Part shown: one piece after another, positions 1 through 64,000 of the stretch
How the letters are laid out: every line of letters starts with the position of its first letter
Position numbering within the stretch: the stretch's first letter is position 1
Assembly (NCBI GenBank): GCA_005790545.1
Contig: SXUL01000036.1
Coordinates: 6,534 to 70,533 of the forward strand
Origin: Planctomycetia bacterium
GTDB taxonomy: Bacteria; Planctomycetota; GCA-002687715
Direction: 5' to 3'
Length of the DNA: 64,000 bases
Made by a program: the position numbers and the translations under genes
Notes under the pieces: generated by a model
Told to the model about the DNA's origin: nothing
The model's input: the letters and a program-made list of their open reading frames with translations, nothing else
The model's database searches: none

Positions 1-573
1 CCACGTGCGGTCGAGGCGGGAGTTCAACTCCTCCACCACGGCCTCGCGGCTGTCTTCGGGGATGAGCTTCAACGGCTCCTCATTCATGGGGCTCGGCAAT
101 TCCGTGCCATCCTCGAGAACCCACGAGAAGGTGTAGAGCGCGCCTTCATCGGTGCGGCTCCAGCGTTCGAGCCCGCGCTTCAGCAGCCGCACGATGGTGC
201 TCTTTGCGGAGCCCACGGGGCCGTGCAGAAGAATGATGCGCCGCTCGGGGCCGTAGCCGTGAGCCGCCGCCTTGATGGTGTCCGCGAGACGCATGAGCGG
301 CTGGTCGAGGCCGAAGATGGAATCCCGGCCGCCGCCCTCCGGATCGGAGAAGAAGCGGTAGCGCACCCTGCGCTCCTTTTGCTCCGTGTATTCGTCGAAT
401 CCGAAGGACATGAGCATGTCGTAGATGCGCTGAAAGGCGTTGCGCGCGACCCACGGACGGTCATGCACGAGTTCCAGATAGTCACGGAAGCTGCCTTCCC
501 AATTGAGGCTGCGCCATGCGCGCCGATCCACACCGCGTCCGGCCTTCTCAAGGAGCTTGTCAGCGTTGCCCAT
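1..573 (-). CDS. prkA: PrkA/YeaG-family serine protein kinase (AAA+), N-terminal part; runs off the window start
   Basis: Not in the ORF track because it is partial. Manual translation from ATG at 573: MGNADKLL...[13 protein letters not shown]...[12 protein letters not shown]...RYRFFSD...[11 protein letters not shown]...[27 protein letters not shown], a PrkA N-terminus with Walker A. Overlaps the rluD 3' end by 14 nt. Confidence 0.9.
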
Positions 574-1564
574 GTTCAGTCCTTTCCACAGCCTCGCGAG
601 CGTTGCCGAGGAGATCGAGTGCGGTCTTGAAGTCCGATGGCAGCGGGGCCATGAACTCGCGCAACCGTCCGTCAAAGGGATGTACGAATGAGAGTCGCGC
701 CGCGTGCAGTGCCTGGCGCGCCAACACCACTCCGGTGCCCATGCCACCAAGATCACGATGGAGCAGCGCAGCGCGGCGACCGTAGGTCCCATCGCAGGCG
801 ATCGGATGCCCGAGGCTCGCGAGGTGCACCCTGATCTGGTGCGTGCGTCCGGTGCGCGGTCTGCAACGCAGCAGGGTGAAGCCGGGGAAGCGTTCGAGCA
901 CTTCCCAGCGGGTCTCCGCTGGTTTGCCTTCTTCGCGGTCCACCACCACGCGCTCGCGATCGCGCCGGCTGCGCGCGAGCGGGAGGTCGATTTTCCCGCC
1001 GTCTGTATCCACGCGCCCCTCGACGAGAGCGAGATATTCCTTGGCGGTGGTGCGGGCCTGGAACTGCGCCGCGATGGCGTAGTGCGCGCGATTCGTGCGC
1101 GCCACCACCATCACGCCACTGGTGTCCTTGTCGAGACGATGCACGATGCCCAGGCGCTCAGGCCCGCCGGCGTCGGAGAGTTCGTCAAAACGAAAGGCGA
1201 GTGCGTTGGCCAGCGTGCCGTCGTGCTGACCGCTGCCGGGATGCACGGTCAAGCCGGCAGGCTTGTCGATCACGATGATGGATGCGTCCTCGTGGATCAC
1301 ACGGAACGGGAGGTCCTGCTTCGCCAGCCCCTCCACCGCGGCAGGTCTCACGACGCGCGCCTCAACGTCATCACCTTCCGCGAGCTTGAGGGCCGGCTTG
1401 GCCAAGGCACCGTTCACATGCACGCAGCCACGCGTGATGAGTTCCTTCGCGGCAGTGCGGCTGGTGCCTTCGAGATGTCCGTGCAAGACGACATCAAGCC
1501 GCAGCCCGGCCTCGTCCGCCCCGGCTCGAAAGTTGAGAAGTCGTTCGCGCTCTTCCCCGGGCAT
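560..1564 (-). CDS. rluD: RluA/RluD-family 23S rRNA pseudouridine synthase
   Basis: S4 domain (RLDVVL), KPAGLTVHP, catalytic [24 protein letters not shown]. Start trimmed to ATG at 1564. Confidence 0.92.
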
Positions 1565-1787
1565 CCCTCGAATTCCTCGGGCCACGGGCCTCACGGCATC
1601 CGCCACCCTGTGCAACCAGTTGCTGATCCTACCTTTGCATGCGCGGGCGCCAGCAAAGGCACTTCCAACTCACCCTTTCGGCCACCAGCGCTGCATCGCT
1701 TCGAACAATCCTGCGGCGCGTGAGTGGAAGTGCTTGCCTGCGTGCGCTGTGTCCAATAAAACGACACCGCCCGTGCGATCACGGGCG

Positions 1788-1985
1788 CCCCGAAGGGCGT
1801 TCTCTTGCAGCCGCAAGGCTCGGAAGAGAGCCACGGCAGCGATGCCGTGGGGGAAGATGGTGCAAGACCATCGCGGACCCGCCACTGTGAGTGGGGACGA
1901 AAGTCGCAAGACCACTGCGTGTCATGCACGCGGGAAGGTGCGGCGAGTAGGCCGATCCACGAGCCAGGATATCCGCCCATCGGGG
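1788..1985 (+). promoter_or_regulatory. Cobalamin (B12) riboswitch
   Basis: P1 CCCCGAAGGGCG (1788-1799) pairs with CGCCCATCGGGG (1974-1985). Conserved elements in order: GGGAA-GATGGTGCAAGACCATC, CCCGCCACTGT, ACCACTG...GGGAAGG, and B12 box GAGCCAGGATATCCGCC. Confidence 0.9.
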
Positions 1986-2098
1986 ATCAACTTCCCGGGA
2001 CTCTCGAGGTCGGAGTCCCAGCGCCAAGCGCGCATGCGGAAGCTTCACGTCCCGGCCTCATGCTTCAGGCCGGCGCGGTCCGGCATGGAGGGTTTCCT

Positions 2099-3562
2099 GT
2101 GCTGAAGACTTGTCTCTGTATCGTTTTGGTGGCTCTTTCCGCGCTGCATGCGCAGGTGCTCGATGGCACCGTGATGGTGAGTGACAGCAATGCCGGGAGT
2201 GCTGACAAGACATTCGGTCTTCTGCTGGATGCGCCGAGTGCGAAGCTCTACGTGACGCTTTGCGGCTCACTGGCACCTTGGACAGCTCCGCCGTCCAGTT
2301 GGGGTGGATGGAACAACGATGACCTCGCGCGCATCGACCTCGCCACCTTCACGCAGGATGGTGTCGCACCTGTGGGGCTCTTCCCTGAGGACATCGCCAT
2401 TTCGCGACATGCCAACGGTGCTGCGCGCCATCTCTGGGTGAGCAACAGCACGGACGGCACAGTGACGCGCCTGAACCCGGACCTCAGCGGTGCGGTGACG
2501 ATCATGCTCACGCCCTGCTGGGGCGCAAATCTCGCAAGCGTCTATCCCTTCGGCATCATCGCTTCCGAGGATGGCTCTCGCGTCTACGTCTCGGGCACCT
2601 CCTGCGGCAATCTCGATGTCATTGATGCCGATCCCGCGAGCCCGAACTTCAGCGCCATCCTCAGCACCATTGCCGTGCCGGACATGTTCGGTCGGCCAGC
2701 TTGGGTGAACGCGACAACTCTCGCGATCCCCTTCACCACCTACAACTTCGATCCCGTTGTCGGCTACGCCACCTCATCCATCACAGGCATCAAGGTGCTC
2801 AATGTGACGACGGGGATCATCACGGGCACCATCACCACCGGTCCTGCGCTCACGTGGGCCTACCCGAGCATCACCGACATCGTGAAGACGCCTGCTGGCA
2901 AGCTCATCGGCGCCGTGGGCTACGGCAGCGCGCCGGAGATCGTGGAATTCGACCCCGTCACCATGAGCCTCAGCCGCACCAGCTTCCTGCCTCCCCTCAC
3001 CGTGGGCCTCGGCCTCCACGGCGTCACACTGGATCCACTCGGAAAGACCCTCGCCGTGACAGACATGCTCGGGCATCAGGTGCTCTTCGTCGACGTGGCG
3101 ACACTCTCGCTCCTCGGAAGCGCCATGACCGGCGTGCTCTCCCAGCCGAATGAAGTCCAGTACGCGCCAGATGGCAGCCGTCTCTATGTGAGTCTGCAGG
3201 GGCAGCCTGCCGTGCAGAAGTGGCGCGCGCTTCCCGGCCACGACCTCACGCTTTCGGCGCCTCCGTTCACCAGCACCGGGCAACCCGCGAACCTCACCCT
3301 CTCAAATCTCGAGGCCGGGAACGCTGGTTACATCTTCATGAGCCTTGGAGAAGGCCCCACCAACGTGGGCGTCGCCACCATCGCGCTCTCGTGGCCCTTC
3401 GACCTCTTCCTCGCGCTCAGCGCTGACAGCGTCGGCCATGTCGAGTCTGCGCTGGTCGTTCCGGCGGGCCTTTCGGGGCTGACATTCCATTTCCAGGCCG
3501 CCACCATCGATGCGGACGGCGCTCTCCGGATCTCGAACCCGGCCCAAGTCACCGTGCTCTGA
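2099..3562 (+). CDS. Secreted YncE/YVTN-like beta-propeller protein with C-terminal beta-sandwich domain; candidate cobamide-binding protein
   Basis: GTG start at 2099 preceded by GGAGG; signal peptide LKTCLCIVLVALSALHA-Q; propeller-type blades (VGLFPEDIAIS, DGSRVYVS, PNEVQYAPDGSRLYVS); C-terminal GLTFHFQAATID...ISN. Lies downstream of the B12 riboswitch. Confidence 0.8.
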   Translation: MLKTCLCIVLVALSALHAQVLDGTVMVSDSNAGSADKTFGLLLDAPSAKLYVTLCGSLAPWTAPPSSWGGWNNDDLARIDLATFTQDGVAPVGLFPEDIAISRHANGAARHLWVSNSTDGTVTRLNPDLSGAVTIMLTPCWGANLASVYPFGIIASEDGSRVYVSGTSCGNLDVIDADPASPNFSAILSTIAVPDMFGRPAWVNATTLAIPFTTYNFDPVVGYATSSITGIKVLNVTTGIITGTITTGPALTWAYPSITDIVKTPAGKLIGAVGYGSAPEIVEFDPVTMSLSRTSFLPPLTVGLGLHGVTLDPLGKTLAVTDMLGHQVLFVDVATLSLLGSAMTGVLSQPNEVQYAPDGSRLYVSLQGQPAVQKWRALPGHDLTLSAPPFTSTGQPANLTLSNLEAGNAGYIFMSLGEGPTNVGVATIALSWPFDLFLALSADSVGHVESALVVPAGLSGLTFHFQAATIDADGALRISNPAQVTVL

Positions 3563-3579
3563 GGGCTTGCACTTGCACG

Positions 3580-3604
3580 CCTCCCGCGGGCTCGCCGCGG
3601 GAGG
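3580..3604 (+). terminator. GC-rich hairpin after the propeller gene (possible terminator or 3' stabiliser)
   Basis: CCTCCCGCGG...CCGCGGGAGG inverted repeat; no U-tract. Confidence 0.35.
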
Positions 3605-3611
3605 ACTGCCA

Positions 3612-3641
3612 TTGGCCCGGGCTGGACTCGGGCCGTACAAT
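3612..3641 (+). promoter_or_regulatory. Putative sigma70 promoter for the FGE-domain gene
   Basis: TTGGCC-N18-TACAAT. Confidence 0.5.
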
Positions 3642-3871
3642 AGGGGCCTACAAGACTTCCCAGGCCTCATGGTCGGTGAGGCCCGGGACCCGACAGCGCT
3701 CGCCGTAGATGTGTCCAAGACGGCAGCGCGGGTTCCTGTTCGTTCCGCGTCCCCCCTGACGTGGTCCGAAGGGTCAGACCACGTCGGGGCCAGTCGGTCC
3801 TGCGTGCGCGTTGATGAAACCACTGCGCCCATCCCGAGGGACGCCGTGGGACTGCTGACTGGAGTTTCCGC

Positions 3872-6010
3872 GTGATCAAGGCCGCTGCATGGTGCATGTG
3901 GTTGATGGCAGGGTTGTTGCTTCTGCCTTCGCCCTTCGTCTGCGCTCAGGATTCCTCCGACCGCGCGAAGCTCCGGAAGGAAATGGACACGCTCGATGCG
4001 CAGGTCCGTCAGGAAACGGAACGCATCCAGAAGCGCAAGAAGGAAGTGGAATCCGAGTGGCAGCGCCTCAACGCTGCGGATGTGCGCGCGCGCCTGGCCG
4101 AGAAGTTGCCGCAACTTCTCGGAGCCCAGCAGGAAGGCCTGCGTGGCGCGAATGCCGCTGAATGTCGGGCCGCGATCCGCAAAGAGATCTTCGCCCTCCT
4201 CAAGGAACATGTGGGCCTCACGCTTGCGGGAGTTCTCGATGAAGACCTTGTGAACAACCTCTGCGACCGCTGGCTAGACAGCGGCAAAGTGGACAGCGCC
4301 AAGGTGCTGGCCATGACGGTGACTGATGCTCTCGGCGAAGATGGGTTCGACGCTGCCTTCGAGGAAGTGATCAAGCCTGCCATCGCCCGTTCGGGTCTGC
4401 AGTTGTTCAAGCGCCGTGAAGAACTCGCGCAGCGCATCGCGACGATGGATGAAGCGGAAGCTGCGCGAAAAGCTGGCGTGTTGCCGGGCATGTTGCCAGT
4501 GCCCGCAGGCACGTACCAGATCGGCATCAGCGAAGCGGAGTTGAAGAAACTCGCCGAGCGCATGAAATACGGCCAGAACCTCGACTCGCTCATCCTGCAG
4601 TGGCGCTCGACGGAAGCGCATCAGGTGAAGCTCGATCCCTTCTTCATGGACCGCCATGAAGTCACCTGCGCATGGTGGCTCGCGTACCTCGCTGAAAATC
4701 CGAAGGCCGCGGTCCCCATGAACTGGACTGGCGGCAAGATGCCCGAGGGCTGGGAACAACGCCCTGTCACAGGCATCACCTTCGACGATGCCGAAGCCTT
4801 CGCGCACTGGTGCGGCCGACGCATCCCGACGGAATTCGAGTGGGAGGCCGCCGCACGCTGGACCAAGGATCCGGCGAAGGACCCGCGCTTCTGGCCTTGG
4901 GGTGAGTGGGATCGCGAACTGCGGTGCAACTATGACGGCGCTTCCAACCACGCAGGCCGCCGCTCCACGCCTCCGAACCTCCCGCCGATGCTGCCCGTCG
5001 GCACCTTCCCCGGCGGCAGTTCGGTACTTGGATTCGCAGACCTCGCAGGCAACGCCTACGAGATGACTTCGTCGCCATTCGAGGCCTACAAGGGCTTCAA
5101 GGGCACGACGATCAATCGACGCCGCGTATCTGCCGCGGACTTCAATCAAGACGAGATCTCGCTGCGTGGCGGCGATTGCGGCAAGCGCGACTTCATCGTG
5201 AGCACCTTCTCACGCCTCGGGTTCCCGAGAAACCAGAAGGCCATGTGGGTCGGGTTCCGGACCGCTGCATCCGCCCTCCGCGGCAAGGACACCGTGGACT
5301 GGCTGACGCAAAAGGGCGCCATGAAGAGTTGGTTGGTGGACTACGCGCCGCTGCCATCGGACACGATGGCGCACCGCAACCACGCGGAACTCGACACCAA
5401 CAACGGCATGGCCATTGGCGCGCTCACAAAGGGTGGCTGGAACGAATCCATCGGCGCACCGACCAAGGCGGAGTCCATCGCCATCGTGAATCGCATGACC
5501 CACGAGTTCCGCGACTTCGCCACGCTGAAGCAGTTCGCGCAGGGCGAGAAGTCGCGGCGCGTGATGCTGGGCTTCCTGCACACAGATCTCGACATCGTGC
5601 AGCCACCGTTGCCTGCGGGTGACTACTTCATCCACTGGCAGGCGATGGCCACGGTTGAAAACGGTCCGGAATCCATCAACGAAGCAACGGAGCGTCTGAA
5701 ATCGGGAGCAGAGCTTGCTCCGAATCGCAGTGTGCGTCTGCCGGATTGTTTCGTCTTCGAGCGCCGCGGCGCATCGAAGCCGTACTCGATCTATACCGAG
5801 TCCTTCGTGCCCCCGGTCGTGGCAGACTCGCAAGGCACGCGCGTGCTCTCGCAGCCCGCGAAAGACCTGGTGGAACTCGTCTACTCCTTCGCCGTGAAGG
5901 GACAGCCGAAGCTTTCATTCACTGTCACCTTCCCCATGAAGACGCGGCCTGCCGAAAAGGACCAGTCCGGCAACGTCACACGCGCATCTGACGCCGCCGC
6001 CCTCAAGTAA
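3872..6010 (+). CDS. Secreted SUMF1/FGE-sulfatase-domain protein with N-terminal coiled coil
   Basis: Signal peptide; FGE-fold motifs FFMDRHEVT, PVTGITFDDAEAFAHW, RIPTEFEWEAAAR, DLAGNAYE, GFRTA. The FGE catalytic Cys pair is not evident. Confidence 0.85.
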   Translation: MIKAAAWCMWLMAGLLLLPSPFVCAQDSSDRAKLRKEMDTLDAQVRQETERIQKRKKEVESEWQRLNAADVRARLAEKLPQLLGAQQEGLRGANAAECRAAIRKEIFALLKEHVGLTLAGVLDEDLVNNLCDRWLDSGKVDSAKVLAMTVTDALGEDGFDAAFEEVIKPAIARSGLQLFKRREELAQRIATMDEAEAARKAGVLPGMLPVPAGTYQIGISEAELKKLAERMKYGQNLDSLILQWRSTEAHQVKLDPFFMDRHEVTCAWWLAYLAENPKAAVPMNWTGGKMPEGWEQRPVTGITFDDAEAFAHWCGRRIPTEFEWEAAARWTKDPAKDPRFWPWGEWDRELRCNYDGASNHAGRRSTPPNLPPMLPVGTFPGGSSVLGFADLAGNAYEMTSSPFEAYKGFKGTTINRRRVSAADFNQDEISLRGGDCGKRDFIVSTFSRLGFPRNQKAMWVGFRTAASALRGKDTVDWLTQKGAMKSWLVDYAPLPSDTMAHRNHAELDTNNGMAIGALTKGGWNESIGAPTKAESIAIVNRMTHEFRDFATLKQFAQGEKSRRVMLGFLHTDLDIVQPPLPAGDYFIHWQAMATVENGPESINEATERLKSGAELAPNRSVRLPDCFVFERRGASKPYSIYTESFVPPVVADSQGTRVLSQPAKDLVELVYSFAVKGQPKLSFTVTFPMKTRPAEKDQSGNVTRASDAAALK

Positions 6011-6166
6011 TCCCCACCCCAGCGGACTTGCTCGCGGACGCAGATGACGAGCTCAAGCGTGCTCCGCGCATGGGGTGATCCAGCTTCGCAGAGCCGCTTG
6101 GATGCACTCGAAGGCTCTGCTCAGCGGGACCCCACTCACGGCGCAGGCGGCACCCGCGCGCGGGGG

Positions 6167-9082
6167 TCACTTGGCGGATTCGGGCAGACGGCGCAGTGCG
6201 AGGTCGAGGGATCCAGGTCCGCCCGTATTGAGGGCGTGCACGGCGATCAGGTTGGGGCCGACTTTCAGACTGGCGGCCGCTTCGGCACTCAGATCAACGC
6301 CAACGTAGTTGCCGCCAGTGAAGCTGACCTCCGCAGCGAGCAGCCCATTCACGTAGATGAATGCGCTGTCGTCCGCGAGCACTTCGAGCCGCCAACGTCC
6401 CGGCTGAATCGACCCGAGGGTGACGGTCTTGCGCACCCAGAGCTCAGTTGCAGACCAGGCAGTGCGCCCGGCCACGCGCCCGGCCGGGAGCTCGCCGAAG
6501 GGAGCGAGGCCTTCCTTCCAAGTCATGTCCTTGAAGGTGGGCGCTTCCCAGCCCCCGCCGGGATCAGTGATCGTCCAGCGCCAGAGCACTTTCGCTTGAT
6601 CCCGTCCCGCCGGCAGGATCACATCGAAGACCTCCTGCGCCACTGCGGAGGCATCCTCAGGGTGGGGCGCAGTGAACAATTCGACTTCCTGCCAGCCGGT
6701 TGGCCGCTGTGAACCGCCGTATGTGCTGAGAATGGTGAGCTTCAGCGTGCGCACGAGGGTCTTCGGGAATGTGATGGCGTGCTTCCGCTCGACATCATCC
6801 GCGAGTTCGACGAGGAGCGGCGCGTCGTTGTTGATTTTCAGTTGCACGCTCCGTGGGCGTGAATACTCTCCGGGCCCACCCGCGTAGCTCCGTGGCAATC
6901 CGAGCTTCAGGACAGAGCTCTGCGCCGGACGCGAGAGGCGCAGAGTGAGGGTCGGCTGGGCATCCGTTGCGTCGCACAGCCAGGCAGTAGTCTGCCGGCC
7001 GTCGAGGGCTCGCTGCGCGTGGTGGCCAGGGCGTTCGGAACTCGCTGCGACGGTCACCTGTTGCCCGCGAAGGAGACTCCCCCTCGCATCACGCTGCGCC
7101 TCGCCGTGCCGCTTGAGCGGTGCACCATCCACGGTGAGCGACAGTTCCGCGGACGCCTCCGGGCGGGCCGCGCCGGACACGCCTTCGAATTCCAGCACAG
7201 CCTTGACCTTGAAGTGGCCGTTTCGTTCAGTGGACCAGCGGGTGCTGAATGCGTCCGCGCGCACATCGGAAATCGTCGGCTTCACGAACGCCACTTCGGA
7301 GCCGTCCACGAACCAACGCACGCCGGAGACCACTTCTCCTTGTGCCACACGCTCCGCCACACCAGCGCTGACAGCACGCACCCACATGGCCGGCGGCCAA
7401 TCCGCACTCGCGCTGATCTGGATCGCTCCCGCCGCCCCGGCGTTGGACCCACTGCGTGGCGCGGGCTGCGTAGTGCCGCTGCCGCGCCGGAGAAACAGCA
7501 GCGCAAAGCACGTGTCGGAATCCTGATCCGAGTAACCACCGATGTTCCAGTGCCCATCACCGTTCTGACGGCGCAGGATCTCGGCGGCTCCCTCCTGGTA
7601 CCAGTCGTGATCGCCGATGAGACGCTCCCCGGAGAGCGAGCCCACACGCTCCAGCCCGTAGAGCCAGTAGAAAATCCAGCGGTCAGAATTCTTGCTTGGG
7701 TCGAACTTACCCTCGATGTTCTGCTGAACAGACCACTGTTCCTTCAGCCAACCCATGCCGCGCTTCGCGCCAGCGCGCGCACGCACCACCTGCGGATCCT
7801 CAACCTTCGTGAGTTCTGCAAGCTCATGCGCAGCAATCAAGAGACAACCGCTGCCAGCAGCAGTCATGCTGGCAGTGGCCTTGGCACCCTTCGAATACCC
7901 GAAGCCTCCGTAGCTCTCCTGCCGATCCGTGAGCCACTCGATGACAGTGGCCCAGACACTCTGCGGCACGCTCTCGCCGGCCTTCACCGCAGCGCGCAGC
8001 CCGAGCAATGCGTACTGCGTGTTCGAAAGATCGGCGTGAATGGCCGCCGGATTACCGTGGCTGCCCGGGTAGCCCCACTCGCCAGGTGCCACTCCGGGGC
8101 CGCCGCCCATGCTGCGCACGAGGCTGCTGGCAAGCGTTGCAGTCAGCGCTCGCAACTCGGGTTCTCCGTATTCCGCGAGAGCCATGAGCACGCAACCGAT
8201 GTCGTAAGTGCGCGTCGGTTTCTCCTTCGCGAGCCATGCCATCGCGCTCTGGATCGCGGGATGTTCGCGCGGCAATCCGCATTTCAGCAGCGTATAGACC
8301 GCAAGGCCCGTCATTCCTGCGCGATAGGTATCCGCATCCGGGCCCAACCACGAACCGTCGAGGCCCTGATGCTCGAGCATCCATGCGACGCCTGCCCCAA
8401 TCGCTGCATCCACGCCGGCCGCTGAGACCGTCGGAGGTTTCGGCAGAAGCTTGGCCGGGTCTGTGGCATTGGTGACACACCAGCGAAAGCAGCCAATTGC
8501 ATGACCGCTCCAGCCGGAATCAAAGTGCATCCTCAGACGCAATGTCCCGCCACCCTTCACTCCCACAGGCTGTGCAGGCACGAGATAGAGATGACGGTCC
8601 CGGTGGGCCGCTGAGCCATCAAGCACCCAGCCGGTTTTCGTGCCCCTCACCCCGTCGATGACGCGATGATGACCGTCGGGCTGTGATCCGTGCCAGCGCG
8701 CCTCATCCGAATCGACCAGTTTGAAGGCCACTGGCGAGAATTTCTTCGACACTCCCGGAGCGAAGAAGGCCTCCAGTTCCGTGAGCACCGCATGTCCGTT
8801 GTCGGCCCGACCGGGTCCCTTGTGCGGCAACGACTCATGCGCAAGGGCCTCGAGACGCAAGGCGGTCACGCCGCCTTCAAGCGCGAGAGCGAGGCTGACC
8901 TCGTAAATGCTCGCGTCCGGACGCGGACCGCTGACAAGCACTTCGCCCGCCGCCGAGACCGCGAACACTTCACCACCCGCCGAGGTGACGCTGGGCGTGA
9001 TCCGCGTCCAGCCTGCGTCCTGCGCACGCAGTGTGAGCGACAACACGAACAGGGTGAGAGGGACCAGCTTGCCGGGGTGCAT
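6167..9082 (-). CDS. Secreted multidomain protein: prenyltransferase/squalene-oxidase-repeat (alpha/alpha toroid) core flanked by beta-sandwich (discoidin/galactose-binding-like) domains
   Basis: Signal peptide; QW-type repeats (WMLEHQGLDGSW, RQESYGGFGY, RQNGDGHW); DLSNTQYALLGL; YWLYGLERVG; discoidin-like ALDGRQTTAW; C-terminal ADDSAFIYVNG...LKVGPNLIAV. Confidence 0.75.
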   Translation of the reverse strand: MHPGKLVPLTLFVLSLTLRAQDAGWTRITPSVTSAGGEVFAVSAAGEVLVSGPRPDASIYEVSLALALEGGVTALRLEALAHESLPHKGPGRADNGHAVLTELEAFFAPGVSKKFSPVAFKLVDSDEARWHGSQPDGHHRVIDGVRGTKTGWVLDGSAAHRDRHLYLVPAQPVGVKGGGTLRLRMHFDSGWSGHAIGCFRWCVTNATDPAKLLPKPPTVSAAGVDAAIGAGVAWMLEHQGLDGSWLGPDADTYRAGMTGLAVYTLLKCGLPREHPAIQSAMAWLAKEKPTRTYDIGCVLMALAEYGEPELRALTATLASSLVRSMGGGPGVAPGEWGYPGSHGNPAAIHADLSNTQYALLGLRAAVKAGESVPQSVWATVIEWLTDRQESYGGFGYSKGAKATASMTAAGSGCLLIAAHELAELTKVEDPQVVRARAGAKRGMGWLKEQWSVQQNIEGKFDPSKNSDRWIFYWLYGLERVGSLSGERLIGDHDWYQEGAAEILRRQNGDGHWNIGGYSDQDSDTCFALLFLRRGSGTTQPAPRSGSNAGAAGAIQISASADWPPAMWVRAVSAGVAERVAQGEVVSGVRWFVDGSEVAFVKPTISDVRADAFSTRWSTERNGHFKVKAVLEFEGVSGAARPEASAELSLTVDGAPLKRHGEAQRDARGSLLRGQQVTVAASSERPGHHAQRALDGRQTTAWLCDATDAQPTLTLRLSRPAQSSVLKLGLPRSYAGGPGEYSRPRSVQLKINNDAPLLVELADDVERKHAITFPKTLVRTLKLTILSTYGGSQRPTGWQEVELFTAPHPEDASAVAQEVFDVILPAGRDQAKVLWRWTITDPGGGWEAPTFKDMTWKEGLAPFGELPAGRVAGRTAWSATELWVRKTVTLGSIQPGRWRLEVLADDSAFIYVNGLLAAEVSFTGGNYVGVDLSAEAAASLKVGPNLIAVHALNTGGPGSLDLALRRLPESAK

Positions 9083-9131
9083 GGGTCTGCCGCAATGGCA
9101 CTCCCATGCTACACCGCGACCCGAACGCGCG

Positions 9132-11801
9132 TCAGCCGAGATCCGCGAGGCTCGCCTTCAGGCTCTCGAGCTTGAGTTGCAGTGCTTCGCGCCGTGCCTG
9201 CTCACTCGCAACAACTGCAGCAGGTGCCCGTTCGACGAAGCTTGCATTGTCGAGTTTCTTCGCGATGGTCGCGAGCCCCTGCTCCACGGTTGCGATTTCG
9301 CCCTTCAGACGCGCGCTCTCGGCATCCAGGTCGATGACACCCTCCAAGGGCACAAAGATGTCGCAGCCTTCCACCGGGAAGAGCGCGGACTTGGGCGGAC
9401 GAGCAAGGTCCTTGCCGCAGACCACTCGACGCACGCGACCAAGCGCTTCCGCGCGACGAGCGACGGCTTCGACACGAAGAGTCATGGCGTCCTCACGCGT
9501 CTTCACCACCAGATCGAATTCGGTGCCGCGCGGGACATTCAAGCGATCGCGCACAGCGCGCGCTGCTTCCACCAGACGGATGAGTACCTGCACGCACTGC
9601 ACCGCGTCGCTGTCCACGCTGGCAAGGTCTGCCGTCGGCCAGCGCTCGAGCGCGACGGTGCCATGAGCCACCGGCAGCCACGTGGCGAGACGCGCGCGGA
9701 TTTCCTCCGTCGCGAAGGGAATGATGGGCGAGAGCAATTTCGTGAGGGCATCAAGCACTTCGAGCAGTACCCAGCGCACCACTTCGCGATCTGCCGCCGC
9801 ACTCTCCTCGGTGGCCGTCAGGCGCGACTTCACCAGTTCGAGATACCAGTCGCAGAACTCCGACCAAGCGAACTCATGGAGTGAGCGCGCCGCGTCGGCG
9901 AAGCGGAACTCTTCGAGTGCACCCGTGACTGCTGCGCTCGTCTGCGCAAGACGCCCGAGAATCCAGAGATCCTCGGCGGAGAGAGCGGAGCGCGCGGGCA
10001 AAGCAGGCCGCCCCTCGCCGAGATTCATGGACACGAAGCGCGCGGCGTTCCACAACTTGTTCACGAAGTTGCGGCCACCTTCGAAGCGGCTTTCCGCGAG
10101 CTTGATGTCCTGACCTTCTGTGGTGAGAGCAACCAGAGTCCAACGCACCGCATCCATGCCGTACTTCTCACCCATCGCAATGGGGTCGATGCCATTGCCG
10201 AGGCTCTTCGACATGCGTCGGCCGATGGAATCGAGAATGGTGCCGTTGATGTAGACGGTGTGGAAGGGCAGCTTCCCCTCGAAATGCAGCGCGCACATGA
10301 CCATGCGGGCCACCCAGAAGTAGATGATTTCGCGGCCCGTGACGAGCACGTCTGTCGGGTGAAACTGCGCGAGGTCTTCCGTGCGCTCCGGCCAGCCAAA
10401 GACGGAGAAGGGCCAGAGTTGCGACGAGAACCACGTGTCGAGCACGTCCTCGTCTTGACGCACGAGCGGCTTGCCGGTGACGGGATGAAGAGCTCCGGGA
10501 GCAGGAGCTTCCACGCTCGCGAAAGGCGCGTCGTCCTTGTCGTACCAGACGGGGATGCGATGACCCCACCAGATCTGACGGCTGATGCACCAGTCGCGGT
10601 ACTGCTCCACCCAATCGAGATAGGTGCGCGTGTAACGCTCCGGAAGAATGCGCAGCGACCCGTCACGCGCAGCGGCAGCAGCGGGTTCGAGCAAGGGACG
10701 CATCTTCACAAACCACTGCTTCGAGAGATGTGGTTCCACCACCGTGTCGCAGCGGTAGCAGCGCGGCAGAGGCACGCTCTTCTCCTCGCACTTGTCGAGG
10801 AGTCCGAGAGCTTCAAGATCCGCCAGCACGCGCTTGCGCGCATCGAAGCGGTCGAGGCCCGCGTAGGCCGGAGCTTCCGCGGTGATCTTGGCGGCCGCAT
10901 CCAGAATGCGGATGCGAGGGAGAGACTGCCGCTCGGCCACCGCGAAGTCGTTGAAATCGTGCGCGGGGGTGATCTTCACCGCACCGGAGCCCTTGCTCGG
11001 GTCGGCGTGCTGATCGGCCACCACGGGAATGCGGCGGCCTGTGAGCGGCAGTTCGAGTTCGCGCCCCACGAGATCGCGGTAGCGCTCATCTTCGGGATGC
11101 ACTGCAACGGCCACATCGCCGAGCATGGTTTCCGGGCGTGTGGTCGCCACCACGATGTAGCGTCCCGGCTCCCCTGCCACCGGATAACGCAGATGCCAGA
11201 AGCCGGACTGCTCATCGCGGCTTTCGGCTTCTTCATCCGAGAGCGCTGTCTGGCAACGTGGGCACCAGTTGATCAATCGCTCGCCGCGGAAGATGAGCCC
11301 CTCCTGCCAAAGCGTCACGAAGGCGTGGCTCACCGCGCGGGAAAGCCCTGCGTCCATGGTGAAACGACCGCGCTCGAAATCACAGGAGGCGCCGAGGCGC
11401 TTCAACTGCCCGAGAATGTGGTCGCCGTACTTCTCCTTCCACTCCCAGGTGCGGGCGAGGAAGGCCTCGCGCCCGAGGTCCTGACGCTTCTTGCCTTCCT
11501 TCGCGAGAGCCTTTTCCACCACGTTCTGCGTGGCGATGCCGGCGTGATCGGTGCCCGGAACCCAGAGCGCCTTCCTTCCCCGCAGGCGCTCGAAGCGCAC
11601 GAGCACATCCTGCAACGTGTTCACGAGCGCATGGCCCATGTGCAGGATGCCCGTGACATTCGGCGGCGGAATCACGATGACGTAGGGCCGACCATCACCA
11701 AGGACCGCTTCCGGGCGGAAGCAGCGGAGTTCTTCCCAGCGCCGGATCCAGTCGGATTCAACGGTTGCGGGTTCGAAGCGTGGCGGCATCAATTCGGACA
11801 T
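9132..11801 (-). CDS. valS: Valine--tRNA ligase
   Basis: PPPNVTGILHMGH, PGTDHAGIATQ, DWCISRQIWWGHRIP, DVLDTWFSS, RMSKSLGN, C-terminal coiled coil. Start trimmed to MSELMPP. Confidence 0.97.
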   Translation of the reverse strand: MSELMPPRFEPATVESDWIRRWEELRCFRPEAVLGDGRPYVIVIPPPNVTGILHMGHALVNTLQDVLVRFERLRGRKALWVPGTDHAGIATQNVVEKALAKEGKKRQDLGREAFLARTWEWKEKYGDHILGQLKRLGASCDFERGRFTMDAGLSRAVSHAFVTLWQEGLIFRGERLINWCPRCQTALSDEEAESRDEQSGFWHLRYPVAGEPGRYIVVATTRPETMLGDVAVAVHPEDERYRDLVGRELELPLTGRRIPVVADQHADPSKGSGAVKITPAHDFNDFAVAERQSLPRIRILDAAAKITAEAPAYAGLDRFDARKRVLADLEALGLLDKCEEKSVPLPRCYRCDTVVEPHLSKQWFVKMRPLLEPAAAAARDGSLRILPERYTRTYLDWVEQYRDWCISRQIWWGHRIPVWYDKDDAPFASVEAPAPGALHPVTGKPLVRQDEDVLDTWFSSQLWPFSVFGWPERTEDLAQFHPTDVLVTGREIIYFWVARMVMCALHFEGKLPFHTVYINGTILDSIGRRMSKSLGNGIDPIAMGEKYGMDAVRWTLVALTTEGQDIKLAESRFEGGRNFVNKLWNAARFVSMNLGEGRPALPARSALSAEDLWILGRLAQTSAAVTGALEEFRFADAARSLHEFAWSEFCDWYLELVKSRLTATEESAAADREVVRWVLLEVLDALTKLLSPIIPFATEEIRARLATWLPVAHGTVALERWPTADLASVDSDAVQCVQVLIRLVEAARAVRDRLNVPRGTEFDLVVKTREDAMTLRVEAVARRAEALGRVRRVVCGKDLARPPKSALFPVEGCDIFVPLEGVIDLDAESARLKGEIATVEQGLATIAKKLDNASFVERAPAAVVASEQARREALQLKLESLKASLADLG

Positions 11802-11870
11802 TTGGGCCTCGCGTGATGTTCGCATCGAGGCGCCTCTCCGGCAACATTGCGTTGCTAGCATCCTCCCCAC

Positions 11871-12749
11871 ATGCGGCGGCTCGTGTTGGTGGTGAACCCT
11901 GTATCCGGACGCGGCCGTGCGAGACGGGCGGCGGGACGCGCGGCGACGCTGCTCAGCGCTGCAGGCATCGATGTCTCCATTCACGCAACGCGCCACGCCG
12001 GCGATGCGCGGGATTCAGCGTTGCAATTCGCCGCAGGTGCGGATGCCGTGGTGGCTGTCGGCGGTGACGGCACGCTCGCGGAGCTGGTGTCCGGACTCGA
12101 CGGCACGGATTTCACGGCAGGGATCATCCCCTGCGGCACGGCGAACGTGGTCGCGCGCGAGCTCCGGATTCCGCGCGGGCTGCGCGCGGCCGTGAAGGTT
12201 CTCGTCGAAGGGAAAGCACGGCGCCTCGATCTCGGACGAGCCAACGGCCGGCCCTTTCTCGCCATGGTTGGCGTCGGACTCGACGGATCCATTGTGCGAG
12301 CGCTCTCGGAAGCGCGGCGCGGCCCCATCAGCATGGCCTCCTACGTGAAGCCGTCTCTCGCGGCGCTGCGGGCTTACCGCTGGCCGGCGCTGCGTGTTGA
12401 AGTCGACGGACGCGCACTCAGCGAACACTGCTATGGCGTCATCGTGTCGAATACCGCCAACTATGGCGGCATCTTCGAGTTGTTGCCCGCGGCGCGCATG
12501 GACGACGGCATGCTCGATGCACAGCTCTGGCGCAAGGCAGGCATCCTGCCCGCGCTGCGCCGCTTCACCAGCGGACTCCTGCGGCGCGAGAGTGCGCGGA
12601 GCATCTCCACGGTCGTACGTGCCCAAACGCTGCGCATCACGGCGGTCGATGGCAGCGCCGTGGACGCCGAGGCCGACGGCGATATCCTCGGCACCACGCC
12701 GCTCGACATTGAAGTGCGCGCCGGCGCCGTGAGGATCATCGCTCCATGA
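11871..12749 (+). CDS. Diacylglycerol/lipid kinase family protein (DAGK/YegS-like)
   Basis: VNPVSGRG, VGGDGT, PCGTANVVAR, DDGMLD, ADGD. ATGA-coupled to kdsA. Confidence 0.9.
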   Translation: MRRLVLVVNPVSGRGRARRAAGRAATLLSAAGIDVSIHATRHAGDARDSALQFAAGADAVVAVGGDGTLAELVSGLDGTDFTAGIIPCGTANVVARELRIPRGLRAAVKVLVEGKARRLDLGRANGRPFLAMVGVGLDGSIVRALSEARRGPISMASYVKPSLAALRAYRWPALRVEVDGRALSEHCYGVIVSNTANYGGIFELLPAARMDDGMLDAQLWRKAGILPALRRFTSGLLRRESARSISTVVRAQTLRITAVDGSAVDAEADGDILGTTPLDIEVRAGAVRIIAP

Positions 12750-13576
12750 GCAACGCCCGACCAACGCCTGTCTCTGATGGCCGCATCAGCATCGGTCCCG
12801 GGCATCCCCTCCTCGTGGTCGCGGGGCTCTGCATTGTCGAGAGTCCGGAGAGCACGCTGCGACACGCGGCCGCATTGAAGGCTGCGCTCGCCGATCTCCC
12901 CATCCAATTCGTCTTCAAGGCCAGCTACGACAAAGCCAATCGCTCGTCCATCAAGAGCCATCGTGGTCCGGGCATGGAGGCGGGGCTCGTGATCTTGAAG
13001 CGCGTGAAGGACGAACTCGGCCTTCCCATCCTCACGGACGTGCACGAGGTCGGCCAGTGCGCGGCTGCAGCCGCCGTCGCGGACATCATTCAGATTCCGG
13101 CGTTCCTCTGCCGTCAATCGGATCTCCTCATTGCCGCTGCGAAGACCGGCCGCATCGTGAATGTGAAGAAGGGACAGTTCCTCGCACCCACGGACATCGT
13201 GCCCCTCGTGCAGAAGGTGCGCGATTCCGGCAATCCCAAGGTCACCATCACCGAACGCGGCACGAGCTTCGGCTACCACTGCCTCGTGAACGACTTCCGT
13301 GCGCTGCCCATCATGCGCGGCCTCGATGTGCCCGTGATCTTCGATGCCACCCATTCGGTGCAGCAGCCGGGTGGACACGGTGATCGTTCCGGTGGCGACC
13401 GCACCATGGTGCCCTATCTCGCGCGCGCTGCTGCCGCCGTGGGCACCGACGGACTCTTTTTCGAAGTGCACGAGGAACCCGAGCGCGCCCTCTCCGACCG
13501 TGACAACGCTCTCAAGCTCACCGACCTCCGCCCGCTCCTCGAAGAAGTCTTGCGCATCCGCGCCGCACTGGCGTGA
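12746..13576 (+). CDS. kdsA: 3-deoxy-8-phosphooctulonate (KDO8P) synthase
   Basis: FKASYDKANRSS, QIPAFLCRQ, NVKKGQF, ERGTSFGY, FDATHSVQ. Confidence 0.97.
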   Translation: MSNARPTPVSDGRISIGPGHPLLVVAGLCIVESPESTLRHAAALKAALADLPIQFVFKASYDKANRSSIKSHRGPGMEAGLVILKRVKDELGLPILTDVHEVGQCAAAAAVADIIQIPAFLCRQSDLLIAAAKTGRIVNVKKGQFLAPTDIVPLVQKVRDSGNPKVTITERGTSFGYHCLVNDFRALPIMRGLDVPVIFDATHSVQQPGGHGDRSGGDRTMVPYLARAAAAVGTDGLFFEVHEEPERALSDRDNALKLTDLRPLLEEVLRIRAALA

Positions 13577-13642
13577 CGAGCGCCAACGCCACGCGAGGAT
13601 GCGGCGCGTTCTCGAGTCGTGTCGCGCCCGCCAGCAATGCAA

Positions 13643-13665
13643 GCGGCGCGCCAGTGGCGCGCCGC
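13643..13665 (-). terminator. 11-bp inverted repeat immediately 3' of tRNA-Glu (likely terminator between convergent units)
   Basis: GCGGCGCGCCA-G-TGGCGCGCCGC. Confidence 0.5.
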
Positions 13666-13668
13666 GAG

Positions 13669-13743
13669 TGACCCCAAGGGGATTTGAACCCCTGTTCCAA
13701 GGATGAGAACCTTGTGTCCTGGACCGGGCTAGACGATGGGGCC
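13669..13743 (-). tRNA. tRNA-Glu (anticodon CTC), CCA not encoded
   Basis: Reverse complement GGCCCCATCGTCTAGCCCGGTCCAGGACACAAGGTT-CTC-ATCCTTGGAACAGGGGTTCAAATCCCCTTGGGGTCA folds into a cloverleaf with a TTCAAAT T-loop. Confidence 0.96.
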
Positions 13744-13752
13744 CGAGATGCG

Positions 13753-13781
13753 AAAGTACGGCGCCCGGGGGCCATCTTCAA
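13753..13781 (-). promoter_or_regulatory. Putative sigma70 promoter of tRNA-Glu
   Basis: TTGAAG-N17-TACTTT, 9 nt upstream of the tRNA. Confidence 0.6.
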
Positions 13782-13901
13782 GGTTTCCTGACGACGGCAT
13801 GGTCGCCCGCCGACCCCACTGAGTGCAAGAACGGCGCCGGAAGAGACACGGCAGCCCGCGCGCACGCCTGCCCCCTGCCTGAGACCTTTGACGCAGGAGC
13901 T

Positions 13902-14057
13902 CGCTCCTGATCGACCAGTGTCCCTCATCTGGCCGACTGGGCCACGTGTTCGAGGCGTGCACGGCCCACGCTGTAGCCGTGCGGCGCGGAAACGCGCTCC
14001 TGAACGCAGCTGAGACGTTCAGCTGGCCGACTGGGCTGCGTGTTCGAGGCGCGCACG
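13902..14057. repeat. Degenerate ~94-bp-period tandem duplication of the gltX 3' end
   Basis: 13925-13963 matches 14019-14057 at 35/39 nt, including the stop codon; CGCTCCTGA recurs at 13902 and 13995. Confidence 0.8.
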
Positions 14058-15479
14058 ACTGCGTGCAGCCCCGAGGAGGCGCACACAATCGAAGAGCGGA
14101 GGCCCGGCGGTGCGGCCGGTGATGGCGGCACGGACGGGATGCACGAATTTGCCGAAACCCATGCCGCGCGCTTCACAGAACTGGCGCGCAGCCGCCTCCA
14201 TCTCCGGAACCTGAGGCAGCGGATCACTGAGGGTTGCGGCCCATTCCCGGAGCATGGCTGCGGTGCCGGGCTCCTTGGTCAAGTTCTTCTGCGCCTTCTC
14301 CTCCATGACGGGAGGATCACTGAAGACCCAACGCGCAAGTTCGACGATGTCCGCGTAGCCACGCAAGCGTTCCTGCTCAGCGCTGGCGATGGCGGCAACG
14401 AGTGCTTCCGTCGCGGCGTCGAGGGGTTCCTTCACGAGGCCCCCGCGCACGAGATGCTCGCACACCTTCGCGCGCACCTTCTCCGGTGCCTCGCGGCGGA
14501 TGTAGTCGCCGCTGATGTGGGCGAGCTTCTCCATATTGAGCCGCGCGCCGGATTTGTTGACGCGCTCGATGCTGAAGCGCTGCACGAGTTCCTCGCGCGT
14601 CATGATCTCGGTCTTGTCATCGAAAGACCAACCGATCAGCGCCAGCCAGTTGATGAACGCTTCCGGATGGAAGTCGCGCGCGATGTAGTGCTCGAGTGCC
14701 GCTTCGGGGTGCTTCCTCTTGCTGAGTTTTCCCTCTCCTGCAGGTCCGAGGATGAGCGGCAAGTGGCCGTAGCGCGGGACATCCCAACCGAGAGCGCGGA
14801 AGATGATGATCTGCTTGAAGCAGTTGGTGAGATGATCCTCACCTCGGAGCACATGCGTGATGCCCATGGTGTGGTCATCGATGACCACGGCAAGGTTGTA
14901 GATGGGTGTGCCATCGCCACGCACGAGGATGATGTCCTCCACGTCGGCGTGATTGACCGTGATCGAGCCGCGAATGAGATCGTCGAGGACGGTTTCACCT
15001 TCGGGCACGCGCAGCCGCCAGGCCGGAACCGCACCCGCCGCGGTGTGACGCTGAATGTCCTCGGCCGTGAGCCCGCGACAGAGGCGGTCGTAGCGGAAGG
15101 GTTCGCGTGCCGCTTCCTGGCTGAGCCGCAGCGATGAGAGCCGCTGCTTCGAACAGAAACACGGATAGAGCACGCCCGTCGACTTCAGCTCCACGATGGA
15201 GCGGGCATAGATATCCTGGCGCTCGCTCTGGCTGTACGGGCCGACCGGGCCGCCCTGCTCCGGACCTTCATCCGGATCGAGACCGAGCCAGTGCAGCCCG
15301 TCAAAGATGGTGCGCCGCGCCGCATCTGTATTGCGCGCTGCGTCTGTGTCTTCCATGCGCAGCACGTACTTGCCACCCTGCTGGCGCGCGTACAGCCAGT
15401 TGAACAGCGCCGTGCGCGCACCACCGACGTGCAGGTATCCCGTCGGGGACGGGGCGAAACGGACGCGGACCTCTGGCAT
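14019..15479 (-). CDS. gltX: Glutamate--tRNA ligase
   Basis: RFAPSPTGYLHVGG, LRMEDTD, YPCFC, THVLRGEDH, KLSKR. Confidence 0.96.
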   Translation of the reverse strand: MPEVRVRFAPSPTGYLHVGGARTALFNWLYARQQGGKYVLRMEDTDAARNTDAARRTIFDGLHWLGLDPDEGPEQGGPVGPYSQSERQDIYARSIVELKSTGVLYPCFCSKQRLSSLRLSQEAAREPFRYDRLCRGLTAEDIQRHTAAGAVPAWRLRVPEGETVLDDLIRGSITVNHADVEDIILVRGDGTPIYNLAVVIDDHTMGITHVLRGEDHLTNCFKQIIIFRALGWDVPRYGHLPLILGPAGEGKLSKRKHPEAALEHYIARDFHPEAFINWLALIGWSFDDKTEIMTREELVQRFSIERVNKSGARLNMEKLAHISGDYIRREAPEKVRAKVCEHLVRGGLVKEPLDAATEALVAAIASAEQERLRGYADIVELARWVFSDPPVMEEKAQKNLTKEPGTAAMLREWAATLSDPLPQVPEMEAAARQFCEARGMGFGKFVHPVRAAITGRTAGPPLFDCVRLLGAARSRARLEHAAQSAS

Positions 15480-15492
15480 GAAAGACCTCGAG

Positions 15493-15563
15493 AGGCGCCA
15501 CCCGGAGTCGAACCGGGCTTAACGGATTTGCAATCCGCTGCCTAACCGCTTGGCTATGGCGCC
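15493..15563 (-). tRNA. tRNA-Cys (anticodon GCA), CCA not encoded
   Basis: Reverse complement GGCGCCATAGCCAAGCGGTTAGGCAGCGGATT-GCA-AATCCGTTAAGCCCGGTTCGACTCCGGGTGGCGCCT; U73 discriminator typical of tRNA-Cys. Confidence 0.96.
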
Positions 15564-15651
15564 GTGCCCTTGCGGGAGCGGCATGCTAGCCCGCGTGCTC
15601 GCGGCGTCCAAGCGTGCCCCGCGCCAGAGGGCGCTGCTACTGTTTCCGCGC

Positions 15652-16809
15652 ATGGAGGATGTCTACCTCGACAATGCGGCCACCTCGCATCCGAAGCCGC
15701 CATCCGTGCGTGCCGCCATGCTGCGCTTCATGGATGAGGTCCATGCCAGCGCCGGCCGCGGAGCCTATGCCGAAGCGCGTGCCGCGGGTCTGCTCCTCGA
15801 TCAGGTGCGCTTGAGTCTCGCGACCCTTCTCGAGGTCTCTGCTCCGGAACGCATCCTCTTCACGCTCAACTGCTCGGATGCCCTCAATCTCGGGTTGAAG
15901 GGCCTGCTCCGCCCAGGCGACCGCGTGGTCACCAGTGTCATGGAGCACAATTCCATCTTGCGCCCGCTCGCAGCTCTTGAAGAGCGCCTCGGCATCAGCG
16001 TGGTGCGCGTGCCAGCGGACGCAGAAGGGCTGGTTTCCATGCCCGCTCTCGCAGCAGCGCTTCGCGAACCAACGCGGCTTGTCGCCCTGCAGCACGCGTC
16101 GAATGTCTCGGGCACATTGCAGCCCGTGGCGGAGGCTGCACAACTTGCCCGCGCAGCAGGCGCGTTCATGCTCGTGGACGCCGCACAGACTCTCGGCAGC
16201 GTGCCGCTCGCGCCGGAAGCCCTCGGCATCGATCTCCTCGCGTTCCCCGGACACAAATCACTCCTCGGTCCTCTCGGCACCGGCGCGCTCTGGGTATCGC
16301 CGCGGGTGGACCTCGCCACGGTGCGCGAAGGCGGCACAGGCAGTCGCTCTGAAGAAGCGGTGCAACCGTTCCTCTGGCCCGACCGCCACGAAGCGGGCTC
16401 CCACAATCTTGTGGGCCTCGCAGGACTCGGCGCTGGAGTGGACTGGATTCTGCAACGCGGCGTGGAAGAACTCACTGCCGCGAAGCGGGTCTTGATGCTG
16501 CGCTTGCTCGACCATCTCGCTGGCCTCGAAGGAGTGCGGCTCCACGGTCCCGCACGCGCGGATGGTCGCGTAGGCGTGTTTTCGTGCACTGTCGGTAGAC
16601 ACATGCCAGAGCCTGCCGGCAGGCTCCTCGACGATCTCCATGGCGTGAAGGTGCGCTCAGGCCTCCACTGCGCGCCTTTCGCACATCAGGCTCTCGGCAC
16701 CTTCCCCGCAGGAACCGTGCGCCTCTCCATCGGCCCCTTCACCACGGCCGCAGAACTTGATCACGCGGCGCGAGCGCTCGCGGACGTCGCGAGCCGCCCT
16801 GCGTCCTGA
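15652..16809 (+). CDS. Cysteine desulfurase-family class V aminotransferase
   Basis: YLDNAATS, MEHNS, HASNVSG, VDAAQ, PLP lysine in FPGHKSLLGP, RSGLHCAP. Start trimmed to ATG at 15652. Confidence 0.9.
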   Translation: MEDVYLDNAATSHPKPPSVRAAMLRFMDEVHASAGRGAYAEARAAGLLLDQVRLSLATLLEVSAPERILFTLNCSDALNLGLKGLLRPGDRVVTSVMEHNSILRPLAALEERLGISVVRVPADAEGLVSMPALAAALREPTRLVALQHASNVSGTLQPVAEAAQLARAAGAFMLVDAAQTLGSVPLAPEALGIDLLAFPGHKSLLGPLGTGALWVSPRVDLATVREGGTGSRSEEAVQPFLWPDRHEAGSHNLVGLAGLGAGVDWILQRGVEELTAAKRVLMLRLLDHLAGLEGVRLHGPARADGRVGVFSCTVGRHMPEPAGRLLDDLHGVKVRSGLHCAPFAHQALGTFPAGTVRLSIGPFTTAAELDHAARALADVASRPAS

Positions 16810-16853
16810 CGTGCGCCGTTGCGGGCCGAGCCCGCCCGCCGCCGACGCGCCCG

Positions 16854-18527
16854 TCAGAGTCCGAGATACTTCGGGCCGCCGTTGTCCTCGGGCACGGTCC
16901 AGGTGATTTGCGCGTAAGGATCGGCCACATCGCAGGTCTTGCAGTGGACACAGTTGCTGAAGTTGATCTGCAACTTGCGTTCGCTCCCCGCTCCGACGAG
17001 CTCATAGACCGCCGCGGGACAAAAGCGTTGGCAAGGATTGCCGTACTCAACTGCACAGCGCGAGACACAGAGATTGGTGTCGGCCACGAGCAAGTGGCTC
17101 GGCTGATTTTCCTCGTGGATCGAACCCGCGTGAAAGACGCCACTCACCTTGTCGAAAGTGAGTTTGCCGTCGGCCTTCAAAGCCTCTTCGCCGCGCCGGG
17201 CATCACCATGTCGCACCGCGCGATGATCCTCATGCAGCGGAACGCGATCACGAACGATGCGCCCTCCAAGAGCCCAGGAAAGCCCGGCGAAGTACTTGCC
17301 GAGGCGGAACCCGTGCTTCGCGAAGCTCGCGCGCCAGTTGCGCGTGCGCCAGAGTTCCTCCTTCACCCATGAATGCGCGATGCGCTCTTCATAGTTCGCG
17401 AGGCTCGCTGCCGGCAGAACTTCCGGGACCTCACCCGCAAGGAGACACTCGGCAATGCACTCGCCCGCGCGCACACCTGAAGCGATGGCGGTGTGAATGC
17501 CCTTCAGGCGCGCGATGTTCAGCATGCTGCCCGCATCGCCCACGATGAGGAACCCGTCGCCGAAGCTCTTCGGCCTCGACCACCAACCACCTTCGGGCAC
17601 GGTCTTCGCACCAGCTTTGAAGAGCGTGCCACCGTCCAGAATGGAACGAATGCGCGGGTGCGTCTTCCAGCGCTGAAAGTTCTGCCAAGGGTCGTTCGCG
17701 GGATCCGGATGATCGAGACCAGTGACGAATCCGATGCTCACGCGCGTGGCACTGACACCGTAGATCCACGAGCCGCCGTAGCCCGCGTTGTCGAGAGGCC
17801 AGCCAGCGGTGTGAATCACTTCGCCCTGCGCGACGCGACCTGCAGGGATATCCCAGAGTTCCTTGCAACCCGTGCCATAGGCCTGCGGGTTCGGTCCAGC
17901 GAGCCCGAGCGTGTCCACCAACTGCTTGGTGAGTGAGCCGCGCGTGCCTTCGCCCAGCACCGTCACGCGCGCACGCACCTCTGCGCCAAGCTCGAACGAA
18001 GGCCCGGCACTGCCGTCCTTCCCGCGTCCGCGATCCACGAGTTGCACGCCCCGCACCCGGCCCTCTTCAATGAGGATCTTCTCGGCGGGCATGCCTTCAG
18101 CAATGGTGATGCCGAGCGCTTCCACCTCATCCTTCAGCCAGCGCACCGCTTTCGAAAGCGTCACGATGACGCTGCCGTGATTCTTCAGCGTGGGTGGAAT
18201 GAAGGGCAGCGGCTTCGCGCCCTTCTCCGTCAGCGTGAGTACGGTTTCGCGGGTCACGTCGGCATCCACAGGAAACCCGCTCGCGCGCCAATCAGGACCG
18301 AGCAATTCCGCGATACCGCGCGGGTCCATGATGGCGCCGGAGAGGATGTGGTCGCCCACTTCGCGCCCCTTCTCCACCACCATGATCTCGAAACGCCCTT
18401 CCGCACCGCGTTCCTTCAAGGTGCGGCCGAGTTTCAGCGCCGCAGCGAGATTGGCTGGTCCCGCCCCCACGAACAACACATCCACCGGCATCACGTCGCG
18501 ATCCATGCTCGTCTCCGGACGGAACAT
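16854..18527 (-). CDS. Electron transfer flavoprotein-ubiquinone oxidoreductase
   Basis: VGAGPAN FAD motif, HILSGA, GEGTRGSL, KGIHTA, C-terminal 4Fe-4S FCPAAVYE...NCVHCKTCD. Confidence 0.93.
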   Translation of the reverse strand: MFRPETSMDRDVMPVDVLFVGAGPANLAAALKLGRTLKERGAEGRFEIMVVEKGREVGDHILSGAIMDPRGIAELLGPDWRASGFPVDADVTRETVLTLTEKGAKPLPFIPPTLKNHGSVIVTLSKAVRWLKDEVEALGITIAEGMPAEKILIEEGRVRGVQLVDRGRGKDGSAGPSFELGAEVRARVTVLGEGTRGSLTKQLVDTLGLAGPNPQAYGTGCKELWDIPAGRVAQGEVIHTAGWPLDNAGYGGSWIYGVSATRVSIGFVTGLDHPDPANDPWQNFQRWKTHPRIRSILDGGTLFKAGAKTVPEGGWWSRPKSFGDGFLIVGDAGSMLNIARLKGIHTAIASGVRAGECIAECLLAGEVPEVLPAASLANYEERIAHSWVKEELWRTRNWRASFAKHGFRLGKYFAGLSWALGGRIVRDRVPLHEDHRAVRHGDARRGEEALKADGKLTFDKVSGVFHAGSIHEENQPSHLLVADTNLCVSRCAVEYGNPCQRFCPAAVYELVGAGSERKLQINFSNCVHCKTCDVADPYAQITWTVPEDNGGPKYLGL

Positions 18528-18563
18528 AGCGCCTCTCCACAGCGCGGCACGGGGCGGTCAGGA

Positions 18564-21500
18564 TCACCTGTTTGCAGCGCGCCGCGCGAGCTCCCGGTAG
18601 CCATCCTGATCCGGAGCAAGTGCGGAGGACAGCTGAAGCAGATCGGGCGCACGGGGCGGCAGCTGTTCCGACAGGGGCGCAGCTTTGTTCTTGAATCCGG
18701 CGAGAAGCGCGAAGCGATACGCGAGCGTGTGGCGCGCCAGACTGTCCGCAGGCAGTTTGAGGATGGCGTCAAGGGCGGAGGGGATGCCGCCGGGCGAAGA
18801 TCCCATGGCCAGAGCATCGATGCGCACAAAGGCCATTCTGGCCTCTGCCAATTCGAGGCGACGTCGGGGTGCAAGATCCTCGATGGACCAGATGCGCGCG
18901 CAATTGTCGTCGCCGAACGCGCCGCCACTGGCGGTGAGTACGGATCTGCCATCGGCGCTGAATGCAAGTGTCAGGACTTTGCCTCTGTGGCCGCGGAACA
19001 CACCGGCTCCCGTCATGTGCTCGGTGTCATGAAGACGCCACTCGCGATCATCGCCGCCGCTCGCGAGCATGCGCCCGTCTCTCCTCCAAGCCACCGTATT
19101 CACGCGCCCTTGGTGGCCAGACAGTGATGCGTATTCGTCCGTGGTGTCGAGATTCACGAGGCGCACAAGACCATCCTCGCAACCTGCGGCAAGGACACGT
19201 CTGTTCGCATCCGGATTCAAGGCAAGAGAGAGCACGCTGCTCTTTCTCAATGCGGTGATCTCCACGGCGCGTTCGCTTGCGAGGTCCATGGCCCACACGG
19301 CACTCGAGTGGATCGAGTCGGCAGCCATGCTGACGAAAATAGTGCGACCATCCGCGCTGAACTCAATGGCCAATGGGCGCGTTGCAAAGAGCGGCAGGTC
19401 GCGATGCTGCCAGCGCATGGGCTCGACTCCGTCAACCTCATAGAGTCGCACCCAGCCACGCACTTTGCCATCCCCTGCGATAGCCAGCTGCTTTCCCGTC
19501 CGGTCAAACTTGAGGGCCCTGGCAACGCCGGGCAACGCCGGTCCCAGTCGCGGGAACACGAACTTCTGGTCGTCTCCGGCGGGTAGCCAGACACACACCG
19601 GTGCGGGGCCATGAATGCTCGCCGCGAAGCCGAGCTGGGGATGAAAAACAACGGCCTGCCCCTCATCGCAGCTCTTGCCATGCGGCGGATGGAATCCAGT
19701 GCTTCGAATACCGCCTGCCTCAGGCAAAGCGAAGTGGACTTCGCCGAAAGAGTCGAAGGTCGCGACCGTGCCCGACTTCGGATCAACACTCAGGCTGCGC
19801 ACGCTGGTGCTGTGCCCGCCCACGATGGGGGGCTCTTCTGCAGCCATGGCCGGCCAGAGCATCAGCTTGCCGCCCTTGTCAGCGGTCGCGAGAAAGCGCC
19901 CGTTCCGGATCGGGACCAGCGCCTCGATCGTTTGCTCATGCCCGTGAAGCACGACCGCATTCCCACGCGGGCTCAAGAGTCTCAAGACTTCCGGCATCGA
20001 CGCGCCCGGGCTCCGGGGTGACGCGTGATGCCAAAGATGGAGTACCCGGTCATGCCCAGCGCTCGCAAGAGTCTCGCCGTGAAACCCGACGAAACTCACG
20101 CATAACACAGCATCGGTGTGGCCAAGCAACACTTCGACAGCCACGCCTGAGTGCGCAGGGTCACGGCGACGCGCCAGCACACTCGCTTCCACATTCCACC
20201 GACGCACCGTGCGGTCCACCCCAACGCTAGCGAGCCACTGGCTGTCGGGCGAGAAGGCCAGATCCCAGACGTGGTACTCATGGCCGAGAAGTACTGCTAC
20301 CGCCGCGAAGTTCCCCTCCGGCGTCCGACGAAACACGCGGACTGCGTGGGGCTGACCGTAGTCTCCAATGGCCAGCGATTGTCCATCCGGGCTGACGCTC
20401 ATGCAGTTGGCGTCAGGACCGATATCCGCAATGCAAGAATCCGCCGCAGCCATTCCTGGCACGAGGTGCACGATGCGGCAACAGCGAACAGCTGTGGCTT
20501 TGGCTCCGGGCTCGTGCCCCTGGTGCTCGTGCTGACACAGCATGATCCAGCGCGTGACCTCGAGGGGATCGCCCACAATCTCATCGCACGATGTGACGCC
20601 ATCCAGCTTGCGCCTCAGCACCTCATCCCACACATCCTGCCGCTGCTCGTGCATCAGCACGACGCCGTCGGACCAGGCGGAGACAAGGCTCTTGCCGCCA
20701 GCACCGAACTTGAGCCCCTTGGCGTGCAGCGGACGGACTGCACCCGGATCCCCGCACCTCGTCACCTGGCCATCTCTCTGCCCGGTGGTCACCACGACAG
20801 CAGGCGCGCTGATCTCTGCCCCATCTCCGCGGATCGCGCACACCTGTACAGCGCCATCTCCGGTACTGATCGCCAGAAGCTCCTGATCCTCATTCCAATC
20901 GAGAAGTGTTCGATCCAAGGCGAGCAGACATCCTGGCTTCGCCAGCGCGAGCCCCGCCAGAGACTGGTCGGAAGCCGCGCGAAACCAACGCGATTCCCAG
21001 CGCTCCTGGCGCTCCGGAAATGCAGCCAACAAGCGCGCTGCACCGCCCACATCGTGAACGTGCAGACAGCTGGCCACGGCATCCAACGTGCTGCCATACA
21101 ACCTCAAGCCCTCCTCCTCGATGCCTCGTTGGCGCGCAACTTCGCGTGAGGATTCCAGAATCAACCACAGAAGGACACCCACCGCCGTGAGCAGCGCGAA
21201 GAACAGCGCCGCATACTGCCAGCGATGTCGTGCAATACGCGCTGCGCAACGCTGCACCAATCCAGGCGCCACCACACTCACCGGGTCGCCGCGCAACCAG
21301 CGCCGCAAGTCCGCCGCGAAGGCACCGACCGAGGGATAGCGCTGCTCTTTCGTGCGTGCCATGGCCTTCAGCAAGACGGCTTCAAGGCTTGCATCCAGCG
21401 TGCGGTTGAGTGCGGCGGGACGCCCTGGCTCACTATCGAGAACGAGGCGCATCTGCGTGAGCGCATTCGTGGTCGTTGATTCCCACGGCAGGCGCCCGAC

Positions 21501-22364
21501 CACCAACTCATGCAGAACGATGCCGGCGGCGTAGACATCTCCGCGCGTATCCGCGAACTCCGGCTTCAGGAGTTGTTCAGGGCTCATGTAGAGCGGCGTG
21601 CCCAGCACTCCCTCGCGCGTGCCGAGGGTCATCCCCGGCTCGCGGTCCATGGCAGTGCAGATCCCGAAGTCAATGAGCTTCACGTGTCCGCCGCCATCCA
21701 CGAGAATGTTGGACGGCTTCAGATCCCGATGAATGATGCCGCGATGATGGAGATGCTGAACCGCATCGAGCACCTGCAGGAAGACCTCCACACCTTCGCG
21801 TACAGCCGTGCACTTCTTGGCGACATAGTCCGTGATCGCGAGCGCGTCCGGCACCAGCTCCATGGCGAACCATGGGATGTCTCCACCTTGCGCGTGATGC
21901 ACGCCCGCGCTGTAGACCTGCGCAATGCCGGGATGACTGAGGCCCGCCATGGCCTTCACTTCGTTCACAAAGCGGCGCACACCCGAGGTCCCCTGCCCCG
22001 CGCTGTGAATGAGCTTCAGCGCCACTTTGCGTACCGGATCCGACTGTGCCGCCAAGTAGACCGTGCCCATGCCCCCCCGGGCCAGCACGCTTTCGATCAC
22101 GTACTCCCCCATGCGCTGGCCGAGCAGTGCCTCTTCGACCGCTCCGGTCTTGAGCATGGCGTCCATGCCGTGCCCCTTGCCCAGCGCGGGTTCGCCGAGA
22201 AACCCGACGGATTTCGCATCCGCAGCAAGAAGTTCCGCAACAAACGCTTTCAGCTCATCATCACCACTGCACTCCACCTCGATCAGCGCGGCGCGGCGCG
22301 GCGCATCAAGCTCCTTGGCCTTGAGAAAGAGCTCCTGTGCGCGCGCATACTTCTCCGGGTTCAT
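18564..22364 (-). CDS. Hanks-type Ser/Thr protein kinase with TM helix and C-terminal WD40 repeats
   Basis: GGMGTVY, VALK, HRDLKPSN, DFG, GTPLYMSPEQ; TM (WQYAALFFALLTAVGVLLWLIL); GH...WD-type repeats. ATGA overlap with the ECF stop. Confidence 0.93.
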   Translation of the reverse strand: MNPEKYARAQELFLKAKELDAPRRAALIEVECSGDDELKAFVAELLAADAKSVGFLGEPALGKGHGMDAMLKTGAVEEALLGQRMGEYVIESVLARGGMGTVYLAAQSDPVRKVALKLIHSAGQGTSGVRRFVNEVKAMAGLSHPGIAQVYSAGVHHAQGGDIPWFAMELVPDALAITDYVAKKCTAVREGVEVFLQVLDAVQHLHHRGIIHRDLKPSNILVDGGGHVKLIDFGICTAMDREPGMTLGTREGVLGTPLYMSPEQLLKPEFADTRGDVYAAGIVLHELVVGRLPWESTTTNALTQMRLVLDSEPGRPAALNRTLDASLEAVLLKAMARTKEQRYPSVGAFAADLRRWLRGDPVSVVAPGLVQRCAARIARHRWQYAALFFALLTAVGVLLWLILESSREVARQRGIEEEGLRLYGSTLDAVASCLHVHDVGGAARLLAAFPERQERWESRWFRAASDQSLAGLALAKPGCLLALDRTLLDWNEDQELLAISTGDGAVQVCAIRGDGAEISAPAVVVTTGQRDGQVTRCGDPGAVRPLHAKGLKFGAGGKSLVSAWSDGVVLMHEQRQDVWDEVLRRKLDGVTSCDEIVGDPLEVTRWIMLCQHEHQGHEPGAKATAVRCCRIVHLVPGMAAADSCIADIGPDANCMSVSPDGQSLAIGDYGQPHAVRVFRRTPEGNFAAVAVLLGHEYHVWDLAFSPDSQWLASVGVDRTVRRWNVEASVLARRRDPAHSGVAVEVLLGHTDAVLCVSFVGFHGETLASAGHDRVLHLWHHASPRSPGASMPEVLRLLSPRGNAVVLHGHEQTIEALVPIRNGRFLATADKGGKLMLWPAMAAEEPPIVGGHSTSVRSLSVDPKSGTVATFDSFGEVHFALPEAGGIRSTGFHPPHGKSCDEGQAVVFHPQLGFAASIHGPAPVCVWLPAGDDQKFVFPRLGPALPGVARALKFDRTGKQLAIAGDGKVRGWVRLYEVDGVEPMRWQHRDLPLFATRPLAIEFSADGRTIFVSMAADSIHSSAVWAMDLASERAVEITALRKSSVLSLALNPDANRRVLAAGCEDGLVRLVNLDTTDEYASLSGHQGRVNTVAWRRDGRMLASGGDDREWRLHDTEHMTGAGVFRGHRGKVLTLAFSADGRSVLTASGGAFGDDNCARIWSIEDLAPRRRLELAEARMAFVRIDALAMGSSPGGIPSALDAILKLPADSLARHTLAYRFALLAGFKNKAAPLSEQLPPRAPDLLQLSSALAPDQDGYRELARRAANR

Positions 22365-22933
22365 GCGCAGTGGCCGCCATTGAGCTTGCGAAACAGGAAT
22401 GCGCGCGCCGTACTCCAATCGCCTTCCGTCGTGCGGAGCGAGACACCCAACACCTCCGCAACAGCGTGCATTTCGAGGCCGCCGTAGAAATGCAATTCCA
22501 CCACGCGTGCCTGACGTGCATGCAGCAGGCGCAGCTCTTCGAGGGCCTCGTCCAGGGCCAGCACGTCGACCGCCGAGGCTGCGGCAGCGGGCGTCGCGAG
22601 CCCCTGGAAGGTGACGCGCACATACTCCCCACCACGCTTCAGACGCTTTCTGTCCCGGGCATGTTTGACGAGGATGCGACGAATGGCGAGGGCCGCCACT
22701 GCGAAGAAGTGCTTCCTGTCGTCCCAATTCATGCGTTGCACCGAGAGCTCCATGAAGGCTTCGTCGGCGAGGACACCCGGCTCCAGCGTGTGACCGTTGC
22801 GCTCCTTCTTGAAATGCCGCGCGGCGATGCGCTGCAACTCCGCGTGCACCAGCGGGAGCAACTCCTCGCGCGCTCCAAAGTCACCGTCGCCGACGCGCTT
22901 CAACAAGCGAGTGATGTGGTGCCGGACTTCCAT
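22361..22933 (-). CDS. ECF sigma factor, TIGR02999 (kinase-associated) family
   Basis: ITRLL...GD..AREELLPLVHAEL, WDDRKHFFAVAA, RLKRGG, QARVVELHFYGGL, DWSTARAFL. Start trimmed to MEVRHH. Confidence 0.92.
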   Translation of the reverse strand: MEVRHHITRLLKRVGDGDFGAREELLPLVHAELQRIAARHFKKERNGHTLEPGVLADEAFMELSVQRMNWDDRKHFFAVAALAIRRILVKHARDRKRLKRGGEYVRVTFQGLATPAAAASAVDVLALDEALEELRLLHARQARVVELHFYGGLEMHAVAEVLGVSLRTTEGDWSTARAFLFRKLNGGHCA

Positions 22934-23039
22934 GCCCGCAATGGCACCAGATTCCACTGCGGATCTCAACCGGAAACGGGACATCTCACTGATGGCGGGG
23001 TTTCCGCATGCGCAAGCGCCCCCGACCGGGGTGTGCACA

Positions 23040-24056
23040 TCAACCACGAACTGCGGCGTGACTGAGGCTCTGCTTTGCGAATCCCTGCGCTTCCTCAAGT
23101 GCCGTCGCCAAGGATCCGTCGTGCCGACCGCCCGCCGCCTGCTCATGGCCGCCCCCGGAGAATTGGAGTGCAAGGGCGCGTGCGCTGAAGGGAGCACGGG
23201 TACGGAAGCTCAGCTTCACGCCGTCTGCATCCTCACGCAGAAACACTGCGATCGCCACTCCCTCAAGAGCGCGCAAGTGATTCACGAGATCCTCGCTGTC
23301 TTCGCGGAGCGCGCCCGTGGACGCGAACATCTCCCGCGTGACGAAGCCCGTCGCGATGCGGCCGTCCTCGGTCAGCGTCACCGTATCCAGGAAACGCGCG
23401 AGGAGCTTTTTCGCGGCGAGGGATTCGCGCAGCATGACGAAGGCCGCAACGCGCGCCGGACGCGCACCAACGCTGACCAGACGCGCGGCGGCCTCCAGCG
23501 CGCGCCGGTCCGTGTTCGACCAGCGGAACCAACCCGTGTCATTCACGATGGCTGTGTAGAGCGCGTCGCCAGCACTCTCATCCACGGGCCAGTCCAAGGC
23601 TTCGAGAATCTCCTGCACCAGCACGCCCGTTGCCGCAGCACCAGTGTCGAGGCAGTGCCAAGCGGAGAAGGGTGTGCTGCATGGGTGGTGATCGATGCAG
23701 AGCACGGGCAGGCTCGTGGCCTTGAGCAGCGGCGCCATCAAGCCGAGTCTGGCCCACGAATTGTTGTCGAGAACGATGACGAGATCCCGCTCGTCCATCG
23801 CTGCTGTGGCATCCGCCCCCGTGTCCACGACGCTGGCGTCGCCTGCTTCCAGGAGGAAGTCGAAGATGCGTGGCGCCGGTTCGTGCAAGACGAGACGCGG
23901 CGCAGCGCCGCGTGCACGGAATGCGTGCAGCAAGGCCACTGCAGATCCGAGTGCATCCCCGTCGATCTCCACATGCCCCATCAGCAGAGGACGCGTGCTT
24001 TGCGCGAGCAATCGGCCAGCCGCTCCCGCACTGATGAACCCCGCGCCGCCTGTCAT
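23040..24056 (-). CDS. DHH-family phosphoesterase (NrnA/PAP phosphatase-like)
   Basis: HVEIDGDALGS, IDHH, DTGWF, DHHA1-type GGGHEQAAG. Confidence 0.9.
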   Translation of the reverse strand: MTGGAGFISAGAAGRLLAQSTRPLLMGHVEIDGDALGSAVALLHAFRARGAAPRLVLHEPAPRIFDFLLEAGDASVVDTGADATAAMDERDLVIVLDNNSWARLGLMAPLLKATSLPVLCIDHHPCSTPFSAWHCLDTGAAATGVLVQEILEALDWPVDESAGDALYTAIVNDTGWFRWSNTDRRALEAAARLVSVGARPARVAAFVMLRESLAAKKLLARFLDTVTLTEDGRIATGFVTREMFASTGALREDSEDLVNHLRALEGVAIAVFLREDADGVKLSFRTRAPFSARALALQFSGGGHEQAAGGRHDGSLATALEEAQGFAKQSLSHAAVRG

Positions 24057-25669
24057 TGCCGCCCCGATGTGCGCCCGAGCGCAGCCAGTGTGCGGGCTTC
24101 AAGCCATACGAACTTCAGATCATCCACAAGACGCGGCCGCACATCCTCAATGCCGTGGCGCAGCAGAGCGATGGCTGCCGCATTGGCCACCGACCGGTCA
24201 GGATCATCGAACAGTTGCCTCAACACCGGCACGATGTGCCAGTTTTCCTGAGCTGCGAGCCCGAGTGCCGCTGCTTCACGCACCAGAGGTTCTTCGTCGC
24301 GCGCCAGGCTGACGAGCAGTGTCCGCACGTGAGGATTCGCGAGGCTTCCGAGCGCTCCGGCAACCGCAACCCGCACCGCAGCGACCTGATCCCTCGCCGC
24401 ATGTTCGAGCACGGACAGCGCTTGCTCCCGTGCGAGCTTCCTGCAACCGGTTGCCGCCAGACAGCGCACGCGCCACGAGGCATGGGTCATGAGCTCTGCA
24501 ACCAAGGGACTGAACCGGTCCACGAACACGAGCTCTCCGGCAGCCACGTGTGGTGCGGGAAAGCCGGATTCGGTGGTCAAGGCTTCCTGCAGGATGGTCC
24601 GGACAGCCGACGCATCCGGGTGGCGACGCAGCAGCAGCAGCACGTCCTCGGCACACTCCTCCGGAATCGCCGCAAGGACAGGCCGCAACTCCTCCGGAGC
24701 GAGAACCGTCGTCCCGGCAAGAGCTGCCTCGAGCGCCGAGAATTCGAGGGCCCCCTCGCCAGAAACGACGGCCGCGAGGACCGCCTGCGCGCCAGGTGAA
24801 ACGCCGGTTTCGAGCGCCGCCGCGAACGCGGCCGTTCTCAGCTCCACGCTGCCACCAATGAACACATCCGCAAAGTGCAGCGCCGCGTCTGGATGATGCA
24901 AGGCAGCGAGAGCACGGGCGAGCAAGACGCGTCCGCTTGGCCCCACCTCGGGTGCAGATGCGAGAATGTACGGAACGTGTGCGGGCACCTGCTCTGCGAG
25001 CAAAGCTGGCAGATCCGCCTCGCGGAGAATCAGTCCCGTCGGAGGCAACAACTCTCCCCCGACAGCGCGCGCGCGCTCCGCCGCGAGGGACATGAGCAAT
25101 TTGTCGGCATAGAGGGGCGGAAGAAGTTCCGCCGCTGTCGACCCGGCAGGCAGGCCCGCGAGGTCCGCCAGCAGACGCCATTCCTCCGTGCCAGGAAGGC
25201 CGAGCAGGAGCTCCGCCATCAAGCACCGCTTTGCTGGCCCATCGAGTCGCCCCAGTGCATCCGCTGCCTGAAGACTGAAACGCGCTCTGGGCAGGGCCGC
25301 GGCCCTGAACAACAGCACGGAACCATCGCGTCCGGCTTCAAGCAGGCGCGCAATGGCCCATTCCGCGCAGGTGGCATCGTCCTGCTCCAGCGCCTTGGCA
25401 TATGCAGGAAGCCCCGCCCGCAACACCGCGGCTTCCAGCACCACGAGGCGCACCGTGGCAGAAGAATCTGCCGCGTGGCGCTCAAGCAATCCGTCGACTT
25501 CCATCCCGGATGCAAGCGACATCAAAGCCGCCGCGCTGGCACGAACAAAATGCGTGTCTGCAGAGCGCACACCTCGCAACCCGGCGAGGAAGGCTTCGGC
25601 ATCCGCTTGGGCCGTGAGTGAGCTTGCGAGAAGCAGAGACACAAGCAGCAAGCGGCGGACACCATGCAT
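24053..25669 (-). CDS. Exported HEAT-repeat protein
   Basis: Signal peptide; C-terminal HEAT/PBS-like repeats (DQVAAVRVAVAGAL, DEEPLVREAAALGL, DPDRSVANAAAIAL). Confidence 0.7.
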   Translation of the reverse strand: MHGVRRLLLVSLLLASSLTAQADAEAFLAGLRGVRSADTHFVRASAAALMSLASGMEVDGLLERHAADSSATVRLVVLEAAVLRAGLPAYAKALEQDDATCAEWAIARLLEAGRDGSVLLFRAAALPRARFSLQAADALGRLDGPAKRCLMAELLLGLPGTEEWRLLADLAGLPAGSTAAELLPPLYADKLLMSLAAERARAVGGELLPPTGLILREADLPALLAEQVPAHVPYILASAPEVGPSGRVLLARALAALHHPDAALHFADVFIGGSVELRTAAFAAALETGVSPGAQAVLAAVVSGEGALEFSALEAALAGTTVLAPEELRPVLAAIPEECAEDVLLLLRRHPDASAVRTILQEALTTESGFPAPHVAAGELVFVDRFSPLVAELMTHASWRVRCLAATGCRKLAREQALSVLEHAARDQVAAVRVAVAGALGSLANPHVRTLLVSLARDEEPLVREAAALGLAAQENWHIVPVLRQLFDDPDRSVANAAAIALLRHGIEDVRPRLVDDLKFVWLEARTLAALGRTSGRQ

Positions 25670-25764
25670 GACCGACGCACCTTACGGAGCCCCTCTCCGG
25701 CGGTCAAACCATCTCCAACCACGCCATTTCCCATCCACCTTCAGCAGAGCGATCCAGACAGCCC

Positions 25765-25808
25765 AAAACGCCCACGGGGCCGGCTCTTTCGAGTCGACCC
25801 CGCGTGCG
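25765..25808 (-). terminator. Intrinsic terminator after the pilin gene
   Basis: Minus strand: CGCACGCGGGGTCGACTC-GAAA-GAGCCGGCCCCGTGGGCG followed by TTTT. Confidence 0.65.
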
Positions 25809-25838
25809 CACTCCCGGAAGAACCGGGAATTCAGCCGC

Positions 25839-26537
25839 TCACTGCACTGGCGTCCAGGTGTTCGCGTCCTGCGCCACGCCGCCGTTGATGGCAACGCCGC
25901 TGGTCATGTCGCCAGCAGTGATGTAGCAGGCATCGAACGCTGGCGGAGTCCCCGCATCGTAGGTGAGCACATTCATGCGGGTCTGCACGATTTCGCCGCG
26001 TTGATTCACGAAGAAGGCGCGGTTGCCCGTGGTGCCCGAACCAACCGGCCACGCATAGGCGCACCAGAGGTTCTCGCACGAATCATCACCCACAGCACCC
26101 ACACCAGTGGGGCCGCCACCGCCGTTTTCGCCCACGCCGGCTGCCGGCGTCGCCGGATTCGGCAGGAAGATGCGGAAGTAGTAGCCGGACTTGTTCACGT
26201 AGCCGCTGGCATCGATGTTCTGGAAGGTGTTGCCGAGGATGGCCGGATCAAGGGGCGTTGCCATGCCCGCACCGCGCAAGTTGAGCGCGCTGAGGCCGGA
26301 CAGTTCGCCGAAGTAGCCGTACTCACCCGTGCCGTCGAGGTCGTTGTCCATGGCACCCATGGACTGGAATTGCGCCTGCGCGCTGACCAGGTTGCGGAGG
26401 GTCGAGATGGCATTCGACTCATTGGCGGCAAGCCGCGATGAGAGCAGGTTCGGCACGGCGATGGCCGCGATGATGGCGATGATCGCCACCACAATCATGA
26501 GTTCGATCAAAGTAAAACCGGCGTTGCGACGCTGCAT
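25839..26537 (-). CDS. Type IV pilin-like protein (prepilin N-methylation domain; DUF2950-like C-terminus)
   Basis: MQRRNAG|FTLIELMIVVAIIAIIAAIAVP class III signal with E5; KSGYYFRI and AYAWP...GTTGNRAFFVN motifs. Confidence 0.9.
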   Translation of the reverse strand: MQRRNAGFTLIELMIVVAIIAIIAAIAVPNLLSSRLAANESNAISTLRNLVSAQAQFQSMGAMDNDLDGTGEYGYFGELSGLSALNLRGAGMATPLDPAILGNTFQNIDASGYVNKSGYYFRIFLPNPATPAAGVGENGGGGPTGVGAVGDDSCENLWCAYAWPVGSGTTGNRAFFVNQRGEIVQTRMNVLTYDAGTPPAFDACYITAGDMTSGVAINGGVAQDANTWTPVQ

Positions 26538-26866
26538 GGAGTTCCTCGCTGGGCTGTTGGACGTTGGACGGATCACGTTGGGCTGTGTGGTTCAGTGCCG
26601 CGGAGTGAGCGCTGCATGCGGGCCATGCGTGTTCACTTTTGCGGTTCCTGCAACTCCACCTTGGAGCTGCACCGTTCTTCTTCGACATCCTCCATGCACT
26701 TCTTCAGTGTTCGCATGGACTTCGGCACGCAGCGGCCAGTGCCTCCGACCTTGAAGATGCGCGCTCGCGCTTCAAAGTGGGGTCAGAGGCTCAATCCTGC
26801 GTCGCCGCGCACCATTGAAGCCATGACTGGCATGCTGGAGATGGCACCGAGCGCGCGCCGACCGGT

Positions 26867-27991
26867 TCACTTGGGTGTGAGTGCTTCCTGCAGCTTCATG
26901 ATCGGCAGGAAGATCGCAAGCACGATGCCGCCCACGACGATGCCCATCACGGCAATCAGCAGCGGTTCGATGAGAGACGTGAGGCTCTTCACCTCCGCCT
27001 CCACCTGCTGGTCGTAGAACTCGCTGATCTTCTCGAGCAACGCGTCCAGTGATCCGGAACGCTCGCCGATGCCGATCATGCGCACGACCATGGGAGGAAA
27101 GACGGGCTCTCGTGAGAGCGGCGTGGCGAGGGAGTCCCCCTGGCGCACTGAATCCATGGCCTTCCGCACGGCTTCGGAGATCTGGGAATTCCCGGCTGTC
27201 TCGGCGACGATTTCGAGAGCACCAAGAATCGGCACGCCACTCTTCACCATGGTGCTGAAGGTGCGCGCAAAGCGCGACAGGGCCACCTTCTTGAACAAAG
27301 GACCGAGTACCGGCATGGCGAAACGGAAGCGGTCGACTGCGCGAATCCCGTTGGGCGTGCGTTTCCAGAGAACGAACGCCGTCACCATGACACCGATGAC
27401 TGCCGCGCTGAGCAGAAACTGGTCCCTCAGCGTGATGCTCAATGCCATCACGGCCTTGGTGACACCGGGGAGTTCCACGCCGAGACCGTCGAAGATCTCC
27501 TTGAAACGCGGCACGATCACGATCATGAGGAATGCCGTGATGCCAAAGACGAGAAAGAGGCTCACAACCGGATAGGTCATGGCGGCCTTGATCTCGCGTC
27601 GCAGTTTCGCGGATGCTTCGAGATACTCCGCAAGGCGCACGAGAATCTCATCGAGCTGCCCGGAGCTCTCGCCGGCCTTGATCATGCTCACATAGACCGC
27701 GGGGAAGATCTTCGGGTGCTTCGCCAGCGCCCGGCTGAGATCGAGACCGCCGCGAATGTCCGCGATCACCGTCCCGAGCACGCGCGCGAAGGCCTTGCTC
27801 TCCGCCTGTTCACACTGGATGCCGAGACACTCGAGGAGCGGGATTCCCGCGCTCACCATGGTCGCGAGCTGGCGCGTGAACAACTCCAGTTCGCCGCGCT
27901 TCATGGCCTTCCGGCGCTTCTTCGCGGCCGGTGCCGGGCGCAGCATCTCGATCGCGGGCGCGCCCTGAGTTTCCTTCGTGCTCGTGCTCAT
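26867..27991 (-). CDS. pilC: PilC/GspF inner-membrane platform protein
   Basis: FTRQLATMVSAGIPL, AGESSGQLD, AMTYP, GERSGSLD, LTSLIEP. Confidence 0.93.
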   Translation of the reverse strand: MSTSTKETQGAPAIEMLRPAPAAKKRRKAMKRGELELFTRQLATMVSAGIPLLECLGIQCEQAESKAFARVLGTVIADIRGGLDLSRALAKHPKIFPAVYVSMIKAGESSGQLDEILVRLAEYLEASAKLRREIKAAMTYPVVSLFLVFGITAFLMIVIVPRFKEIFDGLGVELPGVTKAVMALSITLRDQFLLSAAVIGVMVTAFVLWKRTPNGIRAVDRFRFAMPVLGPLFKKVALSRFARTFSTMVKSGVPILGALEIVAETAGNSQISEAVRKAMDSVRQGDSLATPLSREPVFPPMVVRMIGIGERSGSLDALLEKISEFYDQQVEAEVKSLTSLIEPLLIAVMGIVVGGIVLAIFLPIMKLQEALTPK

Positions 27992-27992
27992 C

Positions 27993-29075
27993 TCAGGCGA
28001 CTCCCACGGGTTGAGGCTGACTCAGCATGCGCAAGAGGTCCTCCTTGTCCGTCGTGTGTTCGAGGGCCACAGCCTTGGTGATCAAGCGCCGCTGCGCGAG
28101 GGCCGCGAGCGAGGCGTTCATGGTCTGCATCCCCTCGCGTCCGCCGGTCTGCAACTGCGAATAGACCTGGTGCGCCTTGTCTTCACGGATGAGCGCGCGG
28201 ATGGCGGAATTGGCGACGAGGATCTCCGACGCGAGGATGCGTCCCTTGCCGCTCGCATGTGGCAAGAGCTGCTGGCAGAAGACCGCCTGCAACACGAAGG
28301 AGAGCTGCGTCCGGATTTGCTGCTGCTGCCAGGCGGGAAAAACGTCCACGATGCGGTTGATGGTCTGCACAGCGTCGGACGTGTGCAGCGTGCCGAACGT
28401 GAGGTGCCCGGTTTCCGCAAGTGTGAGCGCAGCCTCGATGGTCTCGAGGTCGCGCATTTCTCCGATCAAGACCACGTCAGGGTCCTGACGCAGGACGCTT
28501 CTCAGCGCCTTGCCGAACTGACGCGTATCCGAGCCGACTTCACGCTGGTTGATCAGCGCGCGTTTCCCGCGATGCAAGAACTCGATCGGGTCCTCGATGG
28601 TGACGACATGCACGTCGCGGGTGCGGTTGATGTAGTCGATCATGGAGGCAAGGGTCGTGGACTTGCCGCTGCCCGTGGCGCCGGTCACCAGCACCAACCC
28701 GCGCGGAATGGCGCACAGACTCTCGCAAAGCTGCACCGGCAGCCCGAGCTTGGTGAGCCCGGCCACCTCGAAGGGAATGAGCCGGAACACTGCGGCCACA
28801 CTTCCCTTCTGCAGGAACACGTTCGCGCGGAAACGTCCGATGCCCTCCACACCAAAGGACAGGTCCAACTCCCAGTCGCGTTCGAAGGTCGCGATCTGAT
28901 CGTTGTTGAGCACGGAGTAGATCATGCGCCGCGCATCATCCGGCTGCAGAGGCTCCGTCGTGAGATCGGCGAGATCGCCGTGCAAGCGCATCTTCACCGG
29001 CGCGCCGGGAGACAAGTGGAGGTCCGAGCCTCCGCGCGTCACCAGCGCAGAAAGGTATTCCTCGAGATGGGGCAT
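27993..29075 (-). CDS. pilT: Type IV pilus retraction ATPase PilT
   Basis: SDLHL, GATGSGKSTT, TIEDPIEF, LRQDPDVVLIGEMRD, ETGHL..TLH, AIRALIRE. Confidence 0.95.
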   Translation of the reverse strand: MPHLEEYLSALVTRGGSDLHLSPGAPVKMRLHGDLADLTTEPLQPDDARRMIYSVLNNDQIATFERDWELDLSFGVEGIGRFRANVFLQKGSVAAVFRLIPFEVAGLTKLGLPVQLCESLCAIPRGLVLVTGATGSGKSTTLASMIDYINRTRDVHVVTIEDPIEFLHRGKRALINQREVGSDTRQFGKALRSVLRQDPDVVLIGEMRDLETIEAALTLAETGHLTFGTLHTSDAVQTINRIVDVFPAWQQQQIRTQLSFVLQAVFCQQLLPHASGKGRILASEILVANSAIRALIREDKAHQVYSQLQTGGREGMQTMNASLAALAQRRLITKAVALEHTTDKEDLLRMLSQPQPVGVA

Positions 29076-29152
29076 GGCAGCGTCCCCGGAGGGGGACCTG
29101 CCCACTTATCGGCCGCAGTCATGCGGCGGCAAAGTCGCACGTTGAGGTGACT

Positions 29153-31129
29153 TCAGTCTTCGTCGCCGTGGTGTGGTTTGAAGGCTTCCGACATCTGCTT
29201 CTGCGTGGCCGCGGGCACCTGCATGTAGGGCCCGGGGGACAAGCTGAACGAACCTTCGCCACTCGTGATGGCGGTGAGCACGCGCGCGTAGTCGCTCGCT
29301 TCCATGAGCGGCATCTCGGCCTTGAGCACCTGCAGATCGCCATGTTGATCCATGCCGATGATGCGCCCGCGCCGCGTGGTGAGGTCTCCACTCACATCCC
29401 CCATGAAACGTCCGGGGATCACGATCTCGAGCATGGCATGTGGTTCGAGAAGGGCGGGCCGGGCTTTCGTCACGGCGTCCGTGAAGGCCCGCCCACCCGC
29501 CAGCTTGAAGGCCGCCTCGGAAGAGTCCACATCGTGGTACTTGCCGTCACGGATGCTCACCTTGACGTCTGCCAACGGGTAACCGGCCAGCACTCCGTGC
29601 TCCATGCGTTCGCGCACGCCCTTCTCGATGGCTGGCTCGAAGTTCCTCGGTACGGAGCCGCCGAAGATGTCCCACGACCAGACGAGACCGCTGCCTGGCT
29701 CGGCCGGACTCACGGCCAGGAACACCTCCGCAAACTGGCCGCGCCCACCGGACTGCTTCTTGTGCCGGAAGTGCCCCTCAGCAGAGCCCATGACGCATTC
29801 CTTGTAGGGGATGTGCGGCTTGTGTGTTTCCACCTCCACGCCGAAGCGCTCTTTCATGCGCTTCAACATGAGATCGAGATGCAGATGACTGATGCCGTTC
29901 ACCACCTGCTCATGCGTGGCCGTCTCGCGATGAGGGACGAAGGTCGGGCACTCTTCCGCGAGCTTGTGCAGTGCTTCCGAGATCTTGGCCTCGTCGCCGC
30001 GCGACTTCGGCACCACGGCCAGCGCGAACATGGGCACGGGACATTCGGCCCGCTTCACCACAAGATCGCTCGTGTGATGCCCGAGCATGTCGCCGCGGTG
30101 GAGGCCGTCGATCTTCGCGAGCACGATGAGTTCCCCCGGCCCCGCATCGGTGATCTCCGTGGTTCCGTGGCCGTGTGCGCGCAGGATGTGCGCGGCGCGC
30201 TCTTTCTTGTCCTTTCCGAACACCACGAATGCATCGCCGCTCTTGATGCAGCCTTGGATGATGCGCACATGGGCCAGCTTGCCCACGTGGCGGTCGATCT
30301 GCACGCGCCAGACGTAGCCGAGGAAGGGCGCCTCGGGGAGCGCGGCCATCGCTTCTGGCGGATGCTCCGGATGCCCGGCCGGGAACACGACCCGCTTCGC
30401 TTCTTCCGGACTCGGTCCGAGCTCCGTGATGAGATCGAGCACCGTGTCCACACCACGGTCCTTCTCGGCGGTTGTGAAGATCACCGGGATGACACGCCCG
30501 ACGCCTACAGCCGTGCGCGCGGCAGCGGCCACTTCGGCATCGGAGAGTTCGGCGCCCTCGAGATAGCGCCCCGTGAGAGCGTCATCGACTTCCACCACAG
30601 CCTCGGTGAAGGCCTGCTTCCACTCACCGAATTCCGCGGGTGCACGCCACGGGATGCAGCGTTCACCGAACGCCTTGCGCAGGCTCTCCAGCACACCTTG
30701 CAGTGCGCCGGTCGCTGTGTCGCACTTCGTCACCACGATCGCCCGCGCCTTGCCGGCATCGAACGCCATCTGGAACACCTTGCGGGTGTTCACCATCACG
30801 CCGGAATGAGCGTTGACGCAAACGAGCACGAAATCCGCGACATCGATTCCGAGTGCTGCATCGCCGACAAAGTCGGGATAACCGGGAGTGTCCACAAGCT
30901 CGACGGACTTGCCGGCCCACTTCAGACTCGCGACCGCCAACGAGATCGAATGCTGGCGCTCCTTCTCGTCGTGTTCGTAATCGAGGAACGTCGTCTTCTC
31001 CTTGATGGTTCCGAGCCGCGTGATGGCACCGGCCTTCATCAACATGTGCTCCGCGAGCGTGGTCTTGCCCGCGTCACCGTGGCCCACCAATGCGACGTTC
31101 CTGAGGTCACTCACAGCCGGGTGCGACAT
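29153..31129 (-). CDS. Elongation factor G paralog (EF-G2/EFG-II type)
   Basis: GHGDAGKTT, EKERQHSI (in place of RGITI), DTPGY (in place of DTPGH), KKQSGGRGQF, HDVDSSEAAF. Confidence 0.9.
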   Translation of the reverse strand: MSHPAVSDLRNVALVGHGDAGKTTLAEHMLMKAGAITRLGTIKEKTTFLDYEHDEKERQHSISLAVASLKWAGKSVELVDTPGYPDFVGDAALGIDVADFVLVCVNAHSGVMVNTRKVFQMAFDAGKARAIVVTKCDTATGALQGVLESLRKAFGERCIPWRAPAEFGEWKQAFTEAVVEVDDALTGRYLEGAELSDAEVAAAARTAVGVGRVIPVIFTTAEKDRGVDTVLDLITELGPSPEEAKRVVFPAGHPEHPPEAMAALPEAPFLGYVWRVQIDRHVGKLAHVRIIQGCIKSGDAFVVFGKDKKERAAHILRAHGHGTTEITDAGPGELIVLAKIDGLHRGDMLGHHTSDLVVKRAECPVPMFALAVVPKSRGDEAKISEALHKLAEECPTFVPHRETATHEQVVNGISHLHLDLMLKRMKERFGVEVETHKPHIPYKECVMGSAEGHFRHKKQSGGRGQFAEVFLAVSPAEPGSGLVWSWDIFGGSVPRNFEPAIEKGVRERMEHGVLAGYPLADVKVSIRDGKYHDVDSSEAAFKLAGGRAFTDAVTKARPALLEPHAMLEIVIPGRFMGDVSGDLTTRRGRIIGMDQHGDLQVLKAEMPLMEASDYARVLTAITSGEGSFSLSPGPYMQVPAATQKQMSEAFKPHHGDED

Positions 31130-31290
31130 ATGAATCTCCTTGGCTCGATGTGCCGAGAGAGACTACGCTCACGGGCCGGGGTCCGTCAAAGCCGCTCTGC
31201 GCAAGAAAGCACGTGGCGCATTGCAGAAAAAATGGCCACGGGCGCGGAACCAGTCGGCCCCGCGCCTGATAGCGTGAAGATCCGCAGTGC

Positions 31291-31998
31291 TCAGCGTCCG
31301 ATGAGGATTTCAACGCGGCGGTTGCGCGCGCGAGCCTCCTCGGTCTTCGCCTTGGAGAGCGGCTTGGTCTCGCCGAGTCCGGTGCAGGTCACTTGATCCG
31401 CGCCGAGACCAGCGGCCTTGACGAGACAGGCCTTCACCGACTCTGCGCGCGCAAGACTCAGCGCTTCGTTGGTTTTCCACTTGGCTGCTGACTTCTTGAT
31501 GGGCGTGTCGTCCGTATGCCCTTCAATGGCGATGCGGCAGTCCTTGTCACTGGCGAGAGCTTTCGCCACGCGCGCGAGGATCTTCTGGCCGGCGGGCGTG
31601 ACTTCAGCACTGCCCGACGCGAACATGTCCTTCGAATTCATGCGCAGCAACGTGCCCTCGTCACCCTTGGCGACGACTTCAACATCCTTGTCCTTGAACT
31701 CGAACTTGCGCGCCTTCGGCGCCGGCTTGGCAGGAGCGACCTCGACGGGCGCTGCCACCTTTGCTGCAGCGGTCACGGCCTGAAGGTCCTCCATCTCCGC
31801 GCGCTGGGCATCCACCTGCTTCTGCATCACGAGATGCGTGGCGGCTGAATCCCGCAGCTGGCGCTTGAGCGCATCGTTTTCTGCGCTGCGCTCGGTGATG
31901 ATCCGGTCCTTCTCCTGGAGCAGCTCCTCCTTGTTTGAACAACCGGCAAGCAGAGCAAGACCCGCCAGCGTTCCCGCGAAAAACTTCACGCACTTCAT
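31291..31998 (-). CDS. OmpA/MotB-family peptidoglycan-binding lipoprotein
   Basis: Lipobox LLAGC, coiled coil, FASGSA, IEGHTDD, LSLARAESV, RNRRVEI. Confidence 0.9.
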   Translation of the reverse strand: MKCVKFFAGTLAGLALLAGCSNKEELLQEKDRIITERSAENDALKRQLRDSAATHLVMQKQVDAQRAEMEDLQAVTAAAKVAAPVEVAPAKPAPKARKFEFKDKDVEVVAKGDEGTLLRMNSKDMFASGSAEVTPAGQKILARVAKALASDKDCRIAIEGHTDDTPIKKSAAKWKTNEALSLARAESVKACLVKAAGLGADQVTCTGLGETKPLSKAKTEEARARNRRVEILIGR

Positions 31999-32025
31999 AG
32001 GAGACCTCCCCGACGGGTGTGCACG

Positions 32026-32907
32026 TCAGTGCGCACGCGCCATTCCCAGCCACAGCTCGAGGAGCTGCGGCCCCGCAAACATCACCACCAACATTCCAGC
32101 GGCAAGAAAAGGGCCGAATGGAATCTGGCGGCCTTGTCCGAGACACATGCCAATCACGCCGACGATTGCCCCGACGAAGGATGCAACCACCAACGCGAGA
32201 AAGACCCACATACCGAGCATGGCTCCCATGGCGCCGATCATCTTCACATCGCCGAAGCCCATGGCCTCGCGACGGAATGCTCTGGCGCCGAGCCACCCGA
32301 TCAACCACAACACGCCCGCACCAGCAGCCATGCCCACGAGACCGTCCGCGAGTGCAAGCACGCGAGGACCGGCATCCAAGTCCAGCAGCGCGCGCACAAA
32401 GCTGCGCCCGTGCTGAAAATCCGGTGCCGCGAATGCCAGCGCCGGCCCGAGCACCATGCCCCCGATGGTCAGTTCATCAGGCAGGATGCGGTGATCGATA
32501 TCGATGAGCGCGAGCGCGAGGAGCACCGAGAAGACAAGAGCCTGCACGCTCCACGCAATCCACTCTGTTTCTGAGGCTGCCAAGACAGCATCGTCTCTCC
32601 CACTCCAGAACCACATCAGCGCGCTGAGAGTGAACCACGTCGCAACAAGAGCCTCAACCAGAATGTAGCGCGGCGAGATCCGCGCTTTGCAGTGGCGGCA
32701 GCGGCCCTTGAGGAGGATCCAACTGACCAAGGGGATGTTGTCGTACCAAACGATCAGCGAGGCGCAGGAAGTGCAACGCGAGCGCGGACGCGCGATGGAC
32801 ATGCACTCGCGCGGCAGCCTGTAGACCACCACGTTCAGGAACGAACCGATGCACGCTCCCGAGAGACCGAGAAACGTGAGGATCACACCCTCAGCGCACG
32901 CGATCAC
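32026..32907 (-). CDS. pilD: Prepilin peptidase/N-methyltransferase
   Basis: GSFLNVVVYRLP, CxxC...CxxC, IDIDHRILPD, MGFGDVK, IPFGPFL. Confidence 0.95.
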   Translation of the reverse strand: MIACAEGVILTFLGLSGACIGSFLNVVVYRLPRECMSIARPRSRCTSCASLIVWYDNIPLVSWILLKGRCRHCKARISPRYILVEALVATWFTLSALMWFWSGRDDAVLAASETEWIAWSVQALVFSVLLALALIDIDHRILPDELTIGGMVLGPALAFAAPDFQHGRSFVRALLDLDAGPRVLALADGLVGMAAGAGVLWLIGWLGARAFRREAMGFGDVKMIGAMGAMLGMWVFLALVVASFVGAIVGVIGMCLGQGRQIPFGPFLAAGMLVVMFAGPQLLELWLGMARAH

Positions 32908-33081
32908 GTCAGCTCCCCCAACGAGCGACCGTGAACCCCACGGCGACTTCAGCGCCTGAAGCCACCGCTCCGGAATGTCATCCGCCCGCCAGCGGACTCA
33001 TCCCATGCAAGCAGCGCGAGCTTAGGGAATGCCGTGGTTTTCTGCAAGCCGGCGCCCGGCAAACGGGTACGCACCAATGCA

Positions 33082-33116
33082 AACCGGCGCCTCCCCCGTC
33101 GGGAAAGACGCCGGTC
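33082..33116 (-). terminator. Probable terminator after the large lipoprotein gene
   Basis: ACCGGCGTCTTTCC...GGAGGCGCCGGT hairpin followed by a short TTT. Confidence 0.45.
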
Positions 33117-33134
33117 ACAGCAAAGAGCAAGAGC

Positions 33135-35573
33135 TCAGTTCGAGATGGCCATCACGAAGTTGCTGTAGCGTTGGCGCCCATTGTTCGCCGCGTTGTTGCG
33201 GAAGCTCGCAAGAAAGCGGAAGAAGCGACGGCCCGTGAGCTGGGGCGCCAGAGGTTGCGCCGTATTGCGGAGAACCAACTGGTTCGTGGTTCCGGTTGCC
33301 GGGCTGCCGGTGAAGTAGGTCAGCATGCCCGTCGTCGGCCCGACCGGGTTGTTCGGACTCGCGATCGCGCTGGCACCTTCAAGCTGCCACACGGCGTTCG
33401 TCCCCGCAGGCTGGGATGCCGGGGATGGCGCGATGGAGAAGCTCTCGTAGATGGGCAAACCCACCGCGATGTTGGTGTCATAGAACGTCGAGCGCGCAGC
33501 CGCCGCGACGGGCACGAAGGTGAAGCGCATGTCGTAGATATCGCAGCCCGCCGCAGCGCTGACGTTGACGCCGCTGAAGCAGTTGGGCGTCATTGCCTTG
33601 GGTGGACCTGCGATGCGTCGGGCCGGGGTATTGGCGGACGAACGATAGCGGTTGAGGTTGAGGACGGTCAGCGTATTCGGGTCGAGGTTCTGCTCGAAGA
33701 CGAGGGCGCCGACGCCGACGCCTGAGCCGGTGTAATCAAAGGGCTGGGTGAATGCCGGGAACGGGTAGTAGGAAGTGAACCCCGGACCGCAGTTGAACGG
33801 CGCCGGATTGGTCACGCGAATCCCGCCCATGCTGCCCGCGGGCGGCGTGGCCGTGGACATGGGGCAATTCCCGTTGTTGTTGGGAGGATTCAGATTGAGC
33901 GGATCGGGAATCTGCGCCGTGGTCAGGTTGTAATTGAACGAGTAGAGCGCCGAGAGGCCGTTCTGACCGATCGGACAGTTGGCCGGGGCCTGAAGATTGG
34001 TCATCCCCGCCCAAGCGACGTAGCCCGGATAGAGAGCAATGTTGATGAAATTCTGCACGGGGCCGTACTCGACGAGCTCGAGCGAGTTTCTCGTGCCACC
34101 CAGATCAATCGCCTCATAGAGGTGCATGATGTGAGAGCCGCCCTGCGGATTCACTGCGGCGCCCAGATTGGCCGTTGGCGTGTCGAAGGGAGCCACGAGC
34201 CCTGGTGGGTTTGTCGTGCCGCCCACAGTGCCCACGAACTGCACGCCCGGAGTGAGCACGCGCTGGATGCGTGTCCCGAGATTGCCGGGGTTGCCCTGGT
34301 AGGTAGCGAGGGGTGAACCCGAGATCTGGCAACCACCCAGGAAACCCGCGTCAAAGGCTGCGTTCCACGCCGCTGCATTGAACTGCGCCACGTAGGTGGC
34401 GTCGCGTCCAGTGAGGCTGGCGAAGTCCTCCACCACCGAGGTCGAAGCCACACAGGGGGGACAGGCCGCACTGGTGAGGTTCACCGTGAGAATGCCGTTG
34501 GTCACGGTTCCGCCGGCCACATTGCTCGAGGGGAAGTTCAACGCGAGCTGCTGGGGAGGGCTGCCTTGCGGACGCCCGAGAATCGGGGTGATGCCCTGCG
34601 CATTGACCCCCACGAGCTTCACTTGAATGCTGTAGCCAAGCGGGCCGTACGACGGAGATGGCGTGAAGGTGGCAATGTTCGGAGTGGCAGCCTGAACCAC
34701 CACGTTCCCAGGAACGATGGAGTTGTTGAGGGTCACGTTGCGCACGGTGAAGTTCACGAGTTGGTCAAGGCTGTTCCCGTCGATGGCCTTGGTGAAGGTC
34801 ACCACGATGGTGTCCGTGCCGGTCATGGGATTCTGAAGACTGCCGGAGGTCACGCTCACGACGCTCGGCGGAATGGGGTCGGGCCCCGTGCCGGCACCCA
34901 CGTCGAAAATCTGCGCGATGGCCGGCTGCGTCGAGCACACCGGGGCCGGGAGCGGAAGGAGAAGCGGGCTCACTCCGCGCGTCAGCGCCGGGACGTTGCC
35001 AATCCAGAGGTTGCTGTTGGGCGGGATGTAGTAGGTGTACTGCGTCGCGGCCTGGAAGCCCGAATTGAATGGAGCTCCCATGGGATTCGGAGTCGTGACG
35101 CGGGGATCGACCACGAGGGTGTTCGGCTTCGTGGTGTGCCGCCCGACGATGTAACTCCCGAGCATCGGAGCATTCAGAGAGTTGGCTCGCACCTGAATGG
35201 ACAGCTGCGCCAACGCCTGATTGGCGAAAGGATAGTACGGAACGCCACCACTGGTCACCGTGGGCGACACGCCGAGGAGTTGCAACGCCTGACCGCCAAC
35301 CTGGAAGTACCCGCCGAAGCGCGTGATGTCGATGGGCCCGTCGAAGGTGAATTCGAGGGTCTCATCAATGAAGACCTGGGGCAGCGGCGAAGCCTGGTTC
35401 GGGTTGCAGGGAACCACTTCGTTGCCACTGAACGACGTCGCGACGAGGATGCCGGATGCGTTGGAGCCTGTGCCGCCCGCTCCGCCTCCGCCACCACAAC
35501 CGCCCATCGTGATCGCCACAAGCAGGGCGACAGACACAAACAGAATTGCTCCGGACACTTTCAGCCGCTGCAT
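33135..35573 (-). CDS. Large surface lipoprotein with Ig-like (Big_5/SbsA-like) domain
   Basis: SD AAGGAG; signal II ...AITMGG|C followed by a Gly linker; PPSVVSV...IVVTFTKAID..SL...ATFTP Ig-like segment; P/N/T/G-rich, few charged residues. Confidence 0.75.
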   Translation of the reverse strand: MQRLKVSGAILFVSVALLVAITMGGCGGGGGAGGTGSNASGILVATSFSGNEVVPCNPNQASPLPQVFIDETLEFTFDGPIDITRFGGYFQVGGQALQLLGVSPTVTSGGVPYYPFANQALAQLSIQVRANSLNAPMLGSYIVGRHTTKPNTLVVDPRVTTPNPMGAPFNSGFQAATQYTYYIPPNSNLWIGNVPALTRGVSPLLLPLPAPVCSTQPAIAQIFDVGAGTGPDPIPPSVVSVTSGSLQNPMTGTDTIVVTFTKAIDGNSLDQLVNFTVRNVTLNNSIVPGNVVVQAATPNIATFTPSPSYGPLGYSIQVKLVGVNAQGITPILGRPQGSPPQQLALNFPSSNVAGGTVTNGILTVNLTSAACPPCVASTSVVEDFASLTGRDATYVAQFNAAAWNAAFDAGFLGGCQISGSPLATYQGNPGNLGTRIQRVLTPGVQFVGTVGGTTNPPGLVAPFDTPTANLGAAVNPQGGSHIMHLYEAIDLGGTRNSLELVEYGPVQNFINIALYPGYVAWAGMTNLQAPANCPIGQNGLSALYSFNYNLTTAQIPDPLNLNPPNNNGNCPMSTATPPAGSMGGIRVTNPAPFNCGPGFTSYYPFPAFTQPFDYTGSGVGVGALVFEQNLDPNTLTVLNLNRYRSSANTPARRIAGPPKAMTPNCFSGVNVSAAAGCDIYDMRFTFVPVAAAARSTFYDTNIAVGLPIYESFSIAPSPASQPAGTNAVWQLEGASAIASPNNPVGPTTGMLTYFTGSPATGTTNQLVLRNTAQPLAPQLTGRRFFRFLASFRNNAANNGRQRYSNFVMAISN

Positions 35574-35650
35574 GCGCAAGCTCTCCTTTGATTCCAACCC
35601 ATTCCACCCCGTTGGCAGCCGGGTGGCCTCGCGCACGTGGCGCGGGGCCG

Positions 35651-35680
35651 ATCATATGAACAGATCACCCGACCCGTCAA
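35651..35680 (-). promoter_or_regulatory. Putative sigma70 promoter of the lipoprotein gene
   Basis: TTGACG-N18-TATGAT. Confidence 0.6.
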
Positions 35681-35712
35681 ACGACGAGGCAGAGGTCTTG
35701 TGAGCTCCTTCC

Positions 35713-35727
35713 GCAAGCCCCGTGCCG
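35713..35727 (-). promoter_or_regulatory. Putative sigma54 -24/-12 promoter
   Basis: CGGCACGGGGCTTGC matches consensus TGGCACG-N4-TTGC except the first base; exact GG-N10-GC spacing. Confidence 0.5.
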
Positions 35728-35839
35728 TCCCGGAAAGCCCAGTTTCACAGGTCCAAGAATCCGCGCAGCAAGGACTTCTGCATGCGTGCGAAGACGCACA
35801 CGTCAAATCGCACGGCGAAGGGGGCACCCGCGACGCACC

Positions 35840-37015
35840 TCATGCACCCGAGGCCGCCTCTTCGCAGTAATCACAGCGAGCGGTGCCGCTGGCGCCCTTG
35901 ACGAGACGTGCCCACTCCGGCGCTTCTTTGGCAGTGATACAGCTCGGATTTGCGCAGCGCCCTTCCACCCATGCGCCATCGCTCGACTGCCTCTCAGGGC
36001 CCTTGGGCAGGTCTACCAGCCCACAGCACCACAAGAGCAGCGCCATGCGAATGGGCACTCCGAGCGCCGCTTGACGGAAGTAAGCCGCGCGTGGGTCCGC
36101 ATCCAGCTCTCTCGCGATTTCGGAGACCCTCGGCAGGGGGTGAAGCACAATGCTCTCGTTGAAAGTGGGCGACGAGAGGAAGCGATGGTCGAGGATCGGC
36201 AGTGTGCCGCCGCCTGAGCCTCCGGCCAGGCGTTCCTTCTGAAGCCGTGTCACATAGATGGCGCTCACGCGACGGCCGGCCAGATCCAATGTTGCGGGCC
36301 CTGCCCCTGCGGCGGGCAGCATCGCGCGCGGCGCAATGAGTGTCGCGCAGACGCCTCGGCGCTTGAAAATCGCCTCCATGTCGTCGATGACCACTTCGCG
36401 CACGCCGTAGCCGGGCCGCTCGGCAAGATCACTCATGACGAAGGGCGGGAGCGTGAGGTCCCCGTCAGGAATCGCGAGCACGGTGGCGCCGAAGCGCACG
36501 AGGGCCCGCGAGAGCGAATGGACCGTGCGACCGAAACGAAGATCGCCGTAGAGCACGACGGTCTGTCCGGCGATGGGACCACGCTCACAACGCAGGGTGT
36601 AGAGATCGCACAGGGTCTGAGAGGGATGCTCGTGGCTGCCGTCACCGGCGTTGATGACCGGCCCCTTGGCGAGTCGGGCCGCGAGTCGCGCCGCGCCGGA
36701 CAATGGATGGCGCAGCACGAGCACGTCCACATAGCTGTCGACGATGCGCACTGTGTCGGCCAGCGTCTCACCCTTGACGGTGGATGACGTGTCGGGGTCG
36801 CTGCTCGTCACAACGCGCCCGCCGAGGCGCTGCATGCTGGTCTCGAAACTGAGGCGCGTGCGCGTACTGGGTTCGAGAAAGAGGCTCCCCATGACGTGAC
36901 CGGGAAGATCCGCAGTATGACCGCGCAAGTTGCCGCGGATGCGGTCCGCGAGATCCATGAGCTCGACAAGCGCAGCGTCGCCGAGATCGTCAATGGTGAT
37001 GAAGTCGCGTTTCAT
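35840..37015 (-). CDS. pyrB: Aspartate carbamoyltransferase catalytic chain with fused C-terminal PyrI-type zinc domain
   Basis: EPSTRT, KGETLADT, INAGDGSHEHPSQ, GDLRFGRTVHS, TRLQKER, HPLPR, YFRQA; C-terminal CANPSCIT...RCDYCE. Start ATG 37015 overlaps the upstream stop. Confidence 0.93.
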   Translation of the reverse strand: MKRDFITIDDLGDAALVELMDLADRIRGNLRGHTADLPGHVMGSLFLEPSTRTRLSFETSMQRLGGRVVTSSDPDTSSTVKGETLADTVRIVDSYVDVLVLRHPLSGAARLAARLAKGPVINAGDGSHEHPSQTLCDLYTLRCERGPIAGQTVVLYGDLRFGRTVHSLSRALVRFGATVLAIPDGDLTLPPFVMSDLAERPGYGVREVVIDDMEAIFKRRGVCATLIAPRAMLPAAGAGPATLDLAGRRVSAIYVTRLQKERLAGGSGGGTLPILDHRFLSSPTFNESIVLHPLPRVSEIARELDADPRAAYFRQAALGVPIRMALLLWCCGLVDLPKGPERQSSDGAWVEGRCANPSCITAKEAPEWARLVKGASGTARCDYCEEAASGA

Positions 37016-38097
37016 GGCCCCAGCTCTCTTGCCAACGACCGGATGCGCTCCGGCTCGGGGGGCTCCCGAGTGAGCGCGTCCGCAAGCCCGGCAAGCAATC
37101 GTTGCTGCCGGAGGGTGAAAGCGCAAGGCGGCAACCGATCCGCAGCCTGCCACGCGGCAAAGGGCGAGTGCTGGATCAGTGCACGCTCGAGCAGAGGGAG
37201 CCCCTCTCCCCGCATCGCCGCAAGCGGCAGCCCCCGTGCGGCACCGAGATCGCTCTTGGAGGCCAAGAGCAGCACGCGCTCGTCACCCTGCAGTTCCGAG
37301 AGCACCATGTCGGCGCGAGCGTCTGGTGCATCGAGCACGAGCAGGATGTCGGCACTCTTCCACGCAGCACGTGTCATCCCCACAGCGAGCGCTTCAACCG
37401 GATCCCCGGCTGGCCGGAGCCCGGCGGCATCGCGCAGGAGAAACGGCCACCCTCCCACTGCGATCTGCGCATCGAGGACATCGCGTGTGGTTCCTGCCTC
37501 GTCAGAAACGATGGCTGCGTCTCTCCCGGCGAGTGCATTGAACAGGGTGGATTTTCCTGCATTGGGCGCGCCGCAAAGCAACACGACACAGCCCTTGGAG
37601 AGGGCCAGACCGAGCGGCAGGCGACCGGCGGCTGCGCGGAGTCCCGCCGCCCATTCCAGCCGCTCTGGCGGCGCTCCAGCCGCGAGAGCACGAAGTTGTT
37701 CACGCAACAGGTGCAGCGCCGGCCCGCAGGCCAGTTCGAGCGTGCGCTGGGCGAATGCGCTGCGTGCGAGTGCCAGGCATTCCTCCTCGATGCTCGCGGC
37801 CACGGCCATCCGCTCGATGCCCATGACTCCGAGCAGGAGTTCAAACGCCCGGCCTACTGCCGGGGAACCATGCAAGGAAACCTCGATCCGCCCCGCGTGA
37901 TCCGGGCCGGCCAGCATCACTTCATCGAGCACGGCTCCGTCCGCCAGGATGTGGCCGAAGCGGAGCATTCCCGTTTCCGCCCTCCCCGCGCGAAAGAACT
38001 GCGGCAGCAGATCCGCGGCGCCGGACAACTCGTACACCTGCAAAGCGGAGTGCCCACGCCCTGACAGGCGGCGCCAGGCCGGGCCTTCAGACTTCAT
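37012..38097 (-). CDS. MnmE/TrmE-like GTPase paralog lacking the C-terminal FCIGK motif
   Basis: LDEVML, IEVSLHG, GAPNAGKS, AIVSDEAGTTRD, DAAGLR, SKSD; short helical domain; no FCxGK. Confidence 0.85.
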   Translation of the reverse strand: MKSEGPAWRRLSGRGHSALQVYELSGAADLLPQFFRAGRAETGMLRFGHILADGAVLDEVMLAGPDHAGRIEVSLHGSPAVGRAFELLLGVMGIERMAVAASIEEECLALARSAFAQRTLELACGPALHLLREQLRALAAGAPPERLEWAAGLRAAAGRLPLGLALSKGCVVLLCGAPNAGKSTLFNALAGRDAAIVSDEAGTTRDVLDAQIAVGGWPFLLRDAAGLRPAGDPVEALAVGMTRAAWKSADILLVLDAPDARADMVLSELQGDERVLLLASKSDLGAARGLPLAAMRGEGLPLLERALIQHSPFAAWQAADRLPPCAFTLRQQRLLAGLADALTREPPEPERIRSLARELGP

Positions 38098-38791
38098 GAG
38101 CGAACTCGAGCCCGCGCAAGACGAGCAGCGGGTCCACGCGCGCAGCATTTCCAATCAGCTCGGCGACAGCTTCCGCGTCACCCCCCGTGATCCAAAGGGA
38201 CGCTCCAGGCAGAGCTGTGCGAGCGCGCCGCAACGCCTCGTGCACAAGGCCCGCAAAGGCGCTGTCCAATCCGAGGCCAACGCAGGACGCGGATGTGCGC
38301 GCCGGAAAGTCAGCGCCTGCTTCCCCGCGCGGCAAGGCCGGAGCGGCGGACGCAAGTCCCGCAGCCAAGGCCCGCCTGCCGGGAGCAATCAGTCCTCCCC
38401 GAAAGATGCCGGATTCATCCACTGCATCGAGGGTGAGGGCCGTGCCTGCGCTCAACACGAGCACCGGCCCCGAGCTCATCCGTTGCGCAGCCTCGGCAGC
38501 AGCCACGCGGTCCATGCCCAACGTTGCGAGCGAGTCGTAGGCGAGCGTGAGACCACACTTCAGGGACTGGCCGAGCACGAAGCGTCGCGCACAACCGGCT
38601 GCGGCGGCCGCAGCGAAAATCAGATCCTCCTCCCGGCACACCACCGAGACGACACGCAACTCATCGAATCCGCGCGGGATACGCGGCGTCGCTCCTGTGT
38701 CCCAGCTGTCCTGCAGCACCGGACCTTGCGGCGCAGACACCGCGAGCTTGGTACGGGTGTTCCCGACATCGACAAGGAGCCGGCCCGCCAT
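38087..38791 (-). CDS. coaX: Type III pantothenate kinase
   Basis: LLVDVGNTRTK, LGMDR, AGTALTLD, GGLIAPG, ITGGDA, LVLRGL. Confidence 0.93.
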   Translation of the reverse strand: MAGRLLVDVGNTRTKLAVSAPQGPVLQDSWDTGATPRIPRGFDELRVVSVVCREEDLIFAAAAAAGCARRFVLGQSLKCGLTLAYDSLATLGMDRVAAAEAAQRMSSGPVLVLSAGTALTLDAVDESGIFRGGLIAPGRRALAAGLASAAPALPRGEAGADFPARTSASCVGLGLDSAFAGLVHEALRRARTALPGASLWITGGDAEAVAELIGNAARVDPLLVLRGLEFAHEV

Positions 38792-38797
38792 GGTGCT

Positions 38798-39745
38798 TCA
38801 GCGTCGGGGCACCACGACCGTGCGGGTCATGGTCACACCCTTCCTGCGAATCCGGACTTCGAAGCGCGTGGTCTGAGGATTGCTCTTGGCGTAGGCGATC
38901 ACCTCAGCCTTGGTGGACATGCGCACGCCGTTGATGGATTCGAGCACGTCCCCTTCTTCCGCACCACCGCGACGCAGCACGTTGTCCGCAGGGATCGCAT
39001 CGAGGCGCACCGCAGCCTTGCCGTCCTCGAGGGTCTCGCTCGAAAAGCGCACCCCCTCCAACGTGGTATCGCCCTTGTCGGCAAGAGCGCGCGCCCCCAT
39101 CTCCGTGATCGTGATGGTCGTCGGCTTCGCGACGTTCCATTCGATCCAAGTGGTCGTATTGGCATCGATGGGTCCGACGATCTTGGGCGCCACGGCCGTG
39201 CCCGAGCCAGCCACCACGGGAGCCGGGTCTGGTTCGAGTGCGATCTCTCGACCATCGGAAATGAAGACCACGCGCCCTGGCTCGATCTGCTTCACGACCG
39301 CACCACCGGCCCACTCCACCACATGCCCTTCGAGGTAGGGCAGCAACGGATCCGGTTGCGGGCCGACGGCCGCGCCCTTCCGTCCAAAGAAGGCGAGACT
39401 CCGGCCGCCTTCAGGCGAGTACTGGATCACAAGGACCTTCAGCACCGTTTCAACCGGAGCCTTCGGCAGCGCCACAGGCTTCGAATTGTCCTCCTTCGGT
39501 GCTGGTGGCTTCACCGGCCACAGCACCCCATCCTTGATGTTGGTGCCGTACTCCGTTCGCCGGCGTCCCAGCGCGGCATCGGGGCGAATCTTCTTCAACT
39601 GCTCCACCATGCCGTTGCGGTAGCTCGTCAGCTCGTCGCTACGGCTGCCCTTCTCCTGCACCACGGTGAAGACCGTTGCGCCGATGCCGAGAACAAGCGC
39701 CACATCGGCGCAGACAATGAACTTGTGCAATGTGGAGAGTTTCAT
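38798..39745 (-). CDS. Bitopic membrane protein with HR-like and PDZ domains (GspC-like)
   Basis: N-terminal TM; central GAVVKQIEPGRVVF resembling the GspC HR domain; C-terminal PDZ GAEEGDVLESING...IRRKG. Confidence 0.65.
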   Translation of the reverse strand: MKLSTLHKFIVCADVALVLGIGATVFTVVQEKGSRSDELTSYRNGMVEQLKKIRPDAALGRRRTEYGTNIKDGVLWPVKPPAPKEDNSKPVALPKAPVETVLKVLVIQYSPEGGRSLAFFGRKGAAVGPQPDPLLPYLEGHVVEWAGGAVVKQIEPGRVVFISDGREIALEPDPAPVVAGSGTAVAPKIVGPIDANTTTWIEWNVAKPTTITITEMGARALADKGDTTLEGVRFSSETLEDGKAAVRLDAIPADNVLRRGGAEEGDVLESINGVRMSTKAEVIAYAKSNPQTTRFEVRIRRKGVTMTRTVVVPRR

Positions 39746-39826
39746 GGCCTTGCTCGTGGAATCCTAGTGCCGGGATGGGTCGGGATCAACGGCGCGCCGA
39801 CGAGACTGGGCCGCGGCGCTTCCTGT

Positions 39827-40936
39827 TCAGGGACGGGCAGGCTGAAGGCGGCGTTCTGTGCCGCGGGAAACGCCACGCAAGGCGAGACGCAGATCGTCCG
39901 GATTGTCCGAGCCCGCGATCGCCGCCGCTTCGTCCACGAGCCCTTCATCCACAAGGCTCTTGAGGGCCATGTTGAAGGTCTGCGTTCCGTACTGAGCAGC
40001 CCCGTCCACCAGGGCATGGTCGAGGTCCCGCGTTTTTCCTTGTCGCAGCAGTTCCCGCACGCGTGGTGTCGAGAGCAGGATTTCAAGGACTGGTACGCGC
40101 CGACCTGTCTCTTTCGAGAGCACGAGACGCTGACTCAACACACCCTCGAGCACAAGTGAAAGCTGCAAGCGCACGAGGTCGTGCTGATGCGGCGGAAAGA
40201 AGGTCATGATGCGCTCGACGGTCTGGATCGCATTGACCGTGTGCAACGTGCTCAAGACGAGATGCCCGGTCTCTGCCGCGGCCAGCGCGGCCTCCATGCT
40301 TGCGGCATCGCGAATCTCGCCCAGCATGATCACGTCCGGAGCCTCGCGCAGCGCGGCCCGCAGGCCGCCCTGCCAGTCCTTCATGTCCACGCCCACTTCA
40401 CGTTGATGGACCACGGAAGGCCCGTCACGAAAACGAAACTCCACCGGATCTTCGAGCGTGACAGCATGCACCGCACGAGTCGACGTGATGGCCTCCATCA
40501 AGGATGCGAGCGTGGTCGACTTGCCCGAGCCGGTCACGCCCGTGATGAGGACGAGGCCACGCTGCAGTTGCGACAGCGCCGTGCACTGCCGCTCCGGCAG
40601 ATGCAGGGTGCGGAATGAGGGCACATGCGCCTTCACCTGACGCAGCACCATGCCCACGCCGCGACTGTGCCGGAAGGCGTTGACGCGGAGCCGTCCGGCG
40701 TCGCCGCGTTCCACGGCAAAATCGCAGTCGCCGGTAGTGCGCAGTCTCGTGAACGCATCCTTCGAGGTCAGGCTCTCGATGAGCGCAAGGAGTTCCTCCT
40801 CCGTGGGTGGCATGAGCTCGAGAAGCTGCACTTTGCCGTCCACCTTGAGGGCCGGGCGCAAGCCGGACTTCAGGATGATGTCGGCGGCATCCGCAGCGGC
40901 CGCGGCTGAGAGAACTGCTTCAAATGCAAAGGACAT
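39827..40936 (-). CDS. Second PilT/PilU-family ATPase
   Basis: GVTGSGKSTT, TLEDPVEF, LREAPDVIMLGEIRD, ETGHLVLSTLH; the AIRNLIRE motif is diverged to RVRELLRQ (PilU-like). Confidence 0.9.
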   Translation of the reverse strand: MSFAFEAVLSAAAAADAADIILKSGLRPALKVDGKVQLLELMPPTEEELLALIESLTSKDAFTRLRTTGDCDFAVERGDAGRLRVNAFRHSRGVGMVLRQVKAHVPSFRTLHLPERQCTALSQLQRGLVLITGVTGSGKSTTLASLMEAITSTRAVHAVTLEDPVEFRFRDGPSVVHQREVGVDMKDWQGGLRAALREAPDVIMLGEIRDAASMEAALAAAETGHLVLSTLHTVNAIQTVERIMTFFPPHQHDLVRLQLSLVLEGVLSQRLVLSKETGRRVPVLEILLSTPRVRELLRQGKTRDLDHALVDGAAQYGTQTFNMALKSLVDEGLVDEAAAIAGSDNPDDLRLALRGVSRGTERRLQPARP

Positions 40937-40990
40937 GGGATGCGCTGCGGCATCTATCGACCGGGGCCACGCGCCGGAAAACCGGCGTCT

Positions 40991-41995
40991 TCAAGCGTCA
41001 ATCGAGGGATGGAGCACGCGCCAGCAGGCTTCGAGCAACTCGCCAAGTCCCTCGCCTGTCAGCGCAGAGACCACGTGGCCGTGCACGCCCAGCGCCGCGT
41101 CCAGATCGGCCGCGAGTGCCAGAGCATCCGGAACCTGGTCCCGCTTGGTGTAGACCGTCAGGCGCGTGCGTTCGATGAGCCCGTGTCCAAACTGGGCCAA
41201 CTCCGCAAGAATGGTTCGCGCGCCGGCGGCCGCCATCTCAACATCACCGTCGAGAGGCAATTCGACGAGATGCAACAAGACGCGCGTGCGTTCGATGTGC
41301 CGCAGGAACCGGTCACCCAGCCCCGCGCCCGCGCTCGCCCCTTCGATGAGTCCCGGAATGTCCATCATCACGAAGCGGCGGAAGCCCGGCAGATCCACGA
41401 TGCCCGGATGAGGATGCAGCGTGGTGAACGGGTAATCCGCAATCTTCGGGGTTGCTGCTGACACGCGCGAGATGAGCGTTGACTTGCCCGCGTTCGGCAA
41501 GCCCACCAAACCCACATCCGCGATCAACTTGAGCTCGAGGCGCAGCGTCTTTTTTTCGCCGCGACGCCCCTTCTCCGCTTCCTTGGGCGTCTGATTGGTG
41601 GACGACTTGAAGGCCGTGTTGCCACGGCCCCCGCGGCCCCCGCGGGCCACCACCACGCGCGCACCGGCTGTTTCGAGATCCACAAGGACCGCACCTGATT
41701 CCTCGTCCGTGATGATCGTTCCCACAGGAACGGGAATCAGGAGGTCTTCGCCGTCCTTGCCGAAGCAATTGGCACCCATGCCGCCGACGCCGTTTTGCGC
41801 TCGAAAATGCGGGGAGCGCACAAGGTCCAAGAGCGTGCTCTCTGAAGCATCGGCGCAGAGGATCACAGCGCCGCCGTGGCCACCATTGCCGCCGGCCGGG
41901 CCGCCCTTCGGCTCGTAGATTTCGCGTCGAAACGCAACGGATCCGTCGCCGCCGTTGCCAGCCTGCACGAAGATGCGTGCCTCGTCACGGAACAT
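40991..41995 (-). CDS. obgE: GTPase ObgE/CgtA (no C-terminal extension)
   Basis: MFRDEARI, Gly-rich Obg fold, GLPNAGKST, YPFTTL, DIPGLIEGA. Confidence 0.96.
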   Translation of the reverse strand: MFRDEARIFVQAGNGGDGSVAFRREIYEPKGGPAGGNGGHGGAVILCADASESTLLDLVRSPHFRAQNGVGGMGANCFGKDGEDLLIPVPVGTIITDEESGAVLVDLETAGARVVVARGGRGGRGNTAFKSSTNQTPKEAEKGRRGEKKTLRLELKLIADVGLVGLPNAGKSTLISRVSAATPKIADYPFTTLHPHPGIVDLPGFRRFVMMDIPGLIEGASAGAGLGDRFLRHIERTRVLLHLVELPLDGDVEMAAAGARTILAELAQFGHGLIERTRLTVYTKRDQVPDALALAADLDAALGVHGHVVSALTGEGLGELLEACWRVLHPSIDA

Positions 41996-42023
41996 GAGCG
42001 GTCATTCCTCGGGCGCAGGGAGC

Positions 42024-42073
42024 AAAACGCAAGCGGGCCGGTGGACATCCGCCGAGCGGATCCTTCCGGCCCG
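42024..42073 (-). terminator. Hairpin/terminator between rpmA and obgE
   Basis: CGGGCCGG...CCGGCCCG stem followed by CTTGCGTTTT. Confidence 0.5.
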
Positions 42074-42082
42074 AAAGCAGCC

Positions 42083-42328
42083 TCAGTTGTTCGGAACGAC
42101 GGAGATGCGGTTCCTGGTACCGAAGCTCACCTTGCCGTCCTTGAGGGCGTAGATCGTGAAGTCGCGCCCCATGCCGACGTTGCGGCCGGGATGAAACACC
42201 GTGCCGCACTGGCGCACGATGATGTTGCCGGCGACAACGGCTTCGCCGCCGTACTTCTTGACACCGCGATACTGCGGATTGCTGTCGCGGCCGTTCCTGC
42301 TGGAACCCTGTCCTTTTTTGTGGGCCAT
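42083..42328 (-). CDS. rpmA: 50S ribosomal protein L27
   Basis: [16 protein letters not shown]...AGNIIVRQ. Confidence 0.97.
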
Positions 42329-42338
42329 GGCGTTCCTT

Positions 42339-42653
42339 TCAGCCGGCGATGCCGGTGATCTCGATTTCCGTGTACTTCTGGCGGTGCCCCGTGCGCTTCC
42401 TGCTGTGCTTGCGCACACGATAGAAAGCCGGGTACAGCTTGACGCCGCCCACCTTGGGTGTCACCACCTTCGCCTCGACCTTGGCGCCGGCAACGAACGG
42501 CGTACCGATGCGTGCCGAGCCCTCGCCGCCCAGAAGGCAGACGTTCTCGAAAGAGAGTGTGGTTCCGGGCTCCACGTCGCGCAGATGGATGCGCAGGCGC
42601 TGGCCCTTCTCGACGCGGTACTGATGGCCGCCGTCTTTGATGATCGCGTACAT
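42339..42653 (-). CDS. rplU: 50S ribosomal protein L21
   Basis: [30 protein letters not shown]. Confidence 0.97.
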
Positions 42654-42694
42654 GACTGTCCTCGATGCCCCAACCGGGATTCCGTGGGGCGGAG

Positions 42695-42723
42695 AAGCTA
42701 GCAGCCCCCCGCCGCGGGTTCAA
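42695..42723 (-). promoter_or_regulatory. Putative sigma70 promoter of rplU-rpmA
   Basis: TTGAAC-N17-TAGCTT with extended TG. Confidence 0.55.
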
Positions 42724-42727
42724 AGCG

Positions 42728-44218
42728 CTATTTGAGCCTCTGGATCTCGTAGTCCTCGGTCCCGAGGTCGTGATCGCCGGCAATGAGAATGGGCTTGCCG
42801 TACAGGTCTTCAAGCTTCTTGATCTTCTCGGACTTGTTCCGCCGCAGAAAATCGGCCACGCGCACATTGACGCGAACGCGCACACGCTTGGCCCGGTTGC
42901 GGAAGACGATGTCCGTGACCTCGCGCAGGATCTTCAGCCCGATGGAATCGACCGTGCGCACGAAGCCGCTGCCGCGGCAATGGGCACAAGGCAGCGCGTT
43001 GCTGCGGTGCAGGCTCGGGCGCACTCGTTGGCGCGTCATCTCCACCATGCCGAACGGACTGATGCGCGCAATCTTCATGCGCTCCTTGTGATCCTTCAGG
43101 CGGTCGCGGAGCGAGCGCTCCACCTCTCGCTTGTGACTCTCATCCTGCATGTCGATGAAGTCATTGATGATCACGCCGCCGAGATCGCGGAGCCGGAGCT
43201 GTCTCGCGATCTCCTCCACCGCTTCCATATTGGTGCGGAAGGCCGTGTCTTCGAGTTCGCCTTCCTCGCGGTTCTTGCCCGAATTCACATCAATGGCAAC
43301 CAGTGCTTCGGTCTGATCGATGACGATGGAACCGCCACTCTTGAGCGTGAGCTTGCGTGCGAAGACCTTTTCGATCTTGTCCTCGAGCCCCATGGCGTGG
43401 AACAGCGGACGACCATCGGCATAGAGCCGCACCCGCTCCTCCTGCTCCGCCATGACAGCGCGCAGGAAATCGCGCGCCTTCTTGAAAACTGGCTCGCTGT
43501 CGACAACGACTTCCTTCACATCTGGAGTGAAGACATCGCGGATGGTGCGCACCACGAGATCGCTGTCCTGATAGACGAGCGTGGGCGCACGCTCGTTGCG
43601 GACGCGCTTGATGATGGTGTTCCAGAGTTTCAGCAGGTACTGGAGGTCCTTCTCGATCTCGATCTGCGATCTGCCATAGCCGGCCGTCCGGATGATGGTG
43701 CCCATGCCGTCCGGCGGGTCGATCTCCTCGAGGATCTTCTTCAGGCGCGCACGCTCCACGGGGTCTTCGAGTTTCTTCGAGACACCCGAACGCGTGAGAC
43801 TCGGCATGAGCACGAGGTAGCGACCGGGAATGCTGAGCCAGGTTGTCAGCGTCGGCCCTTTCTTCCCGATGCCATCCTTGGTGATCTGCACCAACAGTTC
43901 CTGCCCCTTGGTCACGTACTCCTGGATGTTCCGCTTCTCTCCGCGCCGGATGCGATCCATGGGCACGTCCGGATTGTTCTGCCGGTACATGGGCAGAATG
44001 TCGCTGGCGTGGAGAAACCCGTTTCTGTCGCCGCCGAAGTCCACGAAGGCAGCACCGATGCTCGGCTCGATGTTCGTGACCACACCCTTGTAGATGTTGC
44101 CGAGAACGGTGCTCGCGGAAGCCCGCTCGATGTAGATCTCTTCGAGCACGTCATCGCACACGATGGCGATGCGGACCTCTTCCTGGTCATCCGCGTTGAT
44201 GTAGATGCTGCGTTCCAT
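42728..44218 (-). CDS. Rne/Rng-family ribonuclease (RNase G-length)
   Basis: GNIYKG, AAFVD, KGPTLT, IDQTEALVAIDVNSG, RLRDLGG, EMTRQR, CAHCRGSG. Start trimmed to MERSIY (SD GGAGG). Confidence 0.94.
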   Translation of the reverse strand: MERSIYINADDQEEVRIAIVCDDVLEEIYIERASASTVLGNIYKGVVTNIEPSIGAAFVDFGGDRNGFLHASDILPMYRQNNPDVPMDRIRRGEKRNIQEYVTKGQELLVQITKDGIGKKGPTLTTWLSIPGRYLVLMPSLTRSGVSKKLEDPVERARLKKILEEIDPPDGMGTIIRTAGYGRSQIEIEKDLQYLLKLWNTIIKRVRNERAPTLVYQDSDLVVRTIRDVFTPDVKEVVVDSEPVFKKARDFLRAVMAEQEERVRLYADGRPLFHAMGLEDKIEKVFARKLTLKSGGSIVIDQTEALVAIDVNSGKNREEGELEDTAFRTNMEAVEEIARQLRLRDLGGVIINDFIDMQDESHKREVERSLRDRLKDHKERMKIARISPFGMVEMTRQRVRPSLHRSNALPCAHCRGSGFVRTVDSIGLKILREVTDIVFRNRAKRVRVRVNVRVADFLRRNKSEKIKKLEDLYGKPILIAGDHDLGTEDYEIQRLK

Positions 44219-44645
44219 CCTGCCTCCCCCTCGGGAAGGGTGATGGCGGACCATCACCGCCAGTGGAGGGAATCGAGCCGGAACCCGGGAGGAACGGTCA
44301 GCGGAGAGTCGATGGCAGCGTGCCGACGGAGGCTCGTTCAGAGCCCCGCTTGCGGATGTGTCGGGCGGTCGCCATGGGAACTGTTCCTTGCAGACATCCG
44401 CGCGCGGCGTTCACCGCACGCGTCGTTTCCTCGAGTCCCGGTCCCGGATTCCGCAGTGCACTCGCGGGTTCTCCACCCGGCACACGCGGCCCTCGACCAG
44501 CACGTTGTTCAATCGCCCCGCACGGCCCTACGGGGATGAACCCCAAGGCCCCGCGTCGCCGGGCCGGCAACGCGGCAAGAGGAGCCCCAAGCTCCTCTCA
44601 CGAGCGTGCCTCTTGTACCCCTGCGGCCGCGTGGCGGCAAGCGCA

Positions 44646-46394
44646 CTAGCGCCCGACGGGCTCGGTCTTGGCCTCGGATTCCGGGGCGGATGGACCTTCC
44701 GGCGCACCAAGAGCGCGCTCCATTTCCCGCTGAATGGCCTCCTCGCGCTTCCTCTGCTCCGCGTCGAGGAACTGCGCCGTGTCCGAGCGATCCCGGAGAA
44801 TGCGCGGCGTGATGAAGATGAGCAGACTTTCTTTCACCTTGCTCTTCTTCGTGGACTTGAAGAGCTCTCCCAGCAACGGGATGTCGCCAAGCAGCGGCAC
44901 CTTGCGGACCTGGTCCGATTCGTTCTCCGAGATGAGCCCGCCGATCACGGCAGTCACGCCGGATTCAAGCAACAGCGTTGTGACCAGTGTGCTCGACGCC
45001 ACCTGAGGCAGCGCGATGCTCACCTGATCCGCGCCAGTGCCGCTCGTGAAGACCTGGAAGCCGGGAAGTTCCGTGGAGTTGCCCACGAGCTGTTCGGCTT
45101 CGGGGATCACGGTCATCATGACCTTGTCCGTGCCGGGAATCACATGCGGCACGAGATAGAGCTGGAAGCCGGTCTGCACGGGAGAGTTCGTGGCCTCCTT
45201 GATGGAGTACTTGAGTCCTCCGCTCTGGCTCGACTCGGCTACGGTCTCCGCGAACCTCACCGTGCGGCCGACGAAGATCGTGGCCTCCTGATTGTCGAGT
45301 GCGAGCAGCTTCGGCGCCTGCACGATGCGCGACCCCTGATCCTCCTTGAGCAGGTTCAGCGTGAGCGCCATCTGCGTGAAGTCGAGCGTGCCATATTGCG
45401 TGGCGGCCGCTGGAGGTGTGCTGCCGGGCAGATTGCCGTTCCCGAGGAAGAATGGCAGACGGGTGGGAAGTGAACCGCCGCTGACGCTGGCCGACAGCCC
45501 GTTCGATCCGATATCGATGCCGTAACTGAACGCGTCCAGATTCGTCGTCGTGATGAACTTCACGTCGATGTAGACCTGCGCGGGCTCCACATCCATGCGC
45601 GCGAGCATCCGCTCCACCTCGTCCACCACTGGCGGGATGTCCTTCACAACGACCACGTTGTTGCTGGAGAAGTACTCGATCTTTCCGGCCGCAGTGAGCG
45701 CACTGCGCAGCGCACGCAGAAGGTCGAAGTTCTCTGCCGGAGACCCCGAGGGCGCCGCCTTGGATGCCTTCTCGGCGTACTCACTCTTGATTTGTGGAGC
45801 GTAGGGCGGCGGCGGACGGAGGTAGCGCACCGGCATCACGCGAGTGACGAGCTGCGCTTCAAGGGCGCTCGGTCGCACAACGCGGAGAATGCCGTGAGCT
45901 TCATCCACCACCACGAAGCCGAGCGAGCGGGCCACCGTGTCGAGAGCCGTGCGCCAGGGAACGTCCTTCAGGCGCAGCCAGACACTGCCTTCAACGTCCG
46001 GTGCGGAGACGATGCTCGTGCCGGAGACACGCGCGATGCTGTCGATGACAGACTTGATCTCGGCACCCGCAAACTCGAAGGTCACGCGCGGCGGACGTTC
46101 GACGAGCGTCACCGCTCCGCGTTGCGAAACGACACAACTGTTCTGTTCCGCGGCGAGGTCCAGCACCGTGCGCCAAGGAGCATCACTGAGCTTGAGAGTC
46201 ACGGTGCCGTCAACTCCGGGAGCAATCAGGATGTTGGCTCCGGAGCGGTCGCGCAGTTCCTGCACGAAGGCTGCGAGAGGCTGGGCATTCGCATTCACAC
46301 TGACGAGCGCGGCCTCCTGAGGCACCTGGGCCGCGAGTGGCAAGAGCACAGCGAGAACAAGAACGAGTCCGATGGGCTTGCGCAACATGTTCAC
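44646..46394 (-). CDS. Outer-membrane secretin (PilQ/GspD family)
   Basis: Signal peptide, two STN/N0 domains, QVYIDVKF, APKLLALDNQEA, VIGGLI, KVPLLGDIPLLGELFK, LLIFITPRIL. Confidence 0.92.
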   Translation of the reverse strand: MNMLRKPIGLVLVLAVLLPLAAQVPQEAALVSVNANAQPLAAFVQELRDRSGANILIAPGVDGTVTLKLSDAPWRTVLDLAAEQNSCVVSQRGAVTLVERPPRVTFEFAGAEIKSVIDSIARVSGTSIVSAPDVEGSVWLRLKDVPWRTALDTVARSLGFVVVDEAHGILRVVRPSALEAQLVTRVMPVRYLRPPPPYAPQIKSEYAEKASKAAPSGSPAENFDLLRALRSALTAAGKIEYFSSNNVVVVKDIPPVVDEVERMLARMDVEPAQVYIDVKFITTTNLDAFSYGIDIGSNGLSASVSGGSLPTRLPFFLGNGNLPGSTPPAAATQYGTLDFTQMALTLNLLKEDQGSRIVQAPKLLALDNQEATIFVGRTVRFAETVAESSQSGGLKYSIKEATNSPVQTGFQLYLVPHVIPGTDKVMMTVIPEAEQLVGNSTELPGFQVFTSGTGADQVSIALPQVASSTLVTTLLLESGVTAVIGGLISENESDQVRKVPLLGDIPLLGELFKSTKKSKVKESLLIFITPRILRDRSDTAQFLDAEQRKREEAIQREMERALGAPEGPSAPESEAKTEPVGR

Positions 46395-47509
46395 TTTCCT
46401 CCGCTCACTGGCAGCTTGACTGCGGCCTCGAGCGGACGCTCGAAGATGAGACCGTCGAACTCCAATTCCACCGTGCCAGCGCGCACAGCGCGCACCAGCA
46501 CTCCATCAACCGATTCGCCCGCGACGTAGCCACGGCCATTGATGATCACGAGCGAGCGCCGTGCATCATTCGCGGCCACAATGGCCCCGTTGATATCGAT
46601 CTTCTTTGCGGCGAGCGCCGCGGCACGTTCTGCCTCGCGCCTGGCCTTGTCGGCGACAGCCTTGGCGGCTGAATCCTCCAACGGCACTGGGGCTGTGACA
46701 GCCACCTCAGTGGTCGCCACCGGCTGCGCTTTCACGGCTGGCTCCTCCGCAGATGCGACCGGTGCTGGGTCTCTGAACGGATCACGCCGTTTGCCGGAAC
46801 CTTCGTAGACGTAGCGCTCGAAACTGGCGACCGTCGTCACGGGTTTGCGCTGAGCAACGAGTTGCTGCATGCGCTCCGCACCACCCGCGATTTCGACATC
46901 ACCGTTCTCCGGGGTGCGCGGCGTGTAGACATAGGTCTCAAGGCTGAGATCCACGCTGTGGGGCTTGGCCGTCTTGTCGCCCTCGCCGGAACCGCTCTCG
47001 ATCGAGAGGCTCGGAAAGCTGACAAAGCGTGCATAGCGGTTCTCGAAGCAATCGAGGAAATGCAGCAGACCATCCATGTCTGCCGCCAGCTTCAGGCGAT
47101 AGGTCACGCGCGCGAAAGCCTCGCGGGCCGCCCCTTTCCTTGCCGTCCGTTGGCGCGCCATGGAGTCATCCAGTTCAGTGATCTGGACCTTGGACTCCGC
47201 CGCGAAACGCGTGAGCTGCTCGACGAAGTCGTTGATTTCCGCATCATCCGGGAGCATCTGCCCGATGGTTTCAAGCCGGTGCCGCTGCAGCAGCACCTCG
47301 TCTTCAAGCCCCTTCACCACCGCCAGCTCGCGGTCGGCCTTCGTGATGCGTGCGCTGAGACTCTCGCACTCCTCGTCGAGCGCTGTGCTCTCCCCGAAGG
47401 CATTCCACGCCTCGAAGGCCGCGTAGCCGCCACCCAGCATTCCCACGACGACCGCCAGCAGCCAGGGCCGTCGGACCGCTTTCATCAGTTCCTGTGCGCG
47501 CTGACTCAC
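46391..47509 (-). CDS. PilO-like protein fused to a C-terminal PilP/GspC-HR-like domain
   Basis: TM plus coiled coil, LPDDAEINDF, LLHFLDCFEN (PilO-like), then RRDPFRDP and INGAIV...VIING...GESVDGVLVRAV. GTG start overlaps the upstream stop. Confidence 0.7.
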   Translation of the reverse strand: MSQRAQELMKAVRRPWLLAVVVGMLGGGYAAFEAWNAFGESTALDEECESLSARITKADRELAVVKGLEDEVLLQRHRLETIGQMLPDDAEINDFVEQLTRFAAESKVQITELDDSMARQRTARKGAAREAFARVTYRLKLAADMDGLLHFLDCFENRYARFVSFPSLSIESGSGEGDKTAKPHSVDLSLETYVYTPRTPENGDVEIAGGAERMQQLVAQRKPVTTVASFERYVYEGSGKRRDPFRDPAPVASAEEPAVKAQPVATTEVAVTAPVPLEDSAAKAVADKARREAERAAALAAKKIDINGAIVAANDARRSLVIINGRGYVAGESVDGVLVRAVRAGTVELEFDGLIFERPLEAAVKLPVSGGK

Positions 47510-49128
47510 TTGGCACCGCCTTTCGCCACCGCGCCCGCAGGCGTGGGCACCTTCGCTGCCAATTGCAGTTCGATGGCGGCAGTCCATGCCGAACGACCAT
47601 CCTGGAACTCCACGGCCTTTCCGGCGGGGTTCGTCAGCGCCTCGAAACCGTCGCGATAGAACGTCGAGTCCTTCAGACGCTCGTGGAAGTCGTTGAAACG
47701 CTGCAGTGCGTCGCCATCAGCGCCTGCAAGACAGAATCCTTGCAGTTTCACCTGCTGGCCACCAGGCTTCTTGCCGGGCGCGACACGCGCCTCAGGCGGC
47801 TTCACGGAGAGACTCGAGATCCACATGGCACTGCCGGCCACATCGGACGCGTGCGTCACCTGCCAGAATTCGTCCAGCTTCCGCGTCCACGGCACGCGCG
47901 AGGCTGCGATACCCGCAAGCGTCTTGCCATGCTCCTCGATGTCCGCGCGCTCTGCACGGAGCTTCGAGAGATAGGTCTGGCGTACTTCCCGCTGACGCAC
48001 GGAGGCCTCAAGCCGCGTCTTTTCTGTGCGGCCTGCGGTCAGAGGACCGGTCTCGATCCACCACCAGGCGCCCCCTGCGGTGACAGCAAAGAGCACAGCC
48101 GCTGCGACAGCCGCCACACGCTTCGGGTTGAAGCGTTGCTGCGTGCGGCGGGACGACGGGAGCAGATCCGGCACACTCGTTCTGCAACTTGACAACCGCG
48201 CCAGACCCGCAGCCACGGCGAAGACCGCGCGCCGCTCCGGCGACAGTGCCGCAAGCTCGCCTTCCAGCGTCATGCCGCGGAATGGATCGAGCAACGAGAC
48301 CTTCATGTGCAACGCACGTTCCAGCGTCTCGGCAAGACCCGGGACGCCAGCGCCGGCGCCGGCAAGCAAGACCTCATGAGGGCGCGTGCCATCCGCGGAC
48401 TCGACAAGATGCAGCAACAGTTCCGCTTCGGAAACGAGTTCCTGGTTGGTTGCGGCGAGAGCTTCTTTCAGCTGCGCTTCATCCTCGCCCTGCATGCGCT
48501 TAAGTGCGCGTTCTGCATTGCATCCGAGGGCTGCGGCAGCCACGCGTGCGATATCCGCAAGCCCGGTCGCCGTCTCGCGTTCGGCCACGGGCCAGCCGGC
48601 GCGAACCGCCACAAGCTGCGTGCCCGCGTCCTCGATCGCGAGGATCATTGCGTCTGAGTTCTCACCTGCAGCCGCAGCGAGGGCCAGAGCACGCCCGTGC
48701 AACGACACTGGCGTGAAGCCCGCGTCGTCCAGTTCAGCGAGTGCCGCATCGATGACCGTGATGGGTGCCACCGCAACGAAGGGCACGCCTTTCGGGCCGC
48801 TGCCGAGGCTGGCGGACAGTTCGGCCGGCCCGTGCGGGAGGTCCTGCGCCGCCAACTGCCGCCCTTCAGCCAGTGCGTCCGCACCGGGAGCCACCGGCAC
48901 CGGGCGCATCCAGACAGAGCCTGCAGGCAATGCCAGCGCTGCGCGCACATGCGCGTGTTGACTGGCCCGCGCCTGCTTCAAGGCCGCCACGACTCCTGCG
49001 GACTGTTCCGCCGGCCAGGCCGCCGCCGTGGTGACCATGATCCCCTGAGGCCCGGAACGAAACGCGACGCCGCGCACCAGGGTCGGGCACGTGTCGAGCG
49101 CCATCGTGATTTCTGCTCTGCGGAACAT
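47506..49128 (-). CDS. PilM-PilN fusion (GspL-like architecture)
   Basis: Actin-like PilM features (VLLAGAGAGVPGLAETLERAL, LDPF, AVAAGLA), then PilN-like PDLLP, TM, coiled coil, RVPWTRKLDE, MWISSL. Confidence 0.75.
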   Translation of the reverse strand: MFRRAEITMALDTCPTLVRGVAFRSGPQGIMVTTAAAWPAEQSAGVVAALKQARASQHAHVRAALALPAGSVWMRPVPVAPGADALAEGRQLAAQDLPHGPAELSASLGSGPKGVPFVAVAPITVIDAALAELDDAGFTPVSLHGRALALAAAAGENSDAMILAIEDAGTQLVAVRAGWPVAERETATGLADIARVAAAALGCNAERALKRMQGEDEAQLKEALAATNQELVSEAELLLHLVESADGTRPHEVLLAGAGAGVPGLAETLERALHMKVSLLDPFRGMTLEGELAALSPERRAVFAVAAGLARLSSCRTSVPDLLPSSRRTQQRFNPKRVAAVAAAVLFAVTAGGAWWWIETGPLTAGRTEKTRLEASVRQREVRQTYLSKLRAERADIEEHGKTLAGIAASRVPWTRKLDEFWQVTHASDVAGSAMWISSLSVKPPEARVAPGKKPGGQQVKLQGFCLAGADGDALQRFNDFHERLKDSTFYRDGFEALTNPAGKAVEFQDGRSAWTAAIELQLAAKVPTPAGAVAKGGAK

Positions 49129-49243
49129 CTTTGTTGCAAGCCCGTTCCCCTTCCGGACGTACGGGGAGCGTGTGGCTGCTCATGCGGTTTTCGGTCCCCA
49201 CGGGATGCGCCTTGAGCGGCGCTCTGACGCAGCTTCGGGACTC

Positions 49244-50986
49244 TCAGCCCCGGCGGGTCGGCCGACGGAAGCTCTCGTGATGGGCGCGCAGGATCCGTCC
49301 GGATGCTTCGGGGCCTGGCGCCTCCAGCATGGCACGCGCGAGAACGCGGCACGTTGCGTCATCGCAACGTCGCGCTTCGTCCACGACATCCCGGACGCGA
49401 CTCGGCGCCATGCTGAGGCGTGTGAGGCCGAGCCCGAGCAGAACGGGGGTGTAGAGACCCATCCCCGCCATTTCTCCGCAGACCGTGATGGGTTTCGAGA
49501 GCCGGCGTGCCGTTTCCGCTGCCATGTGAAGGAGTTTCAACACGCCCGGATGGTGCGGAATGAAGAGGTCGGCCACGTCGCGGTTCGTGCGGTCGACCGC
49601 CAGTGTGTACTGGATCAAATCGTTGCTGCCGATGCTGATGAAATCCGCCGCTGCAAAGAGGCTTTCGCCGACGAGAGCCGTGACCGGCAGTTCGAGCATC
49701 GCTCCCGCGGGTACGTCCTCCCGGAATTTCACACCTTCGGCCCGGAGCCCCGTGGCAGCCTCGGCCAGACACGCGCGCGCACGCGCAAACTCCTCGGCAT
49801 CGCTCACCATGGGAAAGAGAATGTGCGCGTTGCCATGCACACTTGCGCGCAGCAGCGCGCGCAGTTGTGTCGTGAAAATCTCTCCGTACGCGAAGGAGAG
49901 ACGGAGTGAACGGAGCCCGAGGGCCGGATTCGGCTCGCGCAATGAGTGGATACGCGGGTCCCACTTGTCCGAGCCGAAGTCCATCGTGCGGATCACCACC
50001 GGCTTCGGCGACATCGCCTTCAGAATGCGCGTGTAATGGGCGGTCTGCTCCTCCTCGCCGGGCGTGTGATCACGTCCGAGGTAGAGGTACTCGGTACGGT
50101 GCAGCCCGACACCCGCGATACCCAGCGAATTGAGCGACTTGATGCTCTCATCGCTGTCGATGTTGACGAAGAGCTCGAAGGTCGTGCCATCTCGCGTGCG
50201 CGCCGCGCCCACATCGCGAAGTGCGCGGTCCTTCAGTCGGCGCAGACGCGCCTTGGCGTTGCGCACCATCGGTGTTGTCGGCCCCACCACGAGACGCTGG
50301 TGGAAACCGTCCACGATCACCGGCGTGCCGGCGGCCACGCGCCCGAGCCCCGAACCGAGACCGATCAATGCCGGAATGCCGAGATGGCGCGCGAGAATGG
50401 CTGTGTGCGAAGCAGGTCCACCGTGCGCGGTGGCGAATCCGATCACGCGCTGTCGGTCGAGCGTGGCGGTCTGCGTCGGCGTCAAATCATCCGCGATGAT
50501 GACGCAGTTCTTCGGCAGTTTGCCCGTGAGGCTCGCAGCCTCAACGCCCTGCAATTTGTCGACCAACCGGCGCTGGATGTCGAGCAGATCCGGAATACGA
50601 CTCGGCAGTGGCTCCGGCAAACCGCGCAGTTCCTCCATGAGGTCCCTGAAGCGGCGGACAACAGCACTGGCGGCCTCCCAGCGGCCCTCCGAAATCAGCG
50701 TGCGGATGGGCCGCAGGATGGAGACTTCATCCTGCAGGAACATGAGGTACGTGTTGATGATGCTTCCGGCATCGCCGCCGAGCGTCGCCTTGGTGCGTTC
50801 GCGCAACTCCTCGATGTCCGCGGCAACCTCGCGCACAGCCAGATCGAAGCGCTCGATCTCCTTCGGAACTCGAGCGCGCGCAACCTGCAGTTCGGGAGTA
50901 TCGCGCTCCACGCTGCCGACGATGACAGCGACGCCCACGGCGATCCCGTCCGAGACCGTGATGCCGCCGATGTGCTCCATGCTCAC
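49244..50986 (-). CDS. ptsI: PEP-protein phosphotransferase, PTS Enzyme I
   Basis: GGPASHTAILAR (phospho-His), GLHRTE, EPNPALGLR, FISIGSNDLIQY, CGEMAG. Confidence 0.95.
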   Translation of the reverse strand: MSMEHIGGITVSDGIAVGVAVIVGSVERDTPELQVARARVPKEIERFDLAVREVAADIEELRERTKATLGGDAGSIINTYLMFLQDEVSILRPIRTLISEGRWEAASAVVRRFRDLMEELRGLPEPLPSRIPDLLDIQRRLVDKLQGVEAASLTGKLPKNCVIIADDLTPTQTATLDRQRVIGFATAHGGPASHTAILARHLGIPALIGLGSGLGRVAAGTPVIVDGFHQRLVVGPTTPMVRNAKARLRRLKDRALRDVGAARTRDGTTFELFVNIDSDESIKSLNSLGIAGVGLHRTEYLYLGRDHTPGEEEQTAHYTRILKAMSPKPVVIRTMDFGSDKWDPRIHSLREPNPALGLRSLRLSFAYGEIFTTQLRALLRASVHGNAHILFPMVSDAEEFARARACLAEAATGLRAEGVKFREDVPAGAMLELPVTALVGESLFAAADFISIGSNDLIQYTLAVDRTNRDVADLFIPHHPGVLKLLHMAAETARRLSKPITVCGEMAGMGLYTPVLLGLGLTRLSMAPSRVRDVVDEARRCDDATCRVLARAMLEAPGPEASGRILRAHHESFRRPTRRG

Positions 50987-51267
50987 TCGCCGAAACCGGC
51001 GTCCACGAGTTGCACCAGGGCCTGCACAGCCAGTGCTGCGCCCGATCCGCGGGCCTCGAACACAAGCTCAGTGCCGCGTGGCGAAGCCAGCATCATCACT
51101 TCCATGATGCTCTTGCAGTCCGCCTCGCGCGTACCCACACGCAAGGTGACAGAGACCGCCTTGAAGGGTTCAGAGTTCGCCGTCTTCACGATGAGCGCCG
51201 ACGGACGCGCGTGCAGACCCTGCTCATTCTTGAGCACCACGGTCGCTGTGGCATCAGGCGGCGTCAT
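50983..51267 (-). CDS. ptsH: Phosphocarrier protein HPr
   Basis: GLHARPS (His15) and KSIMEVMML (Ser46). Confidence 0.95.
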   Translation of the reverse strand: MTPPDATATVVLKNEQGLHARPSALIVKTANSEPFKAVSVTLRVGTREADCKSIMEVMMLASPRGTELVFEARGSGAALAVQALVQLVDAGFGE

Positions 51268-52229
51268 GGGAATCGAGGCTCCATCTGGGCAAGGACGAGC
51301 GCCGCCAGGCGCTCGCTGTCGTGACGCACCATGCCACCCGGGAGCACCGTCGACAACGGGGCCCGGATCAGCGGAATGCCCGCAACAGTCTCCACCAGCG
51401 GAGGAACTTGCACTGGTTCCGCCCCTGCTGCCGCATAATTCTGCAGGACCTCGCCCTCGGCCTGCGTGCTGGAGCAGAGCACGGCATCGAGGCGCTCGAG
51501 GCCTGTCACCTGTCGCAACTGCGTCACATGACGGGCGAGATCAAAGCCATCCGTTTCGCCCGGCTGGGTCATGAGATTGGCCACGAGAAGGCGTCGCGCC
51601 GGCGAGGCTTCGATGGCCTCCACCATGCCCGGAACAAGCAGGTTGGGAGCGAGACTCGTGTAGAGGCTGCCCGGACCGATCACGATGAGTGCGGCCTCCG
51701 CCAGTCGCGCACGGATCTCGGCCGTGAGTGGCGGCGGCTCGGGGCGCAGCGCCATGGAAGTGATCGGCTTGCCGGCGTTCGCGATGGCCTGTTCGCCGGT
51801 TGATTTGCTTCCATCCGGATGCAGTGCTTCCAGCACCACGCGCGCTTCGGTGCTCGGCAGGACCTCTCCGGCACAGTCGAGAAAGATTGCCGTGCGCCTG
51901 AGTGCTTCGGTGAAATTCCCGCCGAGCTGTGTGAGCACTGTCAGGAACAGATTGCCGAAGGAGTGGCCGCGCAGGATCGAGTCCGTGAAGCGGTAGCTCA
52001 TCAGTTCCTGCAGCAGAGGATCACCGCGTGAAAGTGCGACGAGACAGTTGCGCGCATCCCCCGGCGGTGGCATCTGGTAGTCCTTGCGCAGCCGCCCGGA
52101 AGATCCCCCATCGTCAGCCACGGTGACCACGGCCGTGATCTCGCGCGTGTGCGCCTTGAGGCCGCGCAGGCAGGCAGCGATACCGGTCCCCCCACCGAGC
52201 ACGACGATGCGTCGGGAAGGAGCGTGCAT
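51264..52229 (-). CDS. yvcK: YvcK/GlmR (CofD-related) UDP-GlcNAc-binding protein
   Basis: GGGTG, VTVADDGGSSGRLR, PPGDARNC, GHSFGNL, GPGSLYTS, NLMTQPGET, RHDS. Confidence 0.92.
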   Translation of the reverse strand: MHAPSRRIVVLGGGTGIAACLRGLKAHTREITAVVTVADDGGSSGRLRKDYQMPPPGDARNCLVALSRGDPLLQELMSYRFTDSILRGHSFGNLFLTVLTQLGGNFTEALRRTAIFLDCAGEVLPSTEARVVLEALHPDGSKSTGEQAIANAGKPITSMALRPEPPPLTAEIRARLAEAALIVIGPGSLYTSLAPNLLVPGMVEAIEASPARRLLVANLMTQPGETDGFDLARHVTQLRQVTGLERLDAVLCSSTQAEGEVLQNYAAAGAEPVQVPPLVETVAGIPLIRAPLSTVLPGGMVRHDSERLAALVLAQMEPRFP

Positions 52230-52235
52230 GCGGTC

Positions 52236-52745
52236 TCAGCCCTCCTGGGCTGCTTCGACAAGGATTTCCGACACGGCCGCGGTGTCCGATGCAGTCGCGA
52301 TGAAGCGCCTCCACGCGGAATTGCGCAGCGTGCTCGCAAGGAAGGAAAGCGCCTGGAGATACTTCGCGCGTTCACTTTCGGGGCCAGCCAGACAGAGCAA
52401 CACACGGGTCGAGTCCCCGTCGAGGGCACCGAAGTCGACGCCTGCCGGATGCAAGGCCACCAGCAGGTGGATGCACTTGAAGGACGGATGAAACACGTGC
52501 GGCAGGGCCACACCGAATCCGAAAGCCGTGGTCCCGCGGTTCTCGCGTTCGAGATAGGCAGCCGAGATCTCGTCCGAAAGCGCTGCGTCCATCGCTCCCG
52601 CGCGTGCGAGAGCCGCCGCAACTTCACCGAACACCTGCTCCCGGGTGGTCCCGGCAAGCCTCTCGATCCCGTGCTGCGCCCCGACGATCGAGTCCAGATT
52701 CATCACCACGTCCCCGTTGTTCACGAACGTCTTGCGAAGGCGCAT
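52236..52745 (-). CDS. PTS EIIA component (PtsN/fructose-type)
   Basis: ERE..GTTAFGFGVALPH, GVDFGALDG. Confidence 0.88.
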   Translation of the reverse strand: MRLRKTFVNNGDVVMNLDSIVGAQHGIERLAGTTREQVFGEVAAALARAGAMDAALSDEISAAYLERENRGTTAFGFGVALPHVFHPSFKCIHLLVALHPAGVDFGALDGDSTRVLLCLAGPESERAKYLQALSFLASTLRNSAWRRFIATASDTAAVSEILVEAAQEG

Positions 52746-52816
52746 GCACCCAGCGGCATGCCTTCGGCCATGCGCAAGCTATGCACTGCAGTGCGTGCGC
52801 TCAAGCAGCCCGCGCA

Positions 52817-53113
52817 TCACCCCCTGTGCGAACTGAGTTTGTCCTTCCACGCCCTGATCTGGGCGGCGAGACGGGCCTCGCAGGCATCGATGGCCGTGCG
52901 CAGCTCGGCCGCCTCGGCGTGGGCAACGAACTGATGGCCACGTGGCCCCTGCACGATGACTTCGACGCGCTCTCCATCAGGCGTGGCATCCACCACCACT
53001 TCCGCGTGTTCGAGACGCTCCGCCAGGTGTGCCACCTTGCCCAGCTTCTCGCGCAAGTACTGCTGCGATTCCGCGCTGAGGTGTTGGTGCCGACCGGTGA
53101 TCTTGATCTCCAT
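52817..53113 (-). CDS. hpf: Ribosome hibernation factor HPF/RaiA (short form)
   Basis: MEIKITGRH, YLREKLGK, AID...LAAQIRAWKDK. Confidence 0.9.
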   Translation of the reverse strand: MEIKITGRHQHLSAESQQYLREKLGKVAHLAERLEHAEVVVDATPDGERVEVIVQGPRGHQFVAHAEAAELRTAIDACEARLAAQIRAWKDKLSSHRG

Positions 53114-53146
53114 GCGTTGACTCGCTCCTCTCAGGACCTCAGGATT

Positions 53147-53911
53147 CTACTGCCGCGGCTCCGGGTAGTGAACGCTCATCAACATGAGGCCGTGTGGCGG
53201 CACCGTGAAACCTGCGTGCGTTCGTTTGGCCCCCTCGAGCAGCGCTGCCACGCTCTCCATCGGGCGCCGCCCCTGCCCGACTTCAATCAGCGTGCCCGTG
53301 ACGATGCGCACCATGTTGTAGAGGAACCCCGTGCCGGTGAGATCCACGTGCACGAATTCGTTTTCGGCCGTCACGCGAGCCTCGAGAATCGTGCGCACAC
53401 AGGATTTTTTCCGCGCCGCCTCCTTCGCGAACGCCGAAAAGTCGTGGCGGCCTTCGAGCAATCGGGCTGCGGCATCCATGCGCTGCACGTCGAGCGCCTG
53501 CGGAAAATGAAAACTCGTGAGCCGCGCGAGGGGTCTGCGTGCCGGGCCGCGGAGAATCGTGTAGCGGTAGTGCTTCGACTTCGCGGACTTCCGCGCATGA
53601 AAACCCTCGGCAGCCTCCTCGATGTCAAGCACGGCAACGTCGTCCGGCAGCACCGCGTTGAGGCCGAGACGGAGCTTGCGCGGCATGATCTTGCGGGAGA
53701 TGGCGACGCTCACCACCTGCGCACGGGCATGCACACCGGCATCCGTACGGCCGGAGGCCTCGGTCAGCACGCGCTCGCGCGTGATGGTGAACAGCGCATC
53801 CTCGAGAACCGCCTGAATGGAAAGACCATTGTCCTGTCGTTCCCAACCAACGTAGCGCGTGCCGTCGTACTCGATGACCAGCTTGAGATTCTGCGCGACC
53901 TTTTCGTTCAT
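53147..53911 (-). CDS. truA: tRNA pseudouridine(38-40) synthase
   Basis: IEYDGTRYVGWERQ, SGRTDAGVHA, FHAR, HDFSAF, FLYNMVR, PPHGL. ATG at 53911 overlaps the pentapeptide gene stop. Confidence 0.96.
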   Translation of the reverse strand: MNEKVAQNLKLVIEYDGTRYVGWERQDNGLSIQAVLEDALFTITRERVLTEASGRTDAGVHARAQVVSVAISRKIMPRKLRLGLNAVLPDDVAVLDIEEAAEGFHARKSAKSKHYRYTILRGPARRPLARLTSFHFPQALDVQRMDAAARLLEGRHDFSAFAKEAARKKSCVRTILEARVTAENEFVHVDLTGTGFLYNMVRIVTGTLIEVGQGRRPMESVAALLEGAKRTHAGFTVPPHGLMLMSVHYPEPRQ

Positions 53912-54615
53912 GGTCCGGGCGTTGTGCGACCGAAGCGCGCGCCCACGGCACGAGAGCCCTTGAGCGCCCCGGCTGTCACGCCGGTGCCGGAGAAGTCGGC
54001 TTCCTCGAGGTCGCACTCTTCGAAACGTGTCGCCTCCGTGATGGCCGCAATGAAACGCGAGCGGGCCAGCAAGCAGCGCTCGAAGTGCGTGCGGGTGAGA
54101 TCTGCGTCCGTGAAATCCGCATCGGCCAATCGACAACCGGAAAAGCGCGCGCCCGTGGCGATGGAGCCCTGGAATGCGCCCCGCTCCAACCCTGCGTTCT
54201 CGAAGATGCTGCCGCTGGTGTCCGCCGCCGAAAAATCTGCTCCGGACAATTCGGTCGCGAGCAGCACGCAGTTCAACAGACTGCTGCCATGAAAATCGGC
54301 CCCGGCGAGGATGGCGTCCGCGAGCGGCGTCTCCTCAAGCAGTGCAAAGGCGAATTTCACACCCGCCCCGCGCGCACCCACCAGACGCGTGCGCCGGAGG
54401 ACGGCCAGTTCGAAAACGGTGCCCGTCAGCCGAGCGTCCTTGAGACTCGCATCCGTCAGCACAGAGCGCGTGAAGAGCGCACCTTCCAGGTTCATCCCGT
54501 CAAAATGACAACCGGCGAGGTCCAAGTCCCGCAAGTCTGCTCCGGCGAGATCCAGCCGGGCAAGAACCCGCTCTCCGGCCAGAGCAGCTTCGATGTCAGC
54601 ACGCGGGGATGGCAT
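53908..54615 (-). CDS. Pentapeptide repeat protein
   Basis: Nearly continuous A(D/N)(L/F)xx repeats (ADLRD, ASLKD, ARLTG, ADFSA, ADFTD, ADLTR). Confidence 0.92.
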   Translation of the reverse strand: MPSPRADIEAALAGERVLARLDLAGADLRDLDLAGCHFDGMNLEGALFTRSVLTDASLKDARLTGTVFELAVLRRTRLVGARGAGVKFAFALLEETPLADAILAGADFHGSSLLNCVLLATELSGADFSAADTSGSIFENAGLERGAFQGSIATGARFSGCRLADADFTDADLTRTHFERCLLARSRFIAAITEATRFEECDLEEADFSGTGVTAGALKGSRAVGARFGRTTPGP

Positions 54616-54639
54616 CAGGGAACTCCACGCTCCTGCGCA

Positions 54640-57600
54640 TCACGCGTCCGCCGGAGCACTCTCTGCAGGTGCCTCTCCCGCGGTTGCCGGTGCATCGTCC
54701 GCCTTGCCGGCCCGCACACGTCGTGCGGCGCGCGGCGCTTCCAAGGGCGGGACCTGCGGCAGCGCGCTGTCCTCGCGCAGGCGACCTTCGGCATCCACCT
54801 GCTCGATGCGCACCGTCACGCGACGTGACACGCCGCGCTCCGGCATGGTCACACCGAAAAGGCGGTCCGCGTGTTCCATGGTGCGCTTCGAGTGGGTCAC
54901 CACCACGAACTGGCTCTTCAGCCTCCACTCGGAAACAAGACGCACAAAGCGCTCAGTGTTCTCCTCGTCGAGAGCTGCGTCCACCTCGTCGAGGAAGGCG
55001 CACGGCGCGGGGTGCGCGCGGAAGATGGCGAAGAGAAGCGCCACCGCCGTCAGCGAGCGCTCGCCACCGGAGAGCAACGTGATGCTCTGCAACTCCTTGC
55101 CCGGCGGCTGGGCCTTGATTTCGATGCCGCACTCGAGAGGCAACTCCGGGTTCTCAAGGCTGATCTCGGCGCGCCCGCCGCCAAAGAGGCGGCGATAGAC
55201 CACGCTGAAGTGCTCGCGCACGGCGTTGAACGTGTCGAGGAAGAGCTGGGTGCTCTGTTCCTCGATGGACTTGGCCACCTTCTGAAGCTGTTCTTTCGCC
55301 TTCAAGAGGTCGTCGCGCTCGCCGAGGATGAAGGAGCTGCGCTGTTCTGCGGCTTCCAGTTCTTCCACGGCCGCGAGATTGACGTTGCCCAAGCGAAGAA
55401 TGCGCTCCTTCAGGTCCTTCACCGCCTCCTCGATGGAGAGAGCCGGTGCATCCTCCACCGTTTCCGGATCGACACTGACCGGTTCCGCGGCCGCGCGCTC
55501 GAAGGCTTCGAGCTCCATGCCCAGGTCGTCGCGCACATGCGTCTTCAGCGCCTGCACGGCCGCATCATTGCCGGCCTCCGCTGCGCGAGCCTCCGCGATG
55601 CGCTCGAGGGTTGCGGCCAGAGCCGCGTCGGCACCTTCCAGTGCTTCCGCGGCCGCGCGCATGCGCTCGCGCACAACATCGGCACCGTTCTCGACCATCT
55701 GCAGCCGACGGGCTGCTTCGATGATGTTGGTCTCGCACTCGACCAACTGGGCCGCATCGCGCTCGAGGGCGCCTTCCGCCTCGGCAATGGCCGTGACCAG
55801 GCGTGCCTCCTCGTCCTGCGCAGAGGCACTGCGCTGCTCGGCATCGCGGATGCCCGCGCCGAGGAAGACCACGCGCGCCCGCGCTGCATCGAGTTTCTCG
55901 TGCAACTTCGCATCCGCCAGCCGCACTTCGTGCTGACGCTGCTGCAGGCGATCGGCATCGTGCTGCAAGGAGAGCTGACGTTGGCGCGCCTCTTCGACCG
56001 TGCTCTCGCGCTGAATGCGTTGTTCCTTCAACAGCGCCGAACGGCTGCGAGCCTCTTCCAGTTGATCCGTCGCGACCTCGAGACGTTCGCGTCCCGCCGA
56101 AAGCTCGCGCAAGAGCAGCGTGCGCTCACCGTTCAGGCGCTCCATTTCGTTCACGAGCCGGACGGCCTGCTGGTCGAGACGCGCGGCCTCGCCTTCAGCC
56201 TTCACGAGCAGGACGGAGAGTTCCTTGACGCGCGCCCGGGCTTCGTCCCGCGCAGCGATGAGCGTGGTGAGCTGACGACGCGCTGTGTCGCGCTCCTCGG
56301 CGAGTCCGGTGAGCCGACGCTCCAAGCGACGCGCCTCAGCTTGCAGGGTGACAAGGCCCTGCGCCGCCGGGCCGCCGCGCGGCGTCGCGAGCATGCGTCC
56401 CGAGCGCAAGACATCACCGTCCGCGCTCACGAGCATGGCCGGAACGCTGCGGTCCTCTGCCAAGGCCGCTTCAAAATCCTCGCGCCCGAGGACGCGCACG
56501 CCCTCGAGAAGCTGGCCGAGCACTCGCCCGATGTCCGCCGTGGTGGCGCGAACTCCAGCCGGCAATGCATGCCCGGCTTCCTTGAAGCGATCGAGCGGCA
56601 GGAACACGGCGCCACCGAGATGCTTCTCTCTCAAGAAGCGCAGGCCTTCGATGGCCTCGCGGCCATCGGCCACCACCAGTGCCTGCGCGGCATCGCCGAG
56701 TGCCGCCTCGACACCACGTGCCTCGGCAAAATCCACTTCGAACAGATGCAGGAGCAGGCCTCTGAATCCGGGCATGAATTCCGGACGGCGCGCCTTCTCG
56801 GCCATGATGGCGAGCGTGCCCTCATTCAGCCCTTCGCCACGGCGCAGCGTGCTGGTCAGCACGTCCTTCCTTGCCTGGGCGCGGTGCTGCTCGGCCTCCG
56901 TGCGCCGCAGTACTTCCTCTGCGTCGTTCACGGCCCCTTCGCAGCGCTCGACCTCGAGTTCCGCCGCGGTGAGGGCATTGCGACTGCCCTCAAGAGCCGT
57001 GGTGCGTTCGCCTTGCGTGCCTGCGAGCCCGGTGAGTTCCGCCTTGAGGCGCGCGAGCGCGGCGTCCGAGCGCTGCAGACGTTCTTCGCCAGTGGCCAGC
57101 GCGGCGCGGCCGTGCGCGAGGGCGGTTTCGCAGCGTGCCTCCTGCGTGCTCGAGGCGGCAATTTCGCGCTCATGCAGCGCGAGTGCTGATTCGGCTGCCG
57201 TGCGCGCGTCTGTGGCCGTGGCCACTTCCGTCCGCGCTTCACGGACGAGACCGGTCGCCTCCGCGAGTTCCCGCGCGGTGCCTTGCACATCCCTGGCAAG
57301 AGCCTCGCTCTCGCGGCGGACGAGTGTTTCCTCCTCCGCCAGTTCCGAAGCCGAACGCCGGGCGTCTTCCGCCTCGGTCTTGCGGTTCTCGAGCCGCCGC
57401 GCTCCCTCTTCAACGTAGCGCCGTTGAAGGGCAATGGTTTCCTTCAGGCTGCCGAGACGCGCTGCGAGCTCGGCGTGCTGGGAGCGAGCTCCGGCGACAT
57501 GGTCGACAGTGGCCGTGAGCTCGGTTTCGATACCCGTCGCGCGGGCCTTGGCCTCATCACGTCCGGTGCGCAATCCGTCCCGTTCCGCAAAGAGCCCGGC

Positions 57601-58347
57601 CATGCGCACCGCGAGTTCCGATTGACCGGCCGAGAGGACCCTCCACCGCTCGAACGCCGCGCGATTCTGCAGCCCTTGGAGTTTCTGGCTGAGTTCCCGG
57701 TGGCTCCGCGCCTTGCCGGCTTGCAACTTGAGGGAGCGGATCTGGCGCGAGATCTCCTCCACCACGTCCGCGAGGCGCGAGAGATTCTCGTCCACCTTCT
57801 GGAGCTTCAATTCCGTCTCGTGGCGCCGCGCGCGCAGCCGCGAGATGCCTGCGGCTTCCTCGAAAACGCGCCGCCGGTCGACGGCATTGTTGGCGAGGAC
57901 CGCATCGATCTTGCCCTGCTCCATGAAGGCATAGCCACCCGATCCGAGCCCGGTGCCGGCGAGAAGATCGCGCACGTCCTTCAAGCGCGACGGGCGACCG
58001 TTGATCAGGTACTCGGTCTCGCCGGTCCGGAAGACGCGCCGGGTGATGTTCACCTCGTCGGCATCCTCGGGCAGTACGCGATCCTCGTTCGCGAAGAGCA
58101 GCGTGCCTTCGCACAGCCCCATGGGCGCGCGGCGCACGGTGCCATTGAAGATGACATCCATCATCTCGCGGCCACGGAGCGATGTGGGACGCTGCTCGCC
58201 GAGGACCCACTTCACTGCATCGATGACATTCGATTTGCCGCAGCCGTTCGGCCCGACGATGCAGGTGAGTGCGCCGCCCTCGAACGTGAACTCCGTACGG
58301 TCGGCGAACGACTTGAACCCGTGCACGATCAACCGCTGCAAGCGCAT
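54640..58347 (-). CDS. smc: Chromosome segregation protein SMC
   Basis: GFKSFAD, GPNGCGKSN, SLRG..MMDVIF, EEAAGIS, hinge region, LGNVN, LSGGERSL, LDEVDAALDE, VVTH. Start trimmed to MRLQRL. Confidence 0.96.
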   Translation of the reverse strand: MRLQRLIVHGFKSFADRTEFTFEGGALTCIVGPNGCGKSNVIDAVKWVLGEQRPTSLRGREMMDVIFNGTVRRAPMGLCEGTLLFANEDRVLPEDADEVNITRRVFRTGETEYLINGRPSRLKDVRDLLAGTGLGSGGYAFMEQGKIDAVLANNAVDRRRVFEEAAGISRLRARRHETELKLQKVDENLSRLADVVEEISRQIRSLKLQAGKARSHRELSQKLQGLQNRAAFERWRVLSAGQSELAVRMAGLFAERDGLRTGRDEAKARATGIETELTATVDHVAGARSQHAELAARLGSLKETIALQRRYVEEGARRLENRKTEAEDARRSASELAEEETLVRRESEALARDVQGTARELAEATGLVREARTEVATATDARTAAESALALHEREIAASSTQEARCETALAHGRAALATGEERLQRSDAALARLKAELTGLAGTQGERTTALEGSRNALTAAELEVERCEGAVNDAEEVLRRTEAEQHRAQARKDVLTSTLRRGEGLNEGTLAIMAEKARRPEFMPGFRGLLLHLFEVDFAEARGVEAALGDAAQALVVADGREAIEGLRFLREKHLGGAVFLPLDRFKEAGHALPAGVRATTADIGRVLGQLLEGVRVLGREDFEAALAEDRSVPAMLVSADGDVLRSGRMLATPRGGPAAQGLVTLQAEARRLERRLTGLAEERDTARRQLTTLIAARDEARARVKELSVLLVKAEGEAARLDQQAVRLVNEMERLNGERTLLLRELSAGRERLEVATDQLEEARSRSALLKEQRIQRESTVEEARQRQLSLQHDADRLQQRQHEVRLADAKLHEKLDAARARVVFLGAGIRDAEQRSASAQDEEARLVTAIAEAEGALERDAAQLVECETNIIEAARRLQMVENGADVVRERMRAAAEALEGADAALAATLERIAEARAAEAGNDAAVQALKTHVRDDLGMELEAFERAAAEPVSVDPETVEDAPALSIEEAVKDLKERILRLGNVNLAAVEELEAAEQRSSFILGERDDLLKAKEQLQKVAKSIEEQSTQLFLDTFNAVREHFSVVYRRLFGGGRAEISLENPELPLECGIEIKAQPPGKELQSITLLSGGERSLTAVALLFAIFRAHPAPCAFLDEVDAALDEENTERFVRLVSEWRLKSQFVVVTHSKRTMEHADRLFGVTMPERGVSRRVTVRIEQVDAEGRLREDSALPQVPPLEAPRAARRVRAGKADDAPATAGEAPAESAPADA

Positions 58348-58435
58348 CGCGTTACCCCACAACGGGTGCGGGGCCGCGCATCGGTCCCCCACAAGCCCGC
58401 CCCGGGAGCAGCATAGCCCCCCTGTTTCGGTTTTC

Positions 58436-60163
58436 CTATCGGGGAGATGGTGCCTGGAAGAGGTCGCCTTGAACCTCTTCGGCCAGCGCATCCGGGGCCG
58501 CAAAACGCACCCAGCGCAACGCCGTTTTCGTCACCAAACCGTCGAGAACCGCTGAGGCGCCGCGCTCCGAAGTGAGCGCGAGTGGCAGAGGCACGACGCC
58601 ACCCAACGACGCGGTCAGTTCTCTGGACAAGAGGCCCCGGTGAATCGGCGCATCCAGCGGCCAGCCAAGAGGAAGCACGGTGTCCGCGCTCCGCCCCGGA
58701 GCCCCCGCGGTGGAGGCGGCCGCCAGCGTGACCTCGCTCGGGCGACCAGACGCGGCTGGATCCACATCGAGCAGACACGCGACCAAGCGTGCCGCCAGGC
58801 GCGGTCGCTCCTGAGCACGCGAGGCTCCTCTGTGCACCAGCAGGTCGAGTGCCTCGCCGAGGTGCAATAATCTCACCTCTGTACGTTCGACGAGTTCCCG
58901 GGAGGGCAGCCCGAGCTCTTCGAGGACGGCGGCAAGGAACGTGCCCTGTTGGACGCGGCCGCGCTCGGCCTCGATCTCGCGGACGAGCGAACGTGCCCGC
59001 ACCATGGCCACGTCGGCCGCATCGAGGCTCTGCACGGACTGAAACAACTGCAGAAGATCGATGCCTGCTTCGACCAACCCGATGGAGATGGGCTCGGGCC
59101 GGTCGCGCAACAGAAAGGCCGCACCCAGCGACGCCTGCTCCAGCAGCAGCGGTTCTGGAGTTGCAGCGTCAAAACGCCAGAGCACATCCACGCCGAGATC
59201 CCGTCGCCAGTGACGTGTGCTCTCCACCAGCGCCGCCTCGAGAGGCAGATCCACGGCTACGCGCGCGCTGCAACCGGCACGGCGAGCTTGACGCACGGTA
59301 TCGATCAGCACCTCGAGAAGGGCTTCTCCGGCGACGCGCTGTGCGTGTGCCACTCCGGTGAAACACAGCGTGCCGCGCACGAGCGGGAGCAGTCGGGAGA
59401 TCCAGGCCGCGAACGTCGCGGGTGTGGAAGGAACGACACCCAGCACCAAGGACGAGGCGCGCAACGGATCGCCGAGCCCGGGCAGCGTGATGTCCCCGGA
59501 CGCGGCTGCCGCCGCCACAGCGCCCGCGTGTACTTCGAGCAGCAGCAGCTTCTCGAACGCGGCCGCCGCCACCATTCTGTCGCCAAGCTGCGGATCGCCA
59601 CCAGCACTGCCAAGGCGCGCACCCAACGTGCGCGGCGAGAGCGCCACACTCACCGCTGCTCGAGCCGCGCTTCCGTCGAGGGCAATCAACGCGCTGGCCG
59701 CGAGTTCCGCAAGCAAACCGCTGGACACGAGTTCGACGCGCAACGCCGCCAACTGGCGCTCGACGCGCAGTGCGATCTCTCCGGCGATGACATCCGGCAG
59801 GCCCGCGTTGCGCACCAAGGAGAGCACGAAGCGCTCATGCGCAAATGGCCCACGGCCATCCACGCCCTGCACTTCGAGATGTCCGAGGAGCGCGGCGCGC
59901 TCGCGACGCTCGTGCACGAGATGGCGTGCGGCCGCCTCATGCCCGGTGGATTCGAGCACATTCGCCAACAGGTCCTCGTACTCAGGCTCCGAGAGATCCC
60001 GCAGCGGCCCCTTCTGCACCAGTTCCATCACGGCATCGGCAAGCACACGCGCCAGCGCAGGAGGCGCCTCCGTGGATGCGATGAGCGCGTCGGCGAGCTC
60101 CGCCTCGACCTCACCATGCAGCAGCGGCGCCGTGGAACCGTCAGCTCTGCGCACCCGCCGCAT
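58436..60163 (-). CDS. Hypothetical protein with two degenerate ATP-cone domains and a degenerate class III RNR (NrdD)-like body
   Basis: [10 protein letters not shown]... and [16 protein letters not shown]...[12 protein letters not shown]...VSSGLLAEL resemble ATP cones; [15 protein letters not shown] aligns by eye with NrdD aH..GDIHxHDL; no catalytic Cys, Zn site or glycyl-radical motif. Overlaps nrdR by 23 nt. Confidence 0.6.
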
Positions 60164-60626
60164 CGCCGCCCTCCTTCCCCGACAAGACCCGCTTCAGTTC
60201 CGCCATGAATGCATTCACGTCCTTGAATTCGCGGTACACCGAGGCGAAGCGCACGTAGGCCACCTGATCGAGCGAGCGCAATTCTTCCATGACGAAATCG
60301 CCGATGATGCGGCTCGACACTTCGGAATCAAAAGTCTCGCTGACCTTCGTCTCGACGCGGCTGGTCACTTCTTCGAGCGTCTCCGTACTGACCGGACGCT
60401 TGTGACAGGCGAGCATGAGCCCTGAGAGAATCTTCTGGCGATCGAACGGGACCCTGCTGCCGTCCTTCTTGACCACACGCAGCGGCATCTCCTCGATGCG
60501 CTCGTAGGTCGTGAAGCGCCGCGTGCAATCGAGGCATTCGCGGCGCCGGCGGATCACACCTTGGTCGTTGCAGGCCCTGGAGTCGATGACCTTGTCTTCG
60601 ATGGCCTTGCAAAACGGGCAGCGCAT
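60141..60626 (-). CDS. nrdR: Transcriptional repressor NrdR
   Basis: MRCPFC, KVIDSR, IRRRREC..C..RFTTYE, VVKKDG ATP cone, [10 protein letters not shown]. Confidence 0.97.
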
Positions 60627-60670
60627 GGCGGTGCTCATATCACCACGCCGCGAAGACCGTCAAGGACGGA

Positions 60671-61963
60671 TCATTTGCCGATGCAGAACTGGCTGAAGAT
60701 GCGATCGAGCAGTCGCGCCGGCGCATCACTGCCGGTGACGGCGGAGATCTCTCGCAATGCCTCATGGAGATCCGCCGCCGCGAGCTCGCGCTCGCCCGCT
60801 GCGCCAAGGAGCGTCCGCGCGCGCGCGACCGCCATGGCGGCCAAACGGCAATGCTCAGCCTGACGTACCGAGGCCACAGAACCGGAGACGTGCGGAACGA
60901 GCCGCTGGAACATGGCCAGGCGCAGCTGCGGAATTCCTTTGCCCGTCAACCCGCTGACGGCCAGCACGCCGGCGGGACAGGCACCCAGATCCGCGTGCGT
61001 GAGGACCGGGAGACTCCGCGCAGCGGGACGCGCTGCCGGCTGGCCCGGAGCGCGCACCTCGAGGAGGAGATCCGCGGCTGCAAGCCACGCCGCGCGACGC
61101 GCCTGTGCCTCAACATCGGCTGCGGCGGGGACAACGTCTGACCCTGCGGTGTCCACCAACCGCACCAGCATTTCGTCCAACTCGCACTGCCCCTCCACCG
61201 CATCACGTGTCGTGCCAGCAAAGGGGCTCGCCAGCGCGCGCTCGGATCCAGAGAGCGCATTGAACAGCGTCGACTTGCCCGCGTTCGCCGGCCCGCTCAA
61301 GACCACCAGCGGCACCCCGCTGCTTGCACACGGGCCAGCAGTGTCAGCCGCCAGTTGCGAGAGCAGCCCGGCAGTGCGCGCAAGCGATGCGGAAGCATCC
61401 ACTGGCAGCGGAATCTCGACATCGTCATCCTGAAAGTCGAACCCCAGTTCGAGCGGAATCAAGACCGCCTGGATGGCCGAAGTGCAACTCGCGAGCCGAC
61501 GGGCGAGGCCACCTTCAAGGACAAAGACGGCGCGCTGCCGCTCCGCCTCGGACTCGGCGGCCACCAGCGAACCAACCGCTTCTGCCCGCGCAAGGTCGAG
61601 TTTGCCGTGTTCGAGAGCACGGCGCGTGAATTCTCCCGCGGATGCATCCACGATGCCCTCGGCCAGCAGCGTTTCGCGGAGCAGGGCCGCGAGCAGCGGC
61701 GCTCCCGGGAAATGCACTTCGAGGCAGTCCTCGCCGGTTGCGCTGCGAGGCGCCTTTCTCCACCAGAGCGCAGCCGGCACCTCGAGCACGCCGAGCCGGA
61801 GAGAGAGTGCTTGAACGGCGGAAGGCGTGTCGAACACGGCTCTGCTCGCTGGCTGGAGTTTCTCCAGGACGGGCCGCGCGAGCGGCCCGGAAATCCGCAG
61901 CACCTGTCGCGCTGCAGGGACACGCGCGCAGGCCATCGCCATGATGGTGCGCGCGTCGGCCAT
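60671..61963 (-). CDS. mnmE: tRNA modification GTPase MnmE (degenerate G domain)
   Basis: LRISG, SATGEDCLE, GEFTRRALEHGKLDL, GPANAGKS, GTTRD, DTAG, terminal FSQFCIGK; canonical position after yidC. Confidence 0.9.
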   Translation of the reverse strand: MADARTIMAMACARVPAARQVLRISGPLARPVLEKLQPASRAVFDTPSAVQALSLRLGVLEVPAALWWRKAPRSATGEDCLEVHFPGAPLLAALLRETLLAEGIVDASAGEFTRRALEHGKLDLARAEAVGSLVAAESEAERQRAVFVLEGGLARRLASCTSAIQAVLIPLELGFDFQDDDVEIPLPVDASASLARTAGLLSQLAADTAGPCASSGVPLVVLSGPANAGKSTLFNALSGSERALASPFAGTTRDAVEGQCELDEMLVRLVDTAGSDVVPAAADVEAQARRAAWLAAADLLLEVRAPGQPAARPAARSLPVLTHADLGACPAGVLAVSGLTGKGIPQLRLAMFQRLVPHVSGSVASVRQAEHCRLAAMAVARARTLLGAAGERELAAADLHEALREISAVTGSDAPARLLDRIFSQFCIGK

Positions 61964-61966
61964 GCT

Positions 61967-63766
61967 TCAGCTCTGCCGTGCGCGCAGCGAACGGATGATG
62001 CGCCCTTCCACGATGCCGATGCTGCTGCTCACCAGCCAGTAGAGAGAGAGTCCCGCCGCGTAGCTGTACATCATGAACCCGAAGAGAACGGGCATGAACA
62101 ACATCATCTTGCGCTGCTGCTCCATCTGCGGGTCGCTGGTGGCCGGCTTCGGCATGAGCCACGAGTTCAGGAACCACGCGACAGTCATGAGGATCGGCAA
62201 GAGGTGCAGCCCGGTCAGCGCAGGAGCGCCACCGACGCAGGAGCTGCAGCCCGGGATGAATCCGCACAGAGACATCGGATTCGCCATGGGGCTCGCGAAA
62301 GTGATGAGATGGTCGGGTTGCGACAGGTCCGCCACCCACCACCAGCCGGCCTGCCGGAGGTCAATGGATGCGCGCAGCGCAGAGAAGAGACCGAAGAAGA
62401 TCGGGATCTGCAGCAGCATCGGCAAGCACCCGCCGAGTGGCACGAGCTTCACCTTCTCCTCGCGCATCATCTTCATCTGCTCTTCAGCGAATTTGCGCGA
62501 GTCACCCTCGTGCTTCTTCTTGAGCGCTTCGAGCTTCGGCTTCAATTTCGCCATCTGCTCCTGGTGCTTCGCCATCGCGTCCTGACTGCGACGATTCACC
62601 GGGAAGAGCACGCAGCGCACGAGCAATGTCATCAGGATGATGGCGATGCCCCAGTTGCCGCACAGGCCGTGCATCAAGTCGAGCAGGAACAGCACCGCGC
62701 GGCCGATGACCCGGGCCCAACCAAGTTGGTCGCGATAGATGAGCGCGAGCGCCTCGGCAGCCGCCGGTTTGTCGGCCAGGTCCGCCGCAACGATGCGGTC
62801 GTCCACCGGCCCCATGTAAATCAGCCCCGAGTGGGTGACAGGCGCAGCACCGGCTTCGGCACGCATGCCGAACTCGATGCAGGTGGCGGTACGCACCTGA
62901 TCCGTTGCCCCATCATCCTTGCGGTCCTGCGCGGCCACTTCCTCGACGCGCGCCACGACGGAGTCGGGGAACGACTCGAGCAAAAGCAGCATGCCGAAGT
63001 AGTTCGAGAAATCACCGGCGAAGCGCTGTGCGCCGGCGAGCGCAAGGGACTTTCCGGCCGACTCTTCGTGCACCTCGGGAGCCATGACGGCGCGGTATTC
63101 ACGCTCCACGCCGTTCAGGCCCGCATGAGCCGGTGTCGCGGCCGACGCGCCAGGTTCCTGAAAGACCCCGGGCGTCACCTGCAAGGCGAGATCGAGCGGA
63201 AAGACCGCATTCGCAGCCCCTTCGGCCCGCACACTGCAACGCAGTTCCGCATGCAAGCTGTGGCCCGCCGGAAGGCTGAGTTCCTTCTTGACGAACACAC
63301 GCCCGCCGGGCCGCTCCACGCTGCGCTCCATGACCAGCGTGCGGCCGTCCGCGGATTTCGCGAGCTGCCACATGTGCCCGCTGCCGAGATCATCGTTCTT
63401 GGTCGCCCGCAATTCGAGGGCTGCATGCTTGTCCCCCGACTGCGCATGCACCAGCAGCAGATCGCGCTCGCTGCCTACGCTTGGATGACGTCCCTTCAAC
63501 TCGACCCGCGTGAGCACGGCTCCGTCGTTGGAGACGACCAGACGCACGTCGTCGTTCTCGAGCACTTCCTCGCGGCGCTCGACCTCGGGCATGGCTGCAA
63601 CCCGCACGGCCGGTGCAACCGGCTGCGACGATTCGACCGGCTTCGGAGCTTCGCTCGCGGGCGGCGTCACCGGCTTCGGCGCGGGTGTCGGGCCCGGAAA
63701 GAGAAACTGCCATCCGAGCAGTACCGCGAGGGAAAGGACGAGTGCGAGGAGGAATCGCTTTTCCAT
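61967..63766 (-). CDS. yidC: Membrane protein insertase YidC
   Basis: N-terminal TM, periplasmic domain, YMGP, NWGIAIILMT, GGCLPMLLQIPIF, AGLSLYW. Confidence 0.96.
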   Translation of the reverse strand: MEKRFLLALVLSLAVLLGWQFLFPGPTPAPKPVTPPASEAPKPVESSQPVAPAVRVAAMPEVERREEVLENDDVRLVVSNDGAVLTRVELKGRHPSVGSERDLLLVHAQSGDKHAALELRATKNDDLGSGHMWQLAKSADGRTLVMERSVERPGGRVFVKKELSLPAGHSLHAELRCSVRAEGAANAVFPLDLALQVTPGVFQEPGASAATPAHAGLNGVEREYRAVMAPEVHEESAGKSLALAGAQRFAGDFSNYFGMLLLLESFPDSVVARVEEVAAQDRKDDGATDQVRTATCIEFGMRAEAGAAPVTHSGLIYMGPVDDRIVAADLADKPAAAEALALIYRDQLGWARVIGRAVLFLLDLMHGLCGNWGIAIILMTLLVRCVLFPVNRRSQDAMAKHQEQMAKLKPKLEALKKKHEGDSRKFAEEQMKMMREEKVKLVPLGGCLPMLLQIPIFFGLFSALRASIDLRQAGWWWVADLSQPDHLITFASPMANPMSLCGFIPGCSSCVGGAPALTGLHLLPILMTVAWFLNSWLMPKPATSDPQMEQQRKMMLFMPVLFGFMMYSYAAGLSLYWLVSSSIGIVEGRIIRSLRARQS

Positions 63767-63768
63767 GT

Positions 63769-64000
63769 CTACTTGCCGACCTTCAGGCGCTGCGCGAGAA
63801 ACTTGTCCAGTTCAGCCACGGCGAGAATCTTCGCCATGGCCTGATCCACGTCGTAGGCGACGCGCCGGAACTGGATGCGATCGTCATCGATGAGGACGTA
63901 GCAGGAACGTGGATCACCGTCGCGCGGTTGTCCTACGCTGCCCACGTTCACGAACGACTTCCCGGTTGGCAACGCTTGCCAGCCGGCGAACTCGCTCTGG
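63769..64000 (-). CDS. Metallophosphoesterase-family protein, C-terminal part (5' end outside window)
   Basis: VNVGSVGQPRDGDPR, RRVAYD, LAQRLKVGK; stop lies 2 nt before the yidC start. Confidence 0.88.
   Translation of the reverse strand, partial: QSEFAGWQALPTGKSFVNVGSVGQPRDGDPRSCYVLIDDDRIQFRRVAYDVDQAMAKILAVAELDKFLAQRLKVGK

Follow-up and report, generated by a model that had tools for sequence, protein, structure and literature searches.

ORF-A, one of two genes for MnmE-type proteins in the 64,000-nucleotide stretch of DNA analyzed here (the window), belongs to a large, uncharacterized group of shortened MnmE paralogs, most of them from Planctomycetota. It is an old paralog and no recent duplicate of MnmE. 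The short protein is natural, widespread and apparently unstudied, and it keeps only the dimerization domain and the GTPase engine. MnmE is the textbook GTPase activated by homodimerization, and in most bacteria it works without such a protein. We propose, with a probability of about 40%, that the short protein is an accessory, asymmetric dimer partner of MnmE inside the MnmE/MnmG pathway. The features of ORF-A and its neighbors are as follows.

35840..37015, minus strand: pyrB, aspartate carbamoyltransferase carrying a fused PyrI_C zinc domain (Pfam OTCace_N, OTCace, PyrI_C)
37012..38097, minus strand: ORF-A (P0001), shortened MnmE-like GTPase, 361 aa (stop codon 37012-37014 included)
37015..37167, minus strand: ORF-A residues 311-361, a short helical C-terminus containing the family motif PPCAFTLRQQ
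37168..37587, minus strand: ORF-A G domain, about residues 171-310 (from the translation and the family alignment)
37249-37260, minus strand: ORF-A G4, SKSD
37393-37395, minus strand: ORF-A Glu235 (G3 Asp223 + 12)
37420-37431, minus strand: ORF-A G3, DAAG
37480-37494, minus strand: ORF-A G2, GTTRD
37549-37572, minus strand: ORF-A G1, GAPNAGKS
37798..38097, minus strand: ORF-A TrmE_N-like N-terminal domain, about residues 1-100 (from hhalign and AF2 secondary structure)
38087..38791, minus strand: coaX, type III pantothenate kinase (Pfam Pan_kinase, E 8.8e-29), directly upstream of ORF-A

The ORF-A translation carries, in order, YELSG, GAPNAGKS, AAIVSDEAGTTRD, DAAGLR, Glu235 and SKSD. The K+-type G-domain motif set is complete, with GAPNAGKS, GTTRD, DAAGLR, Glu235 at +12 (the counterpart of the catalytic Glu, E282 in E. 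coli) and SKSD all present. The GEFxxRA..GK segment and FCIGK are absent from the translation; the protein ends in ...ARELGP, and the swivel helix is missing along with FCIGK. By hhalign, Glu23 (in YELSG) occupies the column of canonical MnmE's invariant RxSG Arg, which is present in 95/95 canonical sequences and which an earlier sequence-only reading of this DNA called a 'folate-site' residue.

MMR_HSR1 was the sole Pfam match on ORF-A, with TrmE_N, the dimerization and folate-binding domain of MnmE, above an E-value of 0.01; hhalign nevertheless aligned this domain with a probability of 100%. Scores of 128.8 bits against NF003661 (cut-off 380) and 86.4 bits against TIGR00450 (cut-off 252.6) fall below the NCBIfam equivalog level, and the NCBIfam match was confined to profile positions 212-402. 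When the AF2 model of ORF-A (pLDDT 92.3) was used in Foldseek, the best matches were full-length MnmE chains (9hiq_A, E 4.3e-21). For the G domain alone, the best sequence matches were the ribosome-assembly GTPases Der (EngA) and Era. ORF-A differs from these in that its one G domain sits between N-terminal and helical parts of the MnmE type, and its identity as Der or Era is ruled out by this architecture and by the full-length structural matches to MnmE. A decaying pseudogene is likewise ruled out by the intact frame, the high-confidence model and the conserved orthologs.

The short family is defined here by a length of about 330-450 aa, a TrmE_N-like N-terminus, one standard G domain and a C-terminal ..FT.RQ.. 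motif; its members have neither the docking loop nor CxGK. ORF-A scored 548 bits on the family profile, and 147 of the best 150 matches to this profile were whole-length (328-451 aa, at least 194 bits). The sequence-only reading had attributed the reciprocal losses in the two proteins to subfunctionalization. The tree speaks against this, since ORF-A falls inside an old, separate short clade of 46 rows, set apart by a branch that has 100% support. Among 138 aligned members, every sequence has the G3 Asp, 114 have Arg at +5 and 127 have Glu at +12; the G4 Lys is kept in 134 and the G4 Asp in 135. The Arg of the RxSG column is kept in just 37/138, and the C-terminal GK is found in 0/138, compared with 95/95 canonical MnmE sequences, whose FC(V/I/L)GK terminus holds the essential Cys. 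Less diverged members reach TrmE_N scores of 48.8-68.9 bits.

A direct hhalign comparison of the short and canonical families gave a probability of 100% (E 8.3e-72), and the short-family profile matched T. maritima TrmE at E 2.6e-95. As judged from this profile-profile match, which excludes chance resemblance, ORF-A and ORF-B are true paralogs. Just two large segments are confined to the canonical family, namely the LEAxLDFxDED loop and the final ~48 columns; the loop segment is deleted in the short family relative to both T. maritima TrmE and the canonical family. These comparisons demonstrate the family membership of ORF-A, its architecture and the parts that it lacks. According to excerpts of PMC12397908, the LEAxLDFxDED segment is the main MnmG-contacting loop (E171-G187 in E. 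coli MnmE), and the C-terminal segment is the swivel helix with FCIGK. Because the MnmG-docking loop, swivel helix and FCIGK are absent, the short protein is incapable of known MnmE chemistry alone. ORF-A of this lineage is the most stripped short form; even the SFTGED-type and G.LD..AEA motifs, retained by other members, are gone from it.

The other paralog, ORF-B, is the genome's true, orthologous MnmE, working with the encoded MnmG. Its features are listed below.

60671..61963, minus strand: ORF-B (P0002), MnmE, 430 aa (Pfam TrmE_N, MnmE_helical, MMR_HSR1)
60674-60688, minus strand: ORF-B terminal FCIGK
60989-61000, minus strand: ORF-B G4, THAD
61115-61117, minus strand: ORF-B Asp283 (Asp271 + 12)
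61142-61153, minus strand: ORF-B G3, DTAG
61202-61216, minus strand: ORF-B G2, GTTRD
61271-61294, minus strand: ORF-B G1, GPANAGKS
61415-61453, minus strand: ORF-B MnmG-docking loop, LELGFDFQDDDVE
61601-61636, minus strand: ORF-B GEFTRRALEHGK
61895-61897, minus strand: ORF-B Arg23 (RISG)
61967..63766, minus strand: yidC (Pfam 60KD_IMP, E 1e-47), directly upstream of ORF-B

The motifs of ORF-B run in the order RISG, TGED, GEFTRRALEHGK, GPANAGKS, GTTRD, DTAGSD, Asp283, THAD and FCIGK, and the protein has the three-domain MnmE architecture ending in FCIGK (in Pfam, TrmE_N at 66 bits, MnmE_helical at 86.1 bits, and MMR_HSR1). It aligns full-length to the solved MnmE structures 3gee and 9hip. The yidC-mnmE order is a classic gene arrangement, and MnmG is encoded in the same genome by one open frame on contig C9 (GIDA 497.7 bits, SAM_GIDA_C 70.5 bits). 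NF003661 is matched over its full length (4-448 of 448) at 241.5 bits (cut-off 380), and TIGR00450 at 163.2 bits (cut-off 252.6). Both genes (ORF-A at 37012-38097, ORF-B at 60671-61963) and every motif listed for them in the sequence-only reading were found in the sequence, and its description of two MnmE-type proteins whose features complement each other holds.

Set beside MnmE (TrmE/ThdF; 1xzp, 3gee, 3geh, 9hip/9hiq), the GTPase of tRNA U34 cmnm5 synthesis, ORF-B is alike in its three domains, FCIGK, post-yidC position and genomic MnmG. Unlike MnmE, it has Asp for Glu at +12 and THAD for [NT]KxD, its DTAG is not followed by Leu-Arg, and it scores under the NCBIfam equivalog cut-offs. ORF-A resembles MnmE in its N-terminal fold, in a G domain inserted into the helical domain, and in GxPNxGKS, GTTRD, DxAGLR and Glu at +12. 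Missing from it are the MnmG-docking loop, the final ~48 columns including FCIGK, GEFxxRA..GK and the invariant Arg.

Switch II of ORF-B reads DTAGSD without Leu-Arg; Asp283 stands at +12, and +14 is Glu285. The earlier assignment of an Asp to the position of E. coli E282 fits the spacing; however, in aligning ORF-B to E. coli MnmE, HMMER opens a two-residue gap after DTAG and places Glu285 on E282. Orthologs of ORF-B were found in 22/23 genomes of the order. Among 19 order orthologs, an acid stands at +12 in all 19 (Asp 17, Glu 2) and G4 reads [TS][HRM]xD in 19/19; G1, G2, DxxG and the G4 Asp are also conserved. The odd G domain of ORF-B is common to the entire order and looks conserved rather than decayed, which argues for a working nucleotide site and not a dead one. 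Since G1, G2, G3, the G4 Asp and the acid at +12 are all conserved, a helper GTPase may be unneeded. A TMxD G4 is also found in otherwise standard MnmEs (P0300, P0305 and P0360). The switch II Glu282 appears not to be invariant in Planctomycetota, although it is called 'invariant' in MnmE in excerpts of PMC2749940.

The distribution of the short gene was assessed in 151 Planctomycetota genomes, with counts taken by eye from the search rows and the genomes not being phylogenetically independent. Presence was scored by comparing loci. A criterion of best E-value was dropped, since the best family-profile E-value is unfit for scoring when standard MnmE reaches 1e-87 (G047, G073). MnmE_helical was found in 126/151 genomes, and at least 91 of these 126 have a second, separate MnmE-like locus, as read from the rows. 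MnmE is missing from 25 genomes; in 22 of them the short gene is missing too, and the three that carry it are 66-86% complete. MnmG was not found in 5/5 MnmE-less genomes tested. This demonstrates that, in the sample, the short gene occurs almost only in MnmE-bearing genomes, in agreement with the co-occurrence that the sequence-only reading had set as a check. Within the order, the short gene is present in 20/22 other genomes. In G012, G039, G047, G073 and G077, the canonical copy was the only one found.

A tie between decayed switch II and presence of the short gene was considered and rejected, as there is no clean relation. In G050 the short gene accompanies a fully standard MnmE (DTAGIR..E, NKSD), and in G047 a standard MnmE occurs where the short gene is absent. 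In G012 and G039, MnmE has an equally odd switch II and the short paralog was not found. These genomes also count against reciprocal loss, with the short form beside a standard MnmE in one case and a variant MnmE without the short form in the others.

A literature search for a short or second MnmE, or for an MnmE heterodimer, returned a one-sentence remark on Tuwongella immobilis and nothing else; according to that excerpt of PMC8567305, both MnmE paralogs were detected together with MnmG in one proteome fraction. The main text and one supplement of a Planctopirus limnophila essentiality study contain none of the relevant gene names.

Structure prediction was performed for ORF-B together with ORF-A. 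The model reached an ipSAE of 0.82 (three runs, 0.81-0.82) compared to 0.00 for the best of three controls; in calibration, the ipSAE mark was reached by 116/157 solved complexes and 2/215 mismatched pairs. The runs have at least 94% of contacts in common, and partner pLDDT is 79 or higher. The predicted interface consists of the N-terminal domains plus ORF-B residues 427-430, with residues 9-21, 41-46, 56-66 and 72-84 contributed by ORF-A. The score may merely mirror resemblance to solved MnmE homodimers. The heterodimer that the sequence-only reading had put forward is thus predicted through the N-terminal domains, but its description as obligate is unsupported because divergent MnmE occurs without the short paralog in G012 and G039, the ORF-B G domain is conserved, and G050 has a standard MnmE.

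We infer that a heterodimer may form in cells and act as follows. The N-terminal domains would pair full-length and short MnmE. Docking of MnmG and delivery of the one-carbon unit would fall to the full-length subunit. The short subunit, as the protomer that does not dock, would bring a standard GTPase switch into the G-domain 'kiss'. In cryo-EM structures from 2025, identical MnmE protomers reportedly take different roles upon MnmG binding. In the E. coli alpha2-beta2 complex, as described in excerpts of PMC12397908, a single MnmE protomer engages MnmG while the other rests without touching it, and in the docked protomer the FCIGK helix swings over to reach the FAD site. The predicted full-length/short heterodimer would divide the roles likewise and hard-wire this asymmetry. 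The E. coli protomers are identical and can exchange roles, and an alpha4-beta2 form exists too, whereas here two genes would fix the roles. Among GTPases that work as heterodimers or pairs, SRP Ffh-FtsY and the Rag GTPases have one divergent site. A hypothetical pairing of the ORF-A and ORF-B G domains would have in common with them the nucleotide-dependent pairing of related G domains with unequal catalytic equipment; the kinship extends to the G-domain fold only. If the partner reading is true, docking/relay and GTPase roles are split over two polypeptides, which offers a direct route to ask whose GTP hydrolysis drives tRNA modification.

A somewhat doubtful alternative is that the short protein is an independent homodimeric GTPase outside tRNA U34 modification, for example in ribosome biogenesis or tied to CoA or nucleotide metabolism, and that co-occurrence with MnmE reflects shared ancestry. 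Every element known for MnmG contact or chemistry is missing from the short protein, the canonical-invariant Arg is mostly lost from the family, Der and Era are among the nearest relatives of its G domain, and the N-terminal domain would be equally able to make homodimers. The neighborhood points the same way. ORF-A is tightly coupled with coaX and pyrB, its start ATG overlapping the coaX stop by 11 nt and its stop sharing an ATGA overlap with the pyrB start, and it lies ~24 kb from ORF-B and shares no operon with it. The coaX-short gene pair recurs in several other planctomycete families, sometimes behind obg, and the short gene never adjoins mnmE among the loci read. However, an independent role does not sit well with the absence of the short gene from 22/25 MnmE-less genomes, the three exceptions being incomplete assemblies, or with the absence of MnmG from the MnmE-less genomes tested. 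The predicted pairing with MnmE and the co-fractionation of the T. immobilis paralogs with MnmG (in the excerpt of PMC8567305) also favor a place for the short protein as MnmE's partner.

Stronger forms of the partner reading have less to recommend them. It is unlikely that in most Planctomycetota MnmE is a two-gene enzyme, in which a full-length MnmG-docking/FCIGK subunit and an obligatory short standard-GTPase subunit would form a fixed asymmetric dimer mirroring the transient E. coli alpha2-beta2 asymmetry and letting the full-length subunit's 'invariant' Glu drift. A strict obligate heterodimer, in which each protein of this lineage lost what the other keeps and neither works alone, is very unlikely. 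It would fit the most stripped form of ORF-A, a switch II without Leu-Arg and Glu282 throughout the ORF-B order, the retention of both genes there (MnmE 22/23, short gene 20/22 other genomes) and the predicted complex. On the other hand, the variant motifs of ORF-B are conserved (19/19 at +12 and at G4), TMxD occurs in the otherwise standard MnmEs named above, and G012 and G039 have similarly divergent MnmE with no short paralog detected. The short family is also older than the ORF-B change and stands beside standard MnmE in G050. More improbable still is a regulator that tunes or damps U34 modification, by mixed dimers docking one or no MnmG or by N-terminal-domain competition. Interface and co-distribution would be identical to those of a partner, and lack of the docking loop and FCIGK fits a dominant-negative-like subunit, but no result here bears on regulation, and a G domain that is strongly conserved and, by its motifs, probably catalytically complete exceeds the needs of a passive blocker.

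Hundreds of database proteins named 'tRNA modification GTPase MnmE' or '50S ribosome-binding GTPase' would be unable to function as MnmE. A motif search of wider genome contigs gave 80 loci; the G1 pattern was too generic, so that most were alphaproteobacterial canonical MnmE. Of 11 loci read, four were short-type. One of these is a 2.4-kb contig labeled Anaerolineales, which may be mis-binned, and the others come from Pirellulaceae, Brocadiaceae and Phycisphaerae.

Each motif quoted by the sequence-only reading, which had taken two MnmE paralogs with reciprocal motif losses for a candidate obligate heterodimer, was found in the translations of the two genes. They and their neighbors are arranged as follows.

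37012-38097, minus strand: ORF-A, a shortened MnmE-like GTPase, 361 aa
38087-38791, minus strand: type III pantothenate kinase (coaX), directly upstream of ORF-A
35840-37015, minus strand: aspartate carbamoyltransferase, downstream of ORF-A (Pfam OTCace_N, OTCace, PyrI_C)
60671-61963, minus strand: ORF-B, the orthologous MnmE, 430 aa
61967-63766, minus strand: yidC, preceding ORF-B

ORF-A begins, at its ATG, before coaX has ended, giving an overlap of 11 nt with the coaX stop; at its other end, the ORF-A stop and the downstream start share an ATGA, which couples aspartate carbamoyltransferase translationally to ORF-A. The metal-binding (zinc) PyrI_C domain is fused C-terminally to that catalytic chain. 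ORF-B lies between yidC and nrdR. By BLASTP, similarity between ORF-A and ORF-B is confined to G1-G3 (48% identity over 67 residues), whereas profiles of the two families align at probability 100% (E 8.3e-72). The source genome, a 2.87 Mb draft that is 91% complete, also encodes MnmG (G000:C9:3959-5722; L002, L003) inside a 764-aa open frame; MnmG is usually ~630 aa long. Three long open frames of the window, all on the minus strand, gave no Pfam match at E 1e-4: 33135-35636 (833 aa), with a signal-peptide-like N-terminus and Gly/Pro/Asn-rich repeats, 58436-60163 (575 aa) and 38798-39745 (315 aa).

ORF-B is the ordinary MnmE of its genome. It contains TrmE_N, MnmE_helical and MMR_HSR1, can be aligned over its whole length to solved MnmE structures and terminates in FCIGK; it misses the NCBIfam equivalog cut-offs (241.5 bits vs 380). 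Of the order's 23 genomes, 22 yielded an ortholog, and the one that gave no match is 76% complete. In an alignment of 19 full-length orthologs of the order (excluding G194 and G272, split across contigs, and L039, at a contig end), all 19 retain G1, GTTRD, GEFxxRA..G[KR].DL..AEA and a [FW]C[IV]GK terminus. At exactly +12 from the G3 Asp, all 19 carry an acidic residue (17 Asp, 2 Glu); their G4 reads [TS][HRM]xD in every case, and none has Arg at +5. The 18 closest database relatives (alignment A3 rows P0002-P0290) have 16 Asp, 1 Glu and 1 Gly at +12; DTAG[LIVF]R with Glu at +12 characterizes the majority of remoter MnmEs listed there. The order's MnmE therefore departs from the textbook sequence, since PMC2749940 describes E. 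coli E282, which positions the attacking water, as "an invariant Glu-residue". Conservation of this departure across the order points to a functional nucleotide site with Asp in this role, not to an inactive one. The variant G4 likewise carries little weight: ordinary MnmEs differ at the first G4 residue (N/T/S/A/G), and TMxD also occurs in otherwise standard sequences.

A word-based search recovered just a few full-length relatives of ORF-A (356-408 aa). A profile built from six of these was run against 1.84 billion representative proteins; among the best 150 matches, 147 were single, whole-profile matches of at least 194 bits to proteins of 328-451 aa. The six initial proteins and 132 of the 147 new ones in this set of 150 formed an alignment of 138; the 15 excluded matched in more than one stretch or had an N-terminus that was cut short or extended. 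The GTPase machinery is well kept in this short family: G3 Asp in 138/138, Leu/Ile/Val at +4 in 124, Arg at +5 in 114, Glu at +12 in 127 (Asp in 10), and the G4 Lys and Asp in 134 and 135. Arg at the RxSG position is present in 37/138 and a GK ending in 0/138, as compared to 95/95 for both in the canonical set. SFTGED-like and G.LD..AEA motifs are kept by other members and gone from the lineage of ORF-A, an extra-stripped branch of the family. Longer forms (~430-440 aa; L143 in G132, L144 in G120) carry an insert in the helical part, and shorter forms (~320-340 aa) are found at G080:C66:46471-47421, G041:C1:7047-7943 and G015:C16:96295-97269; no CxGK ending was seen in the forms of either size that were read.

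An AlphaFold2 model of ORF-A from the 138-sequence alignment (pLDDT 92.3, pTM 0.82) matched full-length MnmE chains best in the PDB by Foldseek (9hiq_A, E 4.3e-21, then 9hip, 1xzq and 3gee), and the family profile matched T. maritima TrmE at E 2.6e-95. In profile alignments, two canonical segments have no short-family counterpart: the LEAxLDFxDED loop (ORF-B residues ~167-192) and the last ~48 alignment columns, with the final helix and FCIGK. A cryo-EM study (PMC12397908) identifies the first as the principal loop through which MnmE contacts MnmG (E. coli E171-G187) and the second as the "swivel helix", which brings C451 and K454 to the MnmG FAD site. Because both are absent, the short proteins cannot do the job of the MnmG-engaged MnmE protomer.

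The sequence-only reading had also proposed subfunctionalization, and this was not borne out. In a FastTree of 93 rows, a branch of 100% local support separates the 46 short-type rows from the rest, and the 25 planctomycete canonical MnmEs group together (98%; one unlabeled database row inside), nested among canonical MnmEs of other phyla; the tree has long branches, local support without bootstrap and no outgroup root. Five genomes from three other families each carry one canonical and one short gene; the canonical copy of G050, one of the five, is standard throughout (DTAGIR, Glu at +12, NKSD). ORF-A thus belongs to an old separate clade and is not a recent duplicate that divided functions with ORF-B. 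By record titles and Atlas taxa, the family is mainly from Planctomycetota. One short-type gene, identical to P0153, comes from a MAG labeled Anaerolineales, on a contig of only 2.4 kb (L086, CAYWVR010000091.1, 2365 nt); either this contig is planctomycete DNA that was mis-binned, or the gene occurs on rare occasions outside the phylum.

Distribution was assessed in 151 genomes of the phylum (95 high-quality), whose counts are not phylogenetically independent. MnmE_helical was found in 126/151 (82/95 high-quality). In at least 91 of these 126, another MnmE-like locus, distinct from the first and nearly full-length, was present; this lower bound comes from comparing by eye MnmE_helical loci with the best 150 rows of the short-family profile search. 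Among the 25 genomes without MnmE_helical, 22 gave no more than G-domain-level matches to that profile (best E 7e-42 to 6e-31), and three (66%, 86% and 81% complete) have the short gene alone, as a single copy confirmed by TrmE_N search. The short gene was absent from all 13 high-quality MnmE-less genomes, and MnmG was found in none of the five MnmE-less genomes searched for it. The short gene therefore nests within MnmE/MnmG-bearing genomes, and several families (f25, f28, f37, f53, f57 and others) appear to lack the U34 cmnm pathway altogether. Genomes with the canonical copy alone also occur (G012, G039, G047, G073, G077). Their MnmE is standard in G047 and divergent in G012 and G039, so drift in switch II is not tied to presence of the short gene.

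Complex prediction for ORF-B with ORF-A, each with its own family alignment, gave ipSAE 0.81-0.82 in three runs, as compared to 0.00 for the best of three controls; in calibration, the score mark was reached by 116/157 solved complexes and 2/215 mismatched pairs. At least 94% of contacts were common to the runs, with partner pLDDT of at least 79, and the predicted interface comprises MnmE-type N-domain pairing, the hinge region and the last four residues of ORF-B. The score indicates compatibility rather than preference, because structures of MnmE homodimers exist and near relatives of genuine partners likewise pass such a test. In Tuwongella immobilis, PMC8567305 reports both MnmE paralogs in the same proteomic fraction as MnmG.

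Overall, what the sequence-only reading observed is confirmed, and its interpretation is supported in part. In the best reading, at a probability of roughly 0.4, ORF-A would dimerize with MnmE as an accessory subunit that does not dock MnmG. The asymmetry seen in the E. coli alpha2-beta2 complex would here be fixed genetically, by two genes. An independent homodimeric GTPase, somewhat less probable, is a serious rival: the missing MnmG-docking and FCIGK elements and the coaX pairing are consistent with it, and the nested distribution and predicted interface point to a partner. A strict obligate heterodimer with reciprocal losses agrees with the motifs and the modeling; set against the standard MnmE of G050 and the canonical-only genomes, it is improbable. 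Literature searches, with subscription journals outside their coverage, found no printed description of the short family.

In nine genomes of the order besides the source, a single contig holds both genes at a distance of 24-58 kb, and mnmE never adjoined the short gene among the loci read. The coaX pairing was seen by tblastn at 8 loci in the order; coaX is directly upstream of the short gene in order-level loci L010-L020 and, in distant planctomycete families, in L109 (Phycisphaerae), L063 (Pirellulaceae), L054 (f7) and L142 (f5), with obg upstream of coaX in L063 and L109. In a single genome (L053; G285:C5, ~2746-3306, minus strand), the mnmG 3' end is convergent to the short gene, ~120 nt off. 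One in-frame stop each was present in five matches: TAG in short-gene matches G043:C1:3247384-3248502, G139:C116 and G096:C5, TAA in G357:C1 (short or canonical copy) and TGA in the short-gene match G105:C3. These may be pseudogenes, sequencing errors or cases of recoding.

Follow-up and report, generated by a model that had tools for sequence, protein, structure and literature searches.

A catalytically dead NrdD descendant coupled to nrdR and conserved across a planctomycete order, with a candidate sliding-clamp-binding tail

Introduction

The nearest described counterparts of the protein reported here are the double-ATP-cone class III ribonucleotide reductases (NrdD) of planctomycetes (L017-L020), which have solved relatives in 8p27, 9d3x, 4con and 1h78. 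In NrdD, the HxHD motif holds the substrate triphosphate, as described in PMC11226230. The second point of reference is the repressor NrdR, which senses nucleotide concentration by its ATP-cone and for which a nucleotide-sensing oligomerization mechanism has been described (PMC9110341).

In this study, we analysed a 64,000-nucleotide stretch of planctomycete DNA (hereafter, the window), in which an open reading frame (ORF) overlapping nrdR encodes an NrdD homologue that we refer to as dead NrdD. Compared with the planctomycete double-cone NrdDs, it is ~240 residues shorter, lacks the beta-A Cys, the CCR finger loop, HxHD, YYTNS, the zinc CxxC pairs, the RIVGY glycyl-radical domain and NrdG, and bears a new C-terminal QxxLF tail; in this species NLP is absent as well. 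Dead NrdD and NrdR are both ATP-cone proteins of the ribonucleotide reductase (RNR) regulon and are encoded in one overlapping gene pair. In architecture they differ: in NrdR a Zn-ribbon domain that binds DNA is joined to a single canonical cone (88 bits), whereas dead NrdD combines two weak cones with a barrel and has no DNA-binding domain.

Results

Gene neighbourhood

All features given below lie on the minus strand. The dead-NrdD ORF (58436..60163, stop codon included) encodes 575 amino acids, and its first 23 nt (60141-60163) are the last 23 nt of nrdR (60141..60638; TIGR00244, 1.1e-56; PF22811 and PF03477), which encodes the Zn-ribbon and ATP-cone repressor. A Shine-Dalgarno sequence, AAGGAGG (60170..60176), was read within the 3′ end of nrdR; with a gap of 6 nt to the ATG at 60163, it constitutes a strong ribosome-binding site. 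Upstream of nrdR, at a distance of 32 nt, lies mnmE (60671..61963; PF12631, PF10396 and PF01926). Downstream, smc (54640..58347; PF02463 and PF06470) begins 88 nt after the dead-NrdD stop, its start having been set by orthologue alignment at the conserved MRLQRL at 58347. The start of the 575-aa ORF 23 nt inside nrdR and the 88-nt distance to smc, both proposed in an earlier sequence-only reading of this DNA, were thus recovered, and the genes form a same-strand string, yidC-mnmE-nrdR-deadNrdD-smc.

When we examined the neighbourhood across the order, nrdR stood directly upstream of the dead-NrdD homologue in all 21 loci holding the 5′ end. The same arrangement was found for true nrdD genes of the phylum (13 of 15 loci) and for tail-less dead NrdD-like proteins elsewhere in the phylum (L083, L086, L093, L010 and L011). 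Because true nrdD genes in other members of the phylum also directly follow nrdR, the dead-NrdD ORF is the positional orthologue of nrdD with its chemistry lost, a point that the sequence-only reading had missed, together with the conserved C-terminal QxxLF tail. A link between dead NrdD and SMC was set aside, because smc follows at a distance of up to 1.5 kb in only 10 of the 23 order genomes: 8 of 8 in the family of this species, and 2 of 5 (f3), 0 of 9 (f2) and 0 of 1 (f4) in the others.

Descent from NrdD and predicted fold

The homology of dead NrdD to NrdD was visible through intermediate profiles only. PF13597 had no match in the protein at E ≤ 1 or in the genome at E ≤ 10, an NCBIfam search returned 0 families, and a PDB sequence search with a three-sequence profile gave a chance match only (7vbg, E 1). 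By hhalign, the clade of the genus matched a clade of 670-aa proteins at E 1.6e-48 across 567 columns, the 670-aa clade matched Pfam-NRDD-positive relatives at E 4e-66, and the family profile matched the solved NrdD 9d3x at 2.8e-30. The fold was confidently predicted in the AF2 model and includes the ten-stranded alpha/beta barrel of RNRs in degenerate form (residues ~183-556; 58496..59617). Foldseek placed the model closest to 5im3 (E 2.9e-11), the class I NrdA of Pseudomonas aeruginosa, in which two tandem ATP cones precede the RNR barrel as they do in dead NrdD. Structural similarity to RNRs, which the earlier reading had put forward as a check, was found with both 5im3 and 9d3x. Within the barrel, L435, A438, L442, P498 and P502 are invariant in 22 sequences.

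Loss of the catalytic apparatus

A remnant of the NrdD AHxxGxIHxHDL motif spans residues 217-230 (59474..59515) and aligns beneath the DAHxxxIHxHDL motif of true NrdDs, in agreement with the remnant that had been noticed in the sequence. Within it, I-T-L-P-G-L replaces I-H-x-H-D-L, so that HxHD has become TLPG. The finger-loop remnant and the strand that follows it (residues 349-370; 59054..59119), located by alignment and hhalign, contain no Cys, and NLP is replaced by DLL. The columns of the catalytic Cys residues (thiyl and beta-A) are empty in 5/5 sequences of the genus and 15/15 of the order, and filled in 4/4 true NrdDs. The protein has three Cys in total, none of them conserved across the clade, and neither CxxC nor R..G[YFW] motifs occur in it; the scattered Cys and the missing CxxC and RxxGY described in the earlier reading were all seen again. 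Alignment to true NrdDs stops before the zinc site, in place of which dead NrdD has a short tail. The claim that no nrdG lies nearby could be extended to the whole genome, in which no NrdG exceeded the cut-off (no match to TIGR02491; best TIGR02495 score 30.6 bits against 131), although the genome is 91% complete and the absence of NrdG is to that extent unproven.

Conservation and selection

Dead NrdD was present as a single intact copy in 23/23 genomes of the planctomycete order, covering 13 genera and 4 families, with pairwise identity of ~25% across the families. The frame is conserved in homologues at 82%, 59% and ~40% identity, which bears out the intact frame reported from the sequence. 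Within the genus, pN was 0.24 and pS 0.68, giving an omega of ~0.16, a rough value because dS is saturated (1.8), and similar to that of mnmE (0.12). The comparison of dN/dS and synteny among orthologues, which the sequence-only reading had recommended, thus pointed to purifying selection and to nrdR upstream in 21/21 loci. The copy in the genus is ~90 residues below the norm of the order, which could reflect ongoing reduction. Genomes of the genus are small (2.6-2.9 Mb). These findings indicate that dead NrdD is very probably a functional, non-catalytic descendant of NrdD. The proposal of an RNR-derived pseudoenzyme accordingly held: descent is from NrdD, the catalytic apparatus is gone, purifying selection is evident, and an RNR barrel is accompanied by two cone-shaped modules.

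ATP-cone modules

The hairpin and four-helix cone fold occurs twice in tandem in the model of dead NrdD. Module 1 (residues 1-95; 59879..60163) comprises a hairpin (strands 3-5 and 11-13) and four helices (residues 16-95), and module 2 (residues 96-170; 59654..59878) comprises strand residues 97-106 and helical residues 109-169. Residues 1-160 have a block-mean pLDDT of ~81-96, and residues 161-170 one of 62. Module 1 is degenerate: residues 3-86 scored 21 bits against the Pfam ATP-cone cut-off of 25.8 (E 5e-4), compared with 26-27 bits in genus mates and 34-58 bits in relatives of the order. Module 2 had no Pfam match; in alignments it falls on the second cone both of true planctomycete NrdDs and of relatives having two Pfam stretches, and whole-chain alignments extend into the cones of 9d3x and 8p2c. 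Of the two ATP-cone segments claimed earlier, both therefore stand as modules of the model, the second also by its alignment with relatives, whereas Pfam recognised only the first, and that below its cut-off.

In cone 1, RADG replaces KRDG, so that the second basic residue is Ala, and two of the three contacts from the C-terminal helix are altered. Mapped through the alignments, the nucleotide-holding residues Lys7, Arg8, Tyr83, Arg87 and Arg91 of Prevotella copri NrdD would correspond to R6, A7, E85, R89 and L93, with two of the five positions kept in kind. Because by this mapping Ala, Glu and Leu stand at the positions of Arg8, Tyr83 and Arg91 and cone 1 scores below the cut-off, nucleotide sensing is doubtful in this protein.

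The working reductase of the genome

As the sequence-only reading had suggested, we listed the active RNRs of the genome. The working reductase is NrdJ, a B12-dependent class II enzyme with PF02867 and PF08471 and no ATP cone, whose gene lies unlinked to that of dead NrdD (contigs C59 and C127, respectively). Among two matches in the genome to the NrdR box pair at 11/12 or better, only that of nrdJ lies upstream of an RNR gene, and no protein of the genome other than NrdR itself passes the ATP-cone cut-off. The dNTPs must come from this cone-less, NrdR-box-controlled class II enzyme.

The C-terminal tail

A candidate beta-clamp-binding motif, E563-V-Q-G-D-L-F569 (58457..58477), lies in the low-confidence C-terminal tail, with Q565-G-D-L-F569 six residues from the C-terminus and model pLDDT below 50 over residues 559-575. 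E563, Q565 and F569 are three of the eight invariant columns among 22 sequences, and V564 and L568 are nearly invariant. The Q-x-x-L-F form was found in 21 of the 23 order genomes; the two exceptions read Q-x-x-M-F and Q-x-x-L-A-F. Two of 2,938 likely-coding frames in the genome end like the dead-NrdD tail; the second of them, an ORF on contig C38 with a Q..LF end, is apparently non-coding and was rejected. A genome-wide search for E[VIFL]Q..LF gave three matches in 3,439 likely-coding frames, none of them informative. The acidic ...EELF end also resembles an SSB tail, a reading that presupposes a free terminal carboxylate after the Phe. In the genus six residues follow the Phe, so that a free carboxylate cannot be required, and this reading was rejected.

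The beta-clamp-binding consensus is Q-L-x-L-F, usually C-terminal, as given in PMC4549789. The dead-NrdD tail fits this consensus, except that position 2 is G or E rather than L, and the DinB of the same genome ends in QLPLPF. The invariant Glu and Val upstream of the Gln are not accounted for by the generic clamp motif. Complex prediction of dead NrdD with the clamp DnaN gave a score of 0.57 against 0.00 for the best of three controls, with a verdict of weak support. The mark for this score was reached by 116/157 solved complexes and 2/215 mismatched pairs, and passes at ≤ 0.60 comprised 18/157 solved complexes and both of the passing mismatched pairs. The runs shared at least 68% of contacts, and partner pLDDT was at least 43. 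Since clamp-peptide complexes have already been solved, the pass may reflect memory. Dead NrdD-like proteins outside the order are conserved without the tail, so the core function cannot depend on it. Together, the motif and the predicted complex suggest, at a little under even chances, that dead NrdD binds the beta clamp through the five-residue motif.

Discussion

Throughout the planctomycete order examined here, a gene for a dead class III subunit is retained in single copy, translationally tied to the repressor NrdR. Our best overall explanation, which we put forward tentatively, is that this selected NrdD descendant serves as a clamp-tethered regulatory or scaffold subunit. In this scenario, a flexible tail with the invariant E-V-Q-x-x-L-F at its end would have taken the place of the radical domain and would dock dead NrdD on the beta sliding clamp; the protein would thus regulate or scaffold without enzymatic activity, as a subunit tethered to the replisome. 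The overlapping, Shine-Dalgarno-coupled gene junction would allow dead NrdD and NrdR to be made in fixed proportion, and the cones and effector-site remnants may still bind adenine nucleotides or deoxynucleotides, although cone 1 is visibly degraded in the genus. A more elaborate circuit, which we regard as improbable, would couple dNTP supply to replication: dead NrdD would ride DNA-loaded clamps by its tail while its cones catch or free NrdR or read ATP/dATP, and nrdJ would be derepressed only with active forks.

Several other explanations draw on the same evidence. Dead NrdD might be a partner of NrdR with no role at the clamp, its two cones joining the NrdR ATP-cone in mixed oligomers that tune or sequester the repressor and its tail making some other contact. 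The overlapping, Shine-Dalgarno-coupled genes and their adjacency in 21/21 order loci fit this idea, as does the adjacency to nrdR of the tail-less proteins elsewhere in the phylum, and the ATP-cone of NrdR is described as nucleotide-sensing and oligomerizing (PMC9110341). However, the adjacency was inherited from true nrdR-nrdD pairs (13/15 loci) and is therefore no independent sign of a new partnership, and cone 1 is degraded in the genus; we consider this explanation unlikely, if a little less so than the coupled circuit, and it and the clamp reading are not mutually exclusive. Dead paralogues can also serve a live RNR subunit, as yeast Rnr4 does, and dead NrdD could by this precedent act in trans as an allosteric subunit of NrdJ, giving it overall-activity regulation or helping it to fold or assemble. 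That NrdJ has no ATP cone, and that NrdR holds the only cone over the cut-off in the genome, would leave room for such a subunit, but class III barrels dimerise by a different interface from those of classes I and II, as reported in PMC9531940, and the two genes are unlinked, which makes a role at NrdJ quite improbable.

The two remaining explanations concern whether the protein has a new chemistry or no function at all. The retained barrel and its five invariant residues in 22 sequences would suit an enzyme performing new, non-radical nucleotide chemistry, but these residues are hydrophobic or Pro, a polar or catalytic set is not conserved, the HxHD substrate-phosphate motif is lost and no Cys is conserved; such an enzyme is very improbable. 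We give slightly less credence still to a decaying, functionless nrdD relic kept open by chance or through its 5′ overlap with nrdR. Every catalytic motif has indeed been lost, and in the genus the copy is shortened, cone 1 and NLP are further eroded and genomes are only 2.6-2.9 Mb. Yet the gene is intact in 23/23 genomes across four families despite ~25% pairwise identity, pS greatly exceeds pN, the fold prediction is of high confidence, and the tail is invariant although it lies at the end of the gene distant from nrdR.

If the clamp contact assumed in the tethered-subunit explanation is real, it would physically connect the replisome with the regulation of dNTP synthesis in bacteria, a connection open to direct test. 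Proteins of this kind are annotated as 'hypothetical' or 'anaerobic ribonucleoside-triphosphate reductase domain-containing', and we advise against taking dead NrdDs as a sign of anaerobic dNTP synthesis when the metabolism of these organisms is reconstructed. Roughly 147 genomes match the homologue alignment A7 yet have no strong PF13597 hit. NrdD-like proteins without a strong NRDD signature may occur in up to about half of the sampled Planctomycetota; if so, a sizeable family of regulators derived from RNRs might have gone unrecognised.

RNRs rank among the most intensively studied enzymes, yet in the literature searched no conserved bacterial RNR descendant devoid of catalysis was described, only viral homologues of class I R1, and no RNR-family or ATP-cone protein among clamp partners. 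Like known clamp partners, among them Pol IV/DinB, transposases and Hda, dead NrdD carries Q-x-x-L-F near the C-terminus in a flexible tail, and it differs from their consensus in having G or E rather than L at position 2; binding is weakly predicted. A clamp-coupled circuit of dead NrdD would be a planctomycete counterpart of the clamp-dependent regulation by Hda (RIDA), assembled from the remains of a former enzyme. Betaherpesviruses encode inactive homologues of R1 that arose from class I R1 and target signalling proteins of the host. HCMV UL45 and MCMV M45, as presented in PMC5469499, share with dead NrdD an RNR large-subunit fold that outlives catalysis and is put to non-enzymatic use. 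In contrast to these viral proteins, dead NrdD derives from class III and is chromosomal, bacterial and universal in an order.

Gene organization around nrdR

The genes yidC (61967–63766), mnmE (60671–61963), nrdR (60141–60638; TIGR00244 at 1.1e-56, with Zn-ribbon and ATP-cone), a 575-aa ORF (58436–60163), and smc (54640–58347) lie in this order on the minus strand, with gaps of 3 (61964–61966), 32 (60639–60670), −23, and 88 nt. This tight same-strand spacing suggests one long housekeeping transcription unit. The ATG of the ORF at 60163 falls within nrdR, 6 nt downstream of an AAGGAGG sequence, and the product is predicted to be co-translated with NrdR. We found that the ORF encodes a positional orthologue of NrdD that is folded and under selection but non-catalytic, hereafter the dead NrdD. 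All statements of the sequence-only reading about the sequence itself, among them those on its length, the 23-nt overlap with nrdR, the 88 nt from its stop to the smc start, its three Cys, and its lack of CxxC and RxxGY, were correct.

As for the neighborhood among orthologs, nrdR was located immediately upstream in 21 of the 21 loci of the planctomycete order that hold the 5′ end of the gene, and mnmE adjoined nrdR in most order loci. The proximity of smc did not hold to the same extent: it was found within 1.5 kb downstream in only 10 of 23 order genomes, even if dead copies in three further families have it behind them as well. The proposed SMC link is therefore weak.

Descent from NrdD and predicted fold

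A Pfam search of the dead NrdD returned only an ATP-cone at residues 3–86, below the threshold (21 bits, cut-off 25.8), and no NCBIfam family matched it. The profile of the genus clade (A3, 5 sequences) aligned with that of the approximately 670-aa order clade (A5, 15 sequences) at an hhalign E-value of 1.6e-48 across 567 columns, and A5 aligned with ten relatives passing Pfam NRDD (A4) at 4e-66 across 642 columns; A3 against A4 directly gave 2.5e-25 over residues 1–240 only. Seen through this profile chain, the dead NrdD is homologous to NrdD. The pooled family profile (A2) matched the solved NrdDs 9d3x (2.8e-30) and 8p23 (1.3e-26).

An AlphaFold2 model based on A2 had a mean pLDDT of 87.1 and a pTM of 0.73. 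Its top Foldseek matches were all RNRs, the closest being the two-cone RNR NrdA of P. aeruginosa (5im3, E 2.9e-11) and NrdDs coming next at about 1e-10, indicating that the expected structural likeness to the RNR fold is present. Residues 1–170 of the model formed two hairpin-plus-helices modules in succession, the second of which aligned with cone 2 of true planctomycete NrdDs. In order relatives the first cone was Pfam-significant (34–58 bits), and the K-R-D-G of NrdDs was R-[D/E]-D-G in most of them and R-A-D-G in the window's protein. The nucleotide contacts of P. copri NrdD, given in the available sections of PMC11226230 as Lys7, Arg8, Tyr83, Arg87, and Arg91, would correspond to R6, A7, E85, R89, and L93 here. 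The searches also returned proteins of 183–213 aa that match query residues ~3–160 only (P0020, P0029, P0032, P0040–P0042, P0044, P0052, P0060, P0068, and P0070), representing a stand-alone tandem-cone region with no barrel.

Loss of catalytic residues

Four true planctomycete NrdDs (L015 and L017–L019) served as anchors in an alignment with A4, A5, and A3. True NrdD motifs comprise DAHxxxIHxHDL, the beta-A Cys (YCSSH), CCR, NLPQ, YYTNS, the zinc site, and the glycine loop; all four anchors carried the CCR finger loop, and L017–L019 had two CxxC pairs and RIVGY. In the dead NrdD, TLPG replaces HxHD, the motif with which P. copri NrdD holds the triphosphate of its substrate according to the available sections of PMC11226230, IDLL stands for NLP, Cys is absent at both catalytic positions, and the chain stops ahead of the zinc site. 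None of its three Cys forms a CxxC, and no RxxG[YFW] was detected in it. In the alignment with true NrdDs, the catalytic Cys columns were empty in 5/5 A3 and 15/15 A5 sequences. No CxxC or glycine motif occurred among the ten A4 sequences, nine of which lacked the finger-loop Cys, while the tenth (P0026) had a CC pair not aligned under CCR. The window's genome (91% complete) contained no PF13597 match and no NrdG over the cut-offs (best 30.6 bits vs 131), extending genome-wide the earlier remark that no nrdG is nearby. With catalytic Cys, HxHD, zinc site, and glycyl-radical motif all missing, the protein is catalytically dead, as had been proposed, and is predicted to be unable to act as a reductase.

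Distribution and origin

The phylum of these homologues is Planctomycetota, as the Atlas clusters also indicated; the nearest clusters (127, 66, and 133 members, mostly Planctomycetota) are labelled "hypothetical protein" and contain an ATP-cone in 87–92% and NRDD in 15–61% of members. PF13597 was not matched in any of the 23 order genomes (22 among 61 relatives and the window's own). Among 301 sampled phylum genomes, strong PF13597 matches (E ≤ 1e-60) were found in 71, including 0 of the 16 from the order, and matches to the order-clade profile (A7, 22 sequences) at E ≤ 1e-5 in 218, with positions 1–670 matched full-length only within the order. Roughly 147 genomes would thus have an A7-like protein but no strong NRDD match, an estimate that may include other ATP-cone proteins.

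True double-cone nrdD also had nrdR immediately upstream in 13 of 15 true-nrdD loci, the exceptions (L015 and L016) being another NrdD subtype, and nrdR directly precedes dead NrdD-like genes in other families (L010, L011, L083, L086, and L093). The simplest reading is an ancestral nrdR–nrdD pair whose enzyme decayed in place, the order's version being one such lineage; this decay probably happened more than once.

Several related forms were observed. A wider NrdD-like set of 630–760 aa (P0021, P0023, P0026, P0028, P0030, P0033, P0045, P0069, P0072, and P0075; loci L010, L011, L083, L086, and L093) passed Pfam NRDD and kept AHxxGxIHxHxL and NLPR, without catalytic cysteines, zinc site, glycyl-radical domain, or QxxLF tail; members with context were all downstream of nrdR, some before smc. 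P0054 (699 aa) and P0009 (944 aa) lacked RxxGY but retained a zinc-ribbon remnant made up of two CxxC pairs near the C-terminus; P0054 ends in GQHFLFE, also QxxLF-like. L016 (G056:C42:1448-3332), a high-scoring true nrdD of another planctomycete (535 bits), was interrupted by a single in-frame TAA ahead of its final ~30 profile positions, which continued in a separate 64-aa frame; either gene breakage or misassembly could explain this. Archaeal Atlas clusters (Nitrososphaerota, Bathyarchaeota, and Promethearchaeota) combined PF13597 NRDD, ATP-cone, and DUF7347, one being auto-named "putative ArsR family transcriptional regulator"; these may be a further NrdD-like body serving regulation.

Working reductase and C-terminal tail

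Listing the active RNRs of the genome yielded only a class II NrdJ (PF02867 and PF08471; contig C59), its sole barrel-domain match, with no ATP cone. We scanned the genome for NrdR box pairs using six conserved positions per box (C4, A6, A8, T9, T11, and G13) and a spacing of 15–16 bp, as given in the available part of PMC13584703. Two pairs reached at least 11/12 positions: one (11/12, 15-bp linker) lay outside the window just upstream of nrdJ (C59:1900–1940, L013), making nrdJ a plausible NrdR target, and the other, on contig C103, had no RNR context. No pair at this threshold was found at the dead gene. The genome relies on this NrdJ, a cone-less enzyme whose gene lies behind NrdR boxes.

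The C-terminal tail of the window's protein carries E563-V-Q-G-D-L-F569, in which E563, Q565, and F569 are three of only eight invariant columns in the 22-sequence order-clade alignment, V564 and L568 being nearly invariant. Of the 23 order genomes, 21 had final residues of the form [FIL]-E-[VIF]-Q-x-x-L-F, and the remaining two had Q-E-E-M-F and Q-E-S-L-A-F. The motif follows a weakly conserved linker (pLDDT < 50 for residues 559–575), and relatives beyond the order stop at the last barrel strand without it. Among 2938 likely-coding frames of at least 150 aa in the genome, only two had Q..[LM]F within the last 12 residues, the second of which looks non-coding. The tail resembles the clamp-binding consensus Q-L-x-L-F, which mostly lies at the C-terminus (PMC4549789), and DinB of the same genome terminates in QLPLPF. 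Complex prediction of the sliding clamp DnaN (15-row alignment) with residues 531–575 (22-row alignment) gave weak support (three runs scored 0.57, against 0.00 for the best of three controls; contact agreement at least 68%, partner pLDDT at least 43). When the method was calibrated, 116 of 157 solved complexes and 2 of 215 mismatched pairs passed the mark; only 18 of these complexes did so with a score of 0.60 or less, as did both mismatched pairs. Since clamp–peptide complexes have already been solved, the score may reflect likeness instead of binding.

Possible functions

We propose that the dead NrdD would act as a regulatory or scaffolding protein, which in the order may dock onto the sliding clamp through its tail. 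A rival reading, compatible with clamp docking, is a role purely as a partner of NrdR. Regulation of the cone-less NrdJ in trans is a second rival, and an enzyme with new chemistry a third.

The gene could also be a functionless relic, and in the window's genus, with small genomes of 2.6–2.9 Mb, the protein is further shortened (575–590 aa vs ~670). The ORF is a real gene, with no sign of neutral decay: between two genus mates (Nei-Gojobori), pN was 0.24, pS 0.68, and omega ~0.16, compared with 0.12 for mnmE and 0.09 for nrdR, values that are rough because dS is saturated. A7 detected a single intact copy in 23 of 23 order genomes (13 genera, 4 families), with no internal stops, although in four assemblies contig ends divide the gene. 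Codon-position GC (0.79/0.51/0.75) resembled that of the adjacent mnmE. A word-indexed search found proteins with 82% and 59% identity, and HMMER, run exhaustively against 1.84 billion representatives, yielded 75 matches at E ≤ 1e-3, two of them < 1e-30.

Full-text literature searches did not turn up any bacterial NrdD or RNR homologue described as non-catalytic, nor is one mentioned in the available sections of PMC9531940 and PMC9669993, both on RNR phylogeny. Inactive RNR homologues came up only from herpesviruses (PMC5469499).
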